Notes under the pieces: generated by a model
Database searches by the model: none
What the model saw: only the letters and a program-made list of their open reading frames with translations
What the model was told of the DNA's origin: nothing
Assembly: GCA_038858525.1 (NCBI GenBank)
Contig: JAWCFL010000017.1
Span: 8,502-40,501, forward strand
Source of the DNA: Candidatus Jordarchaeales archaeon
GTDB taxonomy: Archaea; Asgardarchaeota; Jordiarchaeia; Jordiarchaeales; Freyrarchaeaceae
Length of the DNA: 32,000 bases
Reading direction: 5' to 3'
Shown here: in pieces, positions 1 through 32,000 of the stretch
How the letters are laid out: each line of letters starts with the position of its first letter
Position numbering within the stretch: the first letter of the stretch is position 1
Position numbers and translations under genes: made by a program

Positions 1-1938
1 TATGGGTTTAAGGTAAACGCCCCATGGCTTAACGTCACTCGTCACATAGTCAAGTTCACGTTTCTGATCCCTGTCAACGACGGCCACTCTCAGCGTCAAA
101 TACATATCCTGCGGCGTGGTATTTTCGACGGCGACTATGAATGGTATTTCAGTTTCTCCGGTGACTATCACGCCGTCAACCTGCGCTATGAGGTCTGATT
201 TACAATTGACACGATAAACGGGTATAGCTAACTTATCGGTGGTGATGAGCTCGGAGGAGATCATGAGCTCAGCGCTTAAAGTATACTGCGAAATTCCTGC
301 TTCTGTCTCGAATTCTACTTCGCCCACTCTCTTTTCGCCAGGCTCCAGCAAGTCTAATGCAAACTCCTCTTCAAGCACCTCTTCTCCGCTCTGACTCGTT
401 ACGATGCATCGTAAAGTGAGGTCTCTTAGCGGTTCATCTCCTTTGTTTTCTACAAACACCCGGCAAGTTACTGGTTGTCCTTCGAATACTACAGGGGTAT
501 CCAGAGCTACTTCGAGTGAAACAGGAACCATGATGATCTCTTGGAGGTTTGGCGTGCCTGACAACGGGTCGCTCCAGATATTATTACAAGTCTGGTCTGC
601 GATTATCTGAAGCTCCCTCGATAGGCTTTCAATGTCCTCTCCAAACTCAAAGAATTTTTCAAGCTGGTAGTCTGCTGTAGTCATTGGGGCGGTGACTTTC
701 CCTGCAACATCACCGTAAACACTTACTAACAATGGGTTTAGATACTCTGACTTTAAGACCCCTAACTCTTCTAGTTCCTCCCTCAAAAAGAGGAACATGT
801 TCTTGACGGCATCTACTAACCGCTTCACAGGCTCCTTGCCACCAGACTTGTGGTCAAAAAAGTACATGCGGGCAAAGTCAGGATGTCTCTTAACAATTAA
901 TTCAAGATCCTTTGGCTTAAAGAAGGGCCCTGTAAGCCCCCACCTGATCGCTGACCTTCTGTTTTTGATTAGCGTCTCCGAGTCGATTTCAGGTATTTCT
1001 TCCTTCGTCTCGAGGAGTTTCTTAGCTTTAAGTGCTATTGCCTGAAGAAGAGCTGCGAGGGCTATTTTTCGTATCACGCTTATTTGGCAGTCGAAAAATC
1101 TTGCCTCAACGGTGCCGTACTTCGTAAACGGGTACATGTCACACATTCTTGCAGGTGTTCGACCAATTGTTTTTTCGAAGAATTCCTCATCAAGAGACTT
1201 AAGATGGGGAATATAGTGCTGTGGGTCGTCTGGTCCAAGTTGCCGGACGTTAAGTTGTAACCGCACACTCCTAACGCATCCTGGAGCCTGAAGTTTTCCA
1301 TCTTTAAGCATGACGGCATCTGTTGGTCGACCATTTACAAATGGTGAATTAACCGAGAGGGCTATTAGATGAGGTATGAAGGCGCGGATAAGGTTGTAAA
1401 CAGCTATCCGGAGCTTTGTGTCCGGAATCCCTATATGGTGGTGGTCGCCGAAGCTCAAACCCTGCTGGTACTCCATCAGCGGATTTAACCCCGTCGTTAT
1501 GAGTTTAACTCCTGCAGGAAGAGAGTCGTGTGAAAGTTTGAAGAGCGTATGAAGCCACCATGCAAGCTCCTCTAGATTATCGCATGGAGGCGTGGCAATT
1601 TCCAGAATCCAAGTTATTGTTCCTATATGTGGGTCTCGCCCAAGCAGTTCCACATCTATCTTTTTTCCATCGGGAAGAGTGTATGATATTATAAGCGTTT
1701 CCCCTCTTCTTTCAACGGGTGCAACCCTTACGTTTGAGGCCTTTTTACTTATTCTTTTAACGAGCTCATCCTGAGGGTCTTTAAGTATTGCTTTCAGCCC
1801 ATCTGCTACGTCGTGGACTATTTTGCCCATTATACTGATCATTTTTTCTCCATCAATCCAGCGTCCTTTCAAGTTCACGATCTGAACTTCCGACTCTATG
1901 CCATGGGTGAAGGGTAATTTAAAGATAGAAGAGCTCAA
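1..1938 (-). CDS. GCS2-family glutamate--cysteine/carboxylate-amine ligase with C-terminal Ig-like (CARDB-like) beta-sandwich domains; 3'-partial, absent from ORF track
   Basis: Manually translated open frame from TTG at 1938 (overlaps upstream TGA, GGTGA SD) to the window edge, 646 codons with no stop. Motifs GIESEVQ, ILEIATP, GLNP, FGDHHHIG, LIALSVNSPF, DMYPFTKYGTVEARFFDCQ. From about 540 downward it is beta-rich: GQPVTCRVFVENKGDEPLRDLTL and PFIVAVENTTPQDMYLTLRV. Confidence 0.8.
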   Translation of the reverse strand, partial: MSSSIFKLPFTHGIESEVQIVNLKGRWIDGEKMISIMGKIVHDVADGLKAILKDPQDELVKRISKKASNVRVAPVERRGETLIISYTLPDGKKIDVELLGRDPHIGTITWILEIATPPCDNLEELAWWLHTLFKLSHDSLPAGVKLITTGLNPLMEYQQGLSFGDHHHIGIPDTKLRIAVYNLIRAFIPHLIALSVNSPFVNGRPTDAVMLKDGKLQAPGCVRSVRLQLNVRQLGPDDPQHYIPHLKSLDEEFFEKTIGRTPARMCDMYPFTKYGTVEARFFDCQISVIRKIALAALLQAIALKAKKLLETKEEIPEIDSETLIKNRRSAIRWGLTGPFFKPKDLELIVKRHPDFARMYFFDHKSGGKEPVKRLVDAVKNMFLFLREELEELGVLKSEYLNPLLVSVYGDVAGKVTAPMTTADYQLEKFFEFGEDIESLSRELQIIADQTCNNIWSDPLSGTPNLQEIIMVPVSLEVALDTPVVFEGQPVTCRVFVENKGDEPLRDLTLRCIVTSQSGEEVLEEEFALDLLEPGEKRVGEVEFETEAGISQYTLSAELMISSELITTDKLAIPVYRVNCKSDLIAQVDGVIVTGETEIPFIVAVENTTPQDMYLTLRVAVVDRDQKRELDYVTSDVKPWGVYLKPI

Positions 1939-2672
1939 CTTTGATCACCCGCCTTTTCCAGCGCGTCTTCAACTGCAGAGACAAGTCTCTCAGTTACGTC
2001 GTTAATCATGCTTTCAGGTAAACTCATGTCTAGAAACGAAACTCGTTGCCCTCCTCTTTTTACAAAAACGTGGATGCAATATGCTATAGGCCCCCCTCCA
2101 AAAGTTTCATTATCAAGTATTACACGCACGCCAGAACTTAAAAGCGAATTAACAATGTTATGCCTATCAATAGTTGTGAGTTCATTTATAACTACGGCCG
2201 CGTCCCCCATAGGCATCATCTTAAAGGAACGAAGAAGAATAAGAACGGCGTTTAAGCCGCTTTTATTAAGCAGTATAGACGACATTAACTTTACCAATTT
2301 CTCCCCTGACTCCAAATCCTCTCCAGGCTCTGGAAAGAAGAGATAGTAGAAAGGTTTTCCCTCCACTTTTTTCCTCTCGAAAACCTGTTTCACAGAGCTT
2401 AACAGGACTTCATCTTCCTGCGTTGACAACAACATTAGTGGGATAAACCTCTCATCCTCTCCTGGTATTGAAAGCTTACCCTCCTTCTTCATTCTTTCAA
2501 TATTCCTCATAAATGCCTCGTCGACTATTGAAGATAGAAGAGCATAAAGATGCGCGTAATCTTTTGCCAACTCAACAGCCAACGAGATAAGTTGCTCCGT
2601 TTCCCCTAAAACAGAAAGAAGTGATGTAACAGCCAAGTTGCTCCTTTCAATGACGCTGATCACTTTGTTCAT
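1935..2672 (-). CDS. Hypothetical protein (245 aa)
   Basis: Long ORF, ATG with GGCGA-type SD, 8 bp from the upstream gene and 4-bp overlap with the downstream gene; no recognised motif. Confidence 0.75.
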   Translation of the reverse strand: MNKVISVIERSNLAVTSLLSVLGETEQLISLAVELAKDYAHLYALLSSIVDEAFMRNIERMKKEGKLSIPGEDERFIPLMLLSTQEDEVLLSSVKQVFERKKVEGKPFYYLFFPEPGEDLESGEKLVKLMSSILLNKSGLNAVLILLRSFKMMPMGDAAVVINELTTIDRHNIVNSLLSSGVRVILDNETFGGGPIAYCIHVFVKRGGQRVSFLDMSLPESMINDVTERLVSAVEDALEKAGDQS

Positions 2673-2680
2673 GCTTTCGC

Positions 2681-3841
2681 CTACCTTGAAAGCTCTTCTA
2701 TAGACTTTAAAAGGTCGTTTTTATGCCTCCTTAACTCCTGCAACTTCTCGGAGAACTCGCTTATGAAGTCCCTTATCCTCGTTATGGCGTCATCTATTAT
2801 TTTTAGCCTCTCATCGAGCTTCTCAGTTAGATTTCCTGTTTCGCCAAGTTTTAGAAGCGAAGACAGTTTGCCCTCAATAGCGCTTACTCTCCCCTCAAGG
2901 ACGGCGAGCCTTCCCTTAACGTCCTCTAGCGCCTCTTTAATTTCTGAGAAGCTCAGTTGCGGGGCTGGCGTAATGACCTCAGTAGCCCCCATTACTTCTT
3001 TCCTTACTTCTTCACTCACTTCGGCTTTCTCAGCTTCCACCTTTCCTTCCAACTTCAGGAGAACAGTCTCCTCCTCATGGCTAGGCCCCGTTAAACCGCT
3101 GATGTAACAGTCATAAACTTCAGCTATGGCCTCCGACATCTCTCTATTGTAAGGCTCGCCTCCTAAGCCTGAAAAAATACATGCCACATCATCATGATAC
3201 TTTAAACACCAAATCCCTCTTCCGCTTTTCTGCTCTAGGAAGAGCAGTAGTGAGGATGAGAAAAACGGGCTTTCGAAAAGATTCTGCACCGTTCTAACTA
3301 TCAAGTTTAACTCTTTCGGTAATGGCCCACCCGCCTCAAACGAGTCACGCGCCCATGCATATTCAAGGTCTTCGCTATCGATAAGCTTTCTAACCCAGTT
3401 CTCTAATCCCTCCACGACTATTCTGGTCCCACTAAACTCATAGGTTCTCTCGCTGAAACCAAGTAGCGAAAGAATGTTAGCCACAATCATCTTCGCCTCT
3501 CTCTCACGGGTCTTGAAAATACAAAGCCACTTCTCTCGCCCATAACCAACAACACACATTCTGCTTCCATTCAACTCCACAACTATAATGGCTAACAGGT
3601 CGCTTCGTAGGAGGGGTGAAAGAAAAACTTCGTTAGAAAACATCCTCAGAAACCTATGCGTCGCATCCATCACCTCGGGACTCAACACGTCGCCCCTAAA
3701 AAACCTGAGGAGTTGTGTTATGCTTCCTCCACTCTTAAGCGCCTCAGCCACTTCATTTATGACCGAAAGATCCGTGAAGAGGTAACCGCTGATCACACCC
3801 ACAGTAGAACCATACCACTTGTCAAGCCACTGCCTGAGCAT
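2681..3841 (-). CDS. Hypothetical protein with an internally duplicated alpha/beta unit and C-terminal coiled coil
   Basis: The ORF track starts at 3871, but ATG at 3841 has a strong GAGGTGA SD. Two similar segments (F.SP..LL..G..Y..CIF..RE) and heptads from about residue 307. Confidence 0.75.
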   Translation of the reverse strand: MLRQWLDKWYGSTVGVISGYLFTDLSVINEVAEALKSGGSITQLLRFFRGDVLSPEVMDATHRFLRMFSNEVFLSPLLRSDLLAIIVVELNGSRMCVVGYGREKWLCIFKTREREAKMIVANILSLLGFSERTYEFSGTRIVVEGLENWVRKLIDSEDLEYAWARDSFEAGGPLPKELNLIVRTVQNLFESPFFSSSLLLFLEQKSGRGIWCLKYHDDVACIFSGLGGEPYNREMSEAIAEVYDCYISGLTGPSHEEETVLLKLEGKVEAEKAEVSEEVRKEVMGATEVITPAPQLSFSEIKEALEDVKGRLAVLEGRVSAIEGKLSSLLKLGETGNLTEKLDERLKIIDDAITRIRDFISEFSEKLQELRRHKNDLLKSIEELSR

Positions 3842-3970
3842 TTCACCTCTCTTCAAGGAAACCCCCACCAAGACACTATATATTCAAACACTACTCTATC
3901 ATTAAGCCTAAATAACTCTTCTTCAAACAAAAAAAGTGGGAGCCGTATGCGCAGCGCTTTTCTTATCTGA

Positions 3971-4174
3971 TTAACCGCTTGGAGGTACCTTCTTAGCCTT
4001 TTCCTCCACGTGCTTTTCGAGGGCGCTAGCCGCCTCCTGCATCATTCTAGCGCGCTCCTCCTTTGTTTTGGCTAGCGACTCCTTCTCCTCTTTTTTCCTT
4101 TCTCCGTGAAGCTTCTCCAAGATCTCCTTCGTTTTCTTTACCTCTTCGGGGGATGGTGGTGCTTCTTCGCTCAA
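3971..4174 (-). CDS. Small highly charged helical protein (67 aa)
   Basis: TTG start with AAGGTGG SD; E/K-rich helical sequence; co-oriented with the downstream genes. Confidence 0.6.
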   Translation of the reverse strand: MSEEAPPSPEEVKKTKEILEKLHGERKKEEKESLAKTKEERARMMQEAASALEKHVEEKAKKVPPSG

Positions 4175-4472
4175 TTAGACCACCTTCTTAGAAGGCCTGT
4201 TGCAAAATAAATATTCCACAATTATACTTATTTACTTTTTGGAAGAAAAGGAAATCACAATGAAAAACTGATAATTTACAATTGCTTAAAAAGAAATATT
4301 CCTAATTCCATCTCTTTTTTGTTTAAGCATTCGAAGACGAAATAAAGTAAAAGCCTAAGCCTCTAGTAACTCCCACAAAGCATCCTAACAGATTCCTAAA
4401 CTAAATTCTCAACAAACTAAAACCCTCTCAAACAAACCATTTTGCGGTTTTTATAGAGCTTCTTTCGTAATG

Positions 4473-4480
4473 TTTAAAAG
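4473..4480 (+). promoter_or_regulatory. TATA box of tRNA-Cys/sepCysE/pscS unit
   Basis: TTTAAAAG lies 27-34 nt upstream of tRNA G1 (4507), the typical archaeal spacing. Confidence 0.6.
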
Positions 4481-4521
4481 TTATTTTTTCATTTGAGTTG
4501 TTGAGAGCCGGGGTGGCCGAG

Positions 4522-4555
4522 AGCCTCCAGTCTGATTGAAATGAGGTGCCGGAAA
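4522..4555 (+). other. tRNA intron A at position 15/16 (34 nt), relaxed BHB
   Basis: Bulges AG^A (4520-22) and AA^C (4554-56). Central helix GCCG/CGGA (3 WC pairs + G.A). Intron-side helix GC/GC then CCUC/GAGG. Exon-side helix is not formed. Confidence 0.65.
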
Positions 4556-4562
4556 CGGTGAG

Positions 4563-4583
4563 TCCCCCTTCACGGGGCGCGAA
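4563..4583 (+). other. tRNA intron B at position 23/24 (21 nt), relaxed BHB
   Basis: Bulges AG^U (4561-63) and AA^G (4582-84). Central helix GGUG/CGCG (2 GC, 1 GU, 1 G.G). Intron-side helix CCCC/GGGG. Confidence 0.65.
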
Positions 4584-4597
4584 GCAGCGGACTGCAG

Positions 4598-4611
4598 TTT
4601 TATGAGCAGTT
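4598..4611 (+). other. tRNA intron C at canonical position 37/38 (14 nt)
   Basis: C32-C35 (CUGC) pairs with intron GCAG (4606-09). Bulges AG^U and UU^A. Removal restores the 7-nt anticodon loop CUGCAGA. Confidence 0.9.
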
Positions 4612-4633
4612 ATCCGCCATACCGGGGTTCAAA

Positions 4634-4651
4634 ACCTTTAATAGGTGAAAC
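4634..4651 (+). other. tRNA intron D at position 59/60 (18 nt), strict BHB
   Basis: T-stem as exon helix, central UUCA/UGAA, bulges AA^A and AC^U, intron helix CCU/AGG. Removal restores the T-loop UUCAAAU. Confidence 0.9.
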
Positions 4652-4684
4652 TCCCTGCCCCGGCTCCACTTCTTCTCCAACAGT

Positions 4685-5317
4685 GTGAGATGGTGCGTTA
4701 TGCCTCTTTCCCTTTCTTTGGATGCTGCCAGAAAGCTTTCCTCAACTATAGAAGCTCTTTTAACTGCTTGGTCTCTTGTCCGTGCGTCAGCACCTCGCTT
4801 AATCCTAAAGGAAAAAGAAGAAAGAGATTTTGTCGAGAAACTGTTACTGGCGCATCGCGCTCTCTCTGAGCTTTTATCTCTTCTCGGGCTCGACAAGCAA
4901 GAAAACGAGCTTATCAGTGCTCTTTCAGAACTAAATCCTAATGAAACATTACTCCTCGTCGTTCCCCCCTCATTGATGAGGCGCCTTGTGGGAGTCGGTA
5001 TTCCACATGAAAGAGTAATATCAATTGGAGGACCATTAAGCGCTGAAGACGCCAAGGCGTTAAATCCCCACCTTCCCGAGGAAGCTATGAAAGGTGTTGA
5101 AGCACGTTTAAAGAATTTTTGGAGAGAGCTTGAAAGAAAAATTAAAGGAGCACGTACAGTTCTTTTCATCCTGGAGAAAGCTGGCAAAGTTGACGAACTT
5201 ATAGCCAAGCGTGCCAGTATGCTTTCTGAAAAGTTTGGAGTCGATGTTAAAGTTGTCTACTTAACTAATCTTGATTCCTGCGTAGAAATTCTACCGCGTT
5301 TTTTCAGGAGGGAGTGA
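4685..5317 (+). CDS. SepCysE (DUF2100 family), SepRS-SepCysS scaffold / translation factor
   Basis: Segments APRLILKEKEERDF..L..LG and GGPLSAEDAKALNPHLPEEAMKGV match the recalled methanogen SepCysE pattern. Lies 3 bp upstream of pscS. True start may be the ATG near 4700. Confidence 0.8.
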   Translation: MRWCVMPLSLSLDAARKLSSTIEALLTAWSLVRASAPRLILKEKEERDFVEKLLLAHRALSELLSLLGLDKQENELISALSELNPNETLLLVVPPSLMRRLVGVGIPHERVISIGGPLSAEDAKALNPHLPEEAMKGVEARLKNFWRELERKIKGARTVLFILEKAGKVDELIAKRASMLSEKFGVDVKVVYLTNLDSCVEILPRFFRRE

Positions 5318-5320
5318 GAA

Positions 5321-6523
5321 GTGCCGCTTAGACCTGAACGCCTTTCGAAGTATCGCAACCTTACAAGGAGTACCGAGATTGAAGCGATAAATCTCAACCC
5401 AATTCAGAGTGGGGGACGTGCCGGAAACTACCCTGAAGTCGTCAAATCAGTACTGAACTTCATAGATGGATATAGCACGTGCGACTACTGCATTAAGGGT
5501 AGACTCGAGGAAATCGAGACGCCACCGCTATGTGACTTCCACGCTGACCTAGCAGAATTCATCGAAATGGATGAAGTCAGGCTTCTACCGGGATGCAGGC
5601 AGGCTCAGTTTGCTGCTTTTCACAGCCTAGCAAGCCCAGGAGACTACGTGGTCATAGATTCTCTAGCACATTACTCGACATATCTGGCTGCCGAGAGAGC
5701 TGGACTGAAAATAATTGAGGTGCCCAACAGTGGTTTCCCTTATTTTGAAGTGTCACCTGAGCTTTACGCCGAAAAAATAGAGGAAGCTAAACGCGTCACT
5801 AAAAAAACACCTGCATTGGTTTTCCTTACTCACGTTGACTACTCCTACGGTAACCTTGCGGATGCCGAGGCCATTGCAAAGGTCTCCCACGAGTATGACG
5901 TACCATTCATGTTAAACTGCGCGTACACTATTGGTAGAATGCCTGTATCCGGACGAAAATTGAAGGCTGACGTAGTAGTAGCCTCGCTCCATAAGTCTTT
6001 CGCGTCCCCTGCCCCCTCAGGAATACTTGCAGCTAATGGAGAGTACGCTGAGAAAATATTCAGAAAGTCAACGGTGAAGGGAGAGTGGAGCGGCAGAACT
6101 TTTCCAAACAAGGAGGTAGAACTTTTAGGATGCACGTTGCCCGGCTGCGTCGTTGTTGGAGTGATGGCGGCATTCCCCTACGTTGCTGAAAGAGTAGAGC
6201 GATGGAGTGAAGAGGTCGAGAAAGCCCGTTACTTCTCAAGCCAGCTGACGAAGATCGAAGGCGTCATTCAGCTTGGGCAGACCCCCCATAACCATGACCT
6301 CCTCCACTTTGAAAGCTCCTCGTTCTTCGAGGTGGCTCGCGCTCACCCTAGAAAGGGTTTCTTCCTCTATGACGAACTAAAAGCTAGAGGAGTCGTGGGC
6401 GTCCAGCCAGGCCTATCGAGGTCCTGGAAACTTTCAACATACGGACAAAGCTGGGAAAATGTTAAAAAAGCGGCTCAAGCATTCCTTGAAATAGCTGAAA
6501 AATACAATATCCCCGTCTCTTAA
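5321..6523 (+). CDS. pscS: O-phosphoseryl-tRNA:Cys-tRNA synthase (SepCysS)
   Basis: INLNPIQSGG, GYSTCDYC, AHYSTYLAAE, THVDYSYGNL, PLP lysine motif SLHKSFA, ELLGCT. Confidence 0.95.
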   Translation: MPLRPERLSKYRNLTRSTEIEAINLNPIQSGGRAGNYPEVVKSVLNFIDGYSTCDYCIKGRLEEIETPPLCDFHADLAEFIEMDEVRLLPGCRQAQFAAFHSLASPGDYVVIDSLAHYSTYLAAERAGLKIIEVPNSGFPYFEVSPELYAEKIEEAKRVTKKTPALVFLTHVDYSYGNLADAEAIAKVSHEYDVPFMLNCAYTIGRMPVSGRKLKADVVVASLHKSFASPAPSGILAANGEYAEKIFRKSTVKGEWSGRTFPNKEVELLGCTLPGCVVVGVMAAFPYVAERVERWSEEVEKARYFSSQLTKIEGVIQLGQTPHNHDLLHFESSSFFEVARAHPRKGFFLYDELKARGVVGVQPGLSRSWKLSTYGQSWENVKKAAQAFLEIAEKYNIPVS

Positions 6524-6684
6524 GCCGTTTTCCACTTGAAGTTTATGGGGACATTTGCTATGTTATGTGACATTTCAGAAAGGTTTAAATTATAACCATG
6601 TATACTTCTAATAGTCTTATGGAGAAAAATTGTATCAGCCCCAAAATGAGGGGAAACTGAAAAGAAAGGAGTTGATGAAGTCCG

Positions 6685-6942
6685 ATGTTCTGTCCTAAAG
6701 ATGGGGCTCTTATGGTGCCAAAGAAAAAGGATGGAAAAACCGTTTTGGTTTGCAAGAAGTGTGGCTATGAGGCACCTGTCTCAGACGAGAAAAAATACAA
6801 GTTGGTCGTAAAGATACCTCACACTACAAAGGATAAGACTGCTGTTGTCGAAAAAGAGCTCGCCCTGTCGTTCAAGCAAGACGAGGAAGAAAGAGAGGAA
6901 CTTCGAAGACAAATGCTCGAATTCCTCGTGGAAGAAGGTTAA
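6685..6942 (+). CDS. Short RpoM/TFS (RPB9/RPC11-family) paralog, N-terminal zinc ribbon only
   Basis: MFCPKDGALMVP...VCKKCGY; acidic helical C-terminus with no second zinc ribbon or catalytic DE hairpin. Confidence 0.8.
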   Translation: MFCPKDGALMVPKKKDGKTVLVCKKCGYEAPVSDEKKYKLVVKIPHTTKDKTAVVEKELALSFKQDEEEREELRRQMLEFLVEEG

Positions 6943-7062
6943 CTCCCCCTCTCTCCTATTTTTCCTTACGCTTTTCTAAGTTTTACCTCCAGCTAATGTA
7001 TTAATCTAATAATTTTTATACTTGTTTTCAGTGTTTCCTTTGCCTTCTTCATCTTTTAAGAG

Positions 7063-7728
7063 GTGTGCGCATTGTCTATCCCAGCTAAGGATCAGCTCCT
7101 TAAGGAAGTAGAGCGTTGTATTGTCCTGCTCAAAGGCGGAGAGCTAGAAGAGCTTATTGGGGCGTGTTTGAAGAATGGCTTGCCAGCTCTCGAAATTCTA
7201 AGTGCTATGGCGAAGGGAATGGAAGAAGTGGGAAAGAAATACGAGGCACAAGAGTACTTTTTGAGCGAGCTAATTTTTAGTGGTGAGATCTTCAAGAAGG
7301 GAATGAAACTTCTTGAGCCATACTTGAAATGCGAGTCGAAAGAAGAAACGAGCTGCGTCGTAGTCGTTGGAACAGTTATGAACGACCTTCACGACATAGG
7401 GAAAAACATTTTCATAACTCTTCTAATGGCTGCAGGCTTTAAAGTTGTCGATTTAGGAGTAGACGTCCCCCCGGAAAAATTCGTTGAAGCAGTTAAAGAG
7501 AACAACGCAAAGATAGTTGGCATATCCGCCCTCCTAACAAGCACCGCTCCAGGGATACGAGACATCATTAAAATGTTAGAAAAAGAGGACTTAAGAGGAA
7601 AAGTAAAGGTAATTGTGGGCGGCGCAGCCCTAACACATGAGATGGCTAAGGAACTGGGAGCGGACGCTTACGCGGAAACGGCAGTTAGAGGCGTTGATAT
7701 ATGTAAAAAATGGATGATGGAAATCTAA
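7063..7728 (+). CDS. Corrinoid (cobalamin-binding) methyl-carrier protein, MtaC/MtbC/MttC-like
   Basis: Cap helices (MAKGMEEVGKKYE..YFLSEL) and B12 motif GTV.NDLHDIGKN...VVDLGVDV..SALLT..VIVGGA. Probable start is TTG at 7072 after a GAGGTG SD. Confidence 0.9.
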   Translation: MCALSIPAKDQLLKEVERCIVLLKGGELEELIGACLKNGLPALEILSAMAKGMEEVGKKYEAQEYFLSELIFSGEIFKKGMKLLEPYLKCESKEETSCVVVVGTVMNDLHDIGKNIFITLLMAAGFKVVDLGVDVPPEKFVEAVKENNAKIVGISALLTSTAPGIRDIIKMLEKEDLRGKVKVIVGGAALTHEMAKELGADAYAETAVRGVDICKKWMMEI

Positions 7729-7731
7729 CCA

Positions 7732-8679
7732 CTACTTCTTTCTTTCCATACTCCCTGGGTTAGCTATTTTAACTGCTCCTCCTATTTGTTTTAGCACCTC
7801 AAGCGCCTCACTAGGTATGACGTATTTTCTGGCATTTTTATCTCCTATTCTGTTAAGAGTTTCCAGATACTGGAGTGCCATCGTTTTTTCGTCCACAGTC
7901 TTAGCCACTGACGTAATCCTTTCCAATGCTTGGGCATAACCTTCAGCCCGGAGAATCGTCGCTTGCTTGCGCCCCTCAGCTCTTATGCTCAGTGCTTTCC
8001 GCTTTGCTTCTGCCTTCGTGATCATCGCTTGCTTTTCTCCCTCAGCGATAAGTATGGCCGATTCCCTTTTTCCGTTCGCCTCAGTCACAATAGCCCTCCT
8101 AACTCGTTCCGCCTCCATTTGCCGTATCATCGCATCAAGTACTGCTGTTGGAGGCAGAATCTCCCTGATCTCGACCCCCGTAATTTTAACCCCCCATCTT
8201 CCAGTAACCTCGTCAAGCTTTTCCTGAAGAACTGTGTTTATGTGCTCCCTCTCGGCAAGTATTTGGTCTAAGTTTATGTCACCTACAACTGACCGGAGAG
8301 TTGTCTGGGCGATTCCTACCGCTGCAAGTCTCCAGTTTGCAACCCTAATGACTGAGTCAAGCGGAGAAACCACCTTGTGGTATATTATAACGTCTATGTC
8401 TACAGGTGCATTATCCTTAGAAATGCATCGTTGATGAGGGACATCAAAATAATCCTCTCTCAAGTCCACCTTTACCATTCTGTCAATGAATGGAATTACA
8501 AAAATGATTCCCGGCCCCTTCTCCTTCGGAAGCACTCTTCCCAGCCTAAAAATGACGCCTCTCTCATACTCTCGTAGCACTCTTAACCCGCTGAAAAGAA
8601 CAATCAAAATGAAAACAATAACCACAATTAGAGTGGTAATAACTGACGACATATCCATCTGAAGCGGTAACAAAGCCAT
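7732..8679 (-). CDS. SPFH/band-7 stomatin-like membrane protein
   Basis: N-terminal TM helix, ERGVIFRLGR, GPGIIFVIPFID, Q..ISKDN..V, WGVKITGVEIREI, coiled coil AERVRRA..EA.G. Confidence 0.92.
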   Translation of the reverse strand: MALLPLQMDMSSVITTLIVVIVFILIVLFSGLRVLREYERGVIFRLGRVLPKEKGPGIIFVIPFIDRMVKVDLREDYFDVPHQRCISKDNAPVDIDVIIYHKVVSPLDSVIRVANWRLAAVGIAQTTLRSVVGDINLDQILAEREHINTVLQEKLDEVTGRWGVKITGVEIREILPPTAVLDAMIRQMEAERVRRAIVTEANGKRESAILIAEGEKQAMITKAEAKRKALSIRAEGRKQATILRAEGYAQALERITSVAKTVDEKTMALQYLETLNRIGDKNARKYVIPSEALEVLKQIGGAVKIANPGSMERKK

Positions 8680-8846
8680 TTCCCCTCCTCTTACAAATTT
8701 ACTTGCATAAATACGTATTTAATAATGTTTTTCTTCCTGCATAGCCGTTGGTTTCGGCCTCAAATAATTTTTAAAAGTAAAAAATTAAAGCCTTAAACGT
8801 AATAACTTTACCCAGAGAACAGTGGGCTTGTCGCTGAGGGAGAAAA

Positions 8847-11390
8847 TTGTTTCTCATTGATTCCGGTGGTCGCGAGGAAGAAGTCTATGTTGTAGATGTC
8901 GACGCCCAGGTTGGAGTAAGCTCTGGAGCAGTCAGTAAAAATTACAGTTTAAGCGGCCTACACGAGTTCATAAAAGAACTAGAAGGAGAACTTCTTCTCA
9001 AAAGTGCACCTCTCAAGCGTCGGGTTACAAGATTTAATTCCAGCATTTTCCTAAACCTTAAAAATGCTCATTTCAGGAAGCTCAGTAGCTTTGCCGACGA
9101 GTTTTTTGCATCTCCTTTCGTTACGAAGATAGCCAGTAGTGGGGGGAAAGTGGAGTTTGTAATTCAGGAGGTTTCTCGGAACAATGCCTTGGTTTTGAGA
9201 TGGCTTCAAGGGTCCGGCTTTTTTAACACTTCCCCCTTTAGATACGTTCTTCCAGATGAAGTGCCCGATGTACCATACCTTGTCTCGGAGGGGTATCGAG
9301 GGGTACGAACCAAGTTTGATGAAGCTTCATGGTTCGCGACGCTTTACTCTGACCTATCGTACTTCGGAATGCCATTAATAGTTGAAATCTTCAGTAGACG
9401 TGAACTAGACTTGCTAGAAAATTTCATTGAGCAAAGCGAGGTTAATGGAAAACTGGAGAACCCGCTTATAATTGTTCCGTATTTGAGGGAGAAAGTAAGG
9501 TTCGACCTTTATGGTTTAATGGGGGTTAAGAACGTTTTCCTATGTTTTTCTCCTATGTCGCTAACTGCTTTGAAGCAGCTAATTTATGACCTCAATGAAC
9601 TCGACAAAGAGTGGTTTAAACACCTAATCTTCGGAACAGGGTTCCCATTTTCTAGCATGAGGGATATCGTGAATGTTCTCACTTTCCTCCTAAGCGATGA
9701 ATTCCCTGGAGGCTTAAGGGAGCTTAGATGGATTATGGGTTTAAACGCGATGTCCTTTCTTCCTCCAAAAACACAGCGGAAAGGAGATATAGAGAAAGAT
9801 GAAAAATGCATCATTACTAATGGGACGACAGCTAGGTTGCTTTTTTCCTCCCTCAGAAACTTCATGCTTCATGCATTGAAGAGAAACTCTATTTCTTTAG
9901 CTACCTGTGACTGTTTAGCAAGCTTAACTAATGAACGAGTAGACCCAAATAAGTGTTTTATTGTTCTTTCATCGGTCAAAGAAAAGAAGTTTGGAGGCAT
10001 GCTCCTCCTATCAGAAGGCGGTAGCGACACGTTGGCCCTGCTTTTATTAAGGCAGGAAGTTATCAGAAAGGCGAAAAGTAGGTTTGCTGAGGAAGTGCTC
10101 AATCAGCCGGAGATAAAAACTGCCATTTCTAACGCCGTTAAGTTGTCCTCAAGCGAGGACGTGGAGAAGTGGTTAAAGTGGTTTATCGAGCACTACAAGG
10201 AGAACGGCATGATAAGTAGCGATGACATTAACTCGTTCACAGTTCACACATTCAACCTTGGTGATATGTTAGCCTTAATGAATAGAGAGGACATGCGTCT
10301 ACTTGGATTAAATGACGGCGACCTAATACTCGTTAGAGCTACCTTGACTGGAGACTGGTATATCGTTCCTGTAAAGGAGGGTGAAGAGGTTCCAGGAGGA
10401 GAACTTTGGGTTGACGAACGAGTAATCAATACTTGGTATGTTTTTGATGGCGACGTTCTTCAGATTGAAAAGTTTGATGGCGACGTTCCAGCTCTCAAAG
10501 AAATAAGCTTGTTGATCGATGACGAGAAGAAATTACAGGACGCCGAAAAAGTGACGGAGAATGTTCTTGATGGCATTATAGTGGGGCGTGGTTCCCGGCT
10601 GGTGCTTCTGGCAGGCGAAGACATGCCTCTTGTTGCATCAGTTGTGAAATTGGATCCTCCCATTCTGATGGCTGGAACAGTTAAAAAGGGAGAGACCAAG
10701 ATAACCATAGTTCCTAAGAGTACTCTAGCACCCTACAACCTGTTCTTAGTGATAGACCTTTCGGAAAACATGGGTCGAGGTGCTCCTGTCTCCATAGATC
10801 CCGCTGTTATCGAAGAACTAAAATATGTGCTTTCTATGAAAGCTGAGGAGCCCTGTGAGAGGGAACTTAATCGTGCCGTTGCTTCTTCCCTCGCTTCCTC
10901 TTACCTTTTAGTAAAAATGGTTAAGATTAGCCATCTGAGCAAGGTTTTCTTTCTAACGTGCTCAGACGAAGTAAACATGTTTTCAATACTCGAAAAAAGG
11001 AAAGTCTCCCCCTACTTAGAAATGACCCCTCAAAAACAGAACATCATGTTGAGAATTCTTTCATCCCACATGTTCGACAAGTGTAGAGAAGGGTGTAAAG
11101 GAAGAGGAAAACTTCTCGAAGCAGCAAGCAAAATAGAGGAGCTGCTAGGAGACTTAAAGGAAAACGTTCCGTTTCTCGTTCTCTTCGTGGTTCCTAGTGA
11201 TAACTTAGATGAGGCAGTAAAAGCTGCCGAGCTACTGAAGAAAGATAGCAGGATTAGAACCGCCTTCATAAGTATAGGGCCTGACGCTTCCACTTCAAAA
11301 GAACAAAGCCACATATGCTTAAGTGAGGTGAATGCCGCCCTGCTCGACGAGGCTGTTAAACGTTTGCTTAACGTGGTATTCCCCAGTTAA
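8847..11390 (+). CDS. Multidomain protein: degenerate amidohydrolase barrel + Cdc48/p97 N-domain + vWA domain
   Basis: Residues 14-306: VDVDAQ (HxH lost), LIFGTGFPF, IMGLNA. Residues 463-623: MNREDMRLLGLNDGDLILV and LWVDERV...DGDVLQIEK. Residues 630-845: LFLVIDLSENM, VFFLTCSDE, AAELLKKDSRIRTAFISIG. Confidence 0.7.
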   Translation: MFLIDSGGREEEVYVVDVDAQVGVSSGAVSKNYSLSGLHEFIKELEGELLLKSAPLKRRVTRFNSSIFLNLKNAHFRKLSSFADEFFASPFVTKIASSGGKVEFVIQEVSRNNALVLRWLQGSGFFNTSPFRYVLPDEVPDVPYLVSEGYRGVRTKFDEASWFATLYSDLSYFGMPLIVEIFSRRELDLLENFIEQSEVNGKLENPLIIVPYLREKVRFDLYGLMGVKNVFLCFSPMSLTALKQLIYDLNELDKEWFKHLIFGTGFPFSSMRDIVNVLTFLLSDEFPGGLRELRWIMGLNAMSFLPPKTQRKGDIEKDEKCIITNGTTARLLFSSLRNFMLHALKRNSISLATCDCLASLTNERVDPNKCFIVLSSVKEKKFGGMLLLSEGGSDTLALLLLRQEVIRKAKSRFAEEVLNQPEIKTAISNAVKLSSSEDVEKWLKWFIEHYKENGMISSDDINSFTVHTFNLGDMLALMNREDMRLLGLNDGDLILVRATLTGDWYIVPVKEGEEVPGGELWVDERVINTWYVFDGDVLQIEKFDGDVPALKEISLLIDDEKKLQDAEKVTENVLDGIIVGRGSRLVLLAGEDMPLVASVVKLDPPILMAGTVKKGETKITIVPKSTLAPYNLFLVIDLSENMGRGAPVSIDPAVIEELKYVLSMKAEEPCERELNRAVASSLASSYLLVKMVKISHLSKVFFLTCSDEVNMFSILEKRKVSPYLEMTPQKQNIMLRILSSHMFDKCREGCKGRGKLLEAASKIEELLGDLKENVPFLVLFVVPSDNLDEAVKAAELLKKDSRIRTAFISIGPDASTSKEQSHICLSEVNAALLDEAVKRLLNVVFPS

Positions 11391-11464
11391 CTTTCGCTCA
11401 AAGAAAATATTTATCCAACTGCTTTCAATTATTTTTCTTTGAAAGTTTAATGGAAGGATGCATA

Positions 11465-12517
11465 ATGTCAGGTGACGTAGAAGTAGAGTTTGAGCCTTGG
11501 AGCAGAAGGTCGATGATTGCCGGGACATCCTATGTTGTCCAGATAGGTAAAGTGGAGGGAGAATGGGCTGTCTGCATATTTAGGGGAAGAGACATTATAT
11601 CAGTCAAAAAAACTGGAACATTAGATATAAACGTGCTAACATCCATTATATACAGTAGCCTTGCTACCCCTCCATCTCACTACGCTATAATGAGGGCTCT
11701 AAGCAACCTTATTAGAGAAGCAAAGGTTAGGCAAGCGCCTTTAACGGCGCCGCCTCCACAGGAGCAAGCGGCACAGCAACCTCTCCTCCAACAACCTGAG
11801 ACTACCCCACACGAGGCGGCAGGCGTTGTGGAAGAGCCTCAGCCTCAAGCCTCTCCTCCAACCGTTACTGTTAAAACTGAGGCAGAGGAGCCCGAAAAGG
11901 CAGTCAGCGAAAGCTTCCAAGAATTCTTTAAAGCCGCTGAACCAGTAGTCAAAGAGGAAGCAATGCCTCCTCCAACACCAACACCTCGCAGGGAAGTTGA
12001 AACTGTAAAAGTTGAAACTACAAAAGAAGTAACCATAGAAGACATGCCATTTCCAGAAAAGTGGGAAAAAACAGTCTCTAGTCTTATGCTTCTTTGGGGA
12101 ATAGCAGTATCCTTCGTTACGGAAAAAGCTAAGAAAAGAGCTGACGAACTTTGGAGCTACTATCGCTCCTTAATAAAAGAGTCCTGGAGTAGAGTTAAAG
12201 AAACGGACTTCAAGGAGTTAGTGAAACTTTTCATTTCTCAATGTCGCCTTATGGGGGCAAACGTTAAAGTTGAAAAACTAACCGAAAACACATTTGAATC
12301 CAGCATAGATTGTCTAGCATCAAAATTCAGGGAAAAATACAAGGACATCCTAAACCTTCCGCCAGAGTTTCCATGTATAATATGCCAGATGAGAGGTGAA
12401 GAAATCGGAAAGCTCCATGGTTTCAATGTCGAAGTCATTAGCAGAGAAGGCGGATGCAAAATAAGGATTCATGGTCCAACCAAAAAGGAGACAGGAGAAC
12501 CGCCAATTATAATTTAA
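11465..12517 (+). CDS. Two-domain protein with P/Q/E-rich linker and C-terminal Cys-containing V4R/ATC-hydrolase-like domain
   Basis: ORF track start 11450; ATG at 11465 preferred. Low-complexity residues about 95-195. C-terminal IDC...PCIIC...GGCKIRI pattern. Confidence 0.6.
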   Translation: MSGDVEVEFEPWSRRSMIAGTSYVVQIGKVEGEWAVCIFRGRDIISVKKTGTLDINVLTSIIYSSLATPPSHYAIMRALSNLIREAKVRQAPLTAPPPQEQAAQQPLLQQPETTPHEAAGVVEEPQPQASPPTVTVKTEAEEPEKAVSESFQEFFKAAEPVVKEEAMPPPTPTPRREVETVKVETTKEVTIEDMPFPEKWEKTVSSLMLLWGIAVSFVTEKAKKRADELWSYYRSLIKESWSRVKETDFKELVKLFISQCRLMGANVKVEKLTENTFESSIDCLASKFREKYKDILNLPPEFPCIICQMRGEEIGKLHGFNVEVISREGGCKIRIHGPTKKETGEPPIII

Positions 12518-12571
12518 ACCTAGATGAACTCAGAGGCTCCTCAATTTGTCTTCTTTAACCAATCGCCTTTC

Positions 12572-13759
12572 TTAACAAGAAGAAATAAACTCTTCTATTT
12601 TATTGAAAGCTTCCTCAAGCACCTCCATGGGAGGCAAGAACACTATTCTCACATGTCCTCTCCCCATCTCTCCGAATCCGGAGCCGCTTACGAGGAGCAC
12701 GCCCTTACTTTTAAGTAGTTCTACCACGAATTCGTCATCCCTCTTCCACTTCTCCAAATTCAGTTTTGGGAATATGTAAAACGCTCCCTGTGGCTTCTCG
12801 CAGTAAACTCCTGTAAGCTCGTTTAAACGCTTAAACGAGTAATCCCTTCTCTCTCTTAATGATGAGACCAGTTCCTTTATATGTTCTCTCGACCCATTAA
12901 GCGCTGCTACTCCAGCTACTTGAGCCGGCGTATTTACTGAAAGCCTCATACGCGCCATCTTCTTAACTCCCTCCTTTAAGCCGTCAAGAACGCCCTCTGG
13001 ATCATAGAAGTAAACGTAGCCTAGCCTCCAGCCGGTGATCAGATATGTTTTTGAAAGACCATTAAGCCCTATTACTGGAACGTCATATGAGATAGACGCA
13101 GTACTTTTAAAACTCCCATCATAAACTATTTGGTCATAAATCTCATCTGAGATCACAGGGATGCCGTGTTCTCCCGCGACATCTATTATTTCTTTTACCG
13201 TTTTTTCAGAGTAGACGGCGCCTGAAGGGTTGTTTGGATTAATTAACACAATTCCTCTTACTTTTTCTCCCACTTTGCTTCTTATGTCGTCAATGTCGGG
13301 CTTCCAACCTTCCTCTTCCATGCACCTGTATGTTTTAGGGTTGACTCCGCTGAGAAAGGAATATGAAATATATGGAGGATAAGATGGGTCAGGGACCAGT
13401 ATTTCGTCGCCTACATCAGCTATAGCTTGCAAAACCAGTTGGATCCCCTCGGAAACTCCCGCAGTAACAACCACATCGTCTGGTGTTAAACCGTTCACTT
13501 TATTGACTTCCCGCTCCTTTCTACATATCGCCTCTCTAAGCTTTGGGATCCCCTCCGAGGGGGCATAGTAAGAGTTTCCCTCTATAGAAGCCTTGGCAAG
13601 TGCCTCCCTTATGTGCGCTGGCGTCTCAAAGAAGAGAGCCGGGTCACCTATATTCAAGTATATTATTCTTCTCCCTTCATTCTCGAGCTTCTTGGCATAG
13701 TTCACGAGATCCCTTATAGCGTAATTTATCATAGAGACTCTTTTGCTTCCTAGAGGCAC
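12572..13759 (-). CDS. PLP-dependent class I/II aminotransferase, alanine aminotransferase (AlaA)-like
   Basis: YAIRD..YLNIGDP, YAPSEG, INPNNPSG, ISDEIYD, GLSKTYLITGWRLG. Confidence 0.9.
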   Translation of the reverse strand: MPLGSKRVSMINYAIRDLVNYAKKLENEGRRIIYLNIGDPALFFETPAHIREALAKASIEGNSYYAPSEGIPKLREAICRKEREVNKVNGLTPDDVVVTAGVSEGIQLVLQAIADVGDEILVPDPSYPPYISYSFLSGVNPKTYRCMEEEGWKPDIDDIRSKVGEKVRGIVLINPNNPSGAVYSEKTVKEIIDVAGEHGIPVISDEIYDQIVYDGSFKSTASISYDVPVIGLNGLSKTYLITGWRLGYVYFYDPEGVLDGLKEGVKKMARMRLSVNTPAQVAGVAALNGSREHIKELVSSLRERRDYSFKRLNELTGVYCEKPQGAFYIFPKLNLEKWKRDDEFVVELLKSKGVLLVSGSGFGEMGRGHVRIVFLPPMEVLEEAFNKIEEFISSC

Positions 13760-13791
13760 TCGCGATCCTCCAGTTTTTACTCAATTTAGAG

Positions 13792-15237
13792 TTAAAGCCC
13801 GCCTTTTAGCTTTATCGCTTCCAAGAAGTGTTCAAGTTCCCCCCTAAACCCTAACTCCTTCGCCTTCCTCCTGGTGAATCCCTTTTTAAGGGCGATCCTC
13901 CTCAGGGCTTTATCAACTCCAGAACCATACTGAAAAGCCAGTTTCCTTCTCTCAACAGCAGACCTAGGCGTATGAAAATGCTCAGCCATAATTCTCAAAA
14001 TATACTTCCTGATGTACTCTTCGTTTTTCACTGTCACTTTGTATTGTGGCGGAATTCTAATGGCATATTCTACAAGGCGCGCATCGAGAAATGGGCGACG
14101 CAGAAGAACCCCTACAATTCCCGCAACCTCCTCCTCCCTTACAAGGTCGTTCTCTGAGAGCGCCGTGAAAGACGAAGTAAGCGCCGACTGTAACGCTTCA
14201 TATCCTCCCTCTTTCAATACCGAGACGAACTTCGAGTATCCTCCGAAAAGCTCATCGGCTCCCGTGCCGTTCATCACGCGGTCACATCCATCCTCACGGG
14301 CGGCGTCAAGCGCGAATAAAAGGGGGATCGCAAGTTCCACGTTTAACACATTCCCTCCAATAACACCCACCACAGTGGGAAGAACAGCTTCCAACTCTTC
14401 CTCAGATATACTTCTCACCTTCACCTCCAAGCCAATCTCCTCACCTGTTAATATGGCATTCTCCACATCTTTACTCCCCTCAACGCCTGAGCAATACAGC
14501 TTACACTTAACTCCAAGCTCACAGAGTGTAGACACTATTAGGGTGCTGTCAAGCCCCCCGGAGAAAAGAACTCCCACCCTTCCCCTGCTCCTCTTTAGGA
14601 CCGCATTTTTAAATATCCGGGAAAGTTCCTCTACAGCCTCCTCTAACCGGATACTTTTTTCGTAACCTTTCAGCGCATGGCGCCACAGATAAATGCCTCT
14701 TAATTCTCCCTCGTAAGCCCTTATAACTGACCCTGCGGGAGCTACTCTTACCTCAAATCCTGCCCTCGCAACAACACTCTTCCTATTCGAAAAAATTGTA
14801 ACTCCCCCTTTTGAACCATAATATAGCACCCTACATCCTATCTCGTCTCTCACTGCTGTTATGCAATCTTTCCCAAGCAGTAGCGCTGCAACCTCCGCTT
14901 CCGTCTTTCTCAGAAAATCCCTAACCTCTCCTCCCTCTGATGCTTCAAGAATCCCCTTAGCAAACTCTTCCCGGCTTCTCTCATACGTCTCCCCAACTCC
15001 TACGGAAACGCCTCCCTCCCCGTTAAAGTAAAACCAGTCGTCTCCTCCAACAGCAACTCCGACGCAGTTTTTCACATTGCTCTGGGGTGCATTTTTTCGC
15101 TCCTCAATAAGAATACATTCATCTCCAGAAGACGCGTAAAGTAATCTTCCTTCATCTAAGAGCAAGTCGGCCATCAACCTGAAAGCAGGGATCTCCTTTC
15201 GCGAACAAACACCAAGTATTACGCTCAAAACGTCCAC
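13792..15237 (-). CDS. asnB: Asparagine synthetase B-like protein (Ntn domain + ATP-PPase synthetase domain)
   Basis: AVRDEIGCRVLYY, LFSGGLDS, NGTGADELFGGY, RPFLD, RKLAFQYGSG. No N-terminal catalytic Cys is visible. Confidence 0.75.
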   Translation of the reverse strand: MDVLSVILGVCSRKEIPAFRLMADLLLDEGRLLYASSGDECILIEERKNAPQSNVKNCVGVAVGGDDWFYFNGEGGVSVGVGETYERSREEFAKGILEASEGGEVRDFLRKTEAEVAALLLGKDCITAVRDEIGCRVLYYGSKGGVTIFSNRKSVVARAGFEVRVAPAGSVIRAYEGELRGIYLWRHALKGYEKSIRLEEAVEELSRIFKNAVLKRSRGRVGVLFSGGLDSTLIVSTLCELGVKCKLYCSGVEGSKDVENAILTGEEIGLEVKVRSISEEELEAVLPTVVGVIGGNVLNVELAIPLLFALDAAREDGCDRVMNGTGADELFGGYSKFVSVLKEGGYEALQSALTSSFTALSENDLVREEEVAGIVGVLLRRPFLDARLVEYAIRIPPQYKVTVKNEEYIRKYILRIMAEHFHTPRSAVERRKLAFQYGSGVDKALRRIALKKGFTRRKAKELGFRGELEHFLEAIKLKGGL

Positions 15238-15313
15238 CTGTTTTTAACTCAGCCGCCTTTTTCCACTCAGAATTTTTATAACTTGCTTAAAATCTTGTTT
15301 GCGTGTTTAAGAG

Positions 15314-16615
15314 GTGTTCTTTTTGGCGAGTGGGCATATAGTGGAAGAACTAAAAAAGGGGTGCGAGTTATACCGGCCGAACTATAAGCAAAACATATTC
15401 TCCGTTATTCCAACTGCACTGAAGATTTTAGGGGCTGAACCTGACCGGACAAATTTGCTTTCAAATAGAAAATTCAAGAGACACCTTGAGGAAGCCTGTT
15501 GCTTTGACGTGGATAAGATAGTGTGCATTATAATTGACTCTGTCGGCGTAAAGCAGTTTTCCTTCTTCGAAAAAATGAACAGCGCATGGGATTCGCTTGG
15601 GAAACCCGCTCTTTCATCAGTCTTCCCAACGGTAACCTCTTCAGCCATAGTGTCAATTCATTTTGGTTTGCCTCCAGAGAGGCATGGCATTGTAGGGCAT
15701 AAAGTGTGGTTCCAGCAGCTTGGAACAGTTGTAGACACACTTAAAATGGCGTCCATTAAGGCGCCCTCCACGGATAGACTTGTAAGAAGCGGGATTGACG
15801 TCCGCGTCCTTCTATTAGAAAACAACCTATATCGCACGCTCAATGATACTGGCATAGTCCACTTTGAACTAATGCCGTCAAGCATAGCTAAGATAGGTCT
15901 GTCTCATGTTCTCGGTGTTGAGGACACCACGTTAGAATTCGAGAATTTGGTAGACGCCTTCTCCACTCTACGCTCGATATTAAATAAATATGCTGAACGG
16001 AAAGCGCTGATAAACCTCTACTTTGACATGACGGACGTCATAAGCCACAAGTATGGCCCTCTCAGCGAGGAATACAGGCTTACCGCCCACCACATAGAAG
16101 AAGTCTTCTCGCACTTCTTAAAGCACTTAAACGACAACAAAGTTGCCTTCATGTTCTTCAGTGATCATGGACAGGAAGAGATATCCAAAGAAAAAATAAC
16201 TAACGTACTAGAAGAAGAAGCAGGATCTGTCGCACAATACCTTAAAAGCCCGCCGGGGAGGTCTGGCCGCGTCGTCCATTTTTATGTTAAGGATGGAAAG
16301 GAAGACGATGTAAGGGGATGGGTTAAAGAAAAAGTTGGGGAAAACGGCTTACTCATGGACTTTGACGAGGCCTGCAGAGTTTTTAGTCTCAAACCAAAGG
16401 GAAAGTTCAGAAGCGAGATTAAGTCTAGAATGGGAGACCTTCTACTAGTCATGAATGCAGGGGCAGAGCTAAGGTTTCAAAGGAAAGAAGAGAAAGAGAA
16501 ATTAATTGAAGAAGAGTGGAGGGGATCCCATGGATCGATGACCTCAAACGAGTTGCTGGTTCCATTGTTAGCTGCAAGGTCGGACATCCTGAAAAAACTT
16601 ATGGGGTTAAATTGA
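15314..16615 (+). CDS. Alkaline phosphatase superfamily protein (nucleotide pyrophosphatase/phosphodiesterase type)
   Basis: IIIDSVG, SVFPTVT (Thr nucleophile), HGIVG, DVISHKYGP, FSDHG, GSHGS. Probable start is TTG at 15323. Confidence 0.9.
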   Translation: MFFLASGHIVEELKKGCELYRPNYKQNIFSVIPTALKILGAEPDRTNLLSNRKFKRHLEEACCFDVDKIVCIIIDSVGVKQFSFFEKMNSAWDSLGKPALSSVFPTVTSSAIVSIHFGLPPERHGIVGHKVWFQQLGTVVDTLKMASIKAPSTDRLVRSGIDVRVLLLENNLYRTLNDTGIVHFELMPSSIAKIGLSHVLGVEDTTLEFENLVDAFSTLRSILNKYAERKALINLYFDMTDVISHKYGPLSEEYRLTAHHIEEVFSHFLKHLNDNKVAFMFFSDHGQEEISKEKITNVLEEEAGSVAQYLKSPPGRSGRVVHFYVKDGKEDDVRGWVKEKVGENGLLMDFDEACRVFSLKPKGKFRSEIKSRMGDLLLVMNAGAELRFQRKEEKEKLIEEEWRGSHGSMTSNELLVPLLAARSDILKKLMGLN

Positions 16616-17319
16616 TGAGGAAACTCTTTTCCGTGGTTATCCCAACATATAATGAAGAGAAGTATCTCCCTCATTGCCTGAAATCTCTCCTCTCTCAAAC
16701 AATTCCAAGAGAGAGCTACGAAATAATAATAGTTGACGGTTACAGTGAGGATAAAACGGTTAAGTTAGCTGAAGGAGTGGTTAACAAGATTATCGTGGCT
16801 GAGAGGAAGGGTCCGGGCAATGCCAGGAACATAGGTAGCAAAATGGCGAAGGGGAGAATTCTTCTCTTTCTCGACGCTGACACAATTATTACTCCCAACT
16901 TTATGGAAAAAGTCTATGATAGTTTTGTCCCGGGAGTGGTGGGAGGAACATGTGACATATACCCGCTAGAAGCAGACCCGCGCGCTATTTCCCTCTACAA
17001 GCTGATAAATCGACTATACAGGCTCCTCTACATTGCAGGTTTCCCTCACGCTCAGACAAAATGCTGTTTTTACCTTCGCAGAGCATTCCTAGATGCTGGA
17101 GGTTTCAACGAGAACTTAAAAGTGGCAGAGGACCAGGAGCTTGCTTGGCGCATGTCTAAGAAGGGAAGAATGGTATACGTCAATGGAGTTGCGGCTTACT
17201 CTTCTATGAGGCGGGAAAAGGCTAAAGGCTACGCTGCAACGGTCAAAGACTGGGTTAAAAATTACTTAATGGTGGCTCTTATGGGGCGCTCTCAAGACCT
17301 CTGGGAACCCATAAGGTGA
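16615..17319 (+). CDS. Family 2 glycosyltransferase
   Basis: FSVVIPTYNEE, IIVDGYSED, ARNIG, FLDADT, GGFNE..AEDQEL. Start reassigned to the ATG overlapping the upstream TGA (TGATG). Confidence 0.9.
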   Translation: MRKLFSVVIPTYNEEKYLPHCLKSLLSQTIPRESYEIIIVDGYSEDKTVKLAEGVVNKIIVAERKGPGNARNIGSKMAKGRILLFLDADTIITPNFMEKVYDSFVPGVVGGTCDIYPLEADPRAISLYKLINRLYRLLYIAGFPHAQTKCCFYLRRAFLDAGGFNENLKVAEDQELAWRMSKKGRMVYVNGVAAYSSMRREKAKGYAATVKDWVKNYLMVALMGRSQDLWEPIR

Positions 17320-17346
17320 AAAAAGTAAAAAAATGGTGGCGTCCAG

Positions 17347-17940
17347 TTGAGCATTATTGACATGCACGTTCACACTGAATTCTCGCCCTGCTCTAGGGTA
17401 AAACTCATAGAATCACTCTCAAAGGCGGCGCAGCTAGGTGTTGGTCTTGCAATTACAGATCACGATACAATCAAAGGAGCCCTAAAAGCTAAGTCTTTTT
17501 CCCAAAAGTATGAAGTAAAAATCTTTATTGGATGCGAAGTCTCAACCAAGGACGGACAAGTCTTGGCGTATGGCATAATGGAGGAAATTCCGCCATACTT
17601 GCCGGCGGAGCAAACCATAGAACTCATACATGAACAGGGCGCCGTAGCGGTCGCATCGCACCCCTTCCGCAACGATAGAGAGAGCCTCTTTGAGAAAACC
17701 TACTTTCTTCCCTTGGACGGAATTGAAGTGCTAAACCTGGCGGGTGGCGGGGTCAGCAAGGATGCAAGAGAAGTAGCAGTGAGAAGAGGGCTAGCTCAGA
17801 CTGGTGGAAGCGACGCCCATACACTAAATCTCGTCGGCGAAGCTGGAACAAAATTTCCTTATCAACCCGAATCCGAAGAAGACCTGATAAAACTAATAAA
17901 AAGAAAGGAGTGCACGCCCGTAAAATTTACTCGCCGCTAG
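17347..17940 (+). CDS. PHP-family metal-dependent phosphoesterase
   Basis: DMHVHT, AITDHD, GCEVST, ASHPFR, GGSDAH. Confidence 0.9.
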   Translation: MSIIDMHVHTEFSPCSRVKLIESLSKAAQLGVGLAITDHDTIKGALKAKSFSQKYEVKIFIGCEVSTKDGQVLAYGIMEEIPPYLPAEQTIELIHEQGAVAVASHPFRNDRESLFEKTYFLPLDGIEVLNLAGGGVSKDAREVAVRRGLAQTGGSDAHTLNLVGEAGTKFPYQPESEEDLIKLIKRKECTPVKFTRR

Positions 17941-17946
17941 AACACG

Positions 17947-19592
<1,646 letters not shown>

Positions 19593-19655
19593 CTCGCTTT
19601 GATGCCTGGAAGCAAACTTTTAATTGTTCGTCCCTCCACTTTTCTTATTTGAGGT

Positions 19656-20153
19656 GTGAAAATGAGTTTCCTGCTTAGCCTGAGAGGGATTATAAGCTTC
19701 ATCGTTGGCATATCCTTCATTTTCGGAATAGTTTACTTCGTAGCACTTGGACACACCCTAGCCGACTTAAAAACAGTTCTCCTTGGCTTCCAGGTTAGCC
19801 CATGGGTCGGATGGAGCTTCCTATCCCCCTCCATGAGTGCTTCGGTTGCAGACTACCTGATAAGACCTCACACGCTTGCGACAGCCTCGCCTCCGGCTCA
19901 AACTTATGTTCCCATAGCAGCCCTCGCCCTCGGCGGCTTCGTGACAGGCCTCATAAGAAAACATCCGCTTAACTCTGTCTTCATAGGATTCACCTTCGCA
20001 ATAATAATAATTATTGCCTATGGCATCTCGCTCCTTCTTAACCCGTTCAGCATCATACCTGGTATTCTCGGACTATCACTCAGCGATATAGTTCTCCTAT
20101 TCGTGATACCGTCCGCCACAGGCTTCGTCGGCAGCTTACTCACAGTAATATAG
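19656..20153 (+). CDS. Hypothetical integral membrane protein (about 4 TM helices)
   Basis: GAGGTG SD; hydrophobic segments throughout. Confidence 0.7.
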   Translation: MKMSFLLSLRGIISFIVGISFIFGIVYFVALGHTLADLKTVLLGFQVSPWVGWSFLSPSMSASVADYLIRPHTLATASPPAQTYVPIAALALGGFVTGLIRKHPLNSVFIGFTFAIIIIIAYGISLLLNPFSIIPGILGLSLSDIVLLFVIPSATGFVGSLLTVI

Positions 20154-20166
20154 CAAAGCAAACTCC

Positions 20167-20214
20167 TCAGCAGGCTACATTTACGTTATCGCTTTTTATA
20201 TTCCTCTTCATCAT
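20167..20214 (-). ncRNA. Candidate box C/D sRNA
   Basis: Minus strand: ATGATGA (20214-20208) ... CTGA (20170-20167), 48 nt, intergenic, flanked by GCAAA/TTTGC. Internal C'/D' boxes are poor. Confidence 0.25.
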
Positions 20215-20574
20215 TTGCCAAACCGTCAATGTTTGACCGACCACTCCCACTTACGTTGATATTTTTGCTAGCGGATCTCGCCAACAACTAAAGGACATGC
20301 CATAAAAGTTTCAGAACTCTTCCAGACGTCAACTCATTTACTCTCTTATGTTACGCCTCAAAAAGCTTGACGCGCTTTGTGCTTAAACATTCTGCAATGG
20401 AAGCCGCATTAAACGCTAAAAAAGGTAATTACTCGTAAATTGCTGTCAAACCCCAAATCAACCATATCTTCGCGTAGAACATTTTCCTTCCTGAATTGCA
20501 ATCCTCTTTAACCATGACGTTTTTAAGCGAGAATGAATTTTTATTTGTTCAAATTTTGAAGGGAGGATGGAAGC

Positions 20575-21447
20575 GTGGTGACATTAAAGGATCTGCTTGT
20601 CCTTATAGTGGTTTACGTTTACGTGTTCGCCGTGATAGGGATTGGCGAAGGTCTAAGGAGGTGGAGAGGACTAAAGCCCGAATTTACAAGGAAAATGATA
20701 CATTTCTTCGCCGGCGACGCGATCCTCTTCTGTCCTCTCTTTGACACGCCCCAGTTAATTCCTATAGTACCATTAACCTTGGGTATTCTGATCTTCTTCA
20801 CCACACCAAGAAGTCCAATTGGGAGTCTAAGGTCAATGTTCAATGTTATGGCTAGGGAAGAAGACTATGCCACAGGACACATTTATGGACCGTTCTACTA
20901 CATTGTCTCGGTAGGAGTGATAGTTGCCGCCTTCGCGTTGCCTTTAGGTGCAGCATACTGGCCGCTTTTTACTCTCGGCGCTTTTGCGCTCTTCTCAATG
21001 TTTTATGGTGATGGCTTAGCGGCGATAGTCGGTGCTCGCTGGGGAAAACACAAATACACCATTAGGGGGAACACTAGAAGCCTAGAAGGCTCACTAACAG
21101 TGCTTGTAATGTCTATTGTTTCAGCAGTCATAACGTTCACATACTACTCTTACTTTGGCTTCTGGCCCAGCTTAGGACTAATATACCCCCGACTATTAAC
21201 AGCTGTGCTTTTTAATTTCCCGGTCACTTTACTACTTTTCGTTGCACTTTTATCCACACCCATATACACTGGACTAGTGGCAATCGTCGTCACAGGCTCT
21301 CTACTTGCTTCCATTATAGAAGCGCTTTCCCCCCGCGGATTAGACAACATCACACTTCCCATAGCATTGACTCTCATCTTTGTCGTGCTGGCGTACTTCG
21401 TAGCACCATGGTACTTCACCCTGCTCCAACTTCCTTCGCTTTTCTAA
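20575..21447 (+). CDS. CTP-dependent polyprenol kinase (dolichol/phytol kinase family)
   Basis: TRKMIHF, GDGLAAIVGARWGKH, RSLEGS, IEALSPRGLDNITLP; polytopic membrane protein. Confidence 0.85.
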   Translation: MVTLKDLLVLIVVYVYVFAVIGIGEGLRRWRGLKPEFTRKMIHFFAGDAILFCPLFDTPQLIPIVPLTLGILIFFTTPRSPIGSLRSMFNVMAREEDYATGHIYGPFYYIVSVGVIVAAFALPLGAAYWPLFTLGAFALFSMFYGDGLAAIVGARWGKHKYTIRGNTRSLEGSLTVLVMSIVSAVITFTYYSYFGFWPSLGLIYPRLLTAVLFNFPVTLLLFVALLSTPIYTGLVAIVVTGSLLASIIEALSPRGLDNITLPIALTLIFVVLAYFVAPWYFTLLQLPSLF

Positions 21448-22427
21448 GAGAAGTAGAGTTCGTAGCTTCTTTCTTCTCTCTCCTCTTTTTTAGCTGGTGC
21501 TATTCCAAGTCTCTCTTTCAGTTCCCGATTCTCCTTCTTGAGGCTTTCAACTTGGCTTCTAAGCTCAAGCATGGTGTCTTCTATAGTCTTAACGGTGCGT
21601 TCAATGGCTTTACTCCTCCACTCATCTTTCTCTCTGGTTAACTCCTGCAACTGCTCTTCGTACCTTCTACGCATCGCTCTTAACGCCTCTAGAAGCCTTT
21701 CAGTTCTCTGTTTTAGAGCGTTGTTTTCCTCTAGGAGGCTTTGGTAAGCTGTAACATCCGCTCCACGCCTTAATTCGTCAACTTGTCTTCTTAACTCCTT
21801 ATTTTCCTCCCTCAAAGCCTCCAGCTCTCTCATTAAGCTTGTATGTTCCCCTTCCAATGGTTCTAGGAAAAATGCACTTTTACCTCTCATGTCTTTAAGC
21901 TCCTCCCTGAGCCTTCTGTTTTCCTCCTCAAGTCTTCTAGCTTTCTCTTTAAGTTCCAGAACTTTACGTATAAGTGGCGGTTCCTCTTGAGACTGCTCAA
22001 AGAGTTCAAATCCTCCTACTTCCTGGCATTCTCTTGAAAAGAACTCTACAAGTTTTTCAACAGAACCCGCCATCCTCCTAAGTTCCTCTTGGCTCACGTG
22101 GAGCGCCCTAGCAGCGCTCAGCTCACTCGACGACAAAACGTTATAATATCTCGTTGCGTCTTCAAGTGCTTTATCTCTAAGCTCCATGAAGCTCCTTGAA
22201 GACAAGCCAGCTGCTTCTGCTTCACTACACGCTCTCTTAATCGCGTCTATCATTTTTTCTGTCTTAGCTACCGCTAACTTTCGTTGTTCAACAGCCCCAA
22301 CCTCACTGCTAAGAGCCCTGTCGACGTTTGCCTCCTTAATAAGCCAATCCAGTGTCTCCCTTATCTCGGATATACAATCTTCAATACACTGCTCACTAAG
22401 ACCAACTTTTTCAGACATACCTTTCAC
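21444..22427 (-). CDS. Hypothetical long coiled-coil protein
   Basis: Heptads over residues about 153-307 with four L-x-[EK]-E-N-x-x-L repeats; 4-bp overlap with pyrK stop. Confidence 0.75.
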   Translation of the reverse strand: MKGMSEKVGLSEQCIEDCISEIRETLDWLIKEANVDRALSSEVGAVEQRKLAVAKTEKMIDAIKRACSEAEAAGLSSRSFMELRDKALEDATRYYNVLSSSELSAARALHVSQEELRRMAGSVEKLVEFFSRECQEVGGFELFEQSQEEPPLIRKVLELKEKARRLEEENRRLREELKDMRGKSAFFLEPLEGEHTSLMRELEALREENKELRRQVDELRRGADVTAYQSLLEENNALKQRTERLLEALRAMRRRYEEQLQELTREKDEWRSKAIERTVKTIEDTMLELRSQVESLKKENRELKERLGIAPAKKEEREERSYELYFS

Positions 22428-23239
22428 CTCTCAATCTTTTCCTTGCATCCACATGCATCCCTTCTAAAGACACCAAACTCGTCCAAAACAGTTCTAAGCA
22501 TGCTCCCATCAAAAACCGGTCCATCCCTACATACCAAATGCTGACCTAAACTACATGAGCCACATAACCCTACACCGCACTTCATATATCTCTCTAAAGC
22601 AACCTGCACCCCTACCCCCACCTCCTCAGCTGCACGGAAAACCTTTAACAGCATCCCCTCCGGGCCACAAGCGTAAACCTGGTCATAACTCTTCTCCCTG
22701 ATCAGCTTCTCGGCGAAGTCTCCCGCCATCCCCTTAAAACCAGCACTTCCATCCTCTGTTAGAACAGCCACCTCGGACGCAAATTTGGTCAATCTCTCAA
22801 CGGAGACCAGTGCACCTCTTGTTCTAGCTCCAACTACGGCATGCACCTCAACTTCTTCCCTCCAAGCGTCCTCAACGAGAGGAAGAAGAGGCGCCACTCC
22901 AACACCGCCACCAACCACAAGGATCTTTCCCTCCCTCAACATGAAGCCTCTCCCTAACGGTCCCCTAATTCCTAACATGTCTCCTTCCTTCACTTTGAAA
23001 AGCGCCTCGGTAGCCTCTCCAACCCTCCTGAACGTTATTCCCGGCGGCGTCCTACTGGAAATGCTCATAGGGACTTCGTCCACTCCCGGAATCCATACCA
23101 TGAGAAACTGGCCGGGAATTGCCGTTGCAACATTTTCATCAGCGCTGAAGAAGACTGTTTTGACAGTGGGTGTTTCAGCGACAACCTTCTCAACTCGCTT
23201 CAACCTAGGCCTTTGAACCGCTCTATCTATGGGCAGCAC
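22424..23239 (-). CDS. pyrK: Dihydroorotate dehydrogenase electron-transfer subunit
   Basis: PGQFLMVW, PMSIS, GIRGPLGRGF, GGGVGVAP, ACGPEGM, MKCGVGLCGSC...CRDGPVF. GTG at 23239 follows GGAGGTG. Confidence 0.92.
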   Translation of the reverse strand: MLPIDRAVQRPRLKRVEKVVAETPTVKTVFFSADENVATAIPGQFLMVWIPGVDEVPMSISSRTPPGITFRRVGEATEALFKVKEGDMLGIRGPLGRGFMLREGKILVVGGGVGVAPLLPLVEDAWREEVEVHAVVGARTRGALVSVERLTKFASEVAVLTEDGSAGFKGMAGDFAEKLIREKSYDQVYACGPEGMLLKVFRAAEEVGVGVQVALERYMKCGVGLCGSCSLGQHLVCRDGPVFDGSMLRTVLDEFGVFRRDACGCKEKIER

Positions 23240-24125
23240 CCACCACCTCCCTAATATCCCTAAAGCCCTTCCTCTCAAGATACGACCTTATTCCGTCAAC
23301 CACTTCCTTAAACACATTGAACCCCCTGGTGAGGGCGGTTGCGACCTGGACAGCTGACGCCCCAGCCAAAATGTGTTCCACAGCATCCTCCCAGCTGAAT
23401 ATTCCTCCTACCCCTATAACCGGTATTTTTAACGTCTCGTAAAGTTCGTAGACGCATCTGACTGCTATCGGCTTTATTGCTACCCCTGATAACCCACCAA
23501 ACCTATTCGAGAGTATAGGGCGGCAAGCCTCCACGTCTATAACCATCGCCCTAACAGTGTTTATCGCCGTAACAGCGTCCGCCCCAGCATCCTCCGCAGC
23601 CTTCCCCACTTCAACTATGCTCGTGACGTTCGAGCTAAGCTTTACAAAGACAGGAACACCAACTTTCCTCTTCACTGCCTCGACGACCTGACCAACAATC
23701 CTAGGGCTCCTCTCCAGAACCCCTACCTCGGCATGAGGACATGAAACGTTGAGCTCCACGGCATCTCCTCCAGCATCCTCCGCTTTCTCAGCTACCATGG
23801 CGAACTCTTCAGGCGAGCTCCCAAAGACGCTAACAACAACGGGAACTCCCCCCTTCTTGGCAATTCTTATTTCCTCAGCGAACTCATCTATCCCCGGGTT
23901 GGGTAGCCCCATACAGTTCACGTAGCTCCCCGGTGCCACCTCAACTATTGTCGGGTTACCATACCCCGTCCTCCTCTCGAGGCCAACAGATTTCGTAACA
24001 ACAGCCCCCGCTCCAGCCTCAGCCGCTCTTACCAGAAGCTTCCCGGTTACTCCAATGACGCCTGACGCAAGCATGACCGGGTTCCTCAGCCTTAAACCAC
24101 TTACTTCTACTTCAAGATTCACCAT
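23223..24125 (-). CDS. pyrD: Dihydroorotate dehydrogenase family 1B catalytic subunit
   Basis: NPVMLASG, VTKS, GLPNPG, ELNVSCPH, VKLS, INT, GGLSG..IKP, GVGGI. ATG at 24125 preferred over 24173. Confidence 0.95.
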   Translation of the reverse strand: MVNLEVEVSGLRLRNPVMLASGVIGVTGKLLVRAAEAGAGAVVTKSVGLERRTGYGNPTIVEVAPGSYVNCMGLPNPGIDEFAEEIRIAKKGGVPVVVSVFGSSPEEFAMVAEKAEDAGGDAVELNVSCPHAEVGVLERSPRIVGQVVEAVKRKVGVPVFVKLSSNVTSIVEVGKAAEDAGADAVTAINTVRAMVIDVEACRPILSNRFGGLSGVAIKPIAVRCVYELYETLKIPVIGVGGIFSWEDAVEHILAGASAVQVATALTRGFNVFKEVVDGIRSYLERKGFRDIREVVGAAHR

Positions 24126-24323
24126 TACTCTTCCCGCCTCTTTCAACACGAGCAAGCACCAGAATAAGAGCAAGACACCATCCAGGTTTATAAGCTTCGT
24201 ATTTTGAGCATATTCCCACTTTCACCATCGCGCCGGGGAAGCTAGGCTCCGGTTTTGGCTGTTCTCCTCAAAAAGGAATCTTTTTAAAAGTTTTAAGCTT
24301 GGATTTTAAGGTGAGGGGTTACC

Positions 24324-25520
24324 TTGAACGTTTATCTTGTCAGTTGCGTCTCAGCCGTCTTCGCTCTAGACGAATCTGGAAATGTTCTGGGGTTCTCCTT
24401 CATGCCGGCTGAAGCCGAGAGCATAGCTGACCGCCTTTACTTTCTTCAGAAAGGGGAGCCCATACCCGAGCTGAAGGAGGTAGTCGAGTCACTGGGCAAG
24501 GATAACACGTTTATAGTTGAGGATAGGCATGTTGGGGAAGCTTTGAAAAGCAGCCTCAAAGTCAACGTGAGAGTTGAAAGGGGCAACGGCGTAGCCCGCC
24601 TCTTCAGATCGCGCCTCCTTGAATACCTTGAAAAAGCTGGCATTATGATGTCGGAAAATGACTTAAAGGAGTTAACCCGCCGCGTCTCTTCTATTCTGAC
24701 CAGAAGGAAGGTTAGGGAAGTTGGTAGCAGAAGGGACGAACTCCTAATACAGGCAGTATACTGCTTGGACGACGTCGAGGAAGTTCTAAACCTCTTTTCC
24801 ATAAGAGTTAGAGAGTGGTATAGCCTGAATTTCCCCGAGCTAACCCGCTTACTCCAATCCCACCTGTCATTCGTAAGAATAGTGTGCGAACTTGGACCCA
24901 AAGAGGAGGTCACAAGAAACGCCCTCTCCGTCAACCTTAATCTTCCATCAGAAACTGCTGAAAGCATAATGAGCGAGGCAGCTAGGTCGATGGGCGCCCC
25001 AATTTTAGGCGAGGACTTCGCTCCTCTAAAGGAGCTCGCCTCGATAACCCTGAGCCTCTTCAAATTCAGAGAGACGCTAAGAAGCTACATTGCAGATGTA
25101 ATGCAGGAAATTGCCCCAAACCTCACCTCCATAGTTGGTCCACTGGTGGGCGCCCGCCTCATATACTTGGCTGGTGGCCTCGAGAAGCTGGCTCGCCTTC
25201 CAGCATCCAAAATACAGGTTCTAGGAGCTGAGAAAGCCCTCTTCCGTAGCCTGACCATTGGAACTCCTCCACCTAAGCACGGCGTCCTTTTCAGGCACCC
25301 CGAGGTGAGTGGATCTCCTTGGTGGCAGAGAGGTAAAGTGGCAAGGGTTCTAGCCAACAAGATCGCGGTTGCAGTCCGTGCCGACGTATACACCGGAAAC
25401 TACATAGGTGACGAGCTTCAAAGGGATCTGGAAAAGAGAATCAAGGAGATAAGGGAGAGATTTCCTTCACCACCAGCTGAAAAGCCTAAGCGTCCTAAGC
25501 CCGTAAAGAAGAGGAGGTAA
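24324..25520 (+). CDS. nop5: Box C/D sRNP protein Nop5 (Nop56/58)
   Basis: REWYSLNFPEL, APNLTSIVGPLVGARLI..AGGLEKLARLPASKIQVLGAEKALF, PKHG, RGKVAR. Confidence 0.95.
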   Translation: MNVYLVSCVSAVFALDESGNVLGFSFMPAEAESIADRLYFLQKGEPIPELKEVVESLGKDNTFIVEDRHVGEALKSSLKVNVRVERGNGVARLFRSRLLEYLEKAGIMMSENDLKELTRRVSSILTRRKVREVGSRRDELLIQAVYCLDDVEEVLNLFSIRVREWYSLNFPELTRLLQSHLSFVRIVCELGPKEEVTRNALSVNLNLPSETAESIMSEAARSMGAPILGEDFAPLKELASITLSLFKFRETLRSYIADVMQEIAPNLTSIVGPLVGARLIYLAGGLEKLARLPASKIQVLGAEKALFRSLTIGTPPPKHGVLFRHPEVSGSPWWQRGKVARVLANKIAVAVRADVYTGNYIGDELQRDLEKRIKEIRERFPSPPAEKPKRPKPVKKRR

Positions 25521-25521
25521 A

Positions 25522-26220
25522 ATGTCGGAGAAAAAGCCACCCATAGTTAAGCCCCACTCCCATGAAGGCGTCTACTTCGTCATCCTGGGGGGAAAAAGGC
25601 GTCTTGCCACGAAGAATATTTCTCCCGGCTTCAAGGTGTACGGCGAAGACCTAGTAGAATATAAAGGCGAAGAATACCGCCTCTGGGACCCGAATAGAAG
25701 TAAACTGGCGGCAGCCATACTCAAGAATCTCGAAAAGGTTCCTATAAAATCCGGCTACAAAGTCTTATACCTTGGAGCCGCGACAGGCACCACGCCAAGC
25801 CACGTTGCAGACTTGGTGGAGAAGAACGGAGTGGTCTTCTGCGTCGAGTTTGCTCCGCGGGCGATGAGAGAACTCGTAATCGTGTGCGAGAAGAAAGGAA
25901 ACATGGTCCCAGTTATGGCCGACGCCAGATATCCCGAAAAGTACTCTATGATAGTTGATGAAGTTGACACAATTTACTGTGACGTGGCACAACCTGAGCA
26001 AGCGAAGCTTCTAGCTGACAATGCTGATATGTTCCTCAAGAATGGAGGGTGGATTCTCCTAGCTATAAAGGCGAGAAGCATAGACGTAACTAAGAAGCCG
26101 TCGGAGGTTTACAGGAAAGAGGTCTCAGTATTGGAGGACAGGGGGTTTACCGTCAGGCAGACGATCAGCTTGGAACCATTTGACCGTGCGCACTCCATGG
26201 TTCTCGCAAAGTACTCGTAG
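25522..26220 (+). CDS. flpA: Fibrillarin-like rRNA/tRNA 2'-O-methyltransferase
   Basis: VYGE..YRLWDPNRSKLAAAI, VLYLGAATGTTPSHVAD, VEFAPR, DARYPEKY, DVAQP. Confidence 0.97.
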   Translation: MSEKKPPIVKPHSHEGVYFVILGGKRRLATKNISPGFKVYGEDLVEYKGEEYRLWDPNRSKLAAAILKNLEKVPIKSGYKVLYLGAATGTTPSHVADLVEKNGVVFCVEFAPRAMRELVIVCEKKGNMVPVMADARYPEKYSMIVDEVDTIYCDVAQPEQAKLLADNADMFLKNGGWILLAIKARSIDVTKKPSEVYRKEVSVLEDRGFTVRQTISLEPFDRAHSMVLAKYS

Positions 26221-26230
26221 GAGAGAATGA

Positions 26231-26680
26231 ATGTTGCTCTTCGACCGCTTTATTAATGCTCTTTGGAAATCTGAGCTTCAGAAGCTCAACGACCATCTGC
26301 CTAAAGAGTATAAGTCTCTCGCGCAGCTTCTGAGAGAGGACGACCCCAGCGTTCCAACGATTGGTGGAGATAAAATAGTCATGCTCAGGAAAGATTTAGA
26401 ATTCGTCGCCAGCATTGTCCCGGAAAAGTACCATGATAAACTTCGCCTTCCCCTTATCTTCATCAGGAGAATAGACATGGGGGAAGGTGTCTATACGGTA
26501 GGCGGTGGATTACCTGAGAGGCTTCTCGTCTCCTCCCTCCTAAAGGAGAGGCCTGTCTTCTTGGAGAATGAGGAGGACGCCTTAGAATACATTTACAGGC
26601 CCCAGCTCTGGCACATTAAGAAGGTTGTTAGGAGCTTGGTTGTAGTCGGCTTCTTTATGCCAAAAATAGAGGGGCTTTAA
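26231..26680 (+). CDS. DUF61 (UPF0216) family protein
   Basis: LNDHLP..KSL..LL.E..P and LRLP match the recalled family pattern; follows flpA. Confidence 0.7.
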   Translation: MLLFDRFINALWKSELQKLNDHLPKEYKSLAQLLREDDPSVPTIGGDKIVMLRKDLEFVASIVPEKYHDKLRLPLIFIRRIDMGEGVYTVGGGLPERLLVSSLLKERPVFLENEEDALEYIYRPQLWHIKKVVRSLVVVGFFMPKIEGL

Positions 26681-26681
26681 G

Positions 26682-27521
26682 TTACCTTCCGAACCTTCTT
26701 TCCCTTTTCTGGTAATCTCTCACAGCGCGTAACAAGTCGATCTTTCTTATCTCAGGCCAGTAGATGTCACAGAAGTAAAGTTCAGAGTAAGCTGACTGCC
26801 AGAGCAGGAACCCGGACAGCCTCTCCTCTCCCGAAGTTCTTATTATAAGGTCCGGGTCAGGCATCCCCGCCGTGTAGAGATGCTCCTCGATCACTTTTTC
26901 ATCTATGTCGTCCACTCTCAGCTGACCACTAGCAACCTTCTGAGCTATTTTCTTTACGGCATCAACTATTTCTGCCCGCCCACCATAACCTATGGCAACG
27001 TTAAGAAAATACCTATCGTAATCTTTTGTCGCCTCTTCAGCCTTCCTTATCGCCTCCCTCACCCTCTCAGGAAGCAGGTCCAACTTACCTATGGCTTTAA
27101 CTCTAACCTTGTACTTGTGGATCTTCCAGTTCTCTATAACCTCGTAGAATTTTTCCTCGGCAAGCTTCATTATCTCTTCAACTTCAACTCGGGGGCGGTT
27201 AAAGTTCTCCGTTGAGAAAGCGTACAACGTAACCACTCTGACTCCTATTTCCCAACACCACTCCAGAAACTCTTTAACCTTCTCCGCCCCATACTTGTGC
27301 CCTATCCAGCTTTCAAGACCAAGGGATCGAGCATACCTCCTGTTGCCGTCAAGTATGACTGCAAGGTGCGTAGGCTTTACGCCTCCCCTTACCTGTTGCA
27401 TCAAAGCCTTCTCATACACGTAATATGCCGCCTCAAGCAACTTGCTGACAAGCGGCAGACTCAAGAAAGGCACATTACGCCAATTATTAATGAAAAATCT
27501 AGGCGTCCTAACTTTACCCAT
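26682..27521 (-). CDS. uppS: cis-prenyltransferase (polyprenyl diphosphate synthase)
   Basis: HLAVILDGNRRYA, LYAFSTENFNRP, GYGGRAEI, PDPDLIIRTSGEERLSGFLLWQSAYSEL. ATG at 27521 follows GGAGGA. Confidence 0.95.
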   Translation of the reverse strand: MGKVRTPRFFINNWRNVPFLSLPLVSKLLEAAYYVYEKALMQQVRGGVKPTHLAVILDGNRRYARSLGLESWIGHKYGAEKVKEFLEWCWEIGVRVVTLYAFSTENFNRPRVEVEEIMKLAEEKFYEVIENWKIHKYKVRVKAIGKLDLLPERVREAIRKAEEATKDYDRYFLNVAIGYGGRAEIVDAVKKIAQKVASGQLRVDDIDEKVIEEHLYTAGMPDPDLIIRTSGEERLSGFLLWQSAYSELYFCDIYWPEIRKIDLLRAVRDYQKRERRFGR

Positions 27522-27656
27522 TAAAACTCCTCCGAAAGAGGAACAACATAATAAGACCAAACATTCAAAAATAAAACTTTCTTTAGAAGCATTCGCGTGG
27601 ATTCAGTTCTCAGTTAGCGAACCATATACATTTAACTATTTCCCATTATTTTTCTA

Positions 27657-28310
27657 TTGGTGGTTCAAGTGGAAACCGCGGGGTCATGGAGAACGAAGAA
27701 GGCGCATTTGACTGAACAGGCATGTGAACTCCTGTTTCACGTGTCCGCCTTAAAGTTCGGCTCATTTAAACTAACTTCCGGTAAGTCATCACCTTTCTAC
27801 ATCGATTTGAGAATCGTTCCGTCATACCCTGAAGTTTTCGATAAAATAACTGATATGTATGTGCTACTGATCAAGAATGAAGCTGATGAGTTTGACAGGG
27901 TTGCCGGAGTGCCGACGGCAGGACTACCAATAGCGACGCTGGTAAGTTACAAGCTGAGAGCTCCCCTCCTTTACGTTAGGAAAACCGCCAAAAATCATGG
28001 GACGCAACGTGCAGTAGAAGGGGTTCTTAACGACAAAGACCGGGTTCTGCTTATTGATGACCTTGCAACGACTGGCTCAAGCCTTCTAGATGCAGCTCGA
28101 GCAATAAGGTCTCAGGGAGGAATAGTAGCGCACGCAGTAGTACTAATTGATAGAGAGCAAGGTTGCGTCAGCAATCTTTCAAGCAATGGTATAAAACTCC
28201 ACTACCTTATGAAGGTCTCACAGCTCCTCGAAACACTCTACAGAAAGGGGCTAATAACGCATTCAGAATATCAGAGCTCCATAGAATATATTAAACATGA
28301 GCAAATCTAA
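27657..28310 (+). CDS. pyrE: Orotate phosphoribosyltransferase
   Basis: FKLTSGKSSPFYIDLR, YVRK..K.HG, PRPP loop VLLIDDLATTGSS. Confidence 0.95.
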   Translation: MVVQVETAGSWRTKKAHLTEQACELLFHVSALKFGSFKLTSGKSSPFYIDLRIVPSYPEVFDKITDMYVLLIKNEADEFDRVAGVPTAGLPIATLVSYKLRAPLLYVRKTAKNHGTQRAVEGVLNDKDRVLLIDDLATTGSSLLDAARAIRSQGGIVAHAVVLIDREQGCVSNLSSNGIKLHYLMKVSQLLETLYRKGLITHSEYQSSIEYIKHEQI

Positions 28311-28458
28311 AAATTGCAAATCAAGCAGAAAGGCGTTCATATAAAGGGTCTCACTCCGTGATTACAGTAACTTTTATCTTTACGGTGTTGTCGCTGAACT
28401 ACGTTACTCTATTAACAAGTTAGCCGTTAATGTTTTGAGAGAATATTTATATTTCTCT

Positions 28459-28482
28459 TTTTTCTAAAAAAAATTAGAAAAA
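28459..28482. promoter_or_regulatory. Perfect 9-bp inverted repeat between TATA box and ATG (candidate operator)
   Basis: TTTTTCTAA-AAAAAA-TTAGAAAAA ends on the A of the start codon; TTTATATT lies at 28446-28453. Confidence 0.4.
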
Positions 28483-29594
28483 TGTCTTCGAGAGTTTCGG
28501 AGCGTGTGAAGTTGCCTCTTGGGATGATCGTAGTTCGGTGGGATAACCGTCTCGGGGCCGTGCTGGAAGCGAAACACCCACCTCAGCTCAGAGTAACAGA
28601 GGACCAGATTATGAAGATCTATACTGCTCACGCCATGTCTATTGGGGAAGCGCCCGCAGGTTTTCTCTCGCTCAGGGTGGGAGAACTAAACGTTGCATCC
28701 TACTATGGTGGATGGGACATAAATTACTACGTGGCGCTCCTTTTAAACCCGGACGAAGAAGCGGACATCTACGAGGACGGATTAGCTGAAGTCGCGTCTC
28801 ACATCTTTTCCAAGCTTGAAGATGACGCCTATAAGGAAGACCTTGAGATGCTTTTCAATAAGCTTACGCGATTCCCCTCATTAACCGAAGAGCAGAAAAT
28901 GGCCGTGGTCCTATCTGACCCTCTCAGAATGTCCCTCTTTGAGAGAATGACTGAAGAAGGAAGCTCAACACTCTCAGATCTCGAAGTTTGGTTAAAGCAT
29001 AAATTCGAGCTTAAATCCGTAGAACTTCACTCTCTCCTCACTCCTCTAGTCAAGAACGGGCTAATAACCCTTCGGTGGGTGGAAGGTCTCCCCAGTCAGT
29101 GTGCCTTCCTTGTCAGGGACGTCTTCATAGCGAGGGTTCCAGCGCGAGCCATAGTCAAAAAAGCCCAATCAGGCGAGTGGGGGGCTGAAGCTTCATCCGA
29201 CTACCTTGACGAAGTAAAAGACTTCTTCAGAAACTACGCGGTTTCACCTGAAGACGTGGAAAACATAACTAAAATCCTTGCTGACCCTGACGTGTACGAC
29301 GTTCTAGTGCTCCTCAGAGAGGACGTTTACACCATAGACAAGTTAGCGGAGCGCCTCGAAAAAAAGAAGTCCGACATTACTCACATAGTAAAGCAATTAA
29401 AAGACTTAGACTTCGTGACGGAAGTAACAATAAACGGCGAAAAGCATGTCGCCCTCAAAACGGACGCCAAAGTAATAACATTCTTCCCTGAATACATGGT
29501 CGACCAGATAGCTCTCCAGTACAACGACCAGATAAAACCACCAAGAATGCTCTTATGGCATCTCAAAGCATTACGTGACAGCTACTTTATGTAA
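28482..29594 (+). CDS. Longin/uDENN-like domain + two winged-helix domains (NPRL2-like architecture)
   Basis: N-terminal MIVVRWDNRLGAVLEAKHP resembles the uDENN/NPRL2 beta1-beta2 motif. Two wHTH-like units: LSDPLRMSLFERM..L..L..LVKNGLI and LADPDVYDVLVLL..LAERL..I..L.DLDFV. Confidence 0.6.
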   Translation: MSSRVSERVKLPLGMIVVRWDNRLGAVLEAKHPPQLRVTEDQIMKIYTAHAMSIGEAPAGFLSLRVGELNVASYYGGWDINYYVALLLNPDEEADIYEDGLAEVASHIFSKLEDDAYKEDLEMLFNKLTRFPSLTEEQKMAVVLSDPLRMSLFERMTEEGSSTLSDLEVWLKHKFELKSVELHSLLTPLVKNGLITLRWVEGLPSQCAFLVRDVFIARVPARAIVKKAQSGEWGAEASSDYLDEVKDFFRNYAVSPEDVENITKILADPDVYDVLVLLREDVYTIDKLAERLEKKKSDITHIVKQLKDLDFVTEVTINGEKHVALKTDAKVITFFPEYMVDQIALQYNDQIKPPRMLLWHLKALRDSYFM

Positions 29595-29629
29595 CCTCTC
29601 CTCAAAAAACTATTTTCGGGAGATCCGCT

Positions 29630-30484
29630 GTGATAAGAAACATTGAAATCCTCGATTCAAATGGCAGATTAATGTTCATGAAAAAGTATGGAGTAAGCGG
29701 CATATCAGATGAGGTCTTCGACGACTTCATAGTAAACCTTGCGAAAACAATATCCCGAGCGAACCTGGATGGGGCAGTCGAGTACATGAACCTTAAGAGG
29801 ACACGCCTATATTATAGTAACGTAGACAAAATGGTCTTCATTTTTGAAGCAGACAAAAACGATGACCTCAATGAGATGAAAACAAAAATGAGAAACATAA
29901 TCCACCAGTTTACAGCAGACTACAGCGGCGTAATACAAAACTGGAATGGAGCCTCGTCAGCCTTCGAGTCCTTTAACGAAAAGGTAGACGAGCTAACCAC
30001 AACTCTCCTGAAGCTCTCCCTTATAGGCTTCAGTGGAGTAGGAAAAACCACTATACTCAAACTGGTCAGAGAAGAAGAACTGCCAAGAGAACATATACCA
30101 ACCATAGGAGTAGGCATAAAAGGCGTTAAAGGAGCCATGATAGGAAACACCCAGCTCGTATGTTGGGACCTCGCAGGGCAGGAAAGATTCAAAATGACGT
30201 GGGACAAATTTATTAAAGCCTCATCCCTAATAGTGATAGTTACGGATTCAACGCTGGAAAACGCGGTGAAGTCACGCTTCTTCGTAAGACTCATAAAAGA
30301 AGAAGAGCCAGAAGCAAACGTAGTAGCACTAGCCAACAAGCAAGACCTTCCAAACGCCCTTCCCCCAGAAAAAGTAGAAGAAATACTTGGAGTAAAAACA
30401 TATGGCTTCGTAGCAATAGACCCAATGAATAGGTCAAAGTTCTTCGAAATAATTAGAAGTACGGTCATGGGAATAACTGGATAG
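29630..30484 (+). CDS. Longin-domain / Arf-like small GTPase fusion
   Basis: N-terminal MIRNIEILDSNGRLMF (sigma-adaptin/sedlin-like longin start). G1 GFSGVGKT, G2 PTIG, G3 WDLAGQ, G4 NKQD. Confidence 0.85.
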   Translation: MIRNIEILDSNGRLMFMKKYGVSGISDEVFDDFIVNLAKTISRANLDGAVEYMNLKRTRLYYSNVDKMVFIFEADKNDDLNEMKTKMRNIIHQFTADYSGVIQNWNGASSAFESFNEKVDELTTTLLKLSLIGFSGVGKTTILKLVREEELPREHIPTIGVGIKGVKGAMIGNTQLVCWDLAGQERFKMTWDKFIKASSLIVIVTDSTLENAVKSRFFVRLIKEEEPEANVVALANKQDLPNALPPEKVEEILGVKTYGFVAIDPMNRSKFFEIIRSTVMGITG

Positions 30485-30503
30485 GATGGGAGGGATAATA
30501 AAA

Positions 30504-30824
30504 ATGGGGCTAATGGAAAAAGTAAAAGTTTTCCTGAAAAGACTCACTGGTGCACCCCCACCAATACCAAAACCACCAATAACTGCAGAGGAAGAAGAAG
30601 AGATAAATAACTTAAAAAAAGCACTAGAGGAACTTAAAGCCAAAAAAGAAGAAATTAACTTGGAACTTAAAAAACTGGACGCTGATTTCTTGCTCGGAAA
30701 AATTGACGCAAGAAAAAGGGACCAAAACTACATAAAGCTAATGCGAGAAACAATGAAAATAAACAGAGAAATCGCTACAATCCGCCAAAGAATAATAAGC
30801 CTCGGAGGAGTAATAGAAATATAA
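30504..30824 (+). CDS. Small coiled-coil protein with ESCRT-I steadiness-box-like helical hairpin
   Basis: Basic amphipathic N-terminal helix, APPPIPKPP, coiled coil, then INLELKKLDADFLLGKID...YIKLMRE. ATG at 30504 follows GGAGG. Confidence 0.55.
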   Translation: MGLMEKVKVFLKRLTGAPPPIPKPPITAEEEEEINNLKKALEELKAKKEEINLELKKLDADFLLGKIDARKRDQNYIKLMRETMKINREIATIRQRIISLGGVIEI

Positions 30825-30894
30825 AAAAAGACTTCATAACGGAACTTACTGCGCAGATAGTCCTCCAAAGAACGATTCCAATAGCTACTAGGAA

Positions 30895-30923
30895 TTTTTT
30901 CTTTCTCACTTTTCTGTTTCTTT
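30895..30923 (+). terminator. Candidate U-rich archaeal terminator of the 28482-30824 unit
   Basis: TTTTTTCTTTCTCACTTTTCTGTTTCTTT about 70 nt after the stop. Confidence 0.35.
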
Positions 30924-31292
30924 AAATTTCCCTCAGTAACTCAATTTATAGTAGACCTTTAGAAACTTCAAGTTTTGACTACAAATCTAAGCTGGATCGC
31001 TTAGGTTTTTGTTTGTCTTAAATACCTAGGAGCATCAATTATGCCCGTATATACTAGTGATTTAAAAGCTTTAAGTGGATGAGTATTTTTCAAAGTGCGA
31101 ATATGTTTTTGAAGGAGATTAGATAAGTGTAAATTGTGTTGAGCGTGCTGAAAAGGGGGAATACGAAAGCTCGTTCACTTTGAAAGCTTGCATGAAAAGA
31201 GAAAAACATGGGTTAAAACATATTAATTGCAAAGCAGTGGAGAACTAAAACTGAAACAAAAACATAGAGAAAAGGAAGGGGGCTTGCAAGAA

Positions 31293-31847
31293 TCACTCCC
31301 TTATAATTCCTTTCTCCGTTAGAACCTCCATCACCCTATCCACAGCCACAAAGATATCCTCTTCGCGTTTAGCACCAGTTATAACCGCCTTCCCCGACCC
31401 GAAAAGCAAAATAACTACCTTAGGATTATGCATGCGGTAGATCAGGCCGGGGAACTGCTCCGGCTCATAAAGTGTATTTTCTAGAAGGAAGGCTGCTTCT
31501 TCAAGGTTTAATTCGACGCCTAAGTTGGCTGATGCCACTATGTTTTGCACTTGGATAATCGGCTCGTTTTTTATGTCTATTCCTACCTCTCTAAGGCTTT
31601 CAACGATTTTCTTGACGGCTTTTACAGCGTCTTTCTCCGACTTGCTACCTGTACAAACCATTTTTCCTGAGTTAAATATTAGCGTTGCCGTTTTGGGCTG
31701 TTCAAGCCTCAGGACGAGTCCAGGGAACTGGTCCGGGTCAAACTCGGTGTTCGGCAGCCTTTCAGCTATCAAGTTCAAGTCTAATCTTTGATTCAGGATG
31801 ACGGAGGCTACGACGTTTTCAATGTGTATTGATTTTGCCTTCGGCAT
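31293..31847 (-). CDS. tbp: TATA-box-binding protein
   Basis: Two repeats: ENVVAS..F(D/E)P(D/E)QFPGL..R...PK...LIF.SGK.V.TG.K and QNIVAS. Confidence 0.98.
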   Translation of the reverse strand: MPKAKSIHIENVVASVILNQRLDLNLIAERLPNTEFDPDQFPGLVLRLEQPKTATLIFNSGKMVCTGSKSEKDAVKAVKKIVESLREVGIDIKNEPIIQVQNIVASANLGVELNLEEAAFLLENTLYEPEQFPGLIYRMHNPKVVILLFGSGKAVITGAKREEDIFVAVDRVMEVLTEKGIIRE

Positions 31848-31873
31848 TCCTCCCCGCCTCTTCTTATGAGGAG

Positions 31874-31890
31874 TTATATATAATATATAA
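31874..31890. promoter_or_regulatory. Palindromic TATA element upstream of tbp
   Basis: TTATATAT-A-ATATATAA, 27-43 nt upstream of the tbp ATG, which has a GGGGAGGA SD. Confidence 0.5.
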
Positions 31891-32000
31891 ACATTTTTTA
31901 TTTTTCTTTTAGGTGGTGCTGATCTTCTCGTTTTGGTTTTGTAGGAGTTTCTGAATCGAGTTGTTTTTATATGTTTTCCTTTTTCATGGACGTTCAGTCC

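Follow-up and report, generated by a model that had tools for sequence, protein, structure and literature searches.

A tRNA-Cys(GCA) gene with four predicted endonuclease-type introns and a 7-nt micro-exon in an Asgard archaeon

The window analysed here, a stretch of 32,000 nucleotides that is part of contig C17 of genome G000, contains at positions 4507-4668 of its plus strand a locus of 162 nt which we interpret as a single tRNA-Cys(GCA) gene with four endonuclease-type introns, located at positions 15/16, 23/24, 37/38 and 59/60 of the tRNA. Judging from the sequence of the locus and of its orthologues, we put the probability of this gene model at roughly 0.85; confidence in the exact boundaries within the D-arm is lower, that at 15/16 being a predicted one. 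The introns (87 nt) outweigh the exons (75 nt), and one of the exons is 7 nt long. With four introns the gene lies in the upper tail of a phenomenon that has already been described, and is not a first.

The host genome is archaeal, has a size of 2.09 Mb and a G+C content of 47%, and is 92.7% complete in 63 contigs. For comparison we used three genomes of the same genus (G001, G002 and G003), the one genome of the sister genus (G004), a genome of a more distant family (G016) and two congeners of the Freyrarchaeaceae (G006 and G009). The same-genus relative G003 is a Candidatus Jordarchaeum, which makes the host an Asgard archaeon of the Jordiarchaeaceae. Completeness of the four genus genomes (G000-G003) ranges between 73 and 95%, the latter value being that of G002, which is assembled in 8 contigs.

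Structure and conservation of the tRNA-Cys locus

The locus is read as five exons and four introns, distributed as follows:

4507-4668, plus strand: tRNA-Cys(GCA) gene, 162 nt, of which 87 nt are predicted to be removed as introns and 75 nt are exons
4507-4521, plus strand: exon 1, tRNA positions 1-15, 15 nt (acceptor 5′ strand, U8, G9, D-stem 5′ strand, A14, G15)
4522-4555, plus strand: intron 1 (15/16), 34 nt, relaxed BHB of the bulge-helix-loop type
4556-4562, plus strand: exon 2, the micro-exon CGGTGAG, tRNA positions 16-23, 7 nt (includes G18 and G19)
4563-4583, plus strand: intron 2 (23/24), 21 nt, relaxed BHB of the HBh′ type
4584-4597, plus strand: exon 3, tRNA positions 24-37, 14 nt (3′ half of the D-stem, 5′ half of the anticodon stem, anticodon GCA, G37)
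4598-4611, plus strand: intron 3 (canonical position 37/38), 14 nt, hBH motif
4612-4633, plus strand: exon 4, tRNA positions 38-59, 22 nt (3′ half of the anticodon stem, A47 and C48 in the variable loop, 5′ half of the T-stem, T-loop as far as A59)
4634-4651, plus strand: intron 4 (59/60), 18 nt, strict hBHBh′ motif
4652-4668, plus strand: exon 5, tRNA positions 60-76, 17 nt (3′ half of the T-stem, 3′ half of the acceptor stem, U73, CCA encoded at 4666-4668)

An earlier note on this DNA had assigned 87 of the 162 nt to four introns of 34, 21, 14 and 18 nt, and this segmentation matches the sequence exactly. When the exons are joined, ARAGORN reports a 75-nt tRNA-Cys(GCA), with U73, with CCA encoded in the gene and with an acceptor stem of 7 bp. 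The unspliced locus DNA is called neither by ARAGORN, with or without its intron mode, nor by Rfam (gathering, E ≤ 10), and the locus illustrates why standard tRNA finders report tRNA-Cys as missing in these genomes.

Orthologous tRNA-Cys loci were found in G001, G002 and G003 and in the sister genus (G004). Their alignment, which the earlier note had proposed as a check, upholds the gene model: in the three genus relatives the four insertions occupy the same sites and measure 33-40, 19-21, 13 and 18-22 nt. Among the four genus members the exons have 69 invariant columns out of 72 and the introns 36 out of 97, and all of the gap columns (14/14) fall inside introns. Invariant columns amount to 15/15 in exon 1, 6/7 in exon 2, 14/14 in exon 3, 20/22 in exon 4 and 14/14 in exon 5, counted up to U73. 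The micro-exon is conserved although both introns that flank it diverge, and CCA is encoded in every orthologue.

More compact versions of the gene are present outside the genus. The tRNA-Cys gene of G004 carries the 23/24 and 59/60 introns only, being devoid of those at 15/16 and 37/38, and that of G016 carries the canonical 37/38 intron only, without those at 15/16 and 23/24. The 23/24 intron is present in all five genomes of the family (G000-G004), and the 59/60 position is also occupied in G004 and in the Freyrarchaeaceae G006 and G009. The D-loop of G004 reads GCCGAG-TGGCGAG without interruption, TGGCGAG being the equivalent of the micro-exon. As these two pieces are contiguous there, the 34-nt block of the host genome is to be read as an insertion and the 7-nt CGGTGAG as an exon of the D-loop. 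In both orthologues without the 15/16 intron (G004 and G016) exon 1 is joined to the D-loop as GCCGAG-YGG, with G15, and the predicted product is colinear with these two genes wherever they are free of insertions. A single 62-nt intron extending from 15/16 through 23/24 was considered and rejected: no BHB forms, the product would have no D-loop, and the micro-exon is conserved.

A second tRNA-Cys was not found in the host genome by exon BLAST. In a whole-genome spliced-alignment scan of the same genome, with the mature tRNA-Cys as query, the locus scored 122 and the next best match 60. The other intact tRNA-Cys gene that, according to the earlier note, would have argued against its reading was thus not found by either search in this 92.7% complete assembly. 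A candidate second tRNA-Cys on contig C48 (score 66) was discarded, having neither a GCA anticodon nor acceptor pairing. A sequence-pattern scan of metagenome contigs returned 36 matches, including one true tRNA-Cys orthologue, identical to that of G003; in the pattern scan of genome contigs for the locus, chance matches in GC-rich bacteria predominated. Phylum-wide BLAST with the G016 tRNA-Cys as query gave mainly generic T-arms and no Freyrarchaeaceae locus. The Freyrarchaeaceae tRNA-Cys locus was located via SepCysS synteny.

Splice motifs and the D-arm boundaries

In the BHB register that we applied, a 4-bp central helix is formed from the four exon bases that precede the 5′ bulge, and each 3-nt bulge is cut behind its second base. 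The motif of intron 4 is a strict hBHBh′ in all five family genomes; its central helix UUCA/UGAA is paired at 4/4 positions, its outer helix is the T-stem (5 bp), and its inner helix comprises 3 bp with compensatory changes. The central helix of intron 3, CUGC/GCAG, is likewise paired at 4/4 positions, with the anticodon stem (5 bp) as the outer helix and a weak inner helix of 2 bp. For intron 2, the central helix is 3/4 in the host genome and 4/4 in G001, G002 and G004; its intron helix, of 4 bp, shows a compensatory C-G to U-A change, and the motif is HBh′ in the relatives. Intron 1 has a 5′ bulge AG|A and a central helix in which C11-C12-G13 pairs with CGG of the intron, 3/4 in all four genus members. 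Its intron helix GCAC/GUGC becomes ACAC/GUGU in G002, a compensatory change from G-C to A-U, and h′ comprises 2 bp in the host genome and at least 4 in the orthologues. Introns 1 and 2 have no exon-side helix. The geometry agrees with the description given in the earlier note, namely a strict motif at 59/60, a weak intron-side helix at 37/38 and relaxed motifs in the D-arm. Taking as flanking helix an exon-side h or an intron-side h′ with at least 2 contiguous pairs, all four introns have at least one.

When the proposed helices are followed across the orthologues, 96.8% of the cells pair, compared with 36-50% when the helix partners are slid by 1-3 columns. Two-sided changes occur in six helix pairs, a number reached by 1 of 500 shuffles; as the four genus members are close kin, these covariation counts derive from few independent events. 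Unconstrained folding with RNAfold and RNAalifold recovers the helix-bulge-helix of intron 1, the hBH motif of intron 3 and the hairpin of intron 2. The predicted gene model is supported by the motif-free comparison with the compact relatives, by covariation and by unconstrained folding.

The relaxed BHB class is permissive, as stated in a preprint on the Jordiarchaeaceae (10.64898/2026.10.13.758758). The claim that only the joining given above yields a proper D-stem stands once the orthologues are considered. It does not stand for the single sequence, for which ARAGORN, once the BHB rules are relaxed, also accepts many different joinings of the D-arm. An automated refinement of the boundaries (spliced alignment with G011 and G016, top BHB candidates within ±5 nt, ARAGORN) was also abandoned; it misplaced the D-arm boundaries and gave many D-arms which are valid for ARAGORN but are not conserved. 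As ARAGORN accepts such non-conserved D-arms it is not discriminating, and we relied on the orthologues instead.

The same four introns can be read with intron 1 cut two bases earlier on both sides, so that nucleotides 14-47 of the pre-tRNA would be excised and the mature tRNA would have A15 and not G15. This shifted register provides a 4/4 central helix between U8-G9-G10-C11 and GCCG of the intron in the four genus members, against 3/4 for the register adopted above. It leaves, however, no intron-side helix (one pair), whereas the adopted register has a conserved one that includes the G-C to A-U change, and it is the adopted register that unconstrained MFE and alignment folds select. A15 is also disfavoured by the orthologues without intron 1, which have G15 in GCCGAG-YGG; in addition, G15 would match C48 in a Levitt pair and counts among the identity elements listed for Cys (PMC9976931). 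On account of the covarying intron helix, of G15 in the intron-less relatives and of the fit with C48, we favour excision of intron 1 after G15 and regard the earlier cut as improbable.

Somewhat more improbable still is the reading that EndA does not excise one or both of the D-arm insertions, which would either stay as an enlarged D-loop or be removed otherwise, leaving two or three true BHB introns. Both motifs are relaxed, and the preprint mentioned above describes a substantial minority of D-arm insertions without canonical motif, sequences that tRNAscan-SE leaves in the 'mature' tRNA (10.64898/2026.10.13.758758). Retention would nevertheless place 21-55 nt of extra sequence in the D-arm of the sole tRNA-Cys, and the compact relatives have a D-arm that is functional without the insertions. 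Furthermore, the insertions evolve in the manner of introns, being poorly conserved and bearing indels, in contrast to the conserved 7 nt that separate them, and in G001, G002 and G004 the HBh′ motif of intron 2 is canonical, with 4/4 central pairs.

Cysteine pathway genes, splicing enzymes and proposed processing

The tRNA-Cys gene is accompanied by a promoter-like element and by two genes of the tRNA-dependent cysteine pathway:

4466-4480, plus strand: BRE/TATA-like element cgtaaTGTTTAAAAg, a putative promoter, TATA being centred about 31 nt upstream of the tRNA 5′ end
4685-5317, plus strand: SepCysE-like gene (DUF2100), its start 16 nt downstream of the tRNA; Pfam PF09873, E 4.9e-25
5321-6523, plus strand: SepCysS gene (Sep-tRNA:Cys-tRNA synthase); TIGR02539, 479 bits against a cut-off of 365; Pfam SepSecS/Aminotran_5

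The distance of the putative promoter element from the tRNA is the same in each of the five Jordiarchaeaceae loci, and the spacer around the element diverges. For the SepCysE-like product a match was obtained (E value 1.4e-5) with MJ1481, the SepCysE in the transsulfursome structures PDB 3wkr/5x6b/5x6c. The order tRNA-Cys, SepCysE, SepCysS, head to tail on one strand, is kept in G001-G004, G006 and G009. No oligo-T run is present between the tRNA-Cys and the SepCysE-like gene, so that co-transcription of the tRNA with SepCysE and SepCysS is possible; positions 4507-6523 may form one transcription unit, read from the promoter at 4466-4480. Upstream of the tRNA, the minus strand of the window contains ORFs of 245 aa (1935-2672) and 396 aa (2681-3871) without Pfam match, the second of which shows 63-81% identity in three genus relatives.

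That we are dealing with a tRNA-Cys pseudogene, decaying or unprocessed, whose functional counterpart lies in unassembled DNA is hardly credible: an assembly of 63 contigs and 92.7% completeness leaves room for such a counterpart, yet the exons are 96% invariant in four species while the introns and the adjacent SepCysE protein (54-72% identity) diverge, the promoter is conserved, SepCysE/SepCysS synteny is kept across the order, a DNA search of G002 (8 contigs, 95% complete) gave one match to the locus, and no other Cys-like locus was found in the host genome.

SepRS is encoded in the host genome on contig C11 and passes the curated cut-off with 512 bits. The predicted product carries G34-C35-A36, U73, G15, G37, A47 and A59, the Cys/SepRS identity set being the GCA anticodon, U73, G15, G37, A47 and A59 (PMC9976931). 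The earlier note had read the product as a SepRS substrate; the presence of this set, together with SepRS, SepCysS and a SepCysE homologue, supports that reading. No CysRS above the curated cut-off was found in G000-G003, a result that at 73-95% completeness is not proof of absence; one CysRS passing the cut-off is present in each of G004, of the sister genus, and G006, of the Freyrarchaeaceae. The genus may rely on SepRS/SepCysS alone. G006 contains in addition a second CysRS-like frame (C1:2176317-2177573, minus strand) that scores 324 bits, just below the cut-off, and contains a single in-frame TGA; a pseudogene, a selenoprotein or a sequencing error could each account for it.

With respect to splicing enzymes, the host genome encodes two PF01974 endonuclease paralogues, a catalytic EndA alpha (C3:81808-82389, minus strand) and a beta-like one (C43:5666-6262). 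The best match of EndA alpha is the alpha subunit of the A. pernix (alpha-beta)2 enzyme (3p1z_B, E 1.6e-48); the Tyr, His and Lys positions are kept, and the protein aligns gap-free across the loop region of the Aeropyrum pernix alpha. The second paralogue lacks the His and resembles a structural subunit. RtcB is also present (C1:35280-36587, 601 bits). The note had expected an endonuclease of broad specificity, alpha2beta2 or epsilon2: EndA alpha and a beta-like protein were found, and homology suggests the broad specificity.

For a functional tRNA-Cys gene with four introns we propose the following course of processing. A pre-tRNA of about 160 nt carrying the four introns would be transcribed from the conserved BRE/TATA promoter. 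Each intron would pair with the neighbouring exon to form a bulge-helix-bulge or bulge-helix-loop motif, and cleavage and ligation at the four sites would yield a 75-nt product already bearing CCA. The two D-arm introns would be removed in succession, which would keep the micro-exon from ever being free; such a sequential removal is likely, as very few base pairs would hold the micro-exon if both flanking introns were cut together. SepRS would charge the product with phosphoserine, and SepCysS and SepCysE, encoded directly downstream, would convert the phosphoserine to give Cys-tRNA.

As the genus apparently has no CysRS, all four splicing events would be needed for cysteine decoding, which, if CysRS is truly lacking, would hang on an obligatory and ordered four-step splicing in which the micro-exon is held by intron-exon helices only. 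Being apparently the sole route of cysteine decoding in the genus, this one would require each of the four cuts and ligations to work, and for that reason the gene should be a good test substrate both for the tolerance of (alpha-beta)2 endonucleases towards relaxed motifs and for a fixed splicing order in multi-intron pre-tRNAs.

Interrupted tRNA genes in the host genome and in other lineages

Rfam gives 8 tRNA matches in the host genome, 5 of them over the cut-off, compared with 32 and 40 in two other Asgard genomes, and ARAGORN in intron mode gives 11 tRNAs, several of which are doubtful. We performed a motif-free census in which 56 reference tRNAs from two relatives were aligned with splicing to the whole host genome. 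This approximate census located 34 tRNA loci, all of them with at least one insertion of at least 10 nt, the mean being 2.47 per gene; five loci have four insertions. One of these, a tRNA-Leu(CAG) gene on contig C11 (minus strand, start near 54130, span of 154 nt), appears to have four introns of 17, 15, 13 and 19 nt, all of them with 4/4 central helices, and the 90 nt predicted to remain after splicing make a good class II cloverleaf. The other census loci with four insertions resemble Ile (contig C6), Tyr (C3:78516) and Pro (C4:35924).

Four introns are found as well in the tRNA-Cys gene of G006 (L225:488-670), which is also upstream of SepCysE and SepCysS. They are BHB introns at 15/16, 32/33, 46/47 and 59/60, with lengths of 33, 15, 29 and 31 nt. 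The tRNA-Cys gene of its congener G009 (L224:3-153) has three BHB introns, none of them at 15/16. The sole tRNA-Cys intron position common across the order is 59/60. At 15/16, the introns of the Jordarchaeum genus and of G006 are unrelated, and the nearest relatives, G004 and G009, have no intron there. It is conceivable, if rather unlikely, that 15/16 is a recurrent insertion hot spot, in which case independent gains would point to a site-specific arrival of introns and not to random insertion followed by selection. If the gains at this same phosphodiester bond were independent, introns may be delivered, for example, by the EndA/RtcB reaction running backwards and a subsequent reverse transcription.

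The earlier note cited multi-intron tRNAs of the Thermoproteales with up to three introns, named no four-intron case, and implied that the gene was novel. Three introns were the known maximum for archaeal tRNA genes in a 2014 review (PMC4033280). The preprint on Jordiarchaeaceae, dated October 2026, reports about 2.0-2.4 intervening sequences per gene and a maximum of five in one gene (10.64898/2026.10.13.758758). More than three introns are consequently no longer unprecedented, and the implied novelty has to be given up. Many missed D-arm insertions and a two-subunit EndA are described in the same preprint (10.64898/2026.10.13.758758), and in Atabeyarchaeia and Freyarchaeia 92-95% of the tRNA genes are reported to contain introns (Valentin-Alvarado et al., 2024, PMC11291895).

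Our results coincide with these two studies (PMC11291895; 10.64898/2026.10.13.758758) in the lineage, in the interruption of nearly every tRNA gene (2.47 insertions per gene here against 2.0-2.4), in D-arm insertions that standard detectors miss, in BHB-type motifs and in the two-subunit EndA. Both studies are computational, and their main text contains no mention of the 7-nt micro-exon between two relaxed D-arm introns, of the link to SepCysE/SepCysS or of the apparent loss of CysRS in the genus (PMC11291895; 10.64898/2026.10.13.758758). The picture drawn by these Asgard studies of 2024 and 2026 is left unchanged by the tRNA-Cys locus.

When compared with the Thermoproteales, the gene described here belongs to another phylum and has four introns, the maximum there being three. 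Introns of the Thermoproteales are transposing sequence families, whereas the four introns of the tRNA-Cys gene are without paralogous copies in the host genome, in which just chance matches of 10-12 nt were found. Multi-intron tRNA genes of the Thermoproteales were reportedly described by Sugahara et al. in 2007-2009. In both systems a gene may carry several introns, located at many positions and having non-canonical BHB, hBH and HBh′ motifs, and the endonuclease, a predicted one in the present case, is of the (alpha-beta)2 type with a Crenarchaea-type alpha (PMC4033280); the EndA alpha of the host genome is most similar to the alpha subunits of A. pernix and P. aerophilum.

Ectopic BHB introns in the D-arm, at 37/38 and in the T-loop are shared with the nuclear tRNA genes of Cyanidioschyzon merolae (PMC3728597). 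In that organism, a eukaryote (red alga) in which some tRNA genes are permuted, there are up to three introns per gene, and RT-PCR showed that they are removed in an ordered, sequential manner (PMC3728597). Such an ordered removal is the model that we propose for the micro-exon, with the difference that splicing was demonstrated experimentally in C. merolae and is predicted from sequence here.

The clustering of tRNA-Cys with genes of the tRNA-dependent cysteine pathway has a parallel in the tRNA-Cys genes of SepCysS operons, such as the tRNA-Cys-SepCysSn-SepCysS-SepRS cluster of a Bathyarchaeota genome (Mukai et al., 2017, PMC5424206). The locus described here differs from them in its full-length SepCysE-like DUF2100 partner, in the location of SepRS elsewhere, on contig C11, and in the four introns of its tRNA gene.

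Follow-up and report, generated by a model that had tools for sequence, protein, structure and literature searches.

Three adjacent genes in the window (the whole 32,000-nucleotide stretch of Candidatus Jordarchaeales DNA that was analysed), here termed A, B, and C, form a real and conserved small-GTPase module. Gene A (28482..29594, plus strand) encodes a 370-residue NPRL2/NPRL3-like protein in which a longin domain is followed by two winged-helix domains; gene B (29630..30484, plus strand) encodes 284 residues from a GTG start and joins a longin domain to an Arf-like GTPase; and gene C (30504..30824, plus strand) encodes a 106-residue protein that, as judged from alignments, consists of a basic N-terminal helix, a proline-rich linker, and a coiled-coil hairpin. 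On balance, we lean toward the view that the three genes encode a single small-GTPase signalling module in Asgard archaea, with A as the partner, B as the switch, and C as the adaptor.

The locus itself has the compact layout of an operon. All three genes are co-oriented, with a gap of 35 nt between A and B and one of 19 nt between B and C. The open reading frames of the window give A and B as above and C as a 112-codon frame (30486..30824); the start of C was set at 30504 because its relatives begin at a conserved MG, which yields the 19-nt gap. As each gene has full-length homologues, the three are real genes rather than chance frames. Upstream, a TATA-like TTTATAT (28446–28452) lies 30–36 nt before the ATG of A and is bracketed by an imperfect inverted repeat, GAGAGAA (28437–28443) and TTCTCT (28453–28458), so that 28437..28459 on the plus strand is a candidate element that would be promoter-like by archaeal promoter architecture. 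Downstream, a T6 run and T-rich stretch about 70 nt past the stop codon of C form a candidate archaeal terminator (30895..30923, plus strand). The first-pass annotation had described the same co-orientation, gaps, upstream TATA/palindrome, and downstream T-rich tract, and all of these were recovered from the frame coordinates, the start of C in its relatives, and a direct reading of the sequence. The operon is flanked by genes for OPRT and TBP and has no ESCRT-related neighbour. Contigs of two metatranscriptome runs span both the A–B and the B–C junctions, with the proviso that RNA libraries may contain DNA. These runs consist of assembled contigs, from which expression level, strand, and transcript ends are not readable, and stretches left uncovered are uninformative. 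One such contig begins at 28248, upstream of the candidate promoter, which counts against the module reading, and one from a relative reads through the T-rich candidate terminator.

Protein B is a longin-GTPase, as had been proposed at the outset, with a longin domain recognized by profile and topology and an Arf-like G domain behind it. The longin domain (aa 1–124; 29630..30001, plus strand) is of the sigma-adaptin/Mon1 type: the N-terminal profile of B matches AP-2 sigma in the PDB (E 2.1e-7, aa 1–100 aligned to 1–98), followed by AP-3 sigma (2.7e-5) and the first longin domain of MON1 (8.8e-5), with further matches to the mu2 N-terminus, delta-COP, and Bet5, and the model shows the beta-beta-alpha-beta-beta-beta-alpha order of a longin. 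The Protein Atlas links this N-terminus to an unnamed cluster (score 0.76), which is uninformative. The remainder (aa 125–284; 30002..30484, plus strand) scores 87.8 bits against Pfam Arf (E 7.8e-25; cut-off 22.3) versus 54.9 bits for Ras and 36 for Gtr1_RagA, and by VIA it resembles Rab6, Arf6, and Arl8 (Z 21–22). Its G motifs (G1 GxxGVGKTT, T158, G3 WDLAGQE, and G4 NKQD) are all present, and G133–T141, T158, G183–Q184, and N236–D239 are invariant across 26 homologues. An amphipathic helix at the very N-terminus is a defining feature of Arf proteins (10.1101/2024.02.28.582541); B lacks it, its N-terminus being occupied by the 124-residue longin domain, and a short conserved helix that precedes the G domain (around aa 115–123, with a near-invariant F115) is internal. 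An assignment of B to the Rag/Gtr GTPases was rejected given its longin–G domain order, the lack of a C-terminal roadblock, and the gap between its Gtr1_RagA and Arf scores. An analogy to SRX/SR-beta was likewise dropped, since one homologue has an SRPRB match and the B of the window has none at E up to 1.

The family of protein A is present in 313 of 400 Asgard genomes, and the AF2 model of A (pLDDT 90.1) comprises a longin domain (aa 14–133; 28521..28880, plus strand; delimited by DSSP and VIA) with the order beta-beta-alpha-beta-beta-beta-alpha-alpha, followed by the winged helices wH1 (aa 136–220) and wH2 (aa 256–334), which together cover 28887..29483 of the plus strand. In a Foldseek search of the PDB, the best ten matches all come from GATOR1/SEAC (E 2.4e-5 to 2.3e-3, alignments of 320–461 columns), whose matched chains are called NPRL2 or NPRL3 here from their length; the search also lists 6lt0_C of C9orf72–SMCR8 (E 9e-3). 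VIA gives Z 11.8–12.0 against GATOR1 chains of 362–370 residues (NPRL2 by length). Over the whole chain, A residues 10–317 fall on GATOR1 residues 5–238 with an rmsd of 12–13 Å and a TM of about 0.2, and thus the chains agree in domain order while their domain packing is not comparable. The longin domain taken by itself superposes on 9o5d_D (368 residues, NPRL2 by length) with Z 11.9 and an rmsd of 2.9 over 121 residues; the Lokiarchaeota longin 8yqg gives Z 11.3, and VAMP7, Ykt6, and DENND1 give Z about 10.5. At the sequence level, A has no match to Pfam NPR2/NPR3 at E up to 1, and its family profile returns weak wHTH matches only from the PDB and no solved NPRL chain. The earlier description of A as NPRL2-like therefore holds in its longin–wH–wH build and its best structural matches, and is not echoed by Pfam. 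No DENN module is found at the C-terminus, where the model has the two winged helices instead.

GATOR1/SEACIT has at its core NPRL2–NPRL3 (Npr2–Npr3), a longin heterodimer that acts as a GAP for RagA/Gtr1. A agrees with it in domain order, an N-terminal longin followed by winged-helix-type domains, and its gene adjoins that of a small GTPase bearing a longin/roadblock-superfamily domain, as Rag GTPases do. There are also differences: A has no sequence-level match to NPRL2/NPRL3 and, at about 370 residues, is without the eukaryotic inserts, no DEPDC5-like partner came to light, and B is Arf-like rather than Rag-like, with an N-terminal longin as its accessory domain in place of the C-terminal roadblock of Rag. 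Moreover, the beta4–beta5 loop of A (aa 76–81), where NPRL2 carries Arg78, has no conserved arginine among 25 homologues, the position being mapped by motif and secondary structure rather than by superposition, which makes this a sequence-level test. In place of the GP motif, the same 25 homologues have an invariant G25 followed by A or T, never P. The best-known longin GAP mechanism is thus unavailable to A alone, and a GATOR1-type GAP activity is not implied.

A parallel in terms of client is C9orf72–SMCR8 (CSW), a longin GAP that acts on Arf-family GTPases. The A family has as its hallmark W20-D21-x3-G25 followed by P33, with W20, D21, and G25 invariant in 25 members, and the spacing equals that of C9orf72 W33-D34...G38-P39, which is essential for its Arf GAP activity (PMC12290439). 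C9orf72, like NPRL3, also lacks an arginine finger (PMC12290439) and needs a second longin; A likewise has no finger. In contrast to A, which runs into winged helices, C9orf72 and SMCR8 run into DENN domains, and no SMCR8-like longin with an arginine finger was identified in the A–B–C operon. Divergent Thor orthologues of A carry L-D or F-D in place of W-D, which departs from C9orf72 and counts against the module reading.

The winged helices of A also invite a different interpretation, in which A is an ArsR/SmtB-type DNA-binding transcription factor with a longin sensor and B switches its DNA binding through longin contacts, making the operon a transcription circuit rather than a membrane module. 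The second winged helix (aa 254–326) does match ArsR, HTH_20, and TrmB (E about 1e-3) and NCBIfam HTH_metalloreg (5.7e-7), it superposes on CzrA/SmtB with an rmsd of 1.2–3.3 (1.2 on CzrA) at 20–23% identity, and the operon's own TATA box is bracketed by an inverted repeat. However, every HTH match of A, ArsR/SmtB included, falls below curated cut-offs; A is acidic (pI 5.06), with net charges of −2 and −5 on wH1 and wH2 and family means of −1.8 and −2.3; neither basic character nor conservation marks its recognition helices and wings; and conservation across the family is concentrated in the longin domain and the wH1 core. Acidity and variable recognition helices are as expected of protein-binding winged helices, and the whole-chain structural matches are to NPRL2/NPRL3, whose domains of this kind bind proteins. 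We therefore regard a transcription factor as unlikely.

Protein C is best kept at its N-terminus, a basic amphipathic helix with the motif MG-h-h-x-x-h-K-x-h-F-x-R, whose first 16 residues have a net charge of +3 and a muH of about 0.48. The hairpin has a near-invariant G65 and D73, and an LGG-x-I-E-I end is kept in f1 and f2; helices, coiled coil, and hairpin are all read from the sequence. The C family comprises 34 clusters among 1.84 billion representatives, nearly all of 64–202 residues and stand-alone, and the Protein Atlas returns unnamed archaeal clusters of about 100 residues only. Vps37 has a basic N-terminal helix, then a stalk and a hairpin. The order in C of basic helix, linker, coiled coil, and hairpin mirrors this, and C shares its basic N-terminal helix with Vps37 (Mod(r)), inviting the idea that C acts as a subunit of the ESCRT-I type: a steadiness-box protein that stands free, works like Vps37, and joins Vps23/Vps28, so that the operon would couple a GTPase switch to ESCRT-I recruitment. 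Free-standing steadiness-box proteins occur in Loki and Thor, and Asgard archaea are without a clear Vps37 (PMC9192718). By hhalign, the C family aligns to the C-termini of 17 Asgard Vps23 proteins, in the steadiness-box region of the ESCRT-I head, with a probability of 55% and E 1.2e-4 over 53 gapless columns, a suggestive likeness that falls short of what is usually accepted for coiled-coil-like sequences; the score of 29.9 exceeds those of all 80 shuffles, whose maxima are 16.9 (40 column shuffles) and 25.9 (40 block shuffles). A 687-residue f20 protein with a C-like end has a weak Vps23_core match on that stretch (16.5 bits).

Against this stand several direct searches. None of 10 C family members matches Pfam Vps23_core, Mod_r, or Vps28, even at E 10. 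The Vps23_core model, run over this genome and 40 relatives, picks other genes in this genome and in 24 of the 41 genomes searched, and never C; the genuine UEV+Vps23_core gene of this genome is on another contig (C3:107752–107886), whereas the operon has OPRT and TBP, and no ESCRT gene, as its neighbours. None of the 34 clusters is Vps23-sized, in keeping with a short, stand-alone family. Furthermore, the G-x-I...Y pattern of the hairpin is also SHOCT-like, as a weak SHOCT match in a relative illustrates, and thus may be a common hairpin motif. Of the first-pass view of C as a mini ESCRT-I-like protein, a weak steadiness-box profile likeness survives, while a Pfam match to ESCRT-I and an ESCRT neighbourhood do not. 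The putative ESCRT-I link of C is unproven, and we consider a Vps37-like role quite unlikely.

All 10 other Jordarchaeales genomes with fetched loci (f1, f2) retain the order A–B–C, as do two f4 genomes, and A and C are directly adjacent in f26 (three genomes) and f3. In f31 (L032), a divergent A overlaps B by 16 nt according to the frame coordinates, and f31 also has a B-x-C arrangement. The Thor-type contig L123 has a divergent A whose overlap with B is 4 nt, and the 203-residue protein after B contains a hairpin resembling that of C (domain E about 1e-4 with the C profile); two further contigs repeat its gene sizes and order. In f17, which also has two divergent A/B pairs, A is followed by a 573-residue B that matches the C profile at its C-terminus (E 5e-7), a B::C fusion. 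The narrow C profile finds no match in long B proteins, and the wider one matches L034 alone (E 5e-7) and none of L038, L039, and L041, so that the evidence for fusion amounts to one locus; f20 frames of 678–704 residues with a C-like end were rejected as further fusions, not being B proteins. Synteny, which the first-pass annotation had named as a check, thus extends across Asgard lineages, as A–B–C, as A–C, as the Thor-type trio, and as the fusion. It is not universal: f27 and f14 have C alone or tandem C–C, B is located elsewhere in f26, and of the numerous A paralogues in the large f20 genomes the majority lack a GTPase within 1.5 kb, which counts against the module reading. Among distant relatives of C, P0154 is next to an ArsR-type protein and 1.5 kb from an Arf-like gene, P0160 has unrelated neighbours, and after P0146 come genes of 236 and 362 residues; none clearly adds to the linkage. 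In the genome studied here, A has one full-length copy plus one longin-only paralogue on contig C25, which makes the A–B pairing unambiguous. That A, B, and C are mere neighbours, perhaps co-transcribed, whose proteins act separately and whose adjacency reflects drift among many longin and GTPase paralogues is very doubtful: tens of such genes exist per Asgard genome (PMC10933270), 11 B-type longins are found in this 2.1-Mb genome, and the linkage is broken in several lineages, but the same three families recur in varied orders, with overlapping starts and stops, as divergent pairs, and once as a fusion, while A is only about 35% identical across lineages, and as a rule the GTPases of Asgard archaea do not share operons with longin genes (Tran et al., PMC10933270), so the linkage is not the background state.

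In the signalling module that we favour, B would be the switch: its Arf-like GTPase, in which every catalytic motif is present, follows a sigma-adaptin-type longin of the same protein. A would be its dedicated longin-platform partner, its winged helices serving protein contacts; it would most likely dock on the longin and/or G domain of B and, once docked, may tune the nucleotide state or the effector output of B. Because it has no arginine finger but does have the C9orf72-like W-D-x3-G, A is likelier to serve a platform as its non-catalytic or co-catalytic half (cf. NPRL3, C9orf72), or to be an exchange factor or a scaffold, than to act as a GAP by itself. C would be a small adaptor whose basic amphipathic N-terminal helix may hold the complex on the membrane, standing in for the helix that ordinary Arf proteins have at their own N-terminus, and whose C-terminal hairpin may dock on A and/or B. 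What we infer here comprises every contact among the three proteins, the way in which regulation runs (through a GAP, a GEF, or a scaffold), and the binding to membranes. A complex prediction for full-length A and B with their own alignments gave ipSAE values of 0.02 and 0.07, below the mark of 0.32, which, being without controls, speak neither for nor against binding. The longins of A and B compare by hhalign with a probability of 1%; they belong to different longin subfamilies, which counts against the module reading, and a paralogous origin of the two is unsupported at this level.

A bolder version would make the operon a surviving prokaryotic longin-platform, GTPase, and membrane-tether machine, ancestral in kind to GATOR1–Rag or C9orf72–SMCR8–Arf, in which the catalytic platform is built from A and the B longin, in cis or trans, and C is a Vps37-like steadiness-box anchor handing the switch to ESCRT-I (Vps23/Vps28). 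We give this very little credence. If true, Asgard archaea would have in C their “missing” third subunit of the ESCRT-I type, and GTPase signalling would be tied to ESCRT recruitment before eukaryogenesis.

The components themselves are not new. Liu et al. (2020/21; 10.1101/2020.10.19.343400) describe a protein family, found in most Thor genomes and in some of Loki, whose domains are organised as in NPRL2, as well as Asgard fusions between a longin and a Rag/Arf-like GTPase, and longin-GTPase architectures have been reported for MK-D1 (Tran et al. 2024, PMC10933270). Both A and B seem to fall within these published NPRL2-like and longin-GTPase classes, and the suggestion of an undescribed protein system in the first-pass annotation was to that extent overstated. 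As far as the accessible parts of these two sources go, genes of the A and B types are not presented as an operon and the third small protein is absent; in the literature accessible to us more widely, we found no description of an A–B–C operon, and it is the operon linkage alone that appears to be unreported. The nearest precedent, from Liu et al., is an Asgard operon of a LAMTOR1-like roadblock protein, a Rab-like GTPase, and a DENN protein. It is likewise a conserved Asgard trio, in which a small GTPase is joined to a regulator of the longin/roadblock superfamily and to a small accessory protein, but differs in all three families: Rab-like versus Arf-like, DENN versus longin–wH, and roadblock versus helical hairpin.

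Asgard archaea have tens of eukaryote-like small GTPases together with longin and roadblock proteins, and regulator–GTPase pairs are largely unassigned, a matching made hard by the lack of operons (Tran et al., PMC10933270). The operon offers a rare matched set of an Arf-like GTPase, an NPRL2/3- and C9orf72-like longin protein, and a small candidate membrane adaptor, and the weak steadiness-box likeness of C provides a concrete and cheap lead to an ESCRT-I link. Since the set occurs in several Asgard lineages, and in this 2.1-Mb genome with a single full-length A, it makes the pre-eukaryotic origin of longin-platform Arf/Rag-type regulation testable, and with it the GAP-versus-GEF logic of longin platforms before eukaryotes.

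The three genes of the candidate operon, here called A, B and C, may form a unit in which B is the switch, A its longin-platform partner and C a membrane-tethering adaptor, a reading to which we give somewhat better than even credence and whose contacts we infer throughout. The source assembly is a Jordarchaeales (Asgard) genome of 2.09 Mb, 92.7% complete. As the first-pass annotation had described, the ORF list holds three co-oriented genes on the + strand: A (28482-29594; 370 aa), B (29630-30484; 284 aa from a GTG start, with relatives beginning M-I-R at that position) and C, whose start we place at 30504 (30504-30824; 106 aa, within a longest ORF of 112 aa at 30486-30824) because the conserved N-terminus of its relatives is M-G. 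With this start the intergenic gaps are indeed 35 and 19 nt. The TATA/palindrome and U-tract of that annotation are likewise present, as a TATA-like TTTATAT (28446-28452) upstream of A within an imperfect inverted repeat and, about 70 nt past the C stop, as a T6 run and T-rich stretch read from the sequence (30895-30923). An orotate phosphoribosyltransferase-like gene (27657-28310) and a TBP gene (31293-31847, minus strand) flank the operon, the latter convergent and separated from it by a 470-nt non-coding spacer (30825-31292). In an RNA-library contig from a related strain that spans this spacer, 25 nt are deleted at 31060, and another contig diverges immediately past the C stop codon (30823); the operon's downstream region therefore differs between strains.

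First, what kind of protein is A? Pfam and NCBIfam yield nothing beyond sub-threshold ArsR/TrmB-type winged-helix matches at aa 254-326, and the family profile, run against all PDB sequences, again finds only weak winged-helix matches. The AF2 model, built with 25 homologues, is confident (pLDDT 90.1, pTM 0.79) and comprises a longin domain (aa 14-133), two winged helices (aa 136-220 and 256-334) and two terminal helices. GATOR1 or SEA complex entries account for all ten of its best PDB matches in Foldseek (E 2.4e-5 to 2.3e-3, 320-461 columns), the matched chains of about 360-460 residues being consistent in length with NPRL2 and NPRL3; further down come ArsR repressors, C9orf72-SMCR8, DENND10, Fuzzy-Inturned and Mon1-Ccz1. 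The top VIA-align matches are also GATOR1 chains (362-370 residues, NPRL2 by length; Z 11.8-12.0, model residues 10-317), with an rmsd over both domains of 12-13 Å and other longins within about 1.5 Z units, and three unnamed Promethearchaeota clusters in the ESM Atlas share the fold (TM 0.77-0.91). Judged from the model, the longin fold is certain and the NPRL-like domain order appears well supported, and to that extent the earlier label "NPRL2-like" stands; membership in the NPRL family is unsupported, there being no sequence match. Full-length family members (32-42% identity) are present in 313 of 400 Asgard genomes, with numerous paralogues in large genomes and few or none in the family block f8-f13 (f numbers being anonymous family labels).

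The winged-helix matches, together with the ArsR repressors among the structural neighbours, would suit an ArsR-like transcription factor. We regard this as improbable. The protein is acidic (pI 5.06), both winged helices carry a net negative charge throughout the family, and conservation does not extend to their recognition helices, all of which favours protein-binding winged helices and makes DNA binding appear unlikely. In the favoured reading A is B's longin-platform partner, and a stand-alone GAP is then a less likely role for it than that of a non-catalytic or co-catalytic subunit, a scaffold or an exchange factor. The family alignment has no conserved arginine in the beta4-beta5 loop, the site of NPRL2 Arg78, and the GP motif position reads G-A/T. 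W20-D21-x3-G25 is invariant, with spacing identical to W33-D34...G38-P39 of C9orf72, residues that C9orf72-SMCR8 needs to act as an Arf GAP (PMC12290439). Stand-alone, longin-only genes of the A type (126-134 aa, with the W-D-x3-G of A) occur in the f17 loci L039 (215-595) and L041 (297-686) and in the window's own genome, G000 (C25:4782-5093, L075); in f17 such genes lie directly downstream of long B genes. These proteins are candidates for the second longin of a heterodimeric platform.

Second, B is a longin-GTPase, as had been proposed. Pfam Arf matches residues 126-257 at 87.8 bits, clearly ahead of Ras and Gtr1_RagA, and since 26 homologues show no change in the P-loop, T158, W-D-x-x-G-Q or N-K-Q-D, B is predicted to be an active GTPase. 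In the model (pLDDT 89.6) a domain of beta-beta-alpha-beta-beta-beta-alpha-alpha topology lies at the N-terminus, and the G domain resembles Rab and Arf structures (Z 21-22). In profile searches the N-terminal 124 residues match AP-2 sigma end to end (E 2.1e-7), and also AP-3 sigma, the first longin domain of MON1, mu2, delta-COP and Bet5, which identifies it as a longin domain of the sigma-adaptin/Mon1 kind; no profile likeness was found between it and the longin of A. Thorarchaeota-labelled and other Asgard records hold abundant relatives that match over the full length, about 283 aa at 42-45% identity. A short conserved helix, S-x-F-x-x-F-x-x-x-V-D-E-I (aa 104-124, window about 29939-30001; F115 near-invariant), joins longin to G domain; placed where the Arf N-terminal helix precedes beta1, it might be an internal switch-coupled helix. 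Long forms of B (525-663 aa; L034 619-2337, L039 766-2349, L041 736-2343, L038 1468-3456) extend the longin-GTPase with a TPR/MIT-like helical hairpin, then a low-complexity linker rich in Pro and Lys, and end in a coiled coil, with a weak CdvA-like coiled-coil match in L038 (24.6 bits).

Third, C had been called a mini ESCRT-I-like protein, and as an ESCRT-I-type subunit it would couple the switch to ESCRT. Its family is small, just 34 clusters among 1.84 billion representatives in a profile search, nearly all stand-alone and of 64-202 aa. Judged from sequence, a conserved basic amphipathic helix, M-G-h-h-x-x-h-K-x-h-F-x-R, opens the protein family-wide (in the window's C, net +3 over the first 16 residues with a hydrophobic moment of about 0.48), followed by a Pro-, Lys- and Thr-rich linker of variable length and a C-terminal coiled-coil hairpin in which G65 and D73 are near-invariant. 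Aligned locally by hhalign with the C-termini of 17 Asgard Vps23 proteins, the family scores 29.9 (probability 55%, E 1.2e-4, 53 gapless columns), against highest scores of 16.9 among 40 column shuffles and 25.9 among 40 block shuffles, and a distant C-like domain ending a 687-aa f20 protein gives a weak Vps23_core match over the same stretch. Pfam, however, finds no Vps23_core, Mod_r, Vps28 or SHOCT in 10 family members, only coiled-coil noise, and Vps23_core (the steadiness box) finds equivalent genes in 24 of the 41 genomes searched, never C. In G000 its match is another gene, the genome's own ESCRT-I Vps23 homologue, a 257-aa UEV and Vps23_core protein outside the window (C3:107752-107886, minus strand; L051, ORF 1471-2241), with UQ_con/UEV at 6.4e-19 and Vps23_core at 24.5-26.2 bits, slightly below cut-off. 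The hairpin pattern thus appears steadiness-box-like, a lead rather than ESCRT-I membership, and the coupling of the switch to ESCRT through C seems to us quite improbable. As a membrane tether, C would offer its N-terminal helix as a substitute for the amphipathic N-terminal helix that defines ordinary Arf proteins and is absent from B. Counterparts of the G000 Vps23 protein, 255-300 aa long, are found in genomes of f1, f2, f4, f14 and f33. In f20, ORFs of 678-704 aa that lack any Pfam domain (L115 2490-4550, L116 2949-5060, L117 1483-3516) match the C-family hairpin in their last 70-110 residues (E 1e-10 to 2e-13), among them the one with the weak Vps23_core match.

Fourth, synteny across Asgard lineages was surveyed by searching every ORF of loci fetched around matches of each protein with HMMs for the three families. 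A-B-C recurs in all 10 of the other Jordarchaeales genomes, from f1 and f2, and in two genomes of f4; in f6 the contig ends within a coiled-coil gene that follows A-B, and in three f26 genomes and one f3 genome A is directly followed by C, with B elsewhere. Divergent A proteins, full-length profile matches at E 1e-45 to 6e-50, overlap the best B orthologue by 16 nt (by ORF coordinates) in f31 (L032) and B by 4 nt in the Thor-type contig L123. There a 203-aa protein follows 118 nt on, in which a long linker of Pro and Ala connects an N-terminal helix to a C-like hairpin (domain E ~1e-4 to 6e-5 with the C profile); two further contigs repeat these gene sizes and this order. Elsewhere in f31, B, one gene and then C, or a B-paralogue and then a C-like gene, are found (L119, L049). 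In f17, A precedes a B of 573 aa with a C-profile match over its last 100 residues (E 5e-7), and two divergent A/B pairs each carry an extra A-type longin-only gene. C stands alone or in tandem duplicates in f27 and f14, and most A paralogues of f20 have no GTPase within 1.5 kb. The three families are thus linked repeatedly, in differing arrangements and not universally. That A, B and C are mere neighbours is the least probable of the rival readings. Large f20 genomes hold at least five full-length A paralogues each, often paired 5.6-7 kb apart (for example G162:C32 26287 and 32092; G232:C17 60176 and 65898; G146:C46 107733 and 113779), which suggests tandemly duplicated multi-gene modules around NPRL-like proteins.

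Expression data agree with co-transcription of A, B and C, which they support weakly. Near-identical sequence occurs in two metatranscriptome runs of one sediment study, where RNA-library contigs cover all of A, the A-B junction and 480 nt of B (28248-30110), the A-B junction again (29505-29667) and the B-C junction (30185-30775); these are assembled contigs, in which DNA carry-over is possible and transcript ends are unreadable.

Finally, how new is the system? NPRL2-like proteins have been reported in most Thor and some Loki genomes, as have abundant NPRL2-like longins and, as a separate class, GTPases fused to longin in Asgard archaea (Liu et al., 10.1101/2020.10.19.343400). Longin-GTPase architectures have been shown, Asgard GTPases lying generally outside operons with longin genes (Tran et al., PMC10933270), and Asgard FLCN/SMCR8-type longins with GP motif and arginine finger are described in a paper that asks which GTPases they served (PMC12290439). 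The claim of an undescribed protein system therefore appears to hold for the A-B-C unit and family C, of which the literature searched contains no description, but not for NPRL2-like proteins or longin-GTPase fusions; modules of a longin-platform regulator and a small GTPase are a known kind. In G000 the A family is represented by a single full-length member and one longin-only paralogue, beside 11 B-type longins; the pairing here is therefore unambiguous. A-B-C thereby gives a matched, tractable set of a GTPase and its putative regulator.
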